Below, one piece after another: positions 1 through 64,000 of a DNA stretch of 64,000 nt. Made by a program: the position numbers and the translations under genes. A model generated the notes under the pieces. The model was not told the origin of the DNA. It saw nothing but the letters and a program-made list of their open reading frames with translations, and did no database searches. Each line of letters begins with the position of its first letter. The first letter of the stretch is position 1. Origin of the DNA: Ardenticatenaceae bacterium (lineage in GTDB: Bacteria > Chloroflexota > Anaerolineae > Promineifilales > Promineifilaceae); assembly GCA_027054335.1 (NCBI GenBank), contig JALUPA010000539.1, positions 904 to 64,903 of the forward strand. The letters run 5' to 3'.

Positions 1-1
1 C

Positions 2-1051
2 CGGGCCGCGCTGCTGGACGCCGGGGTGGCGCAGGTGGACGGTATTTATGTGGGCAATATGACCGGCGGCCGTCTCAACCACCAGCGGCAGTTGGGGGCT
101 GTTGTAGCCGATGCTCTGGGCATGTGGGGGGTGGAAGCCGTCAAAATGGAAGCAGCTTGCGGTTCGGCCGGTTCGGCCATGCGGCAGGGCATTATAGCCA
201 TTGCCAGCGGTGAGATGGAGGCGGTGCTGGTGATTGGTGTGGAGAAGATGACGGAGAACGGTTTCCCCCAAACGACGGCCGCGCTGACCACGGCCGCTGA
301 CGCCGATTATGAGATTGAGCAGGGAGTTACCTTTGTGGGGCTGAATGCCTTGATCATGCGCCGCTATATGTATGAATATGGCTATGACCGGCACGATTTT
401 GCTCCTTTTGCCCTGAATGCTCACGCCAATGGGGCCAAAAATCCCAATGCCATGTTCCGCCAACCGATTTCGCTGGAGACGTATGACAACGGCCGTATCG
501 TGTCTGATCCCATCAGCTTGTTCGATGCTTCGCCCATCGGAGATGGGGCGGCCGCTTTGCTCCTGGTTCCGGCGGAAAAAGCGCCCCAGGCGGTGCGCGT
601 TATCGGTTCTGCGGTGGCCACGGATACGCTGGCGGTACATGACCGGGAGGACCCCCTCTGGTTGAGGGCCGGTGAGCTATCGGTGAAGCGGGCGTACGCT
701 CAGGCAGGTGTAGGCCCGGCCGATGTTGACTTGTTTGAGTTGCACGATGCCTTTACGGTGATGGCCGCGCTGTCTCTGGAGGCGTGTGGTTTTGCGGAGA
801 AGGGTGAGGGCGTGCGGTTGGCTCAGGAAGGGGATATTTTGCCGGACGGCCGTATCCCTATCAGCAGCATGGGCGGGTTGAAGGCGCGGGGGCATCCGGT
901 AGGGGCCACCGGTCTGTACCAGATAGCCGAAGCGACGCTGCAACTGCAAGGCCGGGCCGGCGCCGCCCAGATTGACGGTGTGGATATTGCTATGACGCAA
1001 AATATCGGTGGCAGTGGGGCAACCATTGTGACCCATATTTTACAAAAATGA
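2..1051 (+). CDS. thiolase-domain protein (archaeal/SCP-x-type acetyl-CoA C-acetyltransferase), 5' end outside window
   Basis: The frame stays open to the window edge (RAALLDAGVAQVDGIYVG upstream of the listed Met). Thiolase signatures are EAACGSAG (nucleophile Cys), GHPVGATG and NIGGSG. Confidence 0.8.
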   Translation, partial: RAALLDAGVAQVDGIYVGNMTGGRLNHQRQLGAVVADALGMWGVEAVKMEAACGSAGSAMRQGIIAIASGEMEAVLVIGVEKMTENGFPQTTAALTTAADADYEIEQGVTFVGLNALIMRRYMYEYGYDRHDFAPFALNAHANGAKNPNAMFRQPISLETYDNGRIVSDPISLFDASPIGDGAAALLLVPAEKAPQAVRVIGSAVATDTLAVHDREDPLWLRAGELSVKRAYAQAGVGPADVDLFELHDAFTVMAALSLEACGFAEKGEGVRLAQEGDILPDGRIPISSMGGLKARGHPVGATGLYQIAEATLQLQGRAGAAQIDGVDIAMTQNIGGSGATIVTHILQK

Positions 1052-1060
1052 TGTCTGTTG

Positions 1061-1092
1061 CGTGATGCGTGAAGATGTCTTCACGCATCACG
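1061..1092. repeat. GTGATGC-family hairpin (CGTGATGCGTGAAGA / TCTTCACGCATCACG)
   Basis: Perfect 15-nt inverted arms 10 nt after the thiolase stop. The same GTGATGCGTGA word recurs at 4535, 11518, 34024, 36391, 39866 and 41722. Confidence 0.85.
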
Positions 1093-1242
1093 TAGTCCCC
1101 TGGTACTGTTTGCCCCTTTTTTGCCCCTTTTTCACCCGCTTTATACGTCTGTTTGCGCCGGCCCGGTGTATAGTGGAAGCCATCCTCCCGACAATACGGA
1201 CGACACAACTGTTTACGGGAAAATTGGAGTGGATAGACCATC

Positions 1243-3111
1243 TTGCTACAGCAAAACCGGAAAGAATTCAGCAATATAGCGCCGCGGCTGCAATCTGCCT
1301 TGCAGGCTATTGCCGATGACGTCGTTGCGCGTCTGGGGTGTATTGGGGCCATCGCCACAACGTTGGAGAATGATGGCGGCTTGTACGCGCGGGCGGCGGC
1401 TTTTCAGGTTCCGGCGGAGTTGGCGCAGCGTTTTTTGGCGGAAAGCGGTCTGGACGTAACCGGCGAATCGGCCATTTTGTATCTGGACGAGAAAAAGCAC
1501 CGGTACAATCTGGGGGTGAATGCGGTTAAGGGAGTAAACGGCCGTGCCCAAACTATCGAGCAGCCTTATCTTATTTCTGACCAATTGTATGATTTGCTAC
1601 GGCCGTTAACCGATGAGGGCACGTCTGCCCGGTTGCAGGAAGAATTTGATATTCGCCAGGTTGTAGCTGTGCCCTTTATTGTAGAAAATGAAGTCGTGGG
1701 CAATTTGTTGGCGGCTTCCCGCGACTCGTTTGATGACCGGGATATTGATTTTTTGGTGGCTTTTGCCCGGCAGGCAGCTTCTTCCATTGCCCATCATTAT
1801 CGTCTGACGGCTATGGAGTCCTTGGGCAAAGTCATCTTTTCCCTCCAGGCCAAAATGACGGATGAAACGAAGGTGCTGCAAGCCGTGGTGGATTCTGTCG
1901 TTTTTGAATTGGGCTATGCCGGGGCGATGGTGGCGACACTGGAGTGGGGGAATGCCCTGCCGGTGCGGGCTTACGCACTGGATGATCGGCCGCAGATTTT
2001 GGCTCATCTGGAAGAGAAGGCAGGTATTAAACTGATCAGCCCCAAAGCAGTGGTTTATTTGGATGATGACCATTACAAAGATAATTTAAGCGTGCGGGCG
2101 GTAAAAAGCGTGAACGGCCGTCCCCAAAAATATCTGACCTCCAACAGATTGTATGATTTGCTGCGCCCTATCGTGCGCAAGTCGCTGGCTGATTTTGCTC
2201 AACAAATGCTGGGGATTCGCGCCGTTATCGCCGTGCCCTTTTTTGTGGAAGACGAGGTGGTAGGCAATTTGTTTGTCGCTTCCCGGCGTGACCAATTTTC
2301 TGCCTGGGAGATCACTGTTTTGACCTCATTTGGGCAGCAGGCGGCGGCCGGCATCCGCAACGCCCGACTGTACCATGAGATGGAGGAACAGCGGCGTATT
2401 GCGGAGATGTTTAGCCGCATGGCTTTCAGCGCCAATGCCTCGGTTCATGCCCTGAGCAACCTTCTGAGCGCCGTGCGCACCTACCTGCATCTGCTCACGG
2501 CCGCTTCCAGTTTTCCGCCCACCCAGCAGCAGGAAATTTTGAACAACAGCGCCAATATGCTGGAACGGCTGCGCCAGACGAGCGAGATTCTGGAGAATTT
2601 ACACACGCCTTGGCAGCAAATGCCGGATGAGCCGGTGAGTGTGAATGATTGTCTGGTGCGGGCGCTGCATGAGGTGTTCCCGCAACTTTTGGTAGGTTTT
2701 GAAGATGGCAGTATGGAAGACAAGATGGGTGTGCGGGTTCACATGATGCTGGCTCCGCATCTGCCCCGGTTAATGACTTCGCCGGATATGCTGACGGAGG
2801 CGTTGCGGGTGATTATCAAAAACGGCCGTGAAGCCATCGCTGAGACAGGCAAAAAAGGAGACCTCTGGATTGCCACCGGGCGGGTGGGGCTGGATGAAGT
2901 AGAAGTGACCATCCGGGATAACGGTACAGGTATCGCCGCGGAAGATTTGCCCCACATTTATGATCTGGGCTGGACGACGAGGGTGGATCAGGGGATGGGT
3001 TTTGGTCTGTTCTGGGCGCGGGATTATATTGTGCGGGTAAACGGCCGTATCGAAGTAGAAAGCACCTGGCAAGAAGGCACGACATTCCGGTTAACCTTCT
3101 CTGCCGCCTAA
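1243..3111 (+). CDS. GAF-GAF sensor histidine kinase
   Basis: Two paralogous GAF-like modules (LYLDEKKHRYNLGVNAVKGVNGRAQ...LYDLLRPL versus VYLDDDHYKDNLSVRAVKSVNGRPQ...LYDLLRPI). These are followed by a His-containing helix (SVHALSNLL) and HATPase_c motifs (DNGTGI, GMGFGL). The listed start is TTG and the exact start is uncertain. Confidence 0.8.
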   Translation: MLQQNRKEFSNIAPRLQSALQAIADDVVARLGCIGAIATTLENDGGLYARAAAFQVPAELAQRFLAESGLDVTGESAILYLDEKKHRYNLGVNAVKGVNGRAQTIEQPYLISDQLYDLLRPLTDEGTSARLQEEFDIRQVVAVPFIVENEVVGNLLAASRDSFDDRDIDFLVAFARQAASSIAHHYRLTAMESLGKVIFSLQAKMTDETKVLQAVVDSVVFELGYAGAMVATLEWGNALPVRAYALDDRPQILAHLEEKAGIKLISPKAVVYLDDDHYKDNLSVRAVKSVNGRPQKYLTSNRLYDLLRPIVRKSLADFAQQMLGIRAVIAVPFFVEDEVVGNLFVASRRDQFSAWEITVLTSFGQQAAAGIRNARLYHEMEEQRRIAEMFSRMAFSANASVHALSNLLSAVRTYLHLLTAASSFPPTQQQEILNNSANMLERLRQTSEILENLHTPWQQMPDEPVSVNDCLVRALHEVFPQLLVGFEDGSMEDKMGVRVHMMLAPHLPRLMTSPDMLTEALRVIIKNGREAIAETGKKGDLWIATGRVGLDEVEVTIRDNGTGIAAEDLPHIYDLGWTTRVDQGMGFGLFWARDYIVRVNGRIEVESTWQEGTTFRLTFSAA

Positions 3112-3117
3112 AACCAA

Positions 3118-3360
3118 TTACCCAATTACCGAACGAAATGCTTCTGCCAGCTGCCCGGCCGTAATCGGCGCCTGCAACGTAATTTCTCCCATATGGATGA
3201 CCGGAATTGAATAGTGGTAACGTGCAAAAAGCGCCGGGTCGCCGGTGATGTCTATTTCGGTAAGTTGATGCGGGTACCTGGCTTGCAAATGGGTTAAATC
3301 CTGTTTAACTTCTTCACACAGGCCGCAGTCTTCTTTCGTGTAGAGAATAACATTGATCAA
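3118..3360 (-). CDS. glutaredoxin-like thioredoxin-fold protein (DUF836/YruB-like)
   Basis: 80-aa ORF with an N-terminal CGLC redox motif and typical beta-alpha-beta spacing (VILYTKEDCGLCEEVK...IPVI). The last codons GTA ATT GGG TAA lie inside an AATTACCC-family repeat. Confidence 0.7.
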   Translation of the reverse strand: MINVILYTKEDCGLCEEVKQDLTHLQARYPHQLTEIDITGDPALFARYHYSIPVIHMGEITLQAPITAGQLAEAFRSVIG

Positions 3361-3412
3361 AGTGATTTTCTCCAGATTGAACCAATCTAAGTAATTGTCC
3401 AGAAATTAGTTC

Positions 3413-3456
3413 GTAGTAACGACTTTAGTCGTCCAGACCGCTAAAGCGGTTACTAC
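3413..3456. repeat. GTAG...CTAC REP-like compound hairpin
   Basis: GTAGTAACGACTTTAGTCGTCCAGACCGCTAAAGCGGTTACTAC. Outer stem GTAGTAA/TTACTAC encloses two inner hairpins (ACGAC-TTTA-GTCGT and ACCGC-TAAA-GCGGT). Confidence 0.75.
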
Positions 3457-3489
3457 AAACCAAAACGGGAAGTAATTTTTAGATGATTA

Positions 3490-4449
3490 CTAAACCAGCA
3501 GGGATTGAGCCACCGTACCAGCGTATATAGCCAGCAGTAGAACCGTCAAGTAGTAATTGGAAGCCATAAACAGGGCGCGGGCGTGTGAGGCGGATGGGTC
3601 ACGGATAAGCTGCACGTTGCGCCAGAAAAGCATAAAGGAAACCAGCAGCACAGGCGCAAAATAAATCCAGCCCAACGCGGGCAGGGCAACCATCAGTACG
3701 CCAAAAATACAGGTGGGCAGCGTATGGGCCATGACCCACCAGGCAGCGCGATGGGGTGTCGTGTTAACCGGCAGCATAGGTACATCCGAGCGAGAATAAT
3801 CGTCTCGGTACAGCAGAGCCAGGCTCCAGAAATGAAAGGGCGTCCAGAGGAAGAGAATGAGGGCCAGGATGAGGGCGCCGGTTTCATTCCATTGGCCTAT
3901 GGCCGCACTGCCGGTAAGGACAGCCGCGCTGCCGGCCGCACCGCCAATGACGATGTTGAGCAAGGTGCGCGGCTTGAGCCAGATGGTGTAGATGATGGTG
4001 TAGATAAATGCGCCCAGAAGCAGGAAGAAGGCCATCGCCGGGTTAAAAGGGAGGACAACCAGGACGGGAATGAAGATGAGCAGGACGCTGACCACCGGTA
4101 CCCATTTGGGGTTTTTGATGTCGCCGTTGACTAACGGCCGTTTCCGGGTGCGGCGCATGGCTCCATCCGAATGACGCTCCCAATACTGATTGAAGGACGA
4201 CGAACCGGCTGCCGCCATCCCGCCGGTCAGCCAGAGGAGAAGCAGTGTGCCCAAGCCCGGCCAGCCGCCAGCCGCCAGAAATGCGCCGCCGGTGGCGGCC
4301 AACAAGAGCAAAAAAACTACGCGCAATTTGAACAGGACGACAATAAGATTCATGGTTTCCTGCCATTTGCTGCCAGTTCGGGTAGAAACTGCGTCCAGTT
4401 TGCCGGACGTTTCACTTTCCTGCACTTCAGTTGTATTGGTTAAGGACAT
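3490..4449 (-). CDS. ctaB: protoheme IX farnesyltransferase (heme O synthase)
   Basis: UbiA-family polytopic membrane protein with the heme O synthase motif NQYWERHSDGAMRRTRKRPL. Start moved to ATG at 4449, which is preceded by GGAGGAA. Confidence 0.85.
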   Translation of the reverse strand: MSLTNTTEVQESETSGKLDAVSTRTGSKWQETMNLIVVLFKLRVVFLLLLAATGGAFLAAGGWPGLGTLLLLWLTGGMAAAGSSSFNQYWERHSDGAMRRTRKRPLVNGDIKNPKWVPVVSVLLIFIPVLVVLPFNPAMAFFLLLGAFIYTIIYTIWLKPRTLLNIVIGGAAGSAAVLTGSAAIGQWNETGALILALILFLWTPFHFWSLALLYRDDYSRSDVPMLPVNTTPHRAAWWVMAHTLPTCIFGVLMVALPALGWIYFAPVLLVSFMLFWRNVQLIRDPSASHARALFMASNYYLTVLLLAIYAGTVAQSLLV

Positions 4450-4574
4450 GATTCCTCCGGGCTGTCTGTGTGGACACACTCGCTCATTCGTTTACTTGGT
4501 TGGAATTGTAACAAGGTTCACAAAGGGATACAAACGTGATGCGTGATGGCGTGATCCGTGATAGCATCGCAGTG

Positions 4575-5234
4575 ATGACGACGTTACGCAGATATTTGCA
4601 CGAACCGGTGAATACGCTGACTCATATGTTGGGCGCGGCCGTTTCTGTGGCGGGACTGCTGGTTTTGCTTGTCCTAACCTGGGGTGATTGGCCGCGGCTG
4701 GCGACGATGTTGGTTTATGGGTTGAGTATGATTCTTCTCTTCGCCGCCAGTTCCCTGATGCACGGCGTCAAGACCAGCCCGCGCTACCATTTTTGGCTGA
4801 ACCGGCTGGATCACGCCGCCATTTTCCTGCTGATTGCCGGAACGTATACGCCAATTGCCTACAACCTGTTCCCTTCTCCCTGGAATTGGCTGATTTTGGC
4901 AGTGGTGTGGACGGCCGTACTCAGCGGCGTCTTCTACAAAACCACCAGCAAGCAAATTCATGGCTTCCTCAACGTGAGCATCTACGTCATTCTGGGCTGG
5001 GGGGCAGCTTTTCCTCTCTTTCTGGCAACCAGGACGCTAAATCTGATTCCCTGGCAAGGGGTTTTGTGGCTGCTGGCCGGTGGGCTGATTTACTCCATTG
5101 GCTTCCTCATTTACTATCGCCGTTGGCCCGATCCCTGGCCGGACACCTTCGGCCACCACGAAATCTGGCATTTGTTCGTGATGGGCGGCTGCCTGTGTCA
5201 CTATTTGTTTATCTTGTTGTATGTGGCCCGGTAA
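4575..5234 (+). CDS. hemolysin III / PAQR family membrane protein
   Basis: 7-TM protein with LNRLDHAAIFLLIAGTYTP and HHEIWHLFV motifs. The listed start (4536) lies inside a GTGAT tandem repeat, so ATG 4575 is preferred. Confidence 0.8.
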   Translation: MTTLRRYLHEPVNTLTHMLGAAVSVAGLLVLLVLTWGDWPRLATMLVYGLSMILLFAASSLMHGVKTSPRYHFWLNRLDHAAIFLLIAGTYTPIAYNLFPSPWNWLILAVVWTAVLSGVFYKTTSKQIHGFLNVSIYVILGWGAAFPLFLATRTLNLIPWQGVLWLLAGGLIYSIGFLIYYRRWPDPWPDTFGHHEIWHLFVMGGCLCHYLFILLYVAR

Positions 5235-5275
5235 AGGGCAAGGGGGCAAGGCGGCAGTACTTTGCCACTCTGCCC

Positions 5276-7513
5276 CTATTCTTCATACGGCCGTTTCCAC
5301 ACCCAGAACAACGCCAATACAAACAGCACCAGCAGCAAGACCAACGACAAAGAAGAAAGTACAGAGAGGCGGGACGGCGGTTGACCCGGTTCTTTGGCTG
5401 CCGCGTTTGTTTTGGGGAGTGGAGCGAGCGGCGTGGCCTTGCTGTCTGCGTCCGGGGCAGGCATTTCTACGGCCGTATCAGGCGCTTCCAAAAGAAAAGC
5501 AACGATCATTTCCACCTGTTCGGGGGAGAGACGCTCGCCGTAATACTGGGGCATCACGTTAGTCAGGCACGGTCCGTTAGGGCATTCCGGGATAATAAAC
5601 GCATTCGGTTCCAGGATGGATTGGCGCAAGTAGTCGGCTGCCGTCATTCCGGCAATGCGTTCCCCGGCGACGGCCCCAATGTTCGTCAAATCCGGCCCCA
5701 CTTTCCGCGCTTCGCCCAATGCACCGATAACGTGACAGGAGCCGCAGCCCGCATTCAGGATAACTTCCTCTACCGTGTCCCCTTCAATCGGGCGGGGTGT
5801 GGCGGTAGCCACCGGTGCAGCGGATGTAGCTATCGGCGTTGGCGTATCTTCCGGGATGGGGGTGGGGATAGGCGTCAGAGCCAGATTATCTTGTTCCGGC
5901 TGGCTGCCGAATCTGGCCGGCTCGGCGCGCAGGATTGCTTCGCATTGATTGATACCCGGTTCCGGATCAGGCATACACCACCAGGGATCGCCCTTTTTGG
6001 TCTTGAGCAGAGGTACAAACCAGAACACGACATTTTCGCCGGACGCCGGATCGCCGTTAAGCCACTGGCGCGGCGGCTGGTAGGTATCGCCGGGGCCGGT
6101 GACGACGGGGCCATCTCCTTCATCTTCGTTATCTTGCAGGATGAAGAAGTAGGCTTCATCCTGCCCCAGGGGATCGGTTGGCTCCATCTGCCAGATGTAG
6201 CTGGCGTCCCCGTGGCTCGCGGCCACCTTGTTCCCCGTGAGTGAGAGGGTGAGAACGTTGTCTTCAAGCAGATTATTGTCATCCAGCAGCGGCGTTTCCA
6301 CAAAAGGGTACAGTTCCAGTTCCGATTTGGCTTCTATCCATTGGGCGCCATCCCAAACTTGTACCTCATTGTCGTCGGGGCCGGCCAAATCTACATCAAT
6401 GCGCCAGAACGGCCGGTAGATGGATAAATCGTCACAGCCCGGACCGTGCGAGGTGAAGCGGAAATCCAGGCTGCCGTCATCGTAAAACTGGATGATTTGC
6501 TCGTAGCGGTAGCAGCAGATGCAGTTGGGCCAGCGGGTGAATTCGGTGAAAAGCTGGCGCACTTCAAACCCGTCGTCAAATTCGTTGACTTCGGTACCGC
6601 CATATGCCCGGACGGTGGCGTTGAAGCCGATTTCGTCCCGGTAGCCGCCGGGCCAACTGGGATACCAGGCTTCAATCTGGGTGATTTTGGCGCTGGAAAA
6701 GATGAGCGTGTCGTCATAGGTGGCGTCGGTGAAGTTGAGGCCGTCGTGGGCGGTCATTTCCCAGCAAACGTTCCAGCCGTCTTGTTCTGTGCAGCCGTCA
6801 TCATAAGCGCCGCGCTGGGCCACGGGCATCTCTACGTCCAGGTCGGGGCGGCCGCGGGTGTAGAAGGTGCGGGCCACTTTGTCTTGTTCCAGGTTGACGA
6901 AGACGTGGAAGACACGGCCGTCGCCCGCCGGAGAAGCAAACGTTAAATCCACACACCAGTCATCACGGCAGTCATCGTCGGCCAGCCAGCCCGACATGGG
7001 GATCATCACCGGATTAGCTGCGCCAATGTCCCCCAGGATGGCCTGCACCTGAGGGTCGGCCGCGGCAATTTCCAGGGTGCGGGCTAAAATATATTGGCTG
7101 CCGGGCGGACGGGCCAGAGCATCCGTCCATTGCGCCTCTACGGAGTGGGTTTTCAGGTTGACGATAGCGTTGATTGTGCCGCCGTTGGCCATGTCATAGT
7201 AGATGGCGTGGGCGCAGTCCGTCCCGCATTCCCACTGTTGGCTCTCGCTTTGGCCCAGGCGCACCGCTTCCACAAACTGGACATTTTCTTTTTCCTGGAT
7301 AGCGTTGAGTTGGGGGATGGCGGCTGCCAACTGCTCCGGGGAAAAGAGGCGGTCAGCTTCAGCGCCCATACCGAGCATTTGTTTTCCTTTGGCTACGGCG
7401 ATCTGGATACGGCCGTTTTCGGCCGTGCGCAGCCAAAAAATCTGGCCGATGAGTATGACAAGGGCAACTGCAATTAGCCGGATGGTCGCCCGTTGGCGTG
7501 GCGTCGTCTTCAT
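5276..7513 (-). CDS. membrane-anchored protein with large unassigned extracytoplasmic domain and C-terminal monoheme cytochrome c domain
   Basis: Signal-anchor MKTTPRQRATIRLIAVALVILIG, a Cys-rich unassigned region (NCICCYRYEQ), a Pro/Thr linker, a CGSCH heme-binding motif and a C-terminal TM helix. Start set at ATG 7513. Confidence 0.6.
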   Translation of the reverse strand: MKTTPRQRATIRLIAVALVILIGQIFWLRTAENGRIQIAVAKGKQMLGMGAEADRLFSPEQLAAAIPQLNAIQEKENVQFVEAVRLGQSESQQWECGTDCAHAIYYDMANGGTINAIVNLKTHSVEAQWTDALARPPGSQYILARTLEIAAADPQVQAILGDIGAANPVMIPMSGWLADDDCRDDWCVDLTFASPAGDGRVFHVFVNLEQDKVARTFYTRGRPDLDVEMPVAQRGAYDDGCTEQDGWNVCWEMTAHDGLNFTDATYDDTLIFSSAKITQIEAWYPSWPGGYRDEIGFNATVRAYGGTEVNEFDDGFEVRQLFTEFTRWPNCICCYRYEQIIQFYDDGSLDFRFTSHGPGCDDLSIYRPFWRIDVDLAGPDDNEVQVWDGAQWIEAKSELELYPFVETPLLDDNNLLEDNVLTLSLTGNKVAASHGDASYIWQMEPTDPLGQDEAYFFILQDNEDEGDGPVVTGPGDTYQPPRQWLNGDPASGENVVFWFVPLLKTKKGDPWWCMPDPEPGINQCEAILRAEPARFGSQPEQDNLALTPIPTPIPEDTPTPIATSAAPVATATPRPIEGDTVEEVILNAGCGSCHVIGALGEARKVGPDLTNIGAVAGERIAGMTAADYLRQSILEPNAFIIPECPNGPCLTNVMPQYYGERLSPEQVEMIVAFLLEAPDTAVEMPAPDADSKATPLAPLPKTNAAAKEPGQPPSRLSVLSSLSLVLLLVLFVLALFWVWKRPYEE

Positions 7514-7677
7514 AGTTTGCTCGCAGCGTAATAATACCATGCTGTATTTTCGGGGCAACCGGATGTAACCTGGCATTTTTCAGACAAAGAAAAACCACCG
7601 GGAGGAACCGGTGGTTGAAATTTCTTGAAAGCCTGGATGTTTGCTATCTTCAATTGGGCGCTGGTTTAAGCCGGTTT

Positions 7678-7704
7678 GTAGGGCGATTTGCCAAATCGCC
7701 CTAC
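7678..7704. repeat. GTAG...CTAC REP-like hairpin
   Basis: GTAGGGCGATTTG-C-CAAATCGCCCTAC with perfect 13-nt arms, 4 nt downstream of the NifU-like stop. Confidence 0.8.
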
Positions 7705-7708
7705 GGAG

Positions 7709-7981
7709 TTAAACGGCCGTGACCACTGCCACATCCGGGAAAAACTGCTTCACTGTACCTTCAATCCAGCCATGCAAAGTAACCGGGGCCAAATTACATC
7801 CTTCGCAAGCGCCAGACAACCGCACTTGCACTTGCCCATCCTCATACGAGACAAATTCAACAGCGCCACCGTGATAATACTCGATGTAGGAACTGAGACT
7901 TTCGATGAGGGCGGCAATTTGTTCCTCTTCCGGGGCATCAGCAGCGACGCCTGTTTTCATACCGGCATATTCTGTACTCAT
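7709..7981 (-). CDS. NifU-like (Nfu) Fe-S cluster scaffold domain protein
   Basis: NifU C-terminal domain pattern: HGGAVEFVSYEDGQVQVRLSGACEGCNLAPVTL with a CxxC. Start at ATG 7981, preceded by GGAG. Confidence 0.8.
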   Translation of the reverse strand: MSTEYAGMKTGVAADAPEEEQIAALIESLSSYIEYYHGGAVEFVSYEDGQVQVRLSGACEGCNLAPVTLHGWIEGTVKQFFPDVAVVTAV

Positions 7982-8065
7982 AGCAAGCTCCTTTTTGTTT
8001 GTTTGACCAACTGATGAGACTATTATACGATTTTTAGGCGAGACTGGATAGAGGGAAGTGAGACA

Positions 8066-8656
8066 ATGGTGGAAAACCTGCACCCGGATGCGCAAAAATG
8101 GAATGAAATATTTCGGCAGGAGGGAGACGCCTGGTTAGCTCGACGGCCGCGGCAGCTGCTGTTGGATTATGCGGAAATGCTGCCGCGGCAGGGGTTGGCG
8201 CTGGATGCAGCGGCGGGGGTGGCTATTCACGGCCGTTACCTGGCCAAATTGGGTCTCCACGTGATTGCTCTGGACATTTCTGAAGTGGGGCTGCGCCTGG
8301 CCCGGCAGCAGGCACTGGCCCAGGGTCTGTGGCTGGAAGCAGCCGTTTACGATTTGGCCCATCCCTGGTTTCCTCCGGATTGTTTTGACGTGATTGTTAA
8401 TTTTCGCTTTCTGGAACGGGCCACTTTCCCTATGTACCGGCGGGCGCTGAAGCCGGGTGGCTGGCTATTGTTTGAGACGTTTGTCAAGACGGATACGGCC
8501 GTGCCCACCCCTTCCCATTACCTTAACCCCGGCGAACTAAAAGCTGCTTTTGCTGATTGGGAGATTGTGCATTATGCGGATACGGCCGTACGAAGCCCCG
8601 ATTGTCGCCTGCGCCAGGTCGAACAACTCGTGGCCCGCAAACCCGGCGCGGCGTGA
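8066..8656 (+). CDS. class I SAM-dependent methyltransferase
   Basis: Motif I region LALDAAAGVAIHGRYLAKLGLHVIALDIS and post-I/II spacing typical of TehB/UbiE-like methyltransferases. Confidence 0.7.
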   Translation: MVENLHPDAQKWNEIFRQEGDAWLARRPRQLLLDYAEMLPRQGLALDAAAGVAIHGRYLAKLGLHVIALDISEVGLRLARQQALAQGLWLEAAVYDLAHPWFPPDCFDVIVNFRFLERATFPMYRRALKPGGWLLFETFVKTDTAVPTPSHYLNPGELKAAFADWEIVHYADTAVRSPDCRLRQVEQLVARKPGAA

Positions 8657-8689
8657 TGGATGATATGTGTTTTTCAGCACCCCATTCTC

Positions 8690-9673
8690 TTATTCCCTTA
8701 CCCCTTCCTTCCGCCGTTCCGATAGTTGTTTGAGCTTGACTTTAGTCTCTCGCCAGGTAATTTTGGATAACCCCAGTTTTTGCCGGATGTCATCCTGTTC
8801 TACGCCGGTTTCCCAGTCATGCAAAGCCGAAATCCAGCGCAAATTCTCAAAAGAGAGCAGGCCGTGGGCCAGACCGGCCTCGTCACTAACGTCTCGCAAA
8901 ATATATTCCAGATTCCGGGACGTGCAGGTGAACAACGTATCTGTCGGTTTATATTGCTCCAGATATTCATCCAGCACTTCCAGCCACTCCGGGTCTAAAT
9001 CCAGTTTGCGTTCCTTGTAGCGCAAACTGGGATTCGCATAGCGAATATATAATACCGGATGCGCCTCATCTTCACGGTTTATGTGGTTGGGGACAATGGC
9101 CATCGCTTCCCCTTTCTTGATGCCGGTTTGCAGCAGTAACGTTAACAAGAGGTGGGGGCGGGCATCTTGTTTTTTGATTTCACCTTGCCGCCATTGTTCG
9201 GTGACAAGTAGAGCCTTTTCCAGTTCCTCATCTGTAGGCAAGGTGGGCAGGGGGCTGGTAACGCTGCGCTGAATGACGGCGTCTGCCGGATTTTCTGTGA
9301 GAACGCCTGTCTTGTTAAGCCAGCCAAAAAAGACTTTGAGGGTGGTTATGCGCCGGGCCAGGGATTTGGGACCGCATGATACGCCACGGCCGTCAGGCTT
9401 AGGATTCCTCAGCCAGTCGAGAAAATCATTCAAATCTTTCGTACCAATTCGGCCGATAGGCTGGCCGATACCCAGATATTCCCCCAGCAAGCGGACGTCG
9501 CTGGAAAAAGCCTTGATCGTGTTAAGGGCAAAACCTTCCTCCCGCATATGCTGTTCAAAAACACCTAGAGCGGCCTGAATCGAGGCGTCTGCGGTCAGCG
9601 ACGGCCGTTTTTCCGATTGTTCCGGCGGTAATTCTGCATCAGGAATCAGAGGTTGTTGAATATCCTCACTCAT
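8690..9673 (-). CDS. tyrosine-recombinase-like protein (XerC/D fold), apparently lacking catalytic residues
   Basis: N-terminal SAM-like core-binding region (NTIKAFSSDVRLLGEYL, LNDFLDWL). The C-terminal region aligns to Xer boxes, but box I is TGIKKGE (R->K), box II is FENLRWISALHDW, and LGLSKITWRETK has no Tyr at the nucleophile position. Confidence 0.55.
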   Translation of the reverse strand: MSEDIQQPLIPDAELPPEQSEKRPSLTADASIQAALGVFEQHMREEGFALNTIKAFSSDVRLLGEYLGIGQPIGRIGTKDLNDFLDWLRNPKPDGRGVSCGPKSLARRITTLKVFFGWLNKTGVLTENPADAVIQRSVTSPLPTLPTDEELEKALLVTEQWRQGEIKKQDARPHLLLTLLLQTGIKKGEAMAIVPNHINREDEAHPVLYIRYANPSLRYKERKLDLDPEWLEVLDEYLEQYKPTDTLFTCTSRNLEYILRDVSDEAGLAHGLLSFENLRWISALHDWETGVEQDDIRQKLGLSKITWRETKVKLKQLSERRKEGVRE

Positions 9674-9867
9674 GGGGAATCTCCTTCGTGGTAACAGGGA
9701 CGTTGAAAATAATAAGGTGAATTGATGACAAATGGTGTGTTTCGTGTAGACAGTAAAAGAATAAGCCAGTTGAGTCTATTTGTCAAGACAAAAATCCGAC
9801 AGGCCATTGGTTGACACCTGCTGAAATTGCGCTATGATTTCTGTAGATTAACAACTAAAAGCAATAG

Positions 9868-10003
9868 ACTCAGGTGCGCTCAACGCCCGGATGCGCGGCG
9901 CACAATGGGGGAAGATCGGTGGCCTGCTTTTTGTCTGGCAGGGAGTCCGGCACTGTCCCGCAGCGGTGAGGCAACCATTGCCAAGTCCGAATACCCGCCT
10001 GTT
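9868..10003 (+). promoter_or_regulatory. cobalamin (B12) riboswitch
   Basis: GGGGGAAGATCGGTG, CCCGCAGCGGTGAGG and the B12-box-like AAGTCCGAATACCCGCC correspond to E. coli btuB leader elements (AGGGAAUCCAGUG, CGCGCAGCGGUAAGG, AAGCCCGAAGACCUGCC). It lies upstream of a BtuF/C/D-type operon. Confidence 0.7.
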
Positions 10004-10070
10004 TCTTTGCTCGCGATTTGCCTTCGTGGAAAAAGGCAGCCGGGCCATATGACATTTTTTTTGAACAGTC

Positions 10071-10098
10071 GGCCCACCATTGGTGGGCTTTTGTTTTG
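10071..10098 (+). terminator. intrinsic terminator (riboswitch expression platform)
   Basis: GGCCCACCA-TT-GGTGGGC followed by TTTTGTTTTG, located between the aptamer and the binding-protein start. Confidence 0.65.
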
Positions 10099-10167
10099 TC
10101 TGCGTTCGTCTCCTTTCCGCCACGGGAGCTTTTTATCATCCAGTATGTTAGGAAGGAGAATTCAGTG

Positions 10168-11511
10168 ATGAAACGTTTAACCATTTTTCTTGTTTTGTTT
10201 GTCGCCATGTTTTTATTAGCTGGTTGTGTGGCGGATGTGCAGCCAACGGCCGTACCGCCTACCGCAGAACCCACCGCAGAACCAACGGCCGTACCCCCCA
10301 CAGAAGAACCCACCGAGGCGCCGGAACCCACTGTAGAGCCTACGGCCGTGCCCACAGAAGAACCTACCCCCACTATCGAGCCAACTGCCGCACCGGAAAC
10401 CCTCAGCGAAAACCTGACCGATAGCTGTGTCGCAGAATACGACGAAAATGTAGACTACTTCCCCCAGAAAGCCACCGTAAAATACGCCAGTGGCTACACC
10501 ATCGAATATTTCAACAACTACAAAGTTCTCACCATTCCCCTGCCCTGGCAAGGGGCCGAAGAGAGTGTACAGTACGTCCTGGTGCAGTGCGGCACGCCGC
10601 CGCCGGAGGATTTTGCCGCCGCGACAATCATCGAGGTGCCGGTGCAGAGTTTTGTTTCCATGTCCACGACCTATCTGCCCTATTTGGACCAATACGGGCT
10701 GATTGACCGGCTGGTGGGCGTAGACAACGCCTCCTTCATCAGCAATGAGGCAGTGCGGGCCAAATATGACGCGGGGGAACTGACTGAAATCGGCAGCGGC
10801 GGTGACGTGAACGTGGAAGCAGCTATTGACCTCGATCCCGACCTGATTATGACCAGCGCCAGCGGCTTTGCCGACTTTGATGCCCACCCCAAATTGGAAG
10901 AAGTCGGGCTGACCGTCGCCCTCAACGCTGATTATCTGGACACGACTCCGTTGGGGCAGGCCGAATGGGGTAAATATCTGGCTGCCTTCTTTAATAAGGA
11001 GGGAGAAGCTGAAGAACAGTTTGCCGACGTGGTGGCGCAGTATGAAGAATTGACTGCTTTGACGGCCGATGCGGTAGAACGTCCTACTGTCTTTAATAAC
11101 ACGCCCTTCGACGGAACCTGGTACATGCCCGGTGGCAACAGCTACGTCGCCCAACTGTTGGCCGACGCCGGCGCTGCTTATCTCTGGGCTGACGATGAAT
11201 CCACCGGTAGCCTTTTCCTGGACTTTGAGACCGTCTTTGACCGGGCAGCCGACGCCGATTACTGGATCAATATCGGCTTCTTCGCTACGTTAGACGATTT
11301 GGCAGCGGCGGATGAACGGTTTACCGAGTTTGCGGCCTATCAAAACGGTAACGTATTCAACAATGACGCCCGCGTCAATGAATTTGGCGGCAACGACTAC
11401 TACGAAAGCGGTGCGGCCAATCCCCACCTGGTTCTGGCCGACCTGATTAGTATTTTTCATCCCGACCTGCTGCCGGAGCATGAGTTTGTCTATTACCGGC
11501 AAGTCGAATAA
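10168..11511 (+). CDS. ABC transporter substrate-binding lipoprotein (cobalamin/siderophore PBP family, BtuF-like)
   Basis: Start ATG 10168 after GGAAGGAGAA. Lipobox FLLAGC, a long PT/E-rich tether, then a periplasmic-binding-protein type 8 domain. The riboswitch lies upstream, and the permease and ATPase lie downstream. Confidence 0.8.
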   Translation: MKRLTIFLVLFVAMFLLAGCVADVQPTAVPPTAEPTAEPTAVPPTEEPTEAPEPTVEPTAVPTEEPTPTIEPTAAPETLSENLTDSCVAEYDENVDYFPQKATVKYASGYTIEYFNNYKVLTIPLPWQGAEESVQYVLVQCGTPPPEDFAAATIIEVPVQSFVSMSTTYLPYLDQYGLIDRLVGVDNASFISNEAVRAKYDAGELTEIGSGGDVNVEAAIDLDPDLIMTSASGFADFDAHPKLEEVGLTVALNADYLDTTPLGQAEWGKYLAAFFNKEGEAEEQFADVVAQYEELTALTADAVERPTVFNNTPFDGTWYMPGGNSYVAQLLADAGAAYLWADDESTGSLFLDFETVFDRAADADYWINIGFFATLDDLAAADERFTEFAAYQNGNVFNNDARVNEFGGNDYYESGAANPHLVLADLISIFHPDLLPEHEFVYYRQVE

Positions 11512-11517
11512 TGTGAG

Positions 11518-11564
11518 ACGTGATGCGTGATGCGTAAAGACGTGACACGCATCACGCATCACGT
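11518..11564 (+). terminator. GTGATGC-family hairpin acting as probable terminator
   Basis: ACGTGATGCGTGATGCGT ... ACGCATCACGCATCACGT, an 18-bp stem that runs into TTTT, 7 nt after the stop of the binding-protein gene. Confidence 0.6.
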
Positions 11565-11581
11565 TTTCATGCATCACGTCA

Positions 11582-12676
11582 ATGAGCGATATAACTGCTA
11601 CACCTCAAATCCAAGTCCGTACCTGGCCCCAACTTGGCTTGCGCTGGACGGCCGTATCTACCCTTCTCCTCATCTTAATTGCCTTGTTCCTCCTCAGCCT
11701 CACCCTGGGGTCTGTGCGTATTCCCCTGCGGCAAATTGTGGTCATTCTGTGGGGCGGGGAGGCGGATAAAGCGACGTGGGTGACCATTGTGTACGCCTTC
11801 CGTCTGCCGAAGGCGGTTACGGCTGTACTTGCCGGGGCCGCCCTCTCCGTCAGCGGCTTGCAAATGCAGACCATGTTTCGTAACCCGTTGGCCGGGCCGT
11901 TTATCCTGGGGATCAATTCCGGGGCCAGTCTGGGCGTGGCCCTGATTGTCCTGACCGTAGGTGCAGCGGGAACGACGCTGCTGGCCGGATTGGGGCTGCT
12001 GGGCGGTTTTGGCGTTATCATAGCTGCCAGCCTGGGGGCGGGGTTGGTGCTGCTCCTCGTTCTCCTCCTCTCCCGCTACGTGGACACGATGACCCTGCTC
12101 ATTTTGGGGCTGATGTTTGGCTACATCACCGGGGCGTTGGTCAGCCTTTTGCTTTATTTCAGCAACCCGGAGCGCATTCAGGCGTACATTTCCTGGACGT
12201 TTGGCAGTTTCGGCGGCGTTACCTGGGGGCAGTTACAGGTGATGATTCCGGCCGTTACTGCCGGGTTGCTGCTGGCCTGGCTGTCTGCCAAATCGCTTAA
12301 TGCCTTGCTGTTGGGGGAGACGTATGCCCGTAGTTTGGGCCTGAATGTGCAGCGGGCGCAGGCGGCGATTATTTTGAGTACGGCCGTCCTCGCCGGAACC
12401 ATCACTGCTTTTTGCGGCCCCATCATTTTTATCGGTGTCGCTGTGCCCCACCTGTGCCGCATTGCTTTTCGCAGCGCCGACCATCGCCTGCTCATTCCCG
12501 CCGCCATTTTGCTGGGCGCGATTGTGGCCCTGCTGGCTGATTTGATTGCCCAGGTCCCCGGCAGCCAGGTCATCCTGCCTTTGAATGCGGTGATGGCCCT
12601 ACTCGGCGTTCCCGTGGTTATCTGGGTCATTCTGCGCCGCCGTAGCCTCCGCTCATCCTTTGCCGGAGGGCAGTGA
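11582..12676 (+). CDS. FecCD/BtuC-family ABC transporter permease
   Basis: About 10-TM protein with the typical FecCD C-terminal region (LGETYARSLGLNV, FIGVAVPH). Confidence 0.85.
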   Translation: MSDITATPQIQVRTWPQLGLRWTAVSTLLLILIALFLLSLTLGSVRIPLRQIVVILWGGEADKATWVTIVYAFRLPKAVTAVLAGAALSVSGLQMQTMFRNPLAGPFILGINSGASLGVALIVLTVGAAGTTLLAGLGLLGGFGVIIAASLGAGLVLLLVLLLSRYVDTMTLLILGLMFGYITGALVSLLLYFSNPERIQAYISWTFGSFGGVTWGQLQVMIPAVTAGLLLAWLSAKSLNALLLGETYARSLGLNVQRAQAAIILSTAVLAGTITAFCGPIIFIGVAVPHLCRIAFRSADHRLLIPAAILLGAIVALLADLIAQVPGSQVILPLNAVMALLGVPVVIWVILRRRSLRSSFAGGQ

Positions 12677-12679
12677 TCC

Positions 12680-13702
12680 ATGAGCGCTCCCGTTCTCCAA
12701 ACCCATGATTTAACTATCGGCTACCGCTACGGCCGTAAAAAGCCTCGTATCGTTGCCGGAGGCTTAAACGTTACTTTGCGTCAGGGCGAATTGGTTTGCC
12801 TGCTGGGGCCAAACGGCGCAGGGAAATCCACTTTGCTGCGCACGATGGCCGGTTTGCAGCCGCCGCTGCACGGCCGTATCAGCCTCCACGGTGACGATTT
12901 AACCCGTTTAACCCCGGCCCAAATTGCTCGCCGCCTCAGCATTGTCCTGACGGAGCGGGTGGATGCCGGAGCGATGACCGTTTACGGGCTGGTAGCTCTG
13001 GGGCGGCATCCTTACACCAATTGGGCCGGACAGTTGCGGGGTGAGGATGAGGTGGTGGTGCGTTGGGCGTTAACGGCCGTGGGCGCAGCCGATTTAGCCG
13101 GGCGACAAGTTAACACTCTGAGCGACGGCGAACGGCAAAAAGTGATGATTGCTCGCGCCCTGGCTCAGGAACCGGCCCTTATCCTCCTCGACGAACCGAC
13201 TGCCTATCTCGATCTGCCCCGCCGCGTGGAAATCATGCGCATCCTGCGCCAACTGGCCCGGCAGGAAGGGCGGGCCATTCTCCTTTCCACTCACGATCTG
13301 GAGTTAGCCCTGCGTCTGGCTGACCAACTGTGGCTGATGGCTGCTGATGGTTCTCTGCAAACGGGTATGCCGGAAGATTTGGTGTTAAGCGGCGCATTCG
13401 GCCGTACTTTCCCCAGTGATGGCGTAACCTTTGACCGGCAAACCGGTTCGTTCCGCCTGCTGGAGCAGCCTATTGGCCGGATCGATCTGGCCGGCAACGG
13501 TGCGGGCGCCTTCTGGACGATGCGGGCGCTGGAGCGGGCTGGTTTTGCTGTGGATCGCGGCCTCAATGGTGCTTCGGTTCAGGTGGAAGTGTTGCATGGG
13601 GACGGCCGTTACTGTTGGCGTCTCAAAATAGACGGGCAAAGCCGAGCTTGCCCGTCGCTTCAGGAATTACTGTATCTCTTGAGGGAAGATAAATCCGGCT
13701 GA
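12680..13702 (+). CDS. ABC transporter ATP-binding protein (BtuD/FepC-like) with C-terminal extension
   Basis: Walker A GPNGAGKST, signature LSDGERQ and Walker B LILLDEP, plus about 90 extra C-terminal residues. Confidence 0.85.
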   Translation: MSAPVLQTHDLTIGYRYGRKKPRIVAGGLNVTLRQGELVCLLGPNGAGKSTLLRTMAGLQPPLHGRISLHGDDLTRLTPAQIARRLSIVLTERVDAGAMTVYGLVALGRHPYTNWAGQLRGEDEVVVRWALTAVGAADLAGRQVNTLSDGERQKVMIARALAQEPALILLDEPTAYLDLPRRVEIMRILRQLARQEGRAILLSTHDLELALRLADQLWLMAADGSLQTGMPEDLVLSGAFGRTFPSDGVTFDRQTGSFRLLEQPIGRIDLAGNGAGAFWTMRALERAGFAVDRGLNGASVQVEVLHGDGRYCWRLKIDGQSRACPSLQELLYLLREDKSG

Positions 13703-13797
13703 AGTTGTTTTAGCTGTATTTGGGAGACGGCCGTTAACAATGTGGTAAAATCATTTGCCAAAATCCGTTCCTTTCTTCATTCGTTGTGGAGGCAGTG

Positions 13798-14973
13798 ATG
13801 AGCCAAACATTTGACGCAGTAATTATCGGCGGCGGTATTATGGGATGCAGTACCGCCTTTCAGTTGGCCCGGCGCGGCCTGAAAGTGGCCTTGCTGGAAA
13901 AGGAGACCATTGGCGCGGGGCCGACGGGGCAATCTTCCGCCATTATCCGCCAGCATTATTCCAATGAGTTGACGGCGCGGATGGCGCTGCACAGTTTGCG
14001 CGTCTTCCAGAACTTTGCGGAAGAGGTGGGCGGCGAGTGCGGTTTTACCCAGACCGGTTTTGTGATGATGGTGGACGCCAAAGACAAGGCCGGCCTGGAG
14101 GCTAACATCGCCTTGCAGCGGCGTTTGGGCATCCAGACGGAGCTATTGGCTCCTGAAGCGGTGCGGGAGATTATTCCGGGGATGGCAACGGCCGATCTCA
14201 CGGCCGTCGCTTACGAACCGGAAAGCGGCTACGCAGACCCCTACCTGACAGTGACGGCCTACGCCCAGGCGGCCCGCCGTCACGGGACGCAAATTTTTCA
14301 GAATACGGCCGTAACCGGCATTCAACTGCGCGGGGGCAAAGTGACGGGGGTGATTACGGCCGACGATTCCTTCGCCGCCCCTCTCGTTCTCAACTGCACC
14401 GGGGCCTGGAGCGGCCGTATTGCTCAAATGGTCGGGCGGGAACTGCCGGTCAACGCCTGCCGCGTCCAGGTTTCCTTCTTCCGCCGCCCGCCGCAGGCAG
14501 CCGCACCCCACCCCGTCGTGGCCGACTTCATCCACGCCGTTTACTTCCGCGCCGAAACGGGTGGGCTGACCCTCGTCGGCCTCATTGATCCGGCCGAAGC
14601 AGAGGCCATCGTAGACCCGAACAATTTCCGCACGGGACTGGATGATGCGTTTGTCCTGGAATCGGGCGAACGGTTGATGGCCCGCTGGCCGGCCATGGAA
14701 CAGAGTCAGGTGACCGGCGGTTACGCTTCCCTCTACGCCATCACCCCGGACTGGCATCCCATTGTGGATGAACTGTTGCCGGGCAGCAGCCTGTACACGT
14801 GCAGCGGCTTCAGCGGCCACGGTTTCAAACTCGGCCCGGCCGTCGGGTTGATGCTGGCTGATCTGGCGACGGGCGTGAGCGATCCGTTGTTTGAGGCGGG
14901 GATGTTTAGGTACGGCCGTTTCGCCGAAAACGATCCCGTGCGTGGCCAGTACGAATACAGCATCGTCGGCTGA
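13798..14973 (+). CDS. FAD-dependent oxidoreductase (DAO / sarcosine oxidase beta-like)
   Basis: N-terminal dinucleotide-binding motif FDAVIIGGGIMGCSTAFQLARRGLKVALLEKE. Length and C-terminal GFSGHGFK are typical of the DAO family. Confidence 0.75.
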   Translation: MSQTFDAVIIGGGIMGCSTAFQLARRGLKVALLEKETIGAGPTGQSSAIIRQHYSNELTARMALHSLRVFQNFAEEVGGECGFTQTGFVMMVDAKDKAGLEANIALQRRLGIQTELLAPEAVREIIPGMATADLTAVAYEPESGYADPYLTVTAYAQAARRHGTQIFQNTAVTGIQLRGGKVTGVITADDSFAAPLVLNCTGAWSGRIAQMVGRELPVNACRVQVSFFRRPPQAAAPHPVVADFIHAVYFRAETGGLTLVGLIDPAEAEAIVDPNNFRTGLDDAFVLESGERLMARWPAMEQSQVTGGYASLYAITPDWHPIVDELLPGSSLYTCSGFSGHGFKLGPAVGLMLADLATGVSDPLFEAGMFRYGRFAENDPVRGQYEYSIVG

Positions 14974-14984
14974 CATTCAGAGAA

Positions 14985-15013
14985 ATTGGTTCAATCTGTC
15001 AGATTGAACCAAT
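14985..15013. repeat. perfect palindromic hairpin ATTGGTTCAATCTG-T-CAGATTGAACCAAT
   Basis: Lies between convergent genes, so it is a probable bidirectional terminator. A half-copy, CAGATTGAACCAAT, recurs at 3373-3386. Confidence 0.7.
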
Positions 15014-15027
15014 CTTCGGATTCGTGT

Positions 15028-15327
15028 TTAATAATGGTATCGGGCTTGTAAAAAATCTATTCTTTCGTGACTTACCAGATACACAATCCGATGTTCCTGC
15101 GTCAAACGTCTTGACCACATACCGGATGCCAGATATTTTAGTGGTTCGGGTTTGCCAATGCCTCTAAACGGGTCGCGCATAATAGCTTCTATGAGATTGA
15201 AGGCTCGTAAAGCTGTTTTTCGGTCTGTCTTAATCCAGTATTGTAAATCTTCGCGGAACTCAGGATGAAAAACTGCCAGCCGTTTTTCGATAGATAGCGG
15301 TTGGTTAGACTTTTTCTTCTTTGCCAA
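15028..15327 (-). CDS. yoeB: YoeB/Txe-family toxin (mRNA interferase)
   Basis: The C-terminal two-thirds aligns with E. coli YoeB (FRGIGKPEPLKYLASGMWSRRLTQEHRIVYLV...ARYHY). The listed start is TTG overlapping the antitoxin end, so the true start is uncertain. Confidence 0.85.
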   Translation of the reverse strand: MAKKKKSNQPLSIEKRLAVFHPEFREDLQYWIKTDRKTALRAFNLIEAIMRDPFRGIGKPEPLKYLASGMWSRRLTQEHRIVYLVSHERIDFLQARYHY

Positions 15328-15598
15328 GTCCTACCTCGCTGCGTAATTCATCAATTGTTTGAGGCACGCCTTCGCCTGCTTGCGCCCGTGTCAGAGCCGT
15401 TAACAGCCGTTCTGCATTTTTGGGGGAGCGCAGCAAATGAGCTGTTTCCTGGAGGCTGGACAACTCGCTTTCAGAAATCAAGGCCACGTTTTCTGCCCCG
15501 CGCCGGGTGATAATGATTGTCTCCCGATTCAACGTAACGTCATCCCAAAATTTGGCAAAGTTTTCCCGCGCTTGTGTATAAGTAACTTGAATTGGCAT
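15305..15598 (-). CDS. yefM: YefM/Phd-family antitoxin
   Basis: MPIQVTYTQARENFAKFWDDV...IITRRGAENVALISESELSSLQETAHLLRSPKNAERL closely parallels E. coli YefM. Start set at ATG 15598. Confidence 0.85.
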   Translation of the reverse strand: MPIQVTYTQARENFAKFWDDVTLNRETIIITRRGAENVALISESELSSLQETAHLLRSPKNAERLLTALTRAQAGEGVPQTIDELRSEVGLGKEEKV

Positions 15599-15614
15599 AA
15601 CAACTCCATCTGAA

Positions 15615-15645
15615 ATATATTGTACAGGTTTACTGTACAATATAT
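15615..15645. promoter_or_regulatory. candidate yefM-yoeB operator (inverted repeat with two TGTACA cores)
   Basis: ATATATTGTACAG-gttta-CTGTACAATATAT with perfect 13-nt arms, 17 nt upstream of the yefM start. TGTACA is the known core of E. coli yefM-yoeB operator palindromes. Confidence 0.6.
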
Positions 15646-15663
15646 TAATGCGCGTGTCAACGA

Positions 15664-18252
15664 TTAGCTATTTCCATTTTTCCGTTTCACCACCCGCTTC
15701 TTTTTGGGTAGCTGCATCGGCAGTTTGGTACGGCGGATACCGTCAAACTGGTAGAGGGCGTTAGCTACGGCCCCGGCCGTGGGAACCAGGCCGATTTCGC
15801 CGACCCCTTTGGCCCCATACGGCCCATACGGGTCCGGCACTTCCACGCCGATGATTTCCATTTCCGGCATCTCTTTGGCGCGGAGAATGCCCATTTTACG
15901 CAGGCGGGTGGTCACGGGACGGCCGTCTTTCATCGGCATATTCTCGCTAATCGCGTACCCCAGCCCCATGTGCAGCGAGCCTTCCAACTGCCCCTCAAAC
16001 AACGTCGGATTAAAAATTTTACCCGCGTCATGCGCGGCCGTAATCTTTTCAATCTGCCCATTCTCATCCAGCGTCACCAGCTGCGTGGCGTAGCTGTAGG
16101 AGTAATGAGTGTACACCTTTTCCACCATCGCCCCCGGTTTTGTCGTCCAGTCCACCACCCATTCCCCCTCATACACGTTACCCACCAGATCGGCCAGGTC
16201 AGCCGTTTCCAGATTGGCTTTCAGCTCCCGGCAGGCGTCAATAGTGGCGTTGCCTACCAGCGAGGTGGCCCGCGACGCCGTCGTCATCCCTGCTTCCTGC
16301 TCCGACACCGTGTCTACCCGCACTTCCACGATAGAGGGGTCAATTCCCGTTTCATTACACAACGTTTGCAAGGCCATCGTATGCACACCTTGCCCCATTT
16401 CCGTCCAGCCGTGATCAATGATGACCCGATCCGGCGCGGCAATGGTGATGCGCACTTGGGCAGCGTCTGGCATTCCGTTGCCAATGCCTGTATTTTTCAG
16501 GCCGCAGGCCAGCCCGGCGTATTTGGCGGCGTAGAATTGGTCTTTAACGGCGAGCAGGGTTTCCCGCGCTCCGGCCCCGGCTTCAATAACTTGCCCGGTG
16601 GCAGTCATGTCACCGTCCTGCAAGGCGTTGGCGTAGCGGAATCGCCAGCGGTCAAAGCTGCCCTGTTCGCACAATTCGTCAATCAGGCTTTCCAGGCCGA
16701 AGATGGCCTGGTTGACGCCAAAACCGCGCATTGCGCCGCAGGGGATGTTGTTGGTGTATACGGCCGTAGCCTCCACGTCTGTCACCGGCACAGAGTACGC
16801 CCCCGTGGCGTGCCCGGCAGCCCGTTCCAGCACCTTCATGCCCACCGAAGCATAGGCCCCCGTATCCCCCACAAATTGCACCTTCACAAACGTCAACTTG
16901 CCGGCCGCGTCACAGCCAACTTCATAATTCATCCAGATGGGGTGCCGTTTGGGGTGCATCATAATGGATTCATCCCGTGTCAGGCGCACTTTGACGGGTG
17001 TTCCCAGCAAATAAGCTGCCAGCGCCGCATGTCCTTGCACCGTCAAATCTTCCTTGCCGCCAAAGCCGCCCCCATTGGGAACCAGAATGACACGCACCTG
17101 CTCTTTAGGCAATCCCAGCAATTTAGCAATCTGCGCCCGGTCTTCATAAACGCCCTGCCCTTGCGAGAGAATTGCCACGCCGCCCTCGGCCGGATAAGCG
17201 ACGCACGCTTCCGGTTCCATGTAGCCGTGTTCAATGCGCTGTGTTTCAAATTCTCTCTGGGCAATGTAGGCCGATTTGGCCCGCGCCTCGGCCACATCTC
17301 CCCGGCTGGTGATGGTTTTGGAGAGGATGTTGCCCCCTTCGTGGACGGCCGGTGCGTTTGGCTGCATGGCCGTGTGCATGTCCGTCACCGGTTCCAGCAC
17401 GTCATATTCCACCTGGACGAGGGTGACGGCTTGCCGGGCAACCTCTTCCGTTTCGGCTACTACCAGGGCCAGTACGTCCCCCACGTAGCGGGTGGTTTCC
17501 CCTTCGGACACCAGAAGCGGCCAATCTTGCCGGATGAGGCCGATAACGCGGTCACCGGGGACGTCTTGGGCTGTAAAAATGCGAATCACACCGGGCAAAG
17601 CGGCTGCCGCACCGGTATCAATTCGCAAAACTGTGGCGCGGGGATGGTCGCTGAAGCGCAGCGCACCGTACACCATCCCGTCCAGGCGAATGTCGTCTAC
17701 GAATCTGTGCTGCCCCAGCACCAGTTTCTGGGCGTGATATTTGGGTTGGCGGCTGCCGATACGGCCGTCACCCTGCGGTTCCGGTATCTCTTCTTCCTTG
17801 CGAATAGCCTCAGCCGCGTACAACACCGAATCCACAATCTTCTTATACCCCGTGCAGCGGCACAAATTCGGCGTCAGCGCTTTGGCTACGTCTGCCCGTG
17901 TCGGTTCCGGGTTTTTGTTGATGAGGGCATTGGACTGCATCACAATGCCGGGGATGCAAAAACCACACTGCACGCCGCCCTTTTCCACAAAGGCGTTGGC
18001 AAATACCTTTTGCCGGTACTCACCCAGCCCTTCTGTCGTCGTCACTGTGCCGTTGGCCGCCTTCTTCATCGGCGTCACGCAGGACAGTACCGCTTTGCCG
18101 TTCAAATCTACCACACACGCGCCGCAAGCCGCCTGGGGCGCGCAGCCGTTCTTAGGCGACACGATCCCTATTTCCTCGCGCAAATACGTCAACAAGGGCA
18201 AATCGGGATCGCCGGTAAATATTAATTCCTGACCGTTTAAGAAAAATTTCAT
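15664..18252 (-). CDS. molybdopterin aldehyde oxidoreductase / xanthine dehydrogenase family protein (Mop-type, 2x[2Fe-2S] + MoCo, no FAD domain)
   Basis: The N-terminus carries both 2Fe-2S motifs (CAPQAACGACVV; CGFCIPG...CRCTGY). These are followed by a/b-hammerhead and MoCo-binding domains (GGGFGGK, the Glu-containing loop near GVGEIG). Confidence 0.8.
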   Translation of the reverse strand: MKFFLNGQELIFTGDPDLPLLTYLREEIGIVSPKNGCAPQAACGACVVDLNGKAVLSCVTPMKKAANGTVTTTEGLGEYRQKVFANAFVEKGGVQCGFCIPGIVMQSNALINKNPEPTRADVAKALTPNLCRCTGYKKIVDSVLYAAEAIRKEEEIPEPQGDGRIGSRQPKYHAQKLVLGQHRFVDDIRLDGMVYGALRFSDHPRATVLRIDTGAAAALPGVIRIFTAQDVPGDRVIGLIRQDWPLLVSEGETTRYVGDVLALVVAETEEVARQAVTLVQVEYDVLEPVTDMHTAMQPNAPAVHEGGNILSKTITSRGDVAEARAKSAYIAQREFETQRIEHGYMEPEACVAYPAEGGVAILSQGQGVYEDRAQIAKLLGLPKEQVRVILVPNGGGFGGKEDLTVQGHAALAAYLLGTPVKVRLTRDESIMMHPKRHPIWMNYEVGCDAAGKLTFVKVQFVGDTGAYASVGMKVLERAAGHATGAYSVPVTDVEATAVYTNNIPCGAMRGFGVNQAIFGLESLIDELCEQGSFDRWRFRYANALQDGDMTATGQVIEAGAGARETLLAVKDQFYAAKYAGLACGLKNTGIGNGMPDAAQVRITIAAPDRVIIDHGWTEMGQGVHTMALQTLCNETGIDPSIVEVRVDTVSEQEAGMTTASRATSLVGNATIDACRELKANLETADLADLVGNVYEGEWVVDWTTKPGAMVEKVYTHYSYSYATQLVTLDENGQIEKITAAHDAGKIFNPTLFEGQLEGSLHMGLGYAISENMPMKDGRPVTTRLRKMGILRAKEMPEMEIIGVEVPDPYGPYGAKGVGEIGLVPTAGAVANALYQFDGIRRTKLPMQLPKKKRVVKRKNGNS

Positions 18253-18270
18253 AATGGACTCCTAAAAAGT

Positions 18271-18317
18271 GTAGAGCGATTTTGTAAATCACTGTCCGAT
18301 TTACAAAATCGGGCTAC
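18271..18317. repeat. GTAG...CTAC REP-like hairpin
   Basis: GTAGAGCGATTTTGTAAATC-actgtcc-GATTTACAAAATCGGGCTAC. Shares the CGATTTTGTAAATC core with the copy at 38971. Confidence 0.8.
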
Positions 18318-18460
18318 AATGGAGGGCAAGCAGATGTGAAATCTGGGGAACTGTTTCACACCTCGCCCGGCACGCTTGCCCGGACAAACCCACGAATCCA
18401 GGGTGGCTAAATAAGGACGACCCCATTATACTGACGAATGTCACGTTTTGCATAAAATCG

Positions 18461-18488
18461 TTGCCATATTTTACCTTATGCGTATAAT
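18461..18488 (+). promoter_or_regulatory. candidate sigma-70-type promoter of the nucleoside ABC operon
   Basis: TTGCCA, a 16-nt spacer, then TATAAT, about 35 nt upstream of the first permease ORF. Confidence 0.45.
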
Positions 18489-18521
18489 CCTCTGAATTAT
18501 CGAAAAAACCTGTTTACCCAT

Positions 18522-19787
18522 TTGATCAATAAAAACCTCGGAGAGAAGAGAAAGCAGGTGCAAAAAAAGTTTGATATTTATAAACTGATCGATCTATTTA
18601 TCCCCATTTTGGCTGTGCTCATGGCTTTGGCGGTAGGGGCTGTTATTTTGCTCCTCCAGGATGCCAACCCCCTTGAAGCCTACTCGGCCATGTTCAGCGG
18701 TGCTTTTACCAACAAAAATGGCATGGCCGATACTCTGGTTAAAGCCATTCCCCTCTTGTTGGTAGCTTTGGGTGTCGCTATTGCCTTTCGCGGCGGTGTC
18801 ATCAATATTGGCGCGGAAGGGCAGCTTATTATGGGGGCGCTCCTTACTACGTGGCTAGGCTTACAATTAGGCGATACTTTACCTGGCTGGCTGGTCATCA
18901 TCATCGGTATGTTAGGCGGGGCTTTTATGGGGGGCTTGTGGGCCGCTGTGCCCGGCTTGCTTAAAGCGTATCTGGACGTCAACGAGATTCTCAGCACCAT
19001 TATGATGAATCAAATTGCCATTCAGATTGCCTTTTTCCTCCTACGCGGCCCGATGATTGACCCGGCGGAAGTGGCAGCCGGTACCAATATCCCTCAATCA
19101 GCCCGCCTGGCCCGTACCGCTGACCTGCCCCGTTTTACCGATATGGCTAAAGCCCTGGGGTTCACGAAAACAGCCGAAGAGTTAGGTTTGACTGGCTTTA
19201 CGGCCGAATTGTACGGTCTCTTTGTGGAACCGACGCGGCTGCATTCTGGTCTGATCATTGCCGTTGTTTTGGCTATCCTTGTCTACATTTTGCTTTGGCG
19301 CACCACCATCGGCTTTCGTATACGTGCTGTGGGACAGAATCGGGCTGCTTCCCGTTATGCCGGTATTAACGTGAAGCGGTACATCGTCCTCTCTATTACG
19401 TTGGGTGGTGTTTTTGCCGGATTGGCCGGAGCCGTGGAAATTTTGGGGCTGCACCACCGGATGTTTGAACCTACGGCCGTATCTGCCGGTTACGGTTTCT
19501 CCGGTATCGTGGTGGCCTTGTTTGGCTTCCTCAACCCCCTGGGCATCATCCCCTCCGCTATCCTCTTTGGTGGCTTACTGGTAGGCGGCGACAAAATGCA
19601 ACGGGCTATGCAGATTCCCCAGGTCCTCATTACCGTCATCCTGGGCCTTGTTGTCCTCTTTGTCGTCAGCGCCGACATCTGGGTAAAACGACGGGCTACC
19701 CGGCGGGTTTCCGTGGAGGAACCTGACAGCAAGGCCGATTCCGACCCACCAGCGCCTACAACACCTCCTGCGGAGGCGGCTGCATGA
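18522..19787 (+). CDS. BMP/nucleoside-type ABC transporter permease
   Basis: Polytopic membrane protein of the branched-chain/simple-sugar permease fold (INIGAEGQLIMGA). The start is either TTG 18522 or GTG 18558. Confidence 0.8.
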   Translation: MINKNLGEKRKQVQKKFDIYKLIDLFIPILAVLMALAVGAVILLLQDANPLEAYSAMFSGAFTNKNGMADTLVKAIPLLLVALGVAIAFRGGVINIGAEGQLIMGALLTTWLGLQLGDTLPGWLVIIIGMLGGAFMGGLWAAVPGLLKAYLDVNEILSTIMMNQIAIQIAFFLLRGPMIDPAEVAAGTNIPQSARLARTADLPRFTDMAKALGFTKTAEELGLTGFTAELYGLFVEPTRLHSGLIIAVVLAILVYILLWRTTIGFRIRAVGQNRAASRYAGINVKRYIVLSITLGGVFAGLAGAVEILGLHHRMFEPTAVSAGYGFSGIVVALFGFLNPLGIIPSAILFGGLLVGGDKMQRAMQIPQVLITVILGLVVLFVVSADIWVKRRATRRVSVEEPDSKADSDPPAPTTPPAEAAA

Positions 19788-20749
19788 ACGAAAATCTGAC
19801 TATTCTGGCGATTATTCTGGGAATCCTTCACTCCGGTATCCGTCTGGCCACGCCCTATTTGTACGCTTCCCTGGGCGAAATGTTCGGCCAGCGTTCCGGC
19901 GTGTTGAACTTGGGTGTGGAAGGTATCATGCTGCTGGGAGCATTTTTCGGTTTCTTTGCCACCTTTCAGACCGGCAATCCTTGGTTGGGATTTTTGGCGG
20001 CAATGGTTGTCGGTACGTTGATGGGGCTGCTCATGGCTTTTATCAGCGTAACGCTCAAGGCCGAGCAAGGTATCAGCGGTATCGGCCTTTACCTTTTTGG
20101 CCTGGGCGCCTCCAGCCTTCTTTTCAAAACTATGCTGGGTACGGTAGAAGGCGTCAGCGGCTTTGCGCCGCTTAACTTTTGCCTTTCTTCTGTAGGCATT
20201 GATTCTTCCTTCTGCCTCAGCCAGCTTCCTATTGTCGGTGACCTTGTGTTCAGTTACAGCCTGATGACTTATCTTGCTTACGCGCTGGTTCCCATATCCG
20301 CCTGGGTGTTAGGTCGCACGACCATCGGCCTGAAAATTAAGGCTGTCGGGCAAAACCCGGAAGCAGCCGATTCTTTGGGCGTCAGTGTAGACCGCACTCG
20401 CTACATGACTGTCACCTTTGGCGGGCTGATGGCCGGTATTGCCGGGGCGTCTCTCTCTATTTCTTTACTCAATATTTTTCAGGAAAATATGACCAACGGA
20501 CTTGGTTTTATTGCCGTTGCCCTTGTTTATTTCGGCGGCTGGTCGCCGTGGGGTGTTTTAGTCGGAGCTTTGTTGTTCAGTACAGTCAATGCTTTGCAAT
20601 TGTGGGCGCAGGTGTTGGGTCTCAATATTCCGTCGGACGTGGCAGTAATGCTGCCTTATTTGCTGACTATTTTGGCTCTGGCCCTGCCCATTCGTCGCGC
20701 GGCGCAACCGGCTGCTTTAACACGGCCGTTTACCCGTGGTGAAAATTAG
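19784..20749 (+). CDS. BMP/nucleoside-type ABC transporter permease (second subunit)
   Basis: 4-nt overlap with the upstream permease. Homologous membrane topology (LNLGVEGIMLLGA). Confidence 0.8.
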   Translation: MNENLTILAIILGILHSGIRLATPYLYASLGEMFGQRSGVLNLGVEGIMLLGAFFGFFATFQTGNPWLGFLAAMVVGTLMGLLMAFISVTLKAEQGISGIGLYLFGLGASSLLFKTMLGTVEGVSGFAPLNFCLSSVGIDSSFCLSQLPIVGDLVFSYSLMTYLAYALVPISAWVLGRTTIGLKIKAVGQNPEAADSLGVSVDRTRYMTVTFGGLMAGIAGASLSISLLNIFQENMTNGLGFIAVALVYFGGWSPWGVLVGALLFSTVNALQLWAQVLGLNIPSDVAVMLPYLLTILALALPIRRAAQPAALTRPFTRGEN

Positions 20750-20757
20750 TTGGAACA

Positions 20758-20826
20758 GGTAATTGAGTAATTAAGTAATTGGGTAACTGAGTAATTACCC
20801 AATTACCCAATTACCCAATTACCTAA
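20758..20826. repeat. AATTACCC/GGGTAATT octamer-repeat hairpin
   Basis: GGTAATTGAGTAATTAAGTAATTGGGTAACTGAGTAATTACCCAATTACCCAATTACCCAATTACC. Tandem 8-mers in inverted arrangement. Relatives lie at 3114, 22934 and 62677. Confidence 0.85.
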
Positions 20827-20848
20827 TATCACTCTTTGGAGGAGAAAC

Positions 20849-22933
20849 ATGAAAAAACGTAATTGGTTAATCGTCTTACTTGTTGTGCTGGGATTATTGT
20901 TAGCTGCTTGTGGTGGTTCCGGCAGTACGCCGGAGCCGGCCGAACCGACCGCAGCGCCGCCTACAGCAGAACCAACAGAAGCGCCGGCTGAACCCAAACC
21001 CGAACCCACAGAAGCTCCGGCGGAAAGCGTTCCGGCCGAAGGAGATGCGTCCGGTATCGAGCCGATCCGTATCGCTATTGTCATGCCCAGCACCATCACC
21101 GACCTGGCCTGGAGCCAGGCCATCTACGATGCGCTGGCCCGCATTCAGGCAGATGCTGGCGGCGAAGACGTGGTGGAGATCGCCTACACGGAAAATATGT
21201 TCAACGTGACCGATGCGGCTGCGGCTATTCGCGATTATGCGGCTGACGGCTACGACATCGTCATTGCCCACGGCACACAGTATGGTACGTCTCTTTTTGA
21301 GATTGCCCCCGATTTCCCCGAAACCAGCTTTGCCTGGGGCACGGCCACCGATACGGGTAAAGACGCCGGTTTAGACAACATCTTTGCCTATGAAGCCCGC
21401 GCCGAACAGGGCGGCTACGTCGGCGGTGTATTGGCAGCCAATATGTCCGAATCCGGCGTGATTGGTGTAGTTGGTCCGGTGGAGGCCGGAGACGCCAAAT
21501 TGTACATTGATGGCTTTGTGGCCGGAGCCGAAGCAGCTAATCCGGACATAACAGTCAATGTCTCCTACACCGGTTCCTTTGGCGATACGGCGTTGGCGGC
21601 GGAAGCAGCCAATACCCACATTCAGGCCGGTGCGGACGTGTTGACCGGTTCTGCCCAGCAAGTAGTGGGGGCGATTGGCGTAGCTAAAGAGCAGGGTATC
21701 CCCTGGATTGGCACCCAGTCCGACCAAAGCTCACTGGCGCCGGATATTGTCGTGGCTTCTCAGCTTTATAGATGGGATGGCATTTTGCTGGACATTATCG
21801 AAAAACATCAGGCTGGCGAGTTGGGCGGCACAGCTTACGCTCTGACGCTGGATAATGGCGGTCTGGTAATGGACTATCGGGACAATGCCCCGGCGGACGC
21901 CGTAGCCGCGGCGCAGGAAGCGGAAGCCGGCATTATAGCGGGCAGCGTAGACGTGATTGCCGCTATGTCCGGTGAAGAAATGGCAGAAGGCGGTGAGGGG
22001 GAGATGCTGGATATTGAACCAATCCGCATTGCTATCGTCATGCCCAGCACCATCACCGACCTGGCCTGGAGCCAGGCTATCTACGATGCCCTGGTCAGCA
22101 TTCAGGAACAGGCTGGCGGCGAAGACGTGGTGGAGATCGCCTACACAGAAAATATGTTCAACGTGACGGACGCTGCAGCTGCTATCCGCGATTATGCGGC
22201 GGATGGCTATAACCTGGTCATTGCTCACGGCACGCAGTATGGCACGTCTCTCTTTGAGATTGCCCCCGATTTCCCGGAAACCAGCTTTGCCTGGGGCACG
22301 GCGACTGATACGGGTGAAGGTGAAGGGCTGGACAACATCTTTGCTTATGAAGCCCGCGCCGAAGAGGGCGGCTACGTAGGCGGCGTATTGGCAGCCAATA
22401 TGTCCGAGTCCGGCGTGATTGGCGTGGTTGGTCCGGTGGAGGCCGGAGACGCCAAATTGTACATTGATGGCTTTGTGGCCGGAGCCGAAGCAGCTAATCC
22501 GGACATAACTGTGAATGTCTCTTATACCGGCTCCTTTGGCGATACAGCCTTGGCCGCCGAAGCAGCCAATACCCACATTCAAGCGGGCGCGGACGTGTTG
22601 ACCGGTTCGGCGCAGCAGGTGGTCGGTGCGATTGGTGTAGCCAAAGAGGCCGGCGTTCCCTGGATTGGCACGCAGTCTGACCAGAGCGAATTGGCCCCGG
22701 ATATTGTGGTGGCTTCGCAGTTGTACGATTGGACTGCACCGCTGATTGATATGATTGTGAAACATCAGGCCGGTGAGTTGGGCGGTACGGCGTATGCCCT
22801 GACGCTGGAAAATGGCGGCCTGGTGATGGATTATCGGGATATTGCTCCGGCTGATGCTGTTGAGGCGGCGCAGGAAGCGGAAGCAGCCATTATCAGCGGC
22901 GATATTGATGTGACGAGTTTGTTGGGTGAGTAA
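20849..22933 (+). CDS. BMP-family ABC substrate-binding lipoprotein with two tandem, near-identical binding domains
   Basis: Lipobox LLAAC plus a PT/E tether, then two ~300-aa BMP (PnrA/Med-like) domains (IEPIRIAIVMPSTITDLAWSQAIYDAL...) offset by exactly 957 nt. Confidence 0.85.
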   Translation: MKKRNWLIVLLVVLGLLLAACGGSGSTPEPAEPTAAPPTAEPTEAPAEPKPEPTEAPAESVPAEGDASGIEPIRIAIVMPSTITDLAWSQAIYDALARIQADAGGEDVVEIAYTENMFNVTDAAAAIRDYAADGYDIVIAHGTQYGTSLFEIAPDFPETSFAWGTATDTGKDAGLDNIFAYEARAEQGGYVGGVLAANMSESGVIGVVGPVEAGDAKLYIDGFVAGAEAANPDITVNVSYTGSFGDTALAAEAANTHIQAGADVLTGSAQQVVGAIGVAKEQGIPWIGTQSDQSSLAPDIVVASQLYRWDGILLDIIEKHQAGELGGTAYALTLDNGGLVMDYRDNAPADAVAAAQEAEAGIIAGSVDVIAAMSGEEMAEGGEGEMLDIEPIRIAIVMPSTITDLAWSQAIYDALVSIQEQAGGEDVVEIAYTENMFNVTDAAAAIRDYAADGYNLVIAHGTQYGTSLFEIAPDFPETSFAWGTATDTGEGEGLDNIFAYEARAEEGGYVGGVLAANMSESGVIGVVGPVEAGDAKLYIDGFVAGAEAANPDITVNVSYTGSFGDTALAAEAANTHIQAGADVLTGSAQQVVGAIGVAKEAGVPWIGTQSDQSELAPDIVVASQLYDWTAPLIDMIVKHQAGELGGTAYALTLENGGLVMDYRDIAPADAVEAAQEAEAAIISGDIDVTSLLGE

Positions 22934-22990
22934 GTGATTAAGTAATTGGGTAACTGGGTAATGACTCAGTTACCCAATTACCCAGTTGCC
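22934..22990. repeat. AATTACCC/GGGTAATT octamer-repeat hairpin
   Basis: GTGATTAAGTAATTGGGTAACTGGGTAATGACTCAGTTACCCAATTACCCAGTTGCC, starting immediately after the binding-protein stop. Confidence 0.8.
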
Positions 22991-22991
22991 A

Positions 22992-24578
22992 ATGACTATG
23001 GACAAAAATAACCTCCTCCCCTCTGGCCTGCCGCGCATCGAGTCTATGCAGATGCGTGATATTGTGAAGCGTTTTCCCGGTGTTCTGGCTAATGATCACG
23101 TTGATTTTGACGTGAATGCGGGCGAGATTCACGCGCTGCTGGGGGAGAATGGCGCGGGTAAAAGTACGCTGATGAAGGTACTGTATGGCCTGTACCAGCC
23201 GGAGGAGGGGGAGATTTTGCTTAATGGTAAGGTGGCAGACATTCATTCGCCTACGGACGCCATTGAACAGGGGATTGGCATGATTCACCAGCATTTTATG
23301 TTGGTGGATAACTTGAGTGTGGCCCAAAATGTGGCTCTGGGCTTGAAATCAGACAAGGGGCCGGTGCTGGACTTGGCGGTGGTGACAGCCCGGATTCGGG
23401 AATTGGCAGACAAGTATGGCTTGTACGTGGACCCGGACATTATTATCAATCGCCTGTCTGTGGGGGAGCGGCAGCGGGTGGAGATTATCAAGGCGTTGTA
23501 CCGGGGGGCGGCATTGTTGATTCTGGATGAGCCTACGGCCGTACTCACACCCCAGGAAGTAGACGAAATTTTCAAGATTTTTCGCAACATGGCCGTGGAA
23601 GGACACGCTCTTATCTTTATCTCACACAAGCTGGATGAAATTTTTGCCCTGACGGACCGGGTGACGGTGCTGCGTGACGGCCGTGTCGTCGGTGACGTGT
23701 TGACGGCGGACGTGACCAAAAATGAACTGGCTAACATGATGGTGGGCCGGGAAGTGTCGCTGGAACGGCAACGGCCGCCGGTGGCGCCGGGCGAGGTGCG
23801 GTTGAAGCTGGAAAATGTGAGCGCGGTCAATGACCGGGGGCAGCCGGTTTTGCGAAATATCAGCTTTGCCGTGCGCAGCGGCGAGATTTTGGGCGTGGCC
23901 GGCGTCTCCGGGAACGGGCAACGGCCGTTAGCCGAAGCGATTGCCGGTTTGCAACCGGTCAGCGAGGGGCGAATTGAGATGGACGGCCGTGACGTGACCA
24001 ACCTGTCCCCCTCGGAGATGTTCAAGATCGGCCTTTCCTACATCCCGGAAGAGCGAATGCACGACGGCGTCATTAAAAACTTTAACGTGGCGGAAAATCT
24101 GGTGCTGCAAGACCATCAGTTCCCGCCGTACAGCAAGGGTATTTTCCTGAATTTCAAGGAGATTGACCGGCACGCGGACGAGATGATTCGGGAATTTGAC
24201 ATCAAGACGCCGGGAAAGGAAACGGCCGTCAAAAATCTGTCCGGCGGCAATATCCAGAAGCTGATCCTGGCCCGCGAGCTGGACCGCCAGCCCCGCTTTC
24301 TCATCGCCGCCCAGCCGACGCGCGGCGTAGATATTGGGGCGACGGAGTACATCCACGCCCAACTGCTCAAGCAGCGCTCCGAAGGGCTGGCTACGCTGCT
24401 CATTTCGGAAGACCTGGATGAGGTGATGGCCATGTCTGACCGCATTATGGTGCTGTTTGGCGGGGAAATTATGGGCATTGTGGACAGTGACCAGGTGACG
24501 GTGGAGCAGTTGGGTTTGATGATGGCCGGGGAAAAGGCTGAGGAAGTGTTTAGCCAGAAGGAAACTCCTGTAACTTGA
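22992..24578 (+). CDS. ABC transporter ATP-binding protein, duplicated NBD (nucleoside/sugar type)
   Basis: First NBD: Walker A GENGAGKST, LSVGERQ and LILDEP. Second NBD: LSGGNIQK. Typical fused double-ATPase of BMP/CUT2 systems. Confidence 0.85.
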   Translation: MTMDKNNLLPSGLPRIESMQMRDIVKRFPGVLANDHVDFDVNAGEIHALLGENGAGKSTLMKVLYGLYQPEEGEILLNGKVADIHSPTDAIEQGIGMIHQHFMLVDNLSVAQNVALGLKSDKGPVLDLAVVTARIRELADKYGLYVDPDIIINRLSVGERQRVEIIKALYRGAALLILDEPTAVLTPQEVDEIFKIFRNMAVEGHALIFISHKLDEIFALTDRVTVLRDGRVVGDVLTADVTKNELANMMVGREVSLERQRPPVAPGEVRLKLENVSAVNDRGQPVLRNISFAVRSGEILGVAGVSGNGQRPLAEAIAGLQPVSEGRIEMDGRDVTNLSPSEMFKIGLSYIPEERMHDGVIKNFNVAENLVLQDHQFPPYSKGIFLNFKEIDRHADEMIREFDIKTPGKETAVKNLSGGNIQKLILARELDRQPRFLIAAQPTRGVDIGATEYIHAQLLKQRSEGLATLLISEDLDEVMAMSDRIMVLFGGEIMGIVDSDQVTVEQLGLMMAGEKAEEVFSQKETPVT

Positions 24579-24579
24579 T

Positions 24580-24930
24580 ATGAGTTTTTTTAAGAAATTA
24601 TTTGCCAGTGTCCCCACTATTTCTGTGATGGAAGCGCAAGAGAAGATGAAGGAAAAACCGAAGCCGGTGCTGCTGGATGTGCGCACTGTGTCGGAGTACC
24701 GGGAAGGGCATATTCCGGGGGCTGATTTGATACCGCTGCATGAACTGGACGGCCGTATCCGGAAACTGCCCAAGAACCGGGAAATCATCTGTATTTGTCG
24801 CTCCGGGAACCGCAGTAAAGGGGCCACTAAACAACTGTTGGCGGCGGGGTATACGGCCGTAAACATGAAAGGTGGGATGCGGGCCTGGAACAAAGCTGGA
24901 TACAAGGTCAAAAAGGGCAAAGTCAAGTAA
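24580..24930 (+). CDS. rhodanese-like sulfurtransferase domain protein
   Basis: 116 aa with the active-site loop CRSGNRS, LLDVRTVSEYREGHIPGA and GGMRAW. Confidence 0.8.
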   Translation: MSFFKKLFASVPTISVMEAQEKMKEKPKPVLLDVRTVSEYREGHIPGADLIPLHELDGRIRKLPKNREIICICRSGNRSKGATKQLLAAGYTAVNMKGGMRAWNKAGYKVKKGKVK

Positions 24931-24944
24931 AGCGGCGCAAAAAA

Positions 24945-24977
24945 GGCCGTATCCCCGAAGAGCGAAAGGATACGGCC
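24945..24977 (+). terminator. hairpin after the ABC/rhodanese operon
   Basis: GGCCGTATCC-(13 nt)-GGATACGGCC, built from two half-copies of the extended ACGGCCGTATC palindrome. There is no strong T-run. Confidence 0.4.
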
Positions 24978-25165
24978 GTTATGCCTGTCTGCAATCTCCT
25001 GCATTAGACCGTGGCCGGTTGCTGGAGTGGGTCTTGCCGGGAGGAAGATTGGCTTACAGTAGCGCCAGGCACGGGGTATCAAGCTTCTAAATGACCAAGA
25101 CCGTTAACTGCGGGCAAAAAGACAGCATCAACAAAAAATCCGGCCACCCTCGGACTTTTAAGCTG

Positions 25166-25194
25166 TTGCAATTTCAGATTTTCTACGTCATAAT
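25166..25194 (+). promoter_or_regulatory. candidate promoter of the DGR target gene
   Basis: TTGCAA, a 17-nt spacer, then CATAAT, about 60 nt upstream of ATG 25257. Confidence 0.35.
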
Positions 25195-25256
25195 GTAATT
25201 ATCATTCAGCCTGTCGCCGCGTTCGACAGCATAGCGAACACCATATAAAGGTAACT

Positions 25257-28145
25257 ATGCCCGCCTTACCGCCCCAACTGTACAATGAACTGGTAGACCT
25301 GTGTGTACCTTGCTTTACCCGCCCGGAAGAGCGCAAACCCCGGCTCAATCCCATCCTCAGCAGTTGGCCCGGCCGTAACCGCCTCAACTGGCGTAGTAAT
25401 CCGCGCACTTTTACTAAACAACTTCTCTATCGCCTGCCCCCGGAACATATTCAGTCGGTTGTGTACCAATTGCTGGCAGACCAATTAGAGGCAGCCCAAA
25501 TAGAGGGATTGTGCAGTTTGATTAACAGCGTCCTTGATCAAACAACGGCTGCTGCCAATGCTGGCCCTTTTGAACTGTATCACCTGGAAATTGCCTCGGA
25601 ACAGGAAGATGTTTACCAGATAGACGAACAGTTTATCCGCCTCACTTTATTACTAGATCAAGGGGAGGAAACGCAGGGCATACGTTTTGTGCCCGATAGT
25701 AAGAAGAAGGATAAATACGACAGTCTGGCTGCCCTTCTGGACGATATTGACGAGCGGGCTATCGTCCTTTTGGGCAAACCGGGCAGCGGCAAAACCACCC
25801 TGCTGCGCCGCCGCCAATGGGAACACGCCTGGGCCGAACTGGAGACCCCCAACGACCAGGTTTCATTTTTTGTTCCCCTCAACAGTTACCGCAGCCCCGG
25901 CCCCGGCCAGCCGCTCCTCGATCCTTACGATTGGCTGGCGGAAGAATGGCATATCCAATATCCTGATCTACTCGATTTTCGCACGCTTTACCAGTCCGGC
26001 CGGATGCTCCTTCTCCTGGACGGGTTAAATGAAATGCCCCACCGGGACAAGGAAGATTACCGGCAGCGCATTGGCCGGTGGCAGACGTTTTGGCAGCGCA
26101 CCCGGCGCTACGGTAATACCCTGATCTTTAGCTGCCGCAGCCTGGATTACAGCGCCAGCCTCAGCGGTACGGCCGCCCCGGTGCGCCAGGTGCGGGTGGA
26201 ACCCCTCACTGAAGAACAGATAGCCCAATTCCTCAGCCGTTATTTGCCGGAGCAAGGTACGGCCGTCTGGGAAGAACTGCGCCGCGACCCACGCCAGGTA
26301 GAATTGTTCAGCACCCCTTTTTTCCTGCGTCTGCTGGTGGGGCACGTTACTGCTAATAACGGCCGTCTCCCGGCCGGGCAGGCAGACCTGCTCACCGGTT
26401 TTGTCCGCCGCGCCTTGCAGCGGGAACTGGTGGAACACCGCCAGCAGCTTTTCACCGCCGGCCTCCTGCTAACCCAAAACGACCGCGATCAGATTATTCA
26501 AAACTGGTGGGACGAGGATGATCCTTGTGACCTGCCTGACAGCGGCCCCCTGCTGCCTCAACTGGAACATCTGGCCTACCAGATGCAGGCCGGCCGGAAA
26601 AGCGAAGAAAGCGGCCAGGTGCGCCTGCCAGAACAAAAAGCATTGGCTTACCTGCAGCCGCCGGAAATGGCTCCAGACATACTTGCGGCCGGTTGTCAAT
26701 TGAACATCCTGGACAAAGACCCGCCCAAGAAGGAAATCACCTATTTCCACCAGTTGATTCAGGAATATTTTGCCGGCCGCATTCTGGCCCGGCAGCCGGA
26801 ACCGGATCGGCTGACCGTGGCCTGGCGCAGCGCTGAAGTCACTCCCTCGCTGGCCGAAGAACTGGCCCGGCTGGAAGTGAGTGACCCTCTGCCGCCGCTG
26901 CCGGCCGGCGGTTGGGAAGAAAGCGCTCTGCTGGCGGCGGCAATGAACAGGGATCAGGAACAATTTGTTACCAACCTGGCCCAGACCAACTTGCCTTTGG
27001 CGGGCCGCTGTGCCGCCCTGCCGGAAGTGGCTGTCTCCCCGGCGCTGGAGGCGCGCCTGCGGGCTGAACTGGCCGCCCGTATGGCTGACCCCCAGGCCGA
27101 CCTGCGCGCCCGCATTGCCGCCGGTGAAGCATTGGGGCCGCTGGGCCACCCCGATTTTGAGCGGCGGGAGGGGCCGTACGGCCCGTACCTGCGGCCGCCG
27201 CTGACCCCCATCCTGGCCGGAACCTACCCTATAGGTGACGATGACGGCCAGTACGAGGATGAAAAACCGGCGCATACTGTAGAAATTGCCGCTTTGGAGA
27301 TGGCCGTGTACCCCCTGACCAACGCCGAGTACGCTCTATTTATGGCGGCCGGCGGCTACGAAGAGGAGCGTTGGTGGCAGACGGAAGCAGCCCGCGCCTG
27401 GCGGCGCGGCGCAGGCAGCAATGAAGGGCAAAAAGCATATTGGCGCGATGTACATGCGCAGTTGAAAGACATGACTGATGAAGCCATACAAAATTTGTCC
27501 AATATGACGCCGGAACAAGTTGAAGGATTCTTGCAAATCAAACATTTTTCTGCGGAAGAGATGGAAAAACAGGTTGAAAAATGGTATCCCACCGGCAAAG
27601 TTCATACACAGCCGGAATATTGGGATGACGGCCGTTTCAACCAACCCTTGCAGCCGGTGGTGGGCATTACCTGGCATGAAGCGCGGGCCTATTGCGCCTG
27701 GCTTTCAGGGCAAACGGGGGAAACATACGATCTGCCCACGGAAGCGGAATGGGAAGCAACGGCGCGGGGCAAAGCGGGCCGCACCTACTCGTGGGGTAAA
27801 AAGTATGACGCCGCCCGCTGTAACACCTTTGAAACCCACATCCGCCATACCACCCCGATAGGTGTTTTCCCCGACGGCCGTACCCCGGAAAAGGTGGCAG
27901 ATATGAGCGGTAACGTGTGGGAATGGACGTCTACCATTTATAAACCCTATCCTTACGCTGTGGACGACGGCCGTGAAGACCCATCAGACCCCGATTCCAG
28001 GCGCGTCTTGCGCGGCGGCTCGTGGGACGACGATCAGCACTACGCCCGCGCCGCTTATCGCTTCCACGGCAATCCAGGCAACCGTTACGGCAATGTCGGT
28101 GTCCGGGTGTGTCGGCGTGCCGTTCCCCATCTCAACGCCCTCTGA
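25257..28145 (+). CDS. DGR variable protein: NACHT/STAND P-loop NTPase with C-terminal FGE-sulfatase (C-type lectin fold) domain
   Basis: Walker A LLGKPGSGKTTLL and Walker B LLLLDGLNEM, with NACHT-like downstream helices. The C-terminal FGE/SUMF1 domain includes YPLTNAEYALFM, VVGITWHEARAYCAWL, GNVWEWT and LRGGSW. The VR occupies the last ~48 codons. Confidence 0.9.
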   Translation: MPALPPQLYNELVDLCVPCFTRPEERKPRLNPILSSWPGRNRLNWRSNPRTFTKQLLYRLPPEHIQSVVYQLLADQLEAAQIEGLCSLINSVLDQTTAAANAGPFELYHLEIASEQEDVYQIDEQFIRLTLLLDQGEETQGIRFVPDSKKKDKYDSLAALLDDIDERAIVLLGKPGSGKTTLLRRRQWEHAWAELETPNDQVSFFVPLNSYRSPGPGQPLLDPYDWLAEEWHIQYPDLLDFRTLYQSGRMLLLLDGLNEMPHRDKEDYRQRIGRWQTFWQRTRRYGNTLIFSCRSLDYSASLSGTAAPVRQVRVEPLTEEQIAQFLSRYLPEQGTAVWEELRRDPRQVELFSTPFFLRLLVGHVTANNGRLPAGQADLLTGFVRRALQRELVEHRQQLFTAGLLLTQNDRDQIIQNWWDEDDPCDLPDSGPLLPQLEHLAYQMQAGRKSEESGQVRLPEQKALAYLQPPEMAPDILAAGCQLNILDKDPPKKEITYFHQLIQEYFAGRILARQPEPDRLTVAWRSAEVTPSLAEELARLEVSDPLPPLPAGGWEESALLAAAMNRDQEQFVTNLAQTNLPLAGRCAALPEVAVSPALEARLRAELAARMADPQADLRARIAAGEALGPLGHPDFERREGPYGPYLRPPLTPILAGTYPIGDDDGQYEDEKPAHTVEIAALEMAVYPLTNAEYALFMAAGGYEEERWWQTEAARAWRRGAGSNEGQKAYWRDVHAQLKDMTDEAIQNLSNMTPEQVEGFLQIKHFSAEEMEKQVEKWYPTGKVHTQPEYWDDGRFNQPLQPVVGITWHEARAYCAWLSGQTGETYDLPTEAEWEATARGKAGRTYSWGKKYDAARCNTFETHIRHTTPIGVFPDGRTPEKVADMSGNVWEWTSTIYKPYPYAVDDGREDPSDPDSRRVLRGGSWDDDQHYARAAYRFHGNPGNRYGNVGVRVCRRAVPHLNAL
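27998..28126 (+). repeat. DGR variable repeat (VR)
   Basis: 129-nt match to 28290-28418 with 12 mismatches, all opposite TR adenines. Weaker homology (IMH-like) extends to about 28139. Confidence 0.9.
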
Positions 28146-28289
28146 TCTCTGGTTGGCGGGCGTAGCGGTAGCGTAGTCCCGCCCCCGCGCGTTAGCGCGG
28201 TCGCTGCAAATTTTCAAATTTTGTACTCTCCTGATTTTCAGTTAAACTTGACTCAGGTACGCATCATAGTACCTGGGGCAACCTGGCAA

Positions 28290-28418
28290 CAGGCGCGTCT
28301 TGCGCGGCGGCTCGTGGAACAACAATCAGCACTACGCCCGCGCCGCTTATCGCAACAACAACAATCCAGACAACCGTAACAACAATGTCGGTGTCCGGGT
28401 GTGTCGGCGTGCCGTTCC
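28290..28418 (+). repeat. DGR template repeat (TR)
   Basis: Non-coding copy of the VR in which the variable codons are AAC/AAT (read as [25 protein letters not shown]). Located 145 nt downstream of the target stop. Confidence 0.9.
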
Positions 28419-28731
28419 ACACCTCAATGCGTTTCCTTTTTCCTGGGGTTTCCGAACTCTCCGGCCTCTCGTCAGGTCGTGTGCTGGATTGGAACCGGGC
28501 GGCTGCCCCACCATAGGCAGACTGCTTCCAGTTTATGCCCGCCGGTTACGGCTTGCGGGATGCGGCGCGGGAAGAGTTGAGATGGCGCAGGTTGGTCCCG
28601 TCTGTACGTAGCTGCGGCGGTATGGAGCGCCGCCGGCGTCAGGCGCATATTCAAACCCGGGCGCGGCCTGGATTCGCTCCCGCCGCGCCCGCTCCATTTA
28701 GCCCCGTGCCTGGCGCTTCTGTCAATTTACT

Positions 28732-29079
28732 CTACAGATGAGCCGTTTGCTTAATCCAGCCGCCCAATAAGCGGCCAATCTCGGCCACCATGCGGCTGAC
28801 GTGTTCAAACTGTCCTACAGACAACCAGCGCCACTGGAACGCCAGGCGCAAATACAGCCGCACCTTGTCCAGGCAGGCGTCTGCCCTTTTCAAATGGCGC
28901 AGCCGTACCTTGTCCTCGTACACTTGCGCCTCCAGAATCGCTTCCTGAAAATCCAGCGTTGCTGCCATCAATCTTTGGGTAACTGTGCTGCGATACAGCT
29001 TAGGAAAACCTTCTGATTTGGGTAAAAGCCAATCCAACAAATCAAATGTGCGCGTAAAAATGATCATTTCTGATGACAT
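28732..29079 (-). CDS. avd: DGR accessory variability determinant (Avd, four-helix-bundle protein)
   Basis: 115 aa. The C-terminal [11 protein letters not shown] parallels Bordetella bAvd EVGRILGSWI, and the helix-bundle heptad pattern is present. GAGGAA lies 5 nt upstream of ATG 29079. The gene is on the opposite strand to TR and RT. Confidence 0.8.
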
Positions 29080-30157
29080 CCTGTTTCCTCATATCACAAA
29101 CTGGGAAAATTTGCTAAAAGCGTATTACAAAGCAGCCCGCGGCAAACGAGGGCGTCAGGCTGCCGCCGCCTTTGAATACAAGCTGGCAGACAACCTTCTC
29201 ATTTTACAAGATGAACTGCGTCAGGGCCGCTATAAACCCGGCGCGTACTGTCACTTCGTCATCCGTGAACCGAAACGCCGCCTGATCAGCGCCGCCCCCT
29301 TCCGGGACAGGGTCGTTCATCATGCCTTGTGCCACGTCATCGAACCGCTCTTTGAAACACGTTTTCACCCCCACAGTTACGCCAACCGGGCAGGAAAGGG
29401 CACACACCGGGCAATTGATCAATTACAAGCATTTGCCCGCCATTACCGCTATGTGCTGCGCCTGGATATTGTGCAGCATTTCCCTTCTTTGGATCACGCT
29501 CTCCTTATGCAGGAACTGTTCCGTGTCATCCGAGATGAACAGGTACGCGGGTTAGTAGACGCCATTTTGCAAAGCGGCGCCGGTGTGTTGGCTGACGAGT
29601 ACCACATGGTATATTTTCCGGGCGACGATCTATTTGCCATTAACCGGCCACGGGGTCTGCCCATCGGCAACCTGACCAGCCAGTTTTGGAGCAACTGTTA
29701 TCTGAATCCGCTGGACTGGTTTGTGACGCGGCAGTTAAGCTGCCCGGCTTTCCTGCGCTATGTGGACGATTTCGCCCTGTTTTCTTCTAATAAACAGCAG
29801 CTCTGGCAGTGGCGGGAACAAATCATCACTTTCCTGGCCGGCCTGCGCCTCACCATTCATGAAAGCAGCGCCCAGGTCATGCCGGTCAATAGTGGCATTC
29901 CCTGGTTGGGTTTTATTGTCTATCCCACATACCGTAAGCTAAAACGGCGCAATATCGTGCAGTTTCAGCGGCGATTGGTACACAATATAACTCTGTACCG
30001 CCGGGGCGACATCTCTTTTGCCGAGTTAGACGCCAGCGTTCAGGGTTGGATTAATCATGTGCGTTATGGGAATACCTGGGGGCTGCGGGAACACATTTTC
30101 CAGCAGCCTGGGAATGCAGTTCCCAGGTTGCTACTGCGGGCAGAAAGGCCATATTAA
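29060..30157 (+). CDS. DGR reverse transcriptase
   Basis: Aligns with Bordetella Brt from the N-terminus ([19 protein letters not shown] versus ITTWENLLDAYRKTSHGKR). It has the DGR-specific motif LPIGNLTSQ and the catalytic YVDD. Start set at ATG 29060. Confidence 0.9.
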
Positions 30158-30198
30158 CTAATCTGCTGAGCATCCCGCCCCAACCACGGATGATGATC

Positions 30199-30351
30199 GT
30201 AGGGGCGGGACGGCGCGGTGCGGTCTTGGGCAAACAAAACGATGTTGTTCCGCGCCGTCTCGCCCGGTGGCGGCCGTGTGTGGGGCGAGACAGGCGGGAG
30301 AGAAGGTGTTGGTGAATGGTAAAGGTGTTTTCCCGCCTGTCCCGCCCCTAC
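30199..30351 (+). repeat. 153-bp GTAG...CTAC structured element (REPIN-like), copy 1
   Basis: Termini are GTAGGGGCGGGAC / GTCCCGCCCCTAC. Three nested internal hairpins (GGACGGCGCGG/CCGCGCCGTC, GTCTCGCCC/GGGCGAGAC, CAGGCGGGA/TCCCGCCTG). Near-identical copy at 30918-31071. Confidence 0.9.
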
Positions 30352-30378
30352 TGTGAATTGTGTATGGTGGATAATCGA

Positions 30379-30921
30379 ATGAATAAATATGATCCGAATA
30401 AACATCGGCATTCCATTCGACTGCGCGGGTGGGATTACCGGTCGCCCGGCCTGTATTTTGTGACAATTTGTACCCATGAACGACAAAACCTGTTTGATAA
30501 CCTGGATTTCCGAGACATTGCGATTTATGCTTTAGGCCGCATTCCCCAACAAAAACATGCCCGGCATGTGCTGGTAGACGAATCGGTGGTGATGCCTAAC
30601 CATGCCCATGCTATTTTGGCGTTTACTGGTTATCCGGAGCAGGCGGATATGACTCGCACCCGCGGAAATTTTGAGAATGCGTTGGCAGGATCATTGGGTG
30701 TGGTTGTGGGGCGGTATAAAACGGCCGTAACTACCCGTATCAACAAATTACGACACAGCAAAGGGGCAAAGGTGTGGCAGCGCGGTTATTATGAACGTAT
30801 CATTCGCAATGAACGAGAATTGCAGGCCACGCAACAATATATTATCAACAATCCGGCACGTTGGGCCGAAGATCGGGATAACCTGGGTATTCTCCTCGCC
30901 AAAATGACATACCATCCGTAG
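30379..30921 (+). CDS. REP-associated tyrosine transposase (RAYT, IS200/IS605 Y1 family)
   Basis: HUH motif (VMPNHAHAIL) and catalytic-Tyr helix (WQRGYYERIIRNERELQATQQYIINNPARW). Start at ATG 30379, because the listed 30316 start lies inside the flanking repeat. The stop TAG is part of the GTAG of the downstream element. Confidence 0.85.
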   Translation: MNKYDPNKHRHSIRLRGWDYRSPGLYFVTICTHERQNLFDNLDFRDIAIYALGRIPQQKHARHVLVDESVVMPNHAHAILAFTGYPEQADMTRTRGNFENALAGSLGVVVGRYKTAVTTRINKLRHSKGAKVWQRGYYERIIRNERELQATQQYIINNPARWAEDRDNLGILLAKMTYHP

Positions 30922-31071
30922 GGGCGGGACGGCGCGGTGCGGTCTTGGCGGAAACAAAACGATGTTGTTCCGCGCCGTCTCGCCCGGTGGCGGCCGTGTG
31001 TGGGGCGAGACAGGCGGGAGAGAAGGTGCTGGTGAATGGTAAAGGTGTTTTCCCGCCTGTCCCGCCCCTAC
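30918..31071 (+). repeat. 154-bp GTAG...CTAC structured element (REPIN-like), copy 2
   Basis: Direct repeat of 30199-30351. By visual alignment the two copies differ by only a 1-nt indel and a few substitutions. Confidence 0.9.
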
Positions 31072-31236
31072 GACAATGGGGGCAAATGGGCAAACCAAAG
31101 TTGACTTCCCTGGCTTCTTTTGCTACGATCTTCGGCATGAAGACACATTTGGTTATTCAAGCCGCAGCCGCCGCCCGGACAAATCGTCTGGCGTGTGGGC
31201 TTGTCTGACTGTTTCCAGCATAAACACAGCATTTAG

Positions 31237-31270
31237 CCGCCAGATTGAGTACCCAGTCTGGCGGTTTTTT
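31237..31270 (+). terminator. intrinsic terminator
   Basis: CCGCCAGA-(12 nt)-TCTGGCGG followed by TTTTTTG. Lies downstream of the RAYT unit and upstream of alaS. Confidence 0.6.
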
Positions 31271-31344
31271 GTTGCTGGGGTACAATTTCAGGATCAAGGT
31301 GACAGGCAGTTGAGAAGTGCCTGTCACCTAAAAATGGAGTGATA

Positions 31345-34035
<2,691 letters not shown>

Positions 34036-34094
34036 TTCGTGATGCGTGAAGGGTGTCCGGGACGTTGGATGTTGTGGTAAAATGGATGATGGAT

Positions 34095-34150
34095 GTAGCC
34101 GCGGTATCCTTACCGCGCAAGCGCAAACGCGGTAGGAATACCGCGGCTAC
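34095..34150. repeat. GTAG...CTAC REP-like long hairpin
   Basis: GTAGCCGCGGTATCCTTACCGCG-caagcgcaaa-CGCGGTAGGAATACCGCGGCTAC. Confidence 0.8.
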
Positions 34151-34167
34151 GGGGAACAGGATGAGTT

Positions 34168-34830
34168 ATGAATACGGCCGTGAAAACCAAAAAAACGTCA
34201 GTAACATTTCCTTTTAAGCTACCGGCAATTCCCCCGTTGGAACCGGGTGAGCGTCTCAGCCGCAATGAATTTGAACGCCGCTATGCGGCCATCCCCCATC
34301 TAAAAAAAGCGGAACTTGTTGAGGGAGTTGTGTATGTACTGCCTCCTGTTCGTTTTCTGAGTCACGGCCGGCCGCACGCCCAGGTTGTTTGCTGGCTGGG
34401 TGTTTATTGCGCGGGTCGTGATGGCGTTTCTGCTGGCAGTAATGCCACTGTGCGTCTGGATGCTGACAATGAGGTGCAGCCGGATGCGCTCTTGCGCTGG
34501 GACGAGAGCAAAGGCGGCCGTTCCCGCATTACGGATGACGATTACCTGGAAGGTCCGCCGGAACTGATTGTGGAAATTGCGGCCAGCAGCGCATCTTACG
34601 ATTTGTATGAAAAGAAGACGGTGTACCGGCGCAACGGGGTGCAGGAGTACGTGGTTTGGCAGATTTACGACGGCCGTCTCGATTGGTTCTGGCTGGACGA
34701 AGGGGTCTACAAAACGTTAGCCCCCGACGAAAACGGCATTATCGCCAGCCGCGTCTTCCCCGGTTTGCGTCTGGACGTTTCCGCGCTGCTCCGCCATGAT
34801 ATGACGGCCGTGTTGCAAGCATTACAGTAA
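34168..34830 (+). CDS. Uma2-family (DUF820) restriction-endonuclease-fold protein
   Basis: Typical Uma2 layout: ...AELVEGVVYV..., QPDALL and PELIVEIAASSASYDLYEKKTVYRRNGVQEYVVW (PD-(D/E)xK-like core). Confidence 0.7.
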   Translation: MNTAVKTKKTSVTFPFKLPAIPPLEPGERLSRNEFERRYAAIPHLKKAELVEGVVYVLPPVRFLSHGRPHAQVVCWLGVYCAGRDGVSAGSNATVRLDADNEVQPDALLRWDESKGGRSRITDDDYLEGPPELIVEIAASSASYDLYEKKTVYRRNGVQEYVVWQIYDGRLDWFWLDEGVYKTLAPDENGIIASRVFPGLRLDVSALLRHDMTAVLQALQ

Positions 34831-34843
34831 TGCGCATCACTCT

Positions 34844-36394
34844 ATGCAAATAATTCCCCTCCAGGCAGAAGACGACATCGTATCTATTGGCGACCGGTTG
34901 GACTGGGCGCACGATGCGCAGGTGATTTTTGTCCTGCCGGAGGATGGCGGCGTCTTGCGGGAAGGGCTGGATTTGGTGCGCCTGCGCCGCTATGCGGATG
35001 AGATGCGGGTAGACGTGGGGCTGGTGACGCCGGATGCGGACATCTCCCGGCAGGCGCGGGCGGTAGGCCTCCCTGTTTTCCCCACCATCGGCCTGGCGCG
35101 GAAAAACCGGCGTGGCTGGTGGCGGGGTCGTAAACGCTCGGAACTGGTGGGATTGCCCTCGAACGGGGATGACCGGTTTGCCGATTTCCGCCGCCTGCCC
35201 CGGATGAGCGCGCCAGACAAGGAGGAAGCGCATCGCCGTCTCTCGCCACCCACAACGCAGCGGCAGTGGGTGCTGCGTTACGGGGCTATCCTCCTCTTTT
35301 TTGTGGTCATTGCCTTGATGTACGTCGCTTTTATCTACAGCGTGCCGGGGGCGACGGTGACGCTGAAACCGGAGAGCCTCCCCCTGCGCGTTGAGCAGTC
35401 CATTCTGGCCGATCCGGTGATTGAGGACGTGGATTACCAGCGGCATCTGGTTCCGGCGCGTATTCTGACAATGACGAGCGAGTGGCAAGCGGAGGTGGAA
35501 CCGACTGGCAGTATTGAAGTGGCGGAAGCGCCGGCGCGCGGGATGGTGGTCTTTGTCAATCTGTTGGATCAACCGGTAACCATTCCGGCCGGGACGCGGG
35601 TCAGCACGTCAGACGGCCGTCAACTGGCCTACCGCACCCTGAACGAAGCCAGCTTGCCCGGTGTGGTCAACAGTACAGTGGAAGTGGAAATCATTGCCGA
35701 GGAGCCGGGGCCGCAGGGGAACGTAGCAGCCGGTCTCATCAACCAGGTAGAGGGATCACTGGCGGCGCAGGTGGAAGTGCGCAATCTGGAACCTATTGAA
35801 GGCGGCGGGACGCGCCCGGCCAAAGCGGTGACGGCCGAAGACCGGGAACGGCTGCGCGCCCAGGTGCTGCAATACCTGAAGGCGGCGGCTTTGGCGGAGA
35901 TGGCCGGGCAGGTGACGGAGCGGGAACTTTTGACGCCAAATTCCCTTCGCGTTGTCAATATCCTGGATGAGACGTATTCCCATGACGTGGGGGAGCAGGC
36001 GGACAGGTTATCCTTGTTTATGCGGGCGGAATGGGCGGGTACGGCCGTCAACACTACAGAAGCGTCGGGCATTGCGTATGAAGCGTTGACCCGGCTGGTG
36101 CCGCCTGACTTTGCCCTGGCGCCGGACAGCATTCGTTTTGAGAGCGGGGAGGTTACGGCCGTAGACGAAGCGGGCCGGGTCACGTTTTCCATGACGGCCG
36201 AAGGGTTAGCGGCGGCTGAGGTGAATCCTTCCGAGCAGATTGAGGCGATTACCGGGCAAATGCCGGATACGGCCGTGGCCTATCTCTACCAACGCCTCCC
36301 CCTGAGCGAACCGCCCCAAATTACCGTCTGGCCTACCTGGTTTGACCGCGTTCCCTACACGCCAGCCCGCATCCAGACAGAGATTGAGCCGTGA
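34844..36394 (+). CDS. hypothetical membrane protein with baseplate-J (gp47)-like central region
   Basis: One TM helix (VLRYGAILLFFVVIALMYVAFIY). The downstream region (GMVVFVNLLDQPVTIPAGTRVST...GPQGNVAAGLINQVEG) resembles baseplate J-like domains. The assignment is tentative. Confidence 0.4.
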   Translation: MQIIPLQAEDDIVSIGDRLDWAHDAQVIFVLPEDGGVLREGLDLVRLRRYADEMRVDVGLVTPDADISRQARAVGLPVFPTIGLARKNRRGWWRGRKRSELVGLPSNGDDRFADFRRLPRMSAPDKEEAHRRLSPPTTQRQWVLRYGAILLFFVVIALMYVAFIYSVPGATVTLKPESLPLRVEQSILADPVIEDVDYQRHLVPARILTMTSEWQAEVEPTGSIEVAEAPARGMVVFVNLLDQPVTIPAGTRVSTSDGRQLAYRTLNEASLPGVVNSTVEVEIIAEEPGPQGNVAAGLINQVEGSLAAQVEVRNLEPIEGGGTRPAKAVTAEDRERLRAQVLQYLKAAALAEMAGQVTERELLTPNSLRVVNILDETYSHDVGEQADRLSLFMRAEWAGTAVNTTEASGIAYEALTRLVPPDFALAPDSIRFESGEVTAVDEAGRVTFSMTAEGLAAAEVNPSEQIEAITGQMPDTAVAYLYQRLPLSEPPQITVWPTWFDRVPYTPARIQTEIEP

Positions 36395-36440
36395 TACGTA
36401 AAAACGTGATGTGTGAAGACGTAGCACTTTTTCACGTATT

Positions 36441-37046
36441 ATGCAGGAGATTGTTTTGAAGCATCCTTTTGACTGGCAATTGTTGACGACAAATTATATT
36501 GTAGAGGAGCCGTGGCTGTCGTTTCGGGTAGACAGGTTTCAGATGCCTAACGGCCGTATCGTAGACCCCTACTACATCATCGAATCGCGGGATTGGGTGA
36601 ATGTGGTGGCAGTGACGCCGGATGAGCAGATTATTCTGGTGCGTCTGTACCGGCCAGGGATTCAAAAGACCATTCTGGAGATTCCCGGCGGTATTGTGGA
36701 TGGCGAGGATGAATCACTGGTGACGGCCGTATCCCGCGAACTCCGGGAAGAAACCGGCTACCACAGCGACGACGTCACTCTGGTAGGCCAGGGCGCGCCC
36801 GACCCGGCCCGCTACGACAATTATGCCTACTACTTTCTGGCCCGCAATGCCTGCAAAGTGGCCGAACCCAATTGGGATGAAAACGAGCAGATGGAAATTT
36901 TGCTCACCCCCATCCCGGAAGTGATTGAAATGCTGCTGGACGGCCGTATCCAGAACGGAATGCAGCAAAATGCGTTGTTTTATGCGTTAGCGGCGTTGGA
37001 AAAGATGAGGTTTGAAAGCGACAAGTTAATTGTGGACAATCACTGA
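36441..37046 (+). CDS. NUDIX hydrolase (ADP-ribose pyrophosphatase-like)
   Basis: Nudix box GGIVDGEDESLVTAVSRELREETGY. Confidence 0.8.
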   Translation: MQEIVLKHPFDWQLLTTNYIVEEPWLSFRVDRFQMPNGRIVDPYYIIESRDWVNVVAVTPDEQIILVRLYRPGIQKTILEIPGGIVDGEDESLVTAVSRELREETGYHSDDVTLVGQGAPDPARYDNYAYYFLARNACKVAEPNWDENEQMEILLTPIPEVIEMLLDGRIQNGMQQNALFYALAALEKMRFESDKLIVDNH

Positions 37047-37064
37047 TTACCAAAGGATAACCTT

Positions 37065-38819
37065 ATGAAACAAGCCATCCTTTCTGTATCCGATAAAACC
37101 GGGCTGGCGGCGCTGGCCCAGGCTTTGCATGAACTGGACTACGCCCTCATTGCCAGCGGCGGTACGGCCCGCGCCATTGCCGCAGCCGGACTCCCCGTGC
37201 AGGAAGTGGCCGACCTGACCGGCGCGCCGGAAATGTTGGGCGGGCGAGTGAAGACGCTCCATCCGGCCGTTCACGGCGGCATTTTGGCGCGCAACATTGC
37301 CAGCGATCAGGCGGATTTGGCGGCGCAGGGCTACCACAACATTGATCTGGTGGTGTGCAACCTGTACCCCTTTCAGCAAACGGTAGCCCAGGAGGACGTC
37401 ACCCTGGCGGAAGCGGTGGAGCAGATTGACATTGGCGGGGTGACGCTGCTGCGGGCGGCAGCCAAAAATTACATCCGGGTGACGGTGGTGTGCGACCCCG
37501 ACGATTACGATACCATCCTGGCGGAAATTCGGGGGCAGGGGGACACCAACCTGACCACCCGGCAAAAACTGGCGTTGCAGGCGTTCCAGCATACGGCCGT
37601 CTACGACGACGCCATCGCCAACTACCTGCGCCAACAGTTCCCCCACACCCGCAGCCAGATCAGCCTGCGCTACGGCGTCAATCCCCACCAACAACCAGCG
37701 CAGTTGTTCACCATGGCCGGGGAACTGCCTCTGCGCGTTCGCAACGGTTCACCGGGGATGATCAATTTGCTGGACGCGCTGCACGGCTGGCCGCTGGTTA
37801 AGGAACTGAAGGCGGCGCTGGGGCTGCCCGCCGCCGCTTCCTTCAAGCACGTCAGCCCCGCGGGGGCGGCCGTAGCCGTACCCCTGACGCCGGAGTTGGA
37901 AAAAGCGTACTTTGTGGCCGATTTGGAATTGTCCCCATTGGCGACCGCCTATGCCCGCGCCCGCGGCGCAGACCGCATGTCCTCGTTTGGCGACTGGATT
38001 GCCTTGAGCGACGTAGTAGACGTGTCTACCGCCCGCCTCATTGCCCGCGAAGTGTCGGACGGGGTGATTGCCCCCGGCTACGAACCGGAAGCGTTAGCCA
38101 TCCTGCAAAGGAAGAAGAAAGGGAATTACCCCGTCATTGAGATTGACCCGGCCTACACGCCCCCGCTGCTGGAACGGCGGCAGGTGTTTGGCCTGACGTT
38201 TGAGCAGCGGCGCAATGACGCGCTGATTGACGCCGCGCTTCTGGAAAATATCGTCTCCCGCAGTAAACATTTGCCGGATATGGCCGGGCGTGACCTGATC
38301 GTGGCTACCATTGCCACCAAGTACGCCCAATCCAACACCGTTTGCTACGCCAAGGACGGGCAGGTGATTGGCATGGGCGCGGGGCAGCAGTCGCGCATTC
38401 ACTGCACCCGTCTGGCGGGGGACAAGGCGGACAACTGGTGGCTGCGCCAGCATCCCCGCGTCCTCACTTTCCGCTTCCAGCCGGACGTGCCCCGCGCGGT
38501 GAAGAACAACGCCATTGATTTGTTTGTCCTGGATGAGATTGGCGACCGGGAACGGCCGTCATGGGAAGCGTTGTTCGAGGCAGTGCCGCCCCGCCTCACG
38601 CCCCAGGAACGGGCGGAATGGCTGGCGCAGATGCGCCACGTCGCCCTCAGTTCTGACGCCTTCTTCCCCTTCCGGGACAACATTGACCGGGCGCAGCGCA
38701 GCGGTGTGCGCTACATCATCGAACCCGGCGGCTCCGTCCGCGACGCGGACATCATCCAGGCCGCCGACGAATATGGCATGACGCTAATCTTTAGCGGGCT
38801 GCGGTTGTTTTTGCATTGA
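37065..38819 (+). CDS. purH: bifunctional AICAR formyltransferase / IMP cyclohydrolase
   Basis: N-terminal MGS-like domain [15 protein letters not shown]...GGTARAI...[21 protein letters not shown], and LRYGVNPHQ in the AICARFT domain. Confidence 0.9.
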
Positions 38820-38970
38820 GGCGTGAGGCGTATTGCGTATTGCGTATCCCCTCACCCCCTCACCCTCTCACTCCCCCATGAATTCTACGTTAAAAATATC
38901 CCCGTCTTGACCCATATTGTAAACTAGGGATCAGACAACGGCCGTTTTCCGGCATACAGTCGTAGAAAAT

Positions 38971-39018
38971 GTAGGACGATTTTGTAAATCGTCCGGGCAA
39001 TTTACAAAATTGCCCTAC
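38971..39018. repeat. GTAG...CTAC REP-like compound hairpin
   Basis: GTAGGACGATTTTGTAAATCGTCCGGGCAATTTACAAAATTGCCCTAC. Two inner hairpins within the outer GTAGG/CCTAC stem. Confidence 0.8.
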
Positions 39019-39031
39019 AGGAAAGGTAAAA

Positions 39032-39877
39032 ATGTTCAACGCCCAAAGTTTGCTGATTGAGGCGCTTGTCGGGGAATTGCAGACCGCTTACCAGCAAACA
39101 TACAATCTTACAGAACCGCAGTACGCCAACGTCCTGGAATGGACGGGGCGGCTGGCGCTGGAAAATATCGCCAATTCGGACGCGCTGTATCACGACGTGC
39201 ATCACACCATCATGGTTTCGCTGGTAGGGCAGGCCATTCTCAAGGGGAAGCACCTGGCCGAAGGAGGCGTGACGCCGGATGACTGGCTGCATTTTATGAT
39301 CGCCGCTATTTGCCACGACGTGGGTTACGTGCGCGGCGTGTGCCGGTTGGATGGGAACGGCCGTTACGCCACCGGCATTGAGGACGAAACCGTAGAAATC
39401 TCCCCGGACAGCACCGACGCCGCCCTGACGCCATACCACGTAGACCGCAGCCAGCAGTTTGTGCGGGAACGCTTCGGCAACACCGTGCTTGTCAACGTGG
39501 ATGCAGAGCGGATTGCCAACTACATCGAGATGACCCGTTTCCCCGTGCCGGACGAACCATTTTACCGGGACACAGGGGGATATGGCGGCCTGGTGCGGGC
39601 GGCCGACTTCATCGGCCAGTTGGGCGACCCCAACTATTTGCGTAAAGTACCCGCCCTCTTTTACGAATTTGAGGAGACGGGGGAAAACTTGAACACCGGC
39701 TACACCAGTCCGGGACACATGCGGGGCAATTACACCAAGTTCTACTGGAAGGTGGTGCGCCCCCGCATCCAGGATGCCTTGCGCTATCTGCGTAAAACCC
39801 AGGAAGGCCAGCAGTGGATTGCTAATTTACACTCACACGTGTTTGACGTGGAGCATCGGGAAGGACGTGATGCGTGA
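39032..39877 (+). CDS. HD-domain metal-dependent phosphohydrolase-like protein
   Basis: YHDVHHT...AAICHDVGY pattern (H...HD...D). The last four codons CGT GAT GCG TGA come from a GTGATGC-family repeat. Confidence 0.55.
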   Translation: MFNAQSLLIEALVGELQTAYQQTYNLTEPQYANVLEWTGRLALENIANSDALYHDVHHTIMVSLVGQAILKGKHLAEGGVTPDDWLHFMIAAICHDVGYVRGVCRLDGNGRYATGIEDETVEISPDSTDAALTPYHVDRSQQFVRERFGNTVLVNVDAERIANYIEMTRFPVPDEPFYRDTGGYGGLVRAADFIGQLGDPNYLRKVPALFYEFEETGENLNTGYTSPGHMRGNYTKFYWKVVRPRIQDALRYLRKTQEGQQWIANLHSHVFDVEHREGRDA

Positions 39878-40293
39878 AAACGTATTGCGTATTGTGCAAT
39901 CTCCCCGCTCCCCCGCCCTTCACCCTGTCACCTTATCACCTTTGTCATCTCCTTATCACTCTCTTACCATTTTTTTATCAGGCCAACCACGGCCGTATCC
40001 CCTATACTCCTATCATACGCGCGTAAACTTTGCCAGTTTTATTAGTTTCGCAGCCTAAACCTGACTTTCTAGAACAAACAACTTTATACCTTGCCGCTGT
40101 TACGGCCGTAACCTTTTCGTAACGTGCTGGATGGCTTTTCGCGGGCCATAGTCGCTCTCTGGCTGCGCCCCGTGCCCCGGTCTCCTGCCGCGCCAGGAAA
40201 GTGAACCCTGCTGGACACAGCGACCACCGAAATACGTTCCGGGTACCGGCGGGTACAGGCTGCCCCTACAGTAAAAGTATAAGGAGTATTGTC

Positions 40294-40434
40294 GTGTTAC
40301 AAACAACTGTTCGTCACAAAATCGTATTGGTCTTGGCCGCCCTGGCCCTGTTAATCGCTCTGGCCGGCGCTCCCCTTGCCGCCCCCGTCTTCGCCGACTG
40401 CGGTACTAGCGGTTCGACAACCTGTCCTGGATAG
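40294..40434 (+). CDS. small secreted peptide precursor (46 aa) with C-terminal two-Cys tail
   Basis: AAGGAG lies 7 nt before GTG. Signal-peptide-like KIVLVLAALALLIALAGAPLAAPVFA followed by DCGTSGSTTCPG. A strong terminator follows directly. Confidence 0.55.
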   Translation: MLQTTVRHKIVLVLAALALLIALAGAPLAAPVFADCGTSGSTTCPG

Positions 40435-40452
40435 GGTTTACTCTGTCTTCTA

Positions 40453-40487
40453 AGAGGTCAACCAAATCTGGTTGGCCTCTTTTTTTG
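40453..40487 (+). terminator. intrinsic terminator
   Basis: AGAGGTCAACCA-AATC-TGGTTGGCCTCT followed by TTTTTTT. Confidence 0.8.
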
Positions 40488-40520
40488 ATCTTGACAAATT
40501 TACAAGTGTCAAATAGTCCG

Positions 40521-41720
40521 TTAATCAAGTTCACGGAGAAGAGATTCCAAGTAATCTGTAAATTCCACTAAAAGCTTACGCGCCCAGGCATTATCTGAGT
40601 AGCGAGATAAAATAACAATCGCTTCTTCATAATAGATTGTTGCCTCTGCCTGGTTTCCGTATATAGTCAGTAGTTCCGCTAAGGTACCCAGGCTATTTGC
40701 CAGATTTACTTCGTCTCCTATCTGCTGCCACAAAGAAATCGCTTCTTGCAAACACTCTGTAGCTTCACCCATTTCTCCCTTTTTTAGTAACACATTCCCC
40801 AAATTATTTAAAGTAAGTGCTTGCCGCCCAATTTCACCGGAACGAGCCAAAGCCAAAGTGTCAATACGACGAAAGGTAGATTCGGCCTCGACCCATTTCT
40901 CCTGACGATAATACAAATACCCCAAGCTCATCAAAATAAGGGATTTATCTGTTTCATCGTTAACGGGAACCAGTATGGCAGCTGCTTCTTCGTATATAAT
41001 TACCGCCTCTTCATATTGGCCTGCCTCAGTTAATATAAGCCCCAAATCATGAAGCTCACGGGCCAGATGAACTGGCTCATCCAATTGGTAACGCAGTTTT
41101 ACTGCTCGGCGCAGAAATTTTTCTGCTGTTGTCAGATCGCCGCGCTGTCGGGCAGTATTCCCCAAAATTTTGTAAGCAAAAGCCAAGTAGCGTGTGTTGT
41201 CGTCCAGCCGCTCAATTTCCAGAAGGGCCTGGCGGGCCAGCAGTTCCGCTTTATCGTACTGGTGCTGGTTTTTGTACAGTTCGCTCATGCTCAGGTATGC
41301 GGCAATCATCGCTTCAGCGTCGTCGGCTTCGGCAGCCAGGGCGGACGCTTCTTCGTGGGCAGTTTGGGCTGCGGTAAAACGGCGTTCTTTGGCGTAAAGC
41401 TGCCCCAGCCGGTTAAGCAGCCGGGCTTTGAGGCCGGCTGCCGGTGGCGGGGCGTCGGCAATGGCTTTTTCCAGCACAGGTATCCATTCCCGCCACAAGC
41501 CGCGCCACTCCACAAAATCAAAGGACTGCCAGGCCACGACGGCCGTATCCCGCCACGTTTCCGGCCACAGTAAGCCCAGCTGCACCGCCCGAAACAGATT
41601 CCGCTTTCGTTCGTCCAGTCGGGTCAACTGCTCCGACGTCAAATTACCCGTCTCCTTCTGCCAAAAAGCAAGACTGGCCTGCAAACTGCTGATGAAGTCG
41701 GGGTCGGCAGGAGTCAACAT
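40521..41720 (-). CDS. tetratricopeptide-repeat (TPR) protein, probable sensor half of a split STAND protein
   Basis: At least 7 TPR-like 34-40-aa repeats (LGQLYAKERRFTAAQTAHEEA, LGNTARQRGDLTTAEKFLRRA, LGLILTEAGQYEEAVIIYEEA, LGNVLLKKGEMGEATECLQEA ...). Confidence 0.8.
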   Translation of the reverse strand: MLTPADPDFISSLQASLAFWQKETGNLTSEQLTRLDERKRNLFRAVQLGLLWPETWRDTAVVAWQSFDFVEWRGLWREWIPVLEKAIADAPPPAAGLKARLLNRLGQLYAKERRFTAAQTAHEEASALAAEADDAEAMIAAYLSMSELYKNQHQYDKAELLARQALLEIERLDDNTRYLAFAYKILGNTARQRGDLTTAEKFLRRAVKLRYQLDEPVHLARELHDLGLILTEAGQYEEAVIIYEEAAAILVPVNDETDKSLILMSLGYLYYRQEKWVEAESTFRRIDTLALARSGEIGRQALTLNNLGNVLLKKGEMGEATECLQEAISLWQQIGDEVNLANSLGTLAELLTIYGNQAEATIYYEEAIVILSRYSDNAWARKLLVEFTDYLESLLRELD

Positions 41721-41756
41721 AACGTGATGTGTGATGCGTGATGTGTGACTGGGAAA

Positions 41757-43208
41757 TCACGCATTACGCAGTACGTCTTCTTCCTCGTCTAACGGCAAAT
41801 GGATAATTTCCGTCTGTAAAAATGATTTGGTCAGAGGGTGGATGCGGTACTGCTTTTCGTGTAATCCGCCCCGCACTTCCAGCAGGGAGCGCTGGCGCAG
41901 TTCTTCAACGGCCCGCCACATCGTTCCGGAGGAAAGCCGGCTGATCTGCGCCAGATATTCGCTGTCAGCTTCGTCCCCTACTAGGGGCATTGCCTTCAGC
42001 AAACGGCGGGCGTCGTCGCTCAGCGTTTGCCAGGCCTGCCAGTAAATATGCCGGTACATCTCCGCCACTGCCACCGGATGATCTGTTTTCAAACCGGATA
42101 AAATGGCAGGCAGCGGCATCATATCCAGCAGACTGATGACAATTTTGAGTGCCAGCGGATTGCCGCCGGTCAACTGGTAAATGTGGACTATATCTTCATC
42201 CGTTGCTTCGGCCACGGCTTCAATGCCGGTCTCCTGCGCCTGGTAGCGGATGAAAGTGCTGGCGTCAGCCAGAGACAACTCATCTACCGCTGTGGGAAGA
42301 ACATGGGTCTGGCGGCTGATTTGTACGCGCGTGGTCAGTAAAAATTTGGCGGGGTTGGCCAGGTCGTACAAGCTATTCATCAGCATAGCCATGTCCGACG
42401 CCGTTTCCAGATTGTCTATGATAACGAGGCTGGGACGCTCTTTGAGACTGCGGCGCACGGCCGTTAACCGTTGTTCATCCGTTGCCGCAGGAATAGTGGT
42501 GTGTGGATACAATTGGAGCAGTAAATCGGATAATAACGCCTGAAAAGTAGCTTGCGGGGAGGGGGAACGGCCGCTCAACGTTCCCGGCGTTACTTCCAGC
42601 CAATAGATTTCCTCAAAGCGGAGAGTGGGGATAATTTGCCGCGCCACCTTGTCCGCTAACGATGTTTTGCCAATGCCGCCAATCCCCACCAGAGCGACCA
42701 GCCAGGGGTTCTCCGGGGCCAGCAGTTGGGCGTGTACTTTTTCGGCTAATGTTTCCCGGCCAAAAAGGCGGGAATAGGTGGGTGCTTTCAGGCGGGCTTC
42801 CAAACGATGGGTATGTTCGGCGCGGGCAGTGGCTTCTTCGGCCAGGATGATGGCCGCTAACTGACCAATCGCCTTCCGCTGGGCGCGGCTTACGTAATCT
42901 GAACTGACGTTCAGGCGATTGGCCACGAGGAACAGCTTATCCTTGTCAATAAACCGCCAGCGCAAAATGGCGGCGTACTCTTCCTGCTGTTCCGCCAGTT
43001 TATCCAGCGCCTTGTCCAGCACCGCATTGGTCGCCATGCGGCGGTTAGCCTGGTCGGCCGGATTAGGCAGCTCGCGCCGGGCCAACTGAACGATGAGCAG
43101 AGATGCCAATAATTCCTCTGCCGTGCTGTCCTGCTTATGCCACGTCCGTAAAGCGTTATGTACGGCCGTTGGAAATTCCGATTGATTATTCTTTGGGTCA
43201 GTATTCAC
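41757..43208 (-). CDS. HTH (sigma-70 region-4-like) + NB-ARC STAND ATPase
   Basis: N-terminal HTH (ILRWRFIDKDKLFLVANRLNVSSDYVSRAQRKAIGQLA). P-loop GIGGIGKTSLA, Walker B LVIIDNLE and the NB-ARC signature TGGNPLALK, followed by a winged-helix-like end. Confidence 0.8.
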   Translation of the reverse strand: MNTDPKNNQSEFPTAVHNALRTWHKQDSTAEELLASLLIVQLARRELPNPADQANRRMATNAVLDKALDKLAEQQEEYAAILRWRFIDKDKLFLVANRLNVSSDYVSRAQRKAIGQLAAIILAEEATARAEHTHRLEARLKAPTYSRLFGRETLAEKVHAQLLAPENPWLVALVGIGGIGKTSLADKVARQIIPTLRFEEIYWLEVTPGTLSGRSPSPQATFQALLSDLLLQLYPHTTIPAATDEQRLTAVRRSLKERPSLVIIDNLETASDMAMLMNSLYDLANPAKFLLTTRVQISRQTHVLPTAVDELSLADASTFIRYQAQETGIEAVAEATDEDIVHIYQLTGGNPLALKIVISLLDMMPLPAILSGLKTDHPVAVAEMYRHIYWQAWQTLSDDARRLLKAMPLVGDEADSEYLAQISRLSSGTMWRAVEELRQRSLLEVRGGLHEKQYRIHPLTKSFLQTEIIHLPLDEEEDVLRNA

Positions 43209-43608
43209 GCTGCGTTTACTCCCCGGAAAATGTCTGTGCTGAAATAAAGCACACCCTTTTTCTATTTATATCAGATTACCGTTACCGCGACAATCTCCAA
43301 TAAATCGCAGGAAACTGCCGGAAAATGTAGTTTTTTCGCAAGAATGTGACAAAGCAGGTGTCTCCTAATCTGTATAATAAGAATTGCGTCGTTGTCAGTG
43401 TGGTGCCTCACCGATGTGCCAACAATATTTTTACAGGTGGACGAGCACAGGGGAGGTCGCGTTTCATAGGGGGGGAGGCTTTTTTTTATTATACGCCGTA
43501 GAGGAGAAAATACGCCGAGTAATCAATTGTAAAGTGCCGCCCAACGCGCCTCCGAAATTTAATTCTGCGAAGGTGCGGGATTTGTGTTAAAAAAGGAACG
43601 CTGATTAT

Positions 43609-44082
43609 ATGGCGCAGCAGAAGCAACGACAAAATAGCGATACGGCCGTTCTCCTGGCCGCCGGGTTTGATGAAGAAACAGTGGTCACCCTGCTGTGTCA
43701 ATTGCGTGATGCCGGTTTGCCGGTTTCTCTAATCAGTTTGTCGGCGCAGCCCTTGACGGGCACGTATGGCGTCACGCTCTGCCCGGATGAGATTTTGACC
43801 GATCTGCCTAAGGAGACGTATTTTCGCCTGATTGTCATTCCCGGTAACGGCCGTTGCGCCCAATCTTTGCTGATTTCTCCCCGCTTTCATCGCCTTTTGC
43901 AAAATACGCTGGCCGAGGATGGCCACGTAGCGGTGCTGGATACGGCCGTGCCCGCCCTGGACGCTGCCGGCATCCCTCACTATGCCGCCAACCCCAATCG
44001 CTACATCTGTCAACAAAACACCCCCTTAAACGATTTTATAACCCGCCTCACCTATCTCGCAGAAGATCGCGTCCTCGCTTAA
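43609..44082 (+). CDS. DJ-1/PfpI-like (class I glutamine amidotransferase-fold) protein
   Basis: Flavodoxin-like pattern AVLLAAGFDEETVV...GLPVSLISL...LIVIPGNG. No clear nucleophile Cys, so the assignment is tentative. Confidence 0.45.
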   Translation: MAQQKQRQNSDTAVLLAAGFDEETVVTLLCQLRDAGLPVSLISLSAQPLTGTYGVTLCPDEILTDLPKETYFRLIVIPGNGRCAQSLLISPRFHRLLQNTLAEDGHVAVLDTAVPALDAAGIPHYAANPNRYICQQNTPLNDFITRLTYLAEDRVLA

Positions 44083-44163
44083 TCCCCATTTCCCCTGTTT
44101 CCCTGCGCCTCTGCTCCTCAGCCCTCACTTGCCCGCCCCCTTCCTCCCTGCTATCCTCCCCGT

Positions 44164-46038
44164 ATGAATCTTGTCCGCCTGGAAAATGTGACCCATTACT
44201 ACAGTGAACGTACTTTGCTGGATGGCGTCCATCTGCAAATCAATGAGGGCGACCGTATTGGCCTGATTGGCCGGAACGGCAGCGGCAAAACTACCCTCCT
44301 GCGCCTGATTGCCGGGGAAGAAACACCCCGCGCCGGGCAGGTAACAGTCTGGGGCGGCGTGCGCGTCCGCTTTTTGCCGCAAAACCCGCAGCTTGACCCG
44401 GAGATGACGGTGCTGGACACGGTATTCCAAAGCAGTTCACCGTTGATGCGCCTGTTGTATGATTACCAGCAAGCGGCTGATGCGCTGGAAAGAGAGCCGG
44501 AGGATACGGCCGTACAAGCCCAATTCGCTGCCATGACGCAAAAAATGGACGCGGCTGGCGGCTGGACGGCAGAAACCGAAGCCAAAACCATCCTTACCAA
44601 ACTGGGAATTGGCGATTTCGACGCCAAAATCAGCACCCTGAGCGGCGGCCAGAAAAAGCGCGTCGCCCTGGCCTACGCCTTGTTGGACCCCGCCGACCTG
44701 CTCATCCTGGACGAACCAACCAACCACATTGACGCCGACGCCATCGCCTGGCTGGAAAAGTACCTGCTGACCATTCCCTCCGCCCTGCTGATGGTGACGC
44801 ATGATCGCTACTTTCTGGAGCGGGTGGTGAACAAGATTGTGGAACTGGACCGGCGGGAATTGGTGATGTATTCGGGGAATTACGGCCGTTACCTGGAAAA
44901 ACGCGCCCTGCGGGAAGAGCAGCTCCAAACGGCCGAAATCAAACGCCAGGCCCTGTTGCGCCGGGAACTGGAATGGCTGCGGCGCGGTGCAATGGCCCGC
45001 AGTACCAAACAAAAGGCACGTAAACAGCGCGTCGCCGAACTGCAAAAAATCCAGTATGACCGGGGCGACCAGCGGGTAGCCCTGGCTTTGGCCGGCCGCC
45101 GCCTGGGTAAGCGCGTTCTGGAGGCCACCAATCTCAGTAAAAGCTACGGCGACCTGACCCTTTTCCGCGATCTGGACTTCCAACTCAATCCTGGCGACCG
45201 CATCGGCGTCATCGGCCCCAACGGCGCCGGCAAAAGTACCTTCCTGGACGTCCTGGCAGGCAAAACAGAGCCAGACACAGGCAGCATCCAGTGGGGTGAA
45301 ACCGTTCATCTGGGCTACTATGACCAGCAAAGCGCGGGCCTGCGCGAAGATATGCGGGTAATTGATTACATCAATGATGCTGCTCCCCTCATCCGTACCC
45401 AGGACGGGCAGCGGGTGGAAGCAGCGCAAATGCTGGAATGGTTTCTCTTTACCCGGCCGGAACAGCAGGCCAAAATTGGCAGCCTGAGCGGGGGTGAGCG
45501 CCGCCGCCTTTACTTGCTGCGCACCCTCATCCACCAGCCCAACGTCCTCTTCCTGGATGAGCCGACGAATGACCTGGACGTGCAAACGCTGACGGTATTG
45601 GAGCAATTTCTGGATCATTTTCGGGGCTGTCTGGTGGTGGTCAGCCATGATCGTTACTTTTTGGACCGGAACGTGGATTTTCTGATGAGTTTTGAGGCCG
45701 GCGTTCTGGGTACACGCTACCCGACGCCGTATGAGACGTACCGCCGCCTGCGCCAGGAAGCGGCAGCACCCCCGCCGCCAGCCAGGAAGAAAGCAACGAA
45801 AGAGAAACGGCCGTCCGCCCCCCAGCCCCAACTTACCTGGAAACAAAAACGGGAACTGGAAACGCTGGAGAGCCGCATCAGCGATCTGGAAAGGCAAAAA
45901 GCCGCTCTGGAAGAAGCAATTAACCAGAGCGGCCGCGATTATAAAAAATTACAGTCATTGGCGGAGGAACTGACCGCCGTCAAAAAAGAACTGGAAACAA
46001 CCGAACTCCGCTGGCTGGAATTAGCGGAGATTGAATGA
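44164..46038 (+). CDS. ABC-F family ATPase (Uup/EttA-like)
   Basis: Two NBDs (GRNGSGKTT / LSGGQKKR / LILDEP and GPNGAGKST / LSGGERRR / LFLDEP), an inter-domain linker and a C-terminal coiled coil. There is no membrane domain. Confidence 0.9.
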   Translation: MNLVRLENVTHYYSERTLLDGVHLQINEGDRIGLIGRNGSGKTTLLRLIAGEETPRAGQVTVWGGVRVRFLPQNPQLDPEMTVLDTVFQSSSPLMRLLYDYQQAADALEREPEDTAVQAQFAAMTQKMDAAGGWTAETEAKTILTKLGIGDFDAKISTLSGGQKKRVALAYALLDPADLLILDEPTNHIDADAIAWLEKYLLTIPSALLMVTHDRYFLERVVNKIVELDRRELVMYSGNYGRYLEKRALREEQLQTAEIKRQALLRRELEWLRRGAMARSTKQKARKQRVAELQKIQYDRGDQRVALALAGRRLGKRVLEATNLSKSYGDLTLFRDLDFQLNPGDRIGVIGPNGAGKSTFLDVLAGKTEPDTGSIQWGETVHLGYYDQQSAGLREDMRVIDYINDAAPLIRTQDGQRVEAAQMLEWFLFTRPEQQAKIGSLSGGERRRLYLLRTLIHQPNVLFLDEPTNDLDVQTLTVLEQFLDHFRGCLVVVSHDRYFLDRNVDFLMSFEAGVLGTRYPTPYETYRRLRQEAAAPPPPARKKATKEKRPSAPQPQLTWKQKRELETLESRISDLERQKAALEEAINQSGRDYKKLQSLAEELTAVKKELETTELRWLELAEIE

Positions 46039-46049
46039 AGGTGCGTTTT

Positions 46050-46649
46050 TTAGGGCAGGGGCGTACCCACACCATTGGAGCAGGCACCCAGGCGTTCCGG
46101 AGCCGTCGGGCCTCTTTGGTAACGATCAACAAATTCGTTGAGACGGCCGTCAGCCACAGAATCAAGCTCCAACTGCACTTCCCAGGCCGTAGCCACCACC
46201 GGGCTTTTCAAGCCAGGGTACGGGCTGAGGACGATGCTGCTTTCGCTGCGTGTCAGGTCTTGCAAATAGGCCACATCTTCTGCCGGCAAATCAGGCTGAT
46301 AAGTTAACCAAACTGCGCCATGTTCCAAAGAGTGCATGGCGTTTTCGGCAGCGACGGGTGAGGTGTAAATGCCGCAGTTCTGCCAGATGCCCGCGTGTTC
46401 GCCGCCAGCCGGAGGTAATTCTGACATCTCAAGCGGTTCTTGTATATGGCCGCGTGACTGGCGGGCGTAGGTGATCAGGTCTTGAATGGGGGAAGGGCCT
46501 TGCAAGCTGAGGTAGAGCATGTAACCCAGGGCCAAAACACCCAAGACAGCGCCGCCTCCCAAGAGGATGTTGCGCCATTTATGAGAAGTCTGCTGAGCCG
46601 GGCTGCTGCGATAGCCGGGTTTTTTGGAACGTTTTGCTTTTACAGGCAT
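46050..46649 (-). CDS. DUF3105 domain membrane-anchored protein
   Basis: N-terminal TM anchor. PPAGGEHAGIWQNCGIYTSP and HSLEHGAVWLTYQPDLP are hallmarks of DUF3105. Confidence 0.75.
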   Translation of the reverse strand: MPVKAKRSKKPGYRSSPAQQTSHKWRNILLGGGAVLGVLALGYMLYLSLQGPSPIQDLITYARQSRGHIQEPLEMSELPPAGGEHAGIWQNCGIYTSPVAAENAMHSLEHGAVWLTYQPDLPAEDVAYLQDLTRSESSIVLSPYPGLKSPVVATAWEVQLELDSVADGRLNEFVDRYQRGPTAPERLGACSNGVGTPLP

Positions 46650-46784
46650 TTTTTTAATTTCTCCAATAATTTATCTAATTTTTTGCCGGGACAACGGCCG
46701 TCAACGCGGCGCGTAAAGTTTCTTCCGAACGAGATATTTCATAAGCGCCTTATTGATACATTGAAAACTGCCCTTGTAAACTGA

Positions 46785-47402
46785 TTACTGCACCGGCTGG
46801 CCAATGCCGTCAGTGCAACGCGCGCCTGGCTCCGGCCCACGCGCCAGATAGCGCCCCAGGAATTCTTCAATACGCTCATCAGGCAGGGAGTCAATCGTTA
46901 GTTGCTTGCTCCAGGCTGACATGACGACGGTGCTCTCCAGGTCGGGATAAGGACTCATCAAAGCATACCCATTACCCCGCACCATATCTTGTAATTCGGC
47001 CACTTGTTCCGGCGGCAGATCGGGCCGGTAGGCCAGCCAGACCGCACCGTGTTCTAAAGAATGAACGGCTGCGCTGGCGTCTATTGGGCTTGTATAGATG
47101 CCACAATTTTGCCAGTTGGGATTATGCGTCCCGCCGGTAGGCGGCAGATTGGCATTGACAAAAGAAGCGGAACGATCATGGCCGCGCAACAATGTGCCAA
47201 AAGAGAAAACACCCTCCACGTCAGGGCGAGTAAAGCGGTATACGCCTATGCCCACAACAACCAGCACGATGATGGCCAGGGGCAGGCCGATCATCAGTTG
47301 CTTTTTCCGCTTCTCACGAGCGACTTGTTGTTGGCGTAATTCTTTTTTACTTAATTTTTGTTTAGATGAAGCGCTTTTTGAACCCAATATACAATCCTCC
47401 AA
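46785..47402 (-). CDS. DUF3105 domain membrane-anchored protein (paralog)
   Basis: Same motifs as the neighbouring paralog (PPTGGTHNPNWQNCGIYTSP, HSLEHGAVWLAYRPDLP). Confidence 0.75.
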   Translation of the reverse strand: MEDCILGSKSASSKQKLSKKELRQQQVAREKRKKQLMIGLPLAIIVLVVVGIGVYRFTRPDVEGVFSFGTLLRGHDRSASFVNANLPPTGGTHNPNWQNCGIYTSPIDASAAVHSLEHGAVWLAYRPDLPPEQVAELQDMVRGNGYALMSPYPDLESTVVMSAWSKQLTIDSLPDERIEEFLGRYLARGPEPGARCTDGIGQPVQ

Positions 47403-47580
47403 TACAAAATTATCCGCTTTTGCCAGTTAAGAATCGGTAAGGCAGCTTACTCACGTAATCTTCCCGGAAGCGGGAAAATTCAGCCGGAATGAGGTTAACA
47501 AAAGCTGTTTACCGGTGACAGAGCTATTCTGCTCGAAAAAAACAGGCCATTTGGCGGGGCTGCCGAGGGCCAGGATATAA

Positions 47581-47610
47581 GGGGATGAGGGGCAGCGCCG
47601 CCTCATCCCC
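47581..47610 (-). terminator. hairpin after the copB stop
   Basis: GGGGATGAGG-(10 nt)-CCTCATCCCC, 9 nt beyond the P-type ATPase stop. Confidence 0.5.
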
Positions 47611-47618
47611 TACTCTTT

Positions 47619-49775
47619 TTATTCCACTGAGAGATTGGTACCACGCAGGGTTTGCGCGTTAATGGCTACAATGATCGTGCTGAGTGACATGAAAACAGCG
47701 CCCAAAGCCGGCGGTACGAAGAACCCAAACGGGATGTACAAAATGCCCGCTGCCAGAGGAATCATCACAATATTGTACCCGGCGCCCCACCAGATGTTTT
47801 GCATTTGTTTACGGTAACTGGCCACACTCAACTTCAGGATTTTCACGACGTCCAGCGGATTGCTCTGCACCAGAATCAGCCCCGCCGATTCTACAGCCAC
47901 GTCGGTACCGCTGCCAATGGCGATGCCGATGTCAGCGCGGGTGAGGGCCGGGGCATCATTCACGCCGTCACCGACCATGCCCACGCGCTTGCCCTGCGCT
48001 TGCAGTTCCATGACCTTCTTGTCTTTGTCGGCCGGTAAGACCTCGGCAAAGTATTGGTCAATGCCTAGTTCCTCGGCTACTGCTTTGGCTACGTCCTTGC
48101 TGTCGCCGGTGAGCATGGCTACCTCGACGTTCATATCGTGCAAGGCGCGTACGGCCTTACGGCTTTCTTCCCGAATTACATCTGCCAGGGCAAAAGCAGC
48201 CACGACACCATGCTCCTGAATCAGGTAAATGACGCTTTGCCCCTTTTCGCCCGACTCCTGGGCAAATTGAGCCAGGTTAGATGGCAGGTCTGCCTCCAGA
48301 AATTCCAACATGCGCGGGCCGCCTACGTATATTGTCTTTCCGTCATACGTGGCTTGCACGCCCCGCCCCTTGAGAATCTCAAAATCGGTGATAGTGGGCA
48401 GATCGAGCTGCTTTTCTTCGGCCGAGTGACGGATTGCCCGGGCAATGGGGTGTTCGGAATCCCCCTCGACGGCGGCCGTGATGGCCAGGGCCTTGGCGGC
48501 ATTCATCTCATCAACTGAAGCGATACCCACAACGCCGACCTCACCTTTAGTCAGCGTACCTGTCTTGTCGAAAGTGATAATGTTCAAATCTTTGGCTGTT
48601 TCCATGGCCTGCCGGTCCCGTATGAGAATGCCATTCTTAGCGCCCAATGCTGTGGTGTTGGCCACGACCAGAGGTACAGCCAGCCCCAGGGCGTGGGGGC
48701 AGGCAATAATCAAAATAGTGACAACAATGGCGATGACCTGGACGGTGACGCCGCCAAAATAAAATGACCAGAAAACCCCCGCGGACAGGGAGGCAATGAC
48801 GGCCGCATAAAACAAAAAGGAAGCGGCTCTGTCGGCCAGGAGCTGGGTTTCGGATTTACTGGCCTGGGCTTCGGCCACCAGACGCATGATGCCGGAAAGG
48901 GCGGTATCGTCGCCCACGGCCGTTACCCGTACCCGCAAACTGCTGTTCCCGGCGTTCACCGTCCCGGCAATCACTTTGTCGCCCTCTGCTTTGGTGACAG
49001 GCCGGGACTCACCGGTAATCATGGCTTCGTTCACGTCGGAACGGCCGTCTACCACCATCCCATCAGCGGGGATAGCCGCACCGGGCCGCACCAAGACCAT
49101 ATCGTTTAGTTGCAATTCACTCGACGGCTTTTCCACCGTTTTCCCGTCTGGTAAAATGAATTCGGCCGTGTCCGGCATCAGTTTAGCCAAAGCGTCCAGC
49201 GCACCGGAAGCTTGCCGGATACTACGCATCTCCAGCCAGTGACCCAGCAGCATAATGTCAATCAGCGTTACTAATTCCCAAAAGAAATCTTCGCCAATTT
49301 CCCAAAAAATGGTCGCCATGCTGTAGACGTAGGCTACGGTGATAGCCAGCGAGATGAGGGTCATCATAGCCGGTTTGCGCGCCTGTAATTCCCAGGTAGA
49401 CATGCGCAAGAAAGGCAGGCCGCCATAAAAGAAAATAAAGGTCGAAAGAACCGGGACGATGAGTTGGCTGCCGGGAAAAGCCGGCGCTGTATAATTAAAC
49501 CAGCTCTGGACGGCCGGGCTGTAAATCAGAACAGGAATGCTGAGGGCCAGGGAAATCCAGAAGCGGTTGCGGAACATGAGTTCATGCCCGACGTGGTCAG
49601 CGTGCCCTTTGTGTCCGGCATGTTCGCCGCCTGCCGCGTGTTCTTCGTGTCCTTCATGGCCTGCGTGCATCTCGTGTTGGCTTTGCAGTTCACAAATGCG
49701 GCAGCAAGTGCAGGGGTCATCAGTTGTATGCTCGTGTGACCCGGATTGATGGCCAGTATGGGTATGTGTTGTCAT
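47619..49775 (-). CDS. copB: copper-translocating P1B-type ATPase (CopB-like, CPH motif, His-rich N-terminus)
   Basis: DKTGTLT, the TM6 CPH motif (IIACPHALGLAVP), GDGVNDAP, and a His-rich N-terminal tail (HTHTGHQSGSHEH...HEGHEEHAAGGEHAGHKGHADHVGHE). Confidence 0.85.
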   Translation of the reverse strand: MTTHTHTGHQSGSHEHTTDDPCTCCRICELQSQHEMHAGHEGHEEHAAGGEHAGHKGHADHVGHELMFRNRFWISLALSIPVLIYSPAVQSWFNYTAPAFPGSQLIVPVLSTFIFFYGGLPFLRMSTWELQARKPAMMTLISLAITVAYVYSMATIFWEIGEDFFWELVTLIDIMLLGHWLEMRSIRQASGALDALAKLMPDTAEFILPDGKTVEKPSSELQLNDMVLVRPGAAIPADGMVVDGRSDVNEAMITGESRPVTKAEGDKVIAGTVNAGNSSLRVRVTAVGDDTALSGIMRLVAEAQASKSETQLLADRAASFLFYAAVIASLSAGVFWSFYFGGVTVQVIAIVVTILIIACPHALGLAVPLVVANTTALGAKNGILIRDRQAMETAKDLNIITFDKTGTLTKGEVGVVGIASVDEMNAAKALAITAAVEGDSEHPIARAIRHSAEEKQLDLPTITDFEILKGRGVQATYDGKTIYVGGPRMLEFLEADLPSNLAQFAQESGEKGQSVIYLIQEHGVVAAFALADVIREESRKAVRALHDMNVEVAMLTGDSKDVAKAVAEELGIDQYFAEVLPADKDKKVMELQAQGKRVGMVGDGVNDAPALTRADIGIAIGSGTDVAVESAGLILVQSNPLDVVKILKLSVASYRKQMQNIWWGAGYNIVMIPLAAGILYIPFGFFVPPALGAVFMSLSTIIVAINAQTLRGTNLSVE

Positions 49776-49793
49776 ATGATTTTCTCCTTAAAT

Positions 49794-50291
49794 CTATTGA
49801 TTAGCGGTCTGCACAGTTACTTGCCACTGTGAAGCCCGGATATCCTCCGGCCATTGGTTTTTGATGTAAGCGAGTACGGCCGTTATCTCTTCGTCGGTCA
49901 ATATTTCTGCAAAAGAGGGCATATTGCTGGTACCGCCGACATTCACATCTTCATAACGGGCGCCGCCCAGCTCAATCGCCTCCAAAAGCTGCTGGTCCGA
50001 ATGGTGCCAGGTATGGCCCTCGGCCGTATGCGGCGGGGCGCGGAAAGAGCCATCTTCATTTTGTCTTTTCCAATCAGCTTCCCCTTCCAGGTTCTCCCCG
50101 TGACAAGCGGCGCAATTTTGGGCATAGACTGTCTCACCCAGGGCAATTTGCGCCGGGTCCAGCACTGGTAACGGGGGGAATTCTTTATTGTCGGCCTGTG
50201 TGGAGCGTGGTGTGGGGGGTGTTGTATTGGCACAGGCAGCCAGTAGTGTCAGCAAAGCTAACAAGACGAATAAGGCCAAGCGTTTTTTCAT
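49794..50291 (-). CDS. lipoprotein monoheme c-type cytochrome
   Basis: Lipobox LLAAC, the heme motif CAACH and a distal Met region (TSNMPSF). Confidence 0.8.
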   Translation of the reverse strand: MKKRLALFVLLALLTLLAACANTTPPTPRSTQADNKEFPPLPVLDPAQIALGETVYAQNCAACHGENLEGEADWKRQNEDGSFRAPPHTAEGHTWHHSDQQLLEAIELGGARYEDVNVGGTSNMPSFAEILTDEEITAVLAYIKNQWPEDIRASQWQVTVQTANQ

Positions 50292-50378
50292 ATATTTTGT
50301 ACCTCACAGGGAACTTGCTTACGTTCTCTCCATTATAGTAAAGAATAGTACGGGATGCTGCAACGTACTGACAGTGTG

Positions 50379-50455
50379 ATTTGGCGGGGAAAGGATAAGC
50401 CATTTGGCGGGTGAGCGCCATTTGGCCTATGGAAAAACAGGCCATTTTGCTGGGG
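50379..50455. promoter_or_regulatory. array of four phased (C)CATTTGGCGGGG-like direct repeats upstream of the cytochrome c/copB operon
   Basis: Copies start at 50379, 50402, 50420 and 50444 (spacings 23, 18 and 24 nt). A fifth copy with a shared 15-nt flank (AAAAACAGGCCATTT) is at 47538-47559, upstream of a DUF3105 gene. Confidence 0.45.
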
Positions 50456-50480
50456 GTATTTTGTCCAGATTTACCTGGCT

Positions 50481-51323
50481 TTGCTGGCGGTTCTGTTTTT
50501 GGATGTGTTGTGGCAAAACGGCCGTCGCTGGTTGACGGTAGGCTTGGCCGTCTTGATTTTGGGGGAACTTTTGCCCGCGCCGGCCCGGTTAACGGTCGTG
50601 CCCCCGTTGCTGGACGGGCAAAACCTTACCCCACCGCTCGTCTTCCTGCCTTTTCCCGAAAGTAAATCGGTGCGGGCTTACGCGAATACGGCTACCTGGA
50701 TGGCTATCACCGGCAGCAATCCCGCGCCTATGGTCAACGGCTACTCTGGTTACTTCCCCCAAATGAACGGGCAGCTTCGGGATTTACTGGCCGATTTCCC
50801 CACATTTGACGGCCTGGAAACGTTACGCAGCCTGGGTGTGCGCACCATCTTAATCACCAAAGAGTCCCTGAGCCTGGAACAGGAGGCCAGATTAGCGGCA
50901 GAAGTGGCTGACGGCCGTCTCATCCCCACCGCACCTCTGGACAATTTCCTGGTCTACAAACTGCCTGACGCCCAATTCAACCCGGCCACGCAATATACCG
51001 GCGAATGGGCCTTGGATGCCGCTGTAGATGGGGACGAACTGGCGCTGCGGGCTTATGCGGCCGTACCGGATATACAAGTGTATGTAGCAGACCCGGTGTT
51101 GTCACCGCTGAATTGGCAGGTAAGGGTGATGGGGGAGGACGGCCGTCGCCTGGAATATCCGGTATCGCCGCCAGGAACAGTTCTGCTCTATCATGACAGC
51201 AACCGCCGCCTGCTCCTGACTATCCCTCTCCCGGAAGTTGCCGGAACGTACACCCTGACGCTGCAAAATGCGGAAACCGGTCAAATATTGGGGGAAACGA
51301 CGGTTTTGGTTCCCTCAAATTAA
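50481..51323 (+). CDS. hypothetical protein, possibly the 3' remnant of a larger membrane-protein gene
   Basis: The frame is open from 50415 with no ATG, and the listed start is TTG. It begins inside a TM-like segment (YLALLAVLFLDVLW). No family recognised. Confidence 0.35.
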   Translation: MLAVLFLDVLWQNGRRWLTVGLAVLILGELLPAPARLTVVPPLLDGQNLTPPLVFLPFPESKSVRAYANTATWMAITGSNPAPMVNGYSGYFPQMNGQLRDLLADFPTFDGLETLRSLGVRTILITKESLSLEQEARLAAEVADGRLIPTAPLDNFLVYKLPDAQFNPATQYTGEWALDAAVDGDELALRAYAAVPDIQVYVADPVLSPLNWQVRVMGEDGRRLEYPVSPPGTVLLYHDSNRRLLLTIPLPEVAGTYTLTLQNAETGQILGETTVLVPSN

Positions 51324-51681
51324 GGCAGGAAATAGAAACCGGAATGTTAAATGTTATTACAAATGTTCGGCATTTCTGCTCGCACGGTATCCGTGAATGC
51401 GTATAATGTATGGTGTGGTTGCTTTTTTGGGTGACGAGGCAACGGCCGATTTGTATCACGGATGATTATAGCAGTCAGATTTGGAAGGATACATATGAGT
51501 TGCGAAACAATTTTGTATGAAACGGCCGACGGTATTACTCAATTATAGGGGCAACAAATGGACACAATCTCCGTCATTGGTGCAGATACGATGGGGGTGG
51601 GGATTGCTCAGGAAAAAGTTCCTTCTGCAGCAACTTGTCGTGTGATTGGCATTAGAACATGCAATCTACTACAATAGTCTT

Positions 51682-52563
51682 ATGAAAGATTTCAAGGTTT
51701 ATGATTCTGAACATCATACCATATATCATGGCGATGCTATAAAAACGCTGGGAGTTCTTCCGCGGGAGAGTGTTGATTTAATTTTTGCCGACCCGCCTTA
51801 TAATATTGGTAAAAAATATGCTAATTTTGTTGACAAATGGCCGTCCGATGAAGATTACATTGAATGGTGCAAAAAATGGTTGGATGCTTGTATCGCTTTG
51901 TTAAAGCCGCATGGAAGTTTGTATGTAATGGCAAGCACTCAGAGTATGCCTTTTCTCGATATTTATTTGCGAAGCAGGTTGACAATACTCTCGCGGATCA
52001 TTTGGCGGTATGATAGTTCTGGCGTTCAGGCACAAAATTATTTTGGATCGATGTATGAGCCAATCCTGCATTGCGTTAAAGATGCAAAAAATTATGTTTT
52101 CAATGCTGATGTTATCATGGTTGAGGCTAAAACAGGTGCGCAACGAAAACTAATAGATTACAGAAAGAAGGTCCCGGCTGTTTACAATAGTAGGAAAGTT
52201 CCTGGAAACGTTTGGTACTTTCCCCGGGTTCGTTATCGTATGGCAGAGTATGAAGAACATCCGACGCAAAAGCCTGAAGTGTTGTTAGAGCGAATTGTGG
52301 CCGCCAGCAGTAATGAAGATGATCTGGTCCTTGATCCGTTTGCCGGAACTTTTACGACTTGCGCTGTAGCAAAGAAAATGAAGCGCAGATCCATAGGGAT
52401 CGAATTGCAGGAAGATTACGTTAAAATTGGTTTGCGTCGCCTGGGTATTCTGTCACATTATAATGGGGAAAAATTATGTCCCCCTGAAAAGAGCTATGTG
52501 CGAAAAAACGGGAAACCCCAAATTCCCTCTAATCAGTTAACTTTGCTGGAAAGAAACGAATGA
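51682..52563 (+). CDS. beta-class DNA methyltransferase (N6-adenine or N4-cytosine), type II R-M
   Basis: Motif IV DLIFADPPYN precedes the SAM-binding motif I VLDPFAGTFTT, which is the beta-class order. AT-rich. Start at ATG 51682. Confidence 0.8.
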   Translation: MKDFKVYDSEHHTIYHGDAIKTLGVLPRESVDLIFADPPYNIGKKYANFVDKWPSDEDYIEWCKKWLDACIALLKPHGSLYVMASTQSMPFLDIYLRSRLTILSRIIWRYDSSGVQAQNYFGSMYEPILHCVKDAKNYVFNADVIMVEAKTGAQRKLIDYRKKVPAVYNSRKVPGNVWYFPRVRYRMAEYEEHPTQKPEVLLERIVAASSNEDDLVLDPFAGTFTTCAVAKKMKRRSIGIELQEDYVKIGLRRLGILSHYNGEKLCPPEKSYVRKNGKPQIPSNQLTLLERNE

Positions 52564-53669
52564 AAGAGCATGATTTTACGGCCGTAATCCGACGTATACT
52601 TGCAGACTACTTTTCCGTATATAGCGAACCGATTCTGGAAAAGAGCGAGCTGTTGCAATACATAAATATAAAAACTGTTTCGGCTGGACGGGGGTCAAAA
52701 GCAAGAGGCTCTTTTGGAAACCTGTATGCCATTTACGTGCTGGTAGAAGATTACCTGTCCCGTAATTTTCACGAAAGTGGCGATTACCGTCACGCAGAAG
52801 GAGCAAAATTTACCGACTTGCTGCGTCGTCAGCGTGAACTCCCTTTTGGCGCCAAATTACAGAACCATGCGCTCAATCATCGAATGAACAAGGAGTTTGA
52901 GAAATATTTTCCTACATCAAAGCATGTTCCAATTCTTCGAGATACTCAAACCGGCGAATATTGGATAAATGAAAACTTACTCATCGTTGAAGTTTATGAC
53001 GGCAGCGAATTTAACGTTGCCCAGACAGTTATTGACATAATTGATGCTTATATTGAAGCGAAACAAGGAGCGTTTAATTCTTTCATTGATGATTGTGAGC
53101 GTATGCAAGCCGTCTCAAAGGAAAACCCTGCCGATGTAGCAGCATACTTGCTGTCTTTGCTGCGTCCCAATGTTGATGCGCGAATATTTGAGATTGTCAG
53201 CTTTGCCATCCTTAAAACGTATTATGGCGACATATCCGTTTATTGGGGGTGGAGTTTGGACGTTATCGAAGAAGATTTTTTAGTTCTCTACAAAACCGGG
53301 CGCACGAATGCGAATGATGGTGGTATTGACTTTGTAATGCGCCCATTGGGACGTTTTTTTCAGGTAACAGAGACGCTTGACGTGCGAAAGTATTTTCTGG
53401 ATATTGATAAAATCCAAAAATACCCTGTGACCTTTGTAATCAAAAGTGAGCTTTCAGTAGACGAAATTCGCGCTGCTTTACAATCTCAGGCTGAAGCGCA
53501 ATTTTCTGTGCAACGCATTGTGGATAAATACATGAGCAGCATAGAGGAAATAATCAATATTCCGGTTCTGGCTGAACGTTTGGGCGAAATAATGAACCAG
53601 GAAAAATTAACAGATGTTCTGGATGAGGTTATTGCTCACAGTAAAGTAGAGTTCAATATCCAGGGTTAA
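52560..53669 (+). CDS. putative type II restriction endonuclease partner
   Basis: 4-nt ATGA overlap with the methyltransferase gene and the same AT-rich composition. No family recognised by eye, so the call rests on context. Confidence 0.45.
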   Translation: MKEHDFTAVIRRILADYFSVYSEPILEKSELLQYINIKTVSAGRGSKARGSFGNLYAIYVLVEDYLSRNFHESGDYRHAEGAKFTDLLRRQRELPFGAKLQNHALNHRMNKEFEKYFPTSKHVPILRDTQTGEYWINENLLIVEVYDGSEFNVAQTVIDIIDAYIEAKQGAFNSFIDDCERMQAVSKENPADVAAYLLSLLRPNVDARIFEIVSFAILKTYYGDISVYWGWSLDVIEEDFLVLYKTGRTNANDGGIDFVMRPLGRFFQVTETLDVRKYFLDIDKIQKYPVTFVIKSELSVDEIRAALQSQAEAQFSVQRIVDKYMSSIEEIINIPVLAERLGEIMNQEKLTDVLDEVIAHSKVEFNIQG

Positions 53670-53699
53670 AAATATAGCACTGTTTGGTGGATTGTAATT

Positions 53700-54536
53700 A
53701 TGGAACAGTTAGATGTGATTTGGCTTTGGTTACAACAGAAAGGGTTGCCCATTTTGCTGATTATCGTGGGCACAATCGCCGCTTATTTTCTGTGGCGTTA
53801 CATCGTCAGGGCGATTGCCGGGCGTATTCAGGCTTTGGATGATGAAGAGGGGAGTGATTTAGACAAGCGGACAACTACTATTTCCCGCGTGTTGAAAAGT
53901 TCCGGCACGATTGTTATTTTGAGTACGTCTCTTCTGATGATTTTGACGGAATTGGGCGTGCCCATTGCTCCTCTGCTGGCCAGCGTGGGCGTTTTTAGTC
54001 TGGCGGCCGGTATGGGAGCCAAAACGTTGGTGCAGGATATGCTTAGCGGCTTGTTTGTTCTCATCGAGAATCAATACACCATTGATGATGTGGTAGACAT
54101 TGGCGGCGTCCGAGGCGTGGTGGAGAAGATGACGCTGCGGGTGACGGTTGTTCGGGATGTGGCGGGCACGATTCACATTATCCCCAATGGGGAAATTCGC
54201 CAGGTGTCTAACATGACGCCGGATTGGTCGCGGGCAATTGTGGATGTGGGGATTACTTATGATGATGATGTGGACAAGGCCATCCGGGTATTGCAGAAGA
54301 TTGGGGATATGGCAGCAGAGGATGAGGCGGTAAAGGATAAATTGCTGGAAGCGGCCGTTGTCACCGGCGTCGAGGGCTTGGATGATTGGTCAGTCCGGCT
54401 GCGCATCATGGTTAAAACCAAACCAGGCGAACAGTGGAACGTGCAGCGCTGGCTGCGCCGTCAAATCCGGTTGGTTTTTGCCCAGGAAGGTGTGGAACTG
54501 GCTTTTCCCCGTCAGGATGTGAAACTGGTTCAGTGA
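53700..54536 (+). CDS. small-conductance mechanosensitive channel (MscS family)
   Basis: Three N-terminal TM helices, then the MscS beta-domain (LSGLFVLIENQYTIDDVVDIGGVRGVVEKMTLRVTVVRDVAGTIHIIPNGEI). Confidence 0.85.
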   Translation: MEQLDVIWLWLQQKGLPILLIIVGTIAAYFLWRYIVRAIAGRIQALDDEEGSDLDKRTTTISRVLKSSGTIVILSTSLLMILTELGVPIAPLLASVGVFSLAAGMGAKTLVQDMLSGLFVLIENQYTIDDVVDIGGVRGVVEKMTLRVTVVRDVAGTIHIIPNGEIRQVSNMTPDWSRAIVDVGITYDDDVDKAIRVLQKIGDMAAEDEAVKDKLLEAAVVTGVEGLDDWSVRLRIMVKTKPGEQWNVQRWLRRQIRLVFAQEGVELAFPRQDVKLVQ

Positions 54537-54539
54537 GCG

Positions 54540-54593
54540 GTTTTCAGTGTTCAGTTTTCAGCAGCGTCTCACTGAACACTGAACACTGAAAAC
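54540..54593. repeat. ACTGAAC-heptamer hairpin (bidirectional terminator candidate)
   Basis: GTTTTCAGTGTTCAGTTTTCAG-cagcgtctc-ACTGAACACTGAACACTGAAAAC, between convergent genes. Confidence 0.75.
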
Positions 54594-56737
54594 TATTCCT
54601 GTGTTGCCACATAAACCGAGTCCCCTTTGGTGACAAAAATACGCAAAGGCGTTTCGGCTACGTCGAAGCTGCTGATGTTGCTGAATAGTTCCTCGCCGTT
54701 GGGGCCGGTGGCCCGGTATTGAGCCAGTACCTGCCCGGTGGGGCGGCTGACTTGCACGATACGGCCGTTCCCCGCATCGGCAATAAAAATAGAAGCGTTC
54801 AAGCCCCGGCCAATAATTTTGGCGGCCGTGGGATTGAGTAGGGGGACGTTCAGGCCGCTTTTCAGCAAATCCTCTTCCGTCCATTGCACCCGGCCGGAGC
54901 GGGTGTCGTAATAACGGATACGGCCGTCTTCATACAAAAGCATCAGGCTGCCATCCCCGCTGAAAATATCGAAATCAACCACCTTGTCCAGTTCCGGGTT
55001 TTCCTCTCCGTCAAAGGCAATCACCCGGTCATCCGCGTTGGTAATGAAATCATCTCCTTGAGGAATATATTTCCAGATTACCTGAGCTGCCGGGTCCAAA
55101 ATGTAAAGCCGCTCGTCAAAAGTGGCGATGTCCGTGGGGACACGCCATTCGCTGGATAAATCCAACGGTACGGCGAACGTATTGTCGTAACCGGGTTGGA
55201 AGGTGAGCAGCGCACCATTGCCATCCAGCATAGCCAGCCCCTCGCGGCTGACCGAATTGCCTTGCGGCCGCCACATGATGTCAATGATTTTCCCGGCCAC
55301 GTGATTCCCGATAGCCTGCCCCTCGAATAAAAGTTGCAAAGGAGCCACATTACCCGTATCCAGATAAGTTTCGTCCGTGTCGTGTTCGTAAACGAAACCA
55401 TTGAGCCGGTCGTAAGTGTAGACGTCTCCTTCGCTGCCGGGGCGCAGGACGATGGCTGCCAGATCGGTATTCTCGGTTGTATATTGGTAAAAGAGATCGG
55501 CGTTCAGGCGGGTGATTTGGTCCAGAACGTCCAGGCGGCCCCTGGCAATCTGGCGCATTTGAGCCACTTGTTCATCACCGGGGCGCAGTTGGGTCTCCGC
55601 TTCCTGGGCCAGCCCCAAGACTTCATTGTATAGGCGGCGGGTAGCTGCTTCGTCAGTCATTTGTTCAGCCTGACCCAGTTTTTGCCCCATTTCCGCTTTG
55701 ATGGCGGCTAGTTGCTGTACTTGTCCCCGCTGCAGGTAGACGCCGGTGACGATGGCCGCTATAAGGAAGGGAATGATGATGGCGATCAGGGCCGGGATAG
55801 CCCAGTTGATTTGAGCCGGATCGTCTTCACCGGCGGACGGCCGTAACCGGGCCAATAATTCTGCCAGCCAACTGGTAAAGCCAGCCAGACCTAAAGCCGC
55901 TCCGGCCCCGGCTCGCCGGGCTGTGGTTTGAATATCTGATGGGGGTGATGAAGGGGCTACGGCCGTTTGGCGCTGTGGTTGGGTCTGGGGTGGGGCCGCA
56001 GCCGGTTGTGTGGCCGGCGGGCTGACGTCCAGCATATCCAGCGGCACGTCTGTGCCAAATTCCACCAGCAACAAACGACCGGATTCCGGGCCGACAATAC
56101 CGACCAGCGCTTCCAGACCTTCTTCGATAGGGGTAGCTACCACGACGGCCGTAAAATCATCCGTGGCCAGGTGCGCCAGTCGCGGGTCGCCCAGCAGCAA
56201 CGTATCTCCCGATTGCAGCCGGTGATGAAAGTAGCGGATGTCCAGCCCGCTGCTGCGCCCCATAGGGGTGATGTGGTCCGGCTCTTGGGGCGGTAATCGC
56301 TCAATTCCGAAATTGTGGCCCACCAATGCCCACGATTCACCCGTCTGGATAGTGAACAATTCTGTGCCCCGGAAGGCGGCGCAAGTGACAGCCCCTTCAC
56401 GGGGCGGCCCTGACTGGCTTAAATTGTAGCGCAGAAGGTACTGGTTGGCTTCCACGACCGCTTTACGCAGGGCGGCGGTGACGCTGCCGCTCGTTTTATA
56501 AAATTGCTGGCTGATAACCTGGAGAATGTTTTGGGTGAGAACGGCCGTTTCTTCTCCCGAACCGCTCAACGTCAGATGGACAAATAAGGAATCACGTGCC
56601 CGACTGTGTGCCGCTTTGGGCGGGGCCGCCTGGGCTAATAAGCCCGGCGCGGCAGCTGTACCGGCTGCCGCTTCCTGCAAAACCCCGTCTACAATATAAA
56701 GTTGTCCGGTAACGGCCTGTAATTCCATGATTGGCAA
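54593..56737 (-). CDS. hypothetical single-pass membrane protein (cytoplasmic N-domain, extracytoplasmic beta-propeller-like C-domain)
   Basis: 714-aa ORF with a central TM helix (INWAIPALIAIIIPFLIAAIVTGVYL) and a repetitive beta-rich C-terminal half. The function is not recognisable. Confidence 0.5.
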   Translation of the reverse strand: MPIMELQAVTGQLYIVDGVLQEAAAGTAAAPGLLAQAAPPKAAHSRARDSLFVHLTLSGSGEETAVLTQNILQVISQQFYKTSGSVTAALRKAVVEANQYLLRYNLSQSGPPREGAVTCAAFRGTELFTIQTGESWALVGHNFGIERLPPQEPDHITPMGRSSGLDIRYFHHRLQSGDTLLLGDPRLAHLATDDFTAVVVATPIEEGLEALVGIVGPESGRLLLVEFGTDVPLDMLDVSPPATQPAAAPPQTQPQRQTAVAPSSPPSDIQTTARRAGAGAALGLAGFTSWLAELLARLRPSAGEDDPAQINWAIPALIAIIIPFLIAAIVTGVYLQRGQVQQLAAIKAEMGQKLGQAEQMTDEAATRRLYNEVLGLAQEAETQLRPGDEQVAQMRQIARGRLDVLDQITRLNADLFYQYTTENTDLAAIVLRPGSEGDVYTYDRLNGFVYEHDTDETYLDTGNVAPLQLLFEGQAIGNHVAGKIIDIMWRPQGNSVSREGLAMLDGNGALLTFQPGYDNTFAVPLDLSSEWRVPTDIATFDERLYILDPAAQVIWKYIPQGDDFITNADDRVIAFDGEENPELDKVVDFDIFSGDGSLMLLYEDGRIRYYDTRSGRVQWTEEDLLKSGLNVPLLNPTAAKIIGRGLNASIFIADAGNGRIVQVSRPTGQVLAQYRATGPNGEELFSNISSFDVAETPLRIFVTKGDSVYVATQE

Positions 56738-56908
56738 TGTTTATTGATGGCTAAAATGCGGCGATACGCCAGAACTCTAACGATGGCGTTAAGCATAGCA
56801 CAACCGTTCGTGAACTACAATTTTTGGGGACGGCCGTATTTGACAAATGGATTTCAATATGGCACAATGTTCGTTCTGTCTCTTAACGAAATTCTAACCC
56901 AAATCTAA

Positions 56909-56936
56909 TTGACGCACTGAAGTTTACCGTTATAAT
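56909..56936 (+). promoter_or_regulatory. candidate sigma-70-type promoter upstream of rpoC
   Basis: TTGACG, a 16-nt spacer, then TATAAT, about 205 nt upstream of the rpoC start. This implies a long leader. Confidence 0.45.
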
Positions 56937-57142
56937 AGTGCCTCTATGGTTATTGAAGAGTGATTAATGACAAGAGCGTTAGCCTGCCAGGGCTACACGC
57001 TCTTTTTCCGTGTTTACGCACCTTTAAGCCCCATCGCTAATTCTATATTTTATATTTGCGGACGGGTGTTTATTAATTTTGGTTTATGGCAGACAACAAG
57101 CTTACAAACGGGCTGGAGCTTTAAAATTTTGGAGGTTACCTG

Positions 57143-61558
<4,416 letters not shown>

Positions 61559-61582
61559 CCTGATAGGGTTTGGTTAGAAACC

Positions 61583-61622
61583 AAAGGCGGCGATCTCATC
61601 GAATGAGATCGCCGCCTTTTTT
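61583..61622. terminator. strong bidirectional intrinsic terminator
   Basis: AAA-GGCGGCGATCTCAT-CGA-ATGAGATCGCCGCC-TTTTTT, between the convergent rpoC and polyprenyl synthase genes. Confidence 0.85.
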
Positions 61623-61650
61623 GTTGGTTTGGTGTTCAGGTCTGGGGAAC

Positions 61651-62676
61651 TTAAAAATCCCGCTGGAGGAGGAAGTCGGCCAGTTCGTTGAGGGTGCTGT
61701 AGGCTGCGCCGTTGGGCTGGGCGGCTTCCAGGTGGCCCTGGGCGCTTTGGGAGTAGTAGGTGGCTTTCTCAGTGGCGTACTGGCGGGCGCCGCTTTTATC
61801 CAGCAGGCGGATGGCTGCGGCGACAAAGGCGGGGTCAGTGTTTTCCTGCCGGTAAAGCTGGCGTAAGGCGGCGCTTTGGCTGAGGCCGTAGAGGACGGGC
61901 AGAGTCTTCTTTTTGGTGCTGATGTCGCTGCTGGCCGATTTGCCGATAACGGCTTCATCGCCCCAAATACCCAGGATGTCGTCTTTGACCTGGAAGGCCA
62001 GCCCCAGCTCCAGGCCGAATTGGGCGTAGTGGGCCACAGTTTGGGCGTCGCAGCCGGCAATCAGGGCGCCCAGTTCGGTGCAGAGGGAGATGAGTACGGC
62101 CGTTTTCCCCGTAATCATCTCGATATATTCCTCTACCGTCACACTTTCCCGCGTTTCAAAATCCATGTCGTTAAACTGGCCGCGCGTCAGGTTGAGGCAG
62201 GTTTCGTCAAAGCGGCGTAAGGCTTGCACCGTAATTTCTGCCGGAACGCCGCGCTCCAGCAGGCGGCTCATGGCCAGGTGCGCCTGGGCAAACATGGCGT
62301 CCCCGGCGTTGATGGCCTGCTCAATGCCCCAGATCGTCCACAACGTTTTACGGCCGCGCCGCGTGGGGCTGGCGTCTTCAATGTCGTCGTGGATAAGGGA
62401 AAAATTGTGCAGCAGTTCGATGGCGGCGGCGGCGGGTACAGCTTGCTGCCAATCCCCCCCGGCGGCCTGGTTGGCGAGGAGGAGGAGCAACGGCCGTATC
62501 TGCTTCCCGGCGTGAACTTGCACCGGCTGCATTTGCTCATCCACCCAGCCCATGTGGTAATGGTTCATGCCCAGAAATAAATCCGGCGTCACGTTGTCGT
62601 CATATTGCAGCACAGCCTTCATCTCTTCGTTGATGGCGGTCCGCATATCTTCTGTTTTGGCGAGAATTTTTTGCAT
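61651..62676 (-). CDS. polyprenyl diphosphate synthase (trans-IPPS, GGPP/longer)
   Basis: First Asp-rich motif LIHDDIED, RRG, and second Asp-rich motif KDDILG. Confidence 0.85.
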   Translation of the reverse strand: MQKILAKTEDMRTAINEEMKAVLQYDDNVTPDLFLGMNHYHMGWVDEQMQPVQVHAGKQIRPLLLLLANQAAGGDWQQAVPAAAAIELLHNFSLIHDDIEDASPTRRGRKTLWTIWGIEQAINAGDAMFAQAHLAMSRLLERGVPAEITVQALRRFDETCLNLTRGQFNDMDFETRESVTVEEYIEMITGKTAVLISLCTELGALIAGCDAQTVAHYAQFGLELGLAFQVKDDILGIWGDEAVIGKSASSDISTKKKTLPVLYGLSQSAALRQLYRQENTDPAFVAAAIRLLDKSGARQYATEKATYYSQSAQGHLEAAQPNGAAYSTLNELADFLLQRDF

Positions 62677-62724
62677 AATTGGTAATTGGGTAACTGGGTA
62701 ATTACGTAATTACCCAATTACTCA
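62677..62724. repeat. AATTACCC/GGGTAATT octamer-repeat hairpin
   Basis: AATTGGTAATTGGGTAACTGGGTAATTACGTAATTACCCAATTACTC, filling the whole gap between the idi-2 stop and the polyprenyl synthase start. Confidence 0.8.
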
Positions 62725-62727
62725 CTC

Positions 62728-63786
62728 TCAAAACTCCGTATAAAGCGACGTTTCGGCCAGCGCAGCCAAATCCTTTGCGCCGCTGGCGAACATGGTGATG
62801 CGCAGTTCGTCGCTTAAAATTTCGGCCGTTTCGATAACGCCGTCTACGCCGTTCTGATCCGCTGCCCGCAAAAAGTCACCGGCCAGTCCGACCAGATTCG
62901 CGCCGAGGGCGATACATTTGGCTACGTCAATGCCGTTGCGGATGCCGCCGCTGGCGAAAAGAGGCAGGTGGGGAGCGGCTTCCCGGCAGTATTGGAGGGA
63001 TACGGCCGTAGGAATCCCCCAATCAATAAACGTACTGGCTACCCGCGCGTGGCGGGTCGTCGGGGCGCGATACATCTCCACCTGGCTCCAGGACGTGCCC
63101 CCGGCCCCGGCCACGTCAATGGCCGCGATGCCTGCATCCGCCAACTGTCGGGCTGCCTGCCGGGAAAATCCCCAGCCCACCTCTTTGGCAATGACCGGGA
63201 CGGGCAGCCGGGTGCAAACCTGCTCCACCTTCGCCAGCAGATGGGCAAAATTGCCGTCTCCTTCCGGCTGGACAGCTTCCTGCAAGACGTTGAAGTGCAA
63301 AATCAGGGCGTCAGCCTGGCACATATCCACGGTGCGCTGGCATTCATCCAGGCCGTAGCCGTAATTGAGCTGCACTGCGCCTAAATTGGCAAAAAGGAGG
63401 ATGTCGGGGGCCACCTGGCGCACGTGGTAAGTGTCAGCCAGCGTGGGGTCTTCGATGGCGGCGCGCTGCGAACCCAGCCCCATGGCCATCCCCGTTTCCT
63501 GGGCGGCCGCGGCCAGAATGCGGTTGATTTCTCCCGCTTCGGGCGTGCCGCCGGTCATGGAGGAGATGAGCAGCGGCGTGCGCAGTCGTTTGCCGAAAAT
63601 TTCTGTGCTTAAATCTATGGCGTCCAGGTTTAATTCCGGCAAAGCCTGGTGCATAAAGAAATATCTTTCCAGCCCGGTGGTAAGCTGGTTAAAGGCCACG
63701 TCTTCTTCCAGATTGATACGAATGTGATCCGCCTTGCGTCGCTCGTGAATGGCGGCGTCGGCCGGCGGGTCCATGATTGCGCTCAT
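62728..63786 (-). CDS. fni: type 2 isopentenyl-diphosphate delta-isomerase (FMN-dependent)
   Basis: RKADHIRI, the LISSMTGG motif, and TIM-barrel FMN-binding glycine-rich stretches ([17 protein letters not shown]). Confidence 0.9.
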
Positions 63787-64000
63787 AAATTGACTCCGTT
63801 TTTCCTTTTCGGATAGCTTGCCAGGAGTATACTATGCCGTGAACTGAATGGCGAGAAAAAGAGGGTGACGGCCGTTGCTCTCTGCCATCTTGTGTTCAGG
63901 CAACGTGTAAGCCACGTCTGCTATACATTCTCTGGTTACGTGCCTGTGGGATTCGCCGCGACTCATGTGCCGGGTTACAATTCGCGGGCGCCATTTGACA

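Follow-up and report, generated by a model that had tools for sequence, protein, structure and literature searches.

In the DNA analysed here, a 64,000-nucleotide stretch from a member of the Chloroflexota (referred to below as the window), a gene for a Y1 HUH transposase lies between a DGR and alaS and is bracketed by two near-identical, highly structured repeats. The question raised by this arrangement is what connects the repeats with the gene: they could be the elements on which the transposase acts, the ends of an insertion sequence, a duplicated stretch of structured non-coding DNA, or, together with the gene, an accessory of the neighbouring DGR. The features of the locus and of its relatives make it highly probable that the locus is a REPtron, i.e. 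a RAYT gene that has its cognate REP elements on either side. This REPtron is atypical in the size of its hairpins and in a RAYT stop codon that recurrently derives from GTAG. To our knowledge, research on REPs and RAYTs has dealt almost entirely with Proteobacteria.

Layout of the locus

The original prediction had placed two near-identical elements around the transposase gene, and both were found at exactly those positions (Table 1). One 1-nt indel and two substitutions separate the copies; 98% identity between two 153-nt copies excludes a chance origin. Both start with GTAGGGGCGGGAC and end with GTCCCGCCCCTAC, the reverse complement of the start. This terminal 13-mer has four exact occurrences in the 64-kb window, all at the ends of copies 1 and 2, and no further copy of the element was found in the window outside these two intervals. 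Elsewhere in the window the 13-mer has two matches with two mismatches, against a chance expectation of 2.25. With 2.25 such matches expected per window, the possible REP relic upstream of copy 1 (Table 1) could be a chance match. Another near-match, at 28176-28188, was rejected as a REP: it belongs to a GC hairpin located beyond the DGR target gene.

The ORF of the DGR reverse transcriptase ends at position 30157, 41 nt before copy 1, and alaS starts approximately 270 nt beyond copy 2. The stop codon of the RAYT gene (TAG, 30919-30921) is located inside the GTAG of the downstream copy, as had been predicted. The gene-caller model of the RAYT (201 aa) starts at 30316, within copy 1; we favour the start at 30379 because the homologues begin with MNK. 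Two minus-strand ORFs that had been flagged as spurious look-alikes (30154-30486 and 30748-31098) are indeed present, and resemble each other solely through a shared peptide derived from the repeat. Three concatenated open-frame translations of the element gave no match at E ≤ 0.001 in a database of 5.8 billion proteins.

Table 1. Features of the RAYT locus (positions refer to the window)
Feature	Position	Strand	Details
Possible relic of an older REP 3′ end	30172-30184	+	ATCCCGCCCCAAC, 2 mismatches to GTCCCGCCCCTAC; 14 nt upstream of copy 1
Upstream REP doublet (copy 1)	30199-30351	+	153 nt; GTAG...CTAC, tail-to-tail heterodimer; 98% identity with copy 2
REP hairpin A, copy 1	30199-30265	+	GTAG 30199-30202; 5′ arm GGGCGGGACGGCGCGG 30203-30218; 31-nt loop; 3′ arm CCGCGCCGTCTCGCCC 30250-30265; one G·T mismatch
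REP hairpin B (inverted REP), copy 1	30283-30351	-	Minus strand: GTAG + GGGCGGGACAGGCGGG, 33-nt loop, CCCGCCTGTCTCGCCC; plus-strand end GTCCCGCCCCTAC
RAYT / TnpA-REP-like Y1 HUH transposase	30379-30921	+	180 aa; HUH H75-A-H77; catalytic Tyr Y154 in YIINNP
Downstream REP doublet (copy 2)	30918-31071	+	154 nt; hairpin A 30918-30985 and inverted hairpin B 31003-31071

Each repeat is a pair of inverted hairpins

Each copy comprises two REP hairpins of approximately 67 nt that are inverted relative to each other, with the GTAG feet facing outward, and forms a BIME/REPIN-like doublet. Hairpin A consists in both copies of GTAG, GGGCGGGACGGCGCGG, a loop of 31 or 32 nt and CCGCGCCGTCTCGCCC. Hairpin B, read on the plus strand, consists of GGGCGAGACAGGCGGG, a 33-nt loop and CCCGCCTGTCCCGCCC, followed by CTAC. 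The paired spans are 30203-30265 and 30283-30347 in copy 1, and 30922-30985 and 31003-31067 in copy 2. Both hairpins are built on one plan: GTAG, a 9-bp outer stem (GGGCGGGAC/GTCTCGCCC) with a fixed G·T mismatch, a 7-bp inner stem and a loop of approximately 32 nt of free sequence. The outer 9 bp of hairpin B are an inverted copy of those of hairpin A, and the G·T mismatch is therefore on the plus strand in A and on the minus strand in B, where the plus strand has A·C. The inner 7 bp differ between the hairpins (GGCGCGG in A, AGGCGGG in B), and the loop of A and the reverse complement of the loop of B are only loosely homologous. Family-wide, the doublet measures 149-172 nt, the hairpin approximately 67 nt, the stem 16 bp and the loop 30-35 nt. 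Loop length stays constant at 30-35 nt despite drift of the loop sequence.

The two hairpins differ in the strand on which they fold better. Hairpin A has a folding energy of -26.3 kcal/mol on the plus strand and -23.5 kcal/mol on the minus strand, hairpin B -22.0 kcal/mol on the minus strand and -20.2 kcal/mol on the plus strand; for each, folding on the GTAG-bearing strand is thus favoured by 2-3 kcal/mol. The minimum-energy fold of the whole element is a cloverleaf, or four-way, structure in which the ends of the doublet pair with each other. This fold was rejected, since two relatives (L166 and L072; L numbers are our labels for the relatives) keep the pairing within the hairpins and lack end-to-end pairing. 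The original prediction also described three further nested hairpins per copy; we found two conserved hairpins per copy, and the end-to-end fold had no covariation support in relatives (L166). The copies are in direct orientation, as noted originally, and this ceases to be surprising once each copy is recognized as an inverted REP pair: each side of the gene then has REPs of both orientations, a situation shared with the E. coli REPtron.

Strong folding (z about -6 for the element copies) would also be expected of a structured non-coding region, such as a terminator, an attenuator or a small RNA, that was recently duplicated on the spot and has no functional link to the transposase. The presence of just two copies in 64 kb, their position in what would be 3′ and 5′ UTRs, and the equivalence of G·T in DNA to G·U in RNA are all compatible with such an origin. 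The A·C mismatch that hairpin B has on the plus strand is not: it places the symmetry at the level of the DNA rather than of the transcript. Moreover, the search of Rfam with the element yielded no family above noise; its matches to microRNA hairpins, all below threshold, were discarded as generic hairpin noise.

The protein is related to TnpA-REP

The sole NCBIfam match of the protein was REP_Tyr_transpos (NF047646; 76.2 bits, narrowly under the cut-off of 80), and the sole Pfam match was Y1_Tnp (PF01797; 20.3, just under the cut-off of 23). The database search returned 6152 relatives; those listed are from Chloroflexota, and several sources call them RayT. In an alignment of 29 relatives (58-86% identity) H75, H77, W133, Y154, N158 and P159 are invariant, so that both histidines of the HUH motif and the catalytic tyrosine are retained throughout. 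The Tyr motif, Y154-x3-N158-P159, is located in the C-terminal helix.

The sequence match to E. coli TnpA-REP (4ER8) was weak (E=0.12), with HAH aligned to HMH and QQYIINNP to DYIYINP; Y154 is aligned to the Tyr of DYIYINP. In the E. coli enzyme GTAG is contacted by W94, Q95, E100 and R104 (PMC6006769). These residues align with W133, Q134, E139 and R143, located in VWQRGYYERIIRN; across the 29 relatives conservation is complete for W133 and at least 90% for Q134 and R143. The position of E. coli H101 is occupied by R140, a substitution reported in PMC6006769. The AlphaFold (AF2) model had a pLDDT of 83.2 and a pTM of 0.82. Foldseek ranked 4ER8_A first for this model (E 9e-7, TM 0.56/0.60, rmsd 4.7), and ranks 2-30 were taken by IS200/IS605-type TnpAs, including those of ISDra2, IS608 and IS200, all with the HUH/Y1 fold. 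The motifs and the predicted fold support a TnpA-REP-type Y1 HUH transposase. The description of the locus as a Y1 HUH RAYT bracketed by GTAG-tagged palindromes is in agreement with the invariant HUH and Tyr residues of the 29 homologues, the retained GTAG-contacting residues and the first-ranking structural match.

RAYT genes of relatives are bracketed by the same doublets

Ten further loci encoding homologues of the RAYT were examined (Table 2). In nine of them (50-86% identity) the gene is flanked on both sides by A-B doublets in direct order; the contig of L171 is too short to include the flanks. Thus, at every locus long enough, the RAYT is bracketed by doublets arranged in the same direct order, and the co-occurrence of RAYT and doublets extends, with the window, to ten genomes. 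Some of the relatives have extra B units (A-B-B or A-B-B-B).

Table 2. RAYT loci of relatives
Locus	RAYT identity	Doublets on both sides, direct order	Context
L004	80%	yes	Between hsdS and hsdM of a type I R-M system
L010	77%	yes	
L094	79%	yes	
L155	78%	yes	
L164	67%	yes	Follows a class I tRNA synthetase gene
L165	62%	yes	EAD7-FGE gene immediately upstream
L166	75%	yes	
L169	85%	yes	Directly after a NACHT-FGE gene
L171	86%		Flanks off contig
L133	50%	yes	Second repeat family

The stop codon of the RAYT gene derives from GTAG at four of the ten family-1 RAYT loci examined, and a mutated relic of this junction is present at a fifth. This recurrence indicates that the stop codon in GTAG, first noticed in the window, is a family trait rather than an accident. 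A more general role was considered, in which GTAG would systematically provide stop codons for neighbouring genes, and was rejected: 12 of the 87 outer ends close open frames of at least 80 codons, compared with 12 of 174 control frames, an approximately twofold excess only.

The neighbourhoods of the RAYT genes have nothing in common besides the doublets. This bears on the position of the unit directly 3′ of the DGR reverse transcriptase, which the original prediction had noted. The adjacency is real in the window, with 41 nt between them, and it could mean that the RAYT unit is a DGR accessory acting, for example, in the processing of cDNA or template. A RAYT gene follows directly on a homologous NACHT-FGE gene in L169, and an EAD7-FGE gene is immediately upstream in L165. 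However, L169, the one other locus where the association recurs, has no TR, Avd or RT beside the RAYT gene, no DGR component was found in seven other contexts, and the doublets are dispersed independently of DGRs. A DGR accessory role is therefore extremely improbable, and the adjacency does not extend to a general association.

Doublets are dispersed without a RAYT gene

The genome collection (596 Gb) was scanned with the 16-mer GGGCGRGACAGGCGGG; as the matches were mostly chance hits in GC-rich genomes, the scan provides examples rather than per-genome counts. The fetched stretches of at least 10 Chloroflexota genomes and of 31 out of 33 metagenome contigs contained doublets without any RAYT gene. 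Doublets are present in two contigs (L065 and L076) of the MAG SJ142 and at two sites 6 kb apart in L095; L138 and L150 also have RAYT-less doublets at two sites. In L004, four tandem doublet copies follow hsdR. GTAG...CTAC doublets accounted for 36 of the 54 arrays and the opposite polarity for none of the 54, a ratio to be read with the fact that the metagenome search pattern required the GTAG...CTAC layout. A window-specific 24-mer from loop B had no match in the metagenome scan.

The closest relative found through AlaS (L167, AlaS 91% identical) has one solo doublet (9574-9729) at the orthologous site upstream of alaS. The doublet is 85-88% identical to the copies in the window, including the loops, and is followed by the same alaS leader (88% identity); upstream of it, IS110 genes take the place of the DGR and the RAYT gene. 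The element is thus not confined to one locus as a private local duplication: RAYT-less doublets are dispersed in many relatives, including L167. Their density is low: the 64-kb window contained no extra copy, and neither did the 10 kb on either side of the RAYT genes in L164, L165 and L166.

Conservation of the hairpins

We aligned 106 distinct hairpins, oriented by GTAG. In this set 98.6% of the cells of the 16-bp helix are paired, compared with 84% in column shuffles and 46-54% with slid partners, and 10 of the 16 pairs show compensatory double changes. RNAalifold predicted the identical 16-bp helix and a loop without conserved structure. The inner 7 bp occur in 12 fully complementary versions. 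The outer 9 pairs, the G·T (G·U) pair (kept in 97 of the 106 hairpins) and GTAG (in 98 of the 106) are almost without variation, an invariance that was in part imposed by the search patterns of the genome-collection and metagenome scans; the inward-facing arms GTCTCGCCC/GGGCGAGAC are conserved even though they were absent from the metagenome search pattern.

In L166 the outer stem of A no longer matches that of B in sequence, although both hairpins have kept their internal pairing; L072 and L094 have compensatory changes within hairpins. Pairing and compensation within the hairpins of these three relatives favour two independent hairpins over an end-to-end fold. The positions flanking the doublets of the window's family did not reveal a target-site motif (at most 0.36 bit per position).

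These observations also bear on the structured region duplicated in place. The conservation of GTAG argues against a terminator, attenuator or small RNA, and the same arrangement recurs in ten genomes around homologues of down to 50% identity. Together with the strand-dependent mismatch and the Rfam result, they make a local duplication unconnected with the transposase very improbable.

Comparison with known REP systems

The closest known system is the E. coli K-12 REPtron (tnpA-REP, 4ER8; BIMEs composed of Y and Z REPs). It shares with the locus described here the order of the Y1 HUH motifs and the closest fold. Shared features on the DNA side are GTAG at the foot of the hairpin, an imperfect stem with an obligatory mismatch, and two REP sequence types arranged in inverted pairs on both sides of the gene (PMC3479197, PMC6006769). 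The E. coli REPs are, however, approximately 35 nt long with a small loop, whereas the hairpins described here are approximately 67 nt long, with a 16-bp stem and a 30-35-nt loop, and the mismatch is a bulge in E. coli and a single G·T here. Two further differences from E. coli are that the doublets on either side of the gene are direct copies, almost identical in sequence, and that GTAG contains the RAYT stop codon. Published ranges for REPs are 20-40 bp in total, 5-13 bp for the stem and 2-20 nt for the loop (PMC3733652); the hairpins described here exceed these ranges in stem and loop, in accord with the original description of the elements as longer than classical REPs.

The inverted-REP doublet layout corresponds to the BIME in E. 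coli and the REPIN in Pseudomonas (PMC6006769, PMC3116915). In the REPIN-RAYT systems of Pseudomonas and Enterobacteria (RAYT groups 2/3 of Bertels & Rainey) the unit is likewise an inverted-REP doublet, and a single-copy RAYT gene is flanked by doublets, with solo doublets at intergenic sites (PMC3116915, PMC5581495), as appears to be the case in our family. The two REPs of a REPIN pair into one long hairpin, whereas here each REP folds into a long hairpin by itself: there is no complementarity between the inner stem of A and that of B, and the outer stems, too, differ in L166. Further differences from REPIN-RAYT systems are the low observed density (none further in 64 kb) and the host phylum, Chloroflexota.

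RAYT group 4, or TnpA-Y1 subclass 2.4, occurs in Cyanobacteria, Chlorobia and Caldilineae, with a class of Chloroflexi among its reported hosts (PMC5581495). Its REPs, of 'long canonical' and 'double-foot' types, are described as long, with three G-C pairs at the foot, and some have the form GT[AG]G...C[TC]AC (PMC6006769). The elements described here fit this description (long REPs, three G-C pairs at the foot, double foot) and are candidate members of the group. The published search model allows loops of 2-5 nt, or a bulge and a second stem (PMC6006769); with the 2-5-nt limit, hairpins like these would be missed. A difference from the group is that the RAYT gene here has no REP insertion, none having been seen. 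Full-text literature search found no paper linking REPs with Anaerolineae, and the supplementary tables of PMC6006769 contain no Chloroflexi genus names.

REPtron or insertion sequence

The serious alternative among the rival explanations is an autonomous IS200-like element: the 873-bp doublet-tnpA-doublet unit would be an insertion sequence, the direct copies would be left and right ends recognized on the same strand, and the solo doublets would be MITE-like derivatives. Elements of the IS200/IS605 family (IS608 and ISDra2 TnpA) share the HUH/Y1 fold with the RAYT, and have subterminal imperfect hairpins, a 5′ guide tetranucleotide and end hairpins on the same strand; the direct orientation of the flanking copies matches the latter feature. 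The neighbourhood of the unit differs in every genome examined, and in one case the unit sits inside a type I R-M operon, with hsdS on one side and hsdM on the other. The junction of RAYT stop codon and GTAG is conserved as though gene and repeat moved together, and the closest relative, L167, has no RAYT gene at the alaS site.

The apparent copy number of the gene points the other way. IS200/IS605 elements are multicopy, have distinct left and right ends and often carry tnpB, whereas here an apparently single-copy gene has identical flanks and the dispersed repeats are gene-less. Two exact proteins were each located at a single place, one in a 4.5-Mb contig (ERZ25072985 contig_11) and the other in a 2.9-Mb contig (JAWKPA010000012.1), and no second RAYT paralogue from either contig was among the best 120 matches listed. 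The divergence of the RAYT parallels that of AlaS encoded by the same contigs (67% vs 73% and 62% vs 68% identity), which suggests vertical descent. The predicted fold and the sole NCBIfam match indicate TnpA-REP. Both ends are one and the same element (98% identity), and each end contains REPs of both orientations. On balance we consider an autonomous insertion sequence decidedly unlikely, and interpret the locus as a REPtron.

A combination of both is also conceivable. The family might be an intermediate between IS200-type insertion sequences and domesticated RAYT/REPIN systems, in which the whole doublet-RAYT-doublet unit still relocates, using the direct doublets as ends, and also spreads solo doublets. 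The doublets would in addition remodel adjacent genes by donating stop-codon TAGs, an arrangement that is seen for hsdR, hsdS and the RAYT gene in L004, and join variable cassettes (DGR, type I R-M, toxin-antitoxin) by recombination. We regard this combined scheme as rather unlikely.

Possible mode of action

The TnpA-REP of E. coli is monomeric and, on single-stranded DNA, binds the foot of the REP hairpin and the 5′ GTAG; it requires the mismatch in the stem, and its cleavage site is a CT dinucleotide that pairs with A3-G4 of GTAG (PMC3479197). Since the invariant parts of the hairpins match what this enzyme reads, and the residues that contact GTAG are kept, we infer a similar mode of action for the RAYT of the REPtron described here. 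In single-stranded DNA the GTAG-carrying strand would extrude the hairpin, and the RAYT would read GTAG, the foot of the stem and the mismatch. It would then cleave and rejoin nearby, the presumed cleavage site, catalysis and transposition pathway all being modelled on the E. coli enzyme. Doublets could in this way be copied or moved to new intergenic sites. Directly repeated doublets may also serve as substrates for homologous recombination, and recombination between dispersed doublets is the simplest explanation for the left and right neighbours that differ among the window, L167 and L169.

The locus extends REP/RAYT systems to Anaerolineae-type Chloroflexota, in a family that had been undescribed. 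Its REP architecture, with a 16-bp stem, a fixed G·T and a loop of approximately 32 nt, escapes the published detection rules. For annotation, the doublets are a source of error: they are open in several frames, which leads to spurious ORFs and, at this locus, also to an over-long RAYT start. The diverged hairpins form a natural dataset that separates the parts probably read by the protein (GTAG, outer stem and mismatch) from the inner stem, which has only to pair and covaries freely. The doublets mark breakpoints between variable cassettes, and can aid the reading of rearranged regions such as the DGR-alaS junction.

Junction of the RAYT gene and the repeat

In four homologous loci, the window and the comparison loci L004, L164 and L166, the RAYT gene uses as its stop codon the TAG contained in the downstream GTAG. 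In another comparison locus, L165, GTAG is changed to CATG, and the RAYT ORF continues into the REP (10540-10564; ...HPHGRDGAG). From the stop codon shared in four loci, together with the read-through in L165, it follows that the junction between gene and repeat is ancestral within the RAYT family.

At the other end of the gene, gene callers start the RAYT ORF at an ATG within copy 1, in the hairpin B loop (window 30316-30378), which yields a protein of 201 aa (P0001). The homologues place the true start at 30379 (MNKYDP...). In the doublet repeats at least three reading frames are open, which invites over-long or spurious ORF calls.

Gene ends in the hsdR locus

In L004 the TAG of a GTAG serves as stop codon not only for RAYT, but also for hsdS and hsdR. 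The hsdR ORF runs up to an array of four tandem doublets (period 183 nt), the first of which closes it with its GTAG; beyond this array the coding tail of hsdR (the last ~45 nt) is repeated twice. The first tail repeat ends again in CCGGTAG, joined to a different GTAG...CTAC hairpin (3252-3325), whereas the second terminates in ...GTCAAGTAA, presumably the original ending. Insertion of repeats at the 3′ end of hsdR seems to have duplicated and replaced its C-terminus.

Coordinates of features in the window and in the comparison loci
Feature	Locus	Position	Remark
RAYT stop TAG within GTAG	window	30919-30921	
RAYT stop TAG within GTAG	L004	5544-5546	
RAYT stop TAG within GTAG	L164	10547-10549	
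RAYT stop TAG within GTAG	L166	10547-10549	
hsdR tail and doublet array	L004	2440-3390	GCA_017993775.1, JAGOMA010000004.1
TR	window	about 28290-28430	
Avd	window	28732-29079	minus strand
RT	window	28985-30157	
Promoter-like site	window	31101-31129	conserved in L167
Terminator-like hairpin and T-run	window	31235-31266 plus TTTTTGTT	conserved in L167
Second hairpin, perfect	window	31297-31329	conserved in L167

Hairpin loops and a second doublet family

Across the 106 hairpins of alignment A1, which come from many genomes, loop length is constant at 30-35 nt. The loop sequence is mostly free, and a search for conserved secondary structure in these loops found none.

A second doublet family, with inner stems AATCGGC/AATGCGG, occurs in comparison loci L131-L163 (e.g. 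L146:9060-9273, L154:2506-2719); its RAYT (L133) is only 50% identical. Beyond GTAG this family has conserved inverted flanks of ~24 nt (consensus TGCAGTTTTACAATTAATCACGT), which could be a palindromic target or part of a longer MITE-like element. No such inverted flank is present in the doublet family of the window.

In L067 (4391-4577; MAG BJ8, JACTMP010000042.1) a 60-nt repeat, consisting of the 5′ arm and loop of hairpin B without the 3′ arm, occurs three times in tandem, followed by one complete hairpin. Because the whole array is enclosed in an open frame of 1497 codons, it may be an REP-derived intragenic repeat.

Neighbourhood of the RAYT unit

In L169 (536-4804; GCA_027025935.1; compared with window 25257-30157) the RAYT unit lies directly 3′ of a homologous NACHT-FGE gene. 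The 3′ end of the L169 gene is VR-like, but TR, Avd and RT are all absent between it and the RAYT unit, the position where the window has a complete DGR cassette. In the window the DGR target gene is followed, directly after its stop codon, by a GC-rich hairpin (GGCGGGC...GCCCGCC-like; 28155-28183), which has a similar G/C counterpart at the matching position of L169 (3713-3735). In L165 an EAD7-FGE gene adjoins RAYT on the upstream side.

On the alaS side, the 31101-31338 segment between copy 2 and alaS contains three features that are 88% conserved in the closest relative, L167 (GCA_012329075.1, JAAXQA010000087.1), whose AlaS is 91% identical. The promoter-like site and the two hairpins suggest a putative alaS leader or attenuator; the segment matched no Rfam family. 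The corresponding site 5′ of alaS in L167 is occupied by a solo doublet (9574-9729) in which GTAG has become GTGG by mutation. Upstream of this doublet, broken-up IS110 transposase genes stand in place of the DGR and RAYT of the window, which marks the stretch 5′ of alaS as a hot spot of rearrangement.
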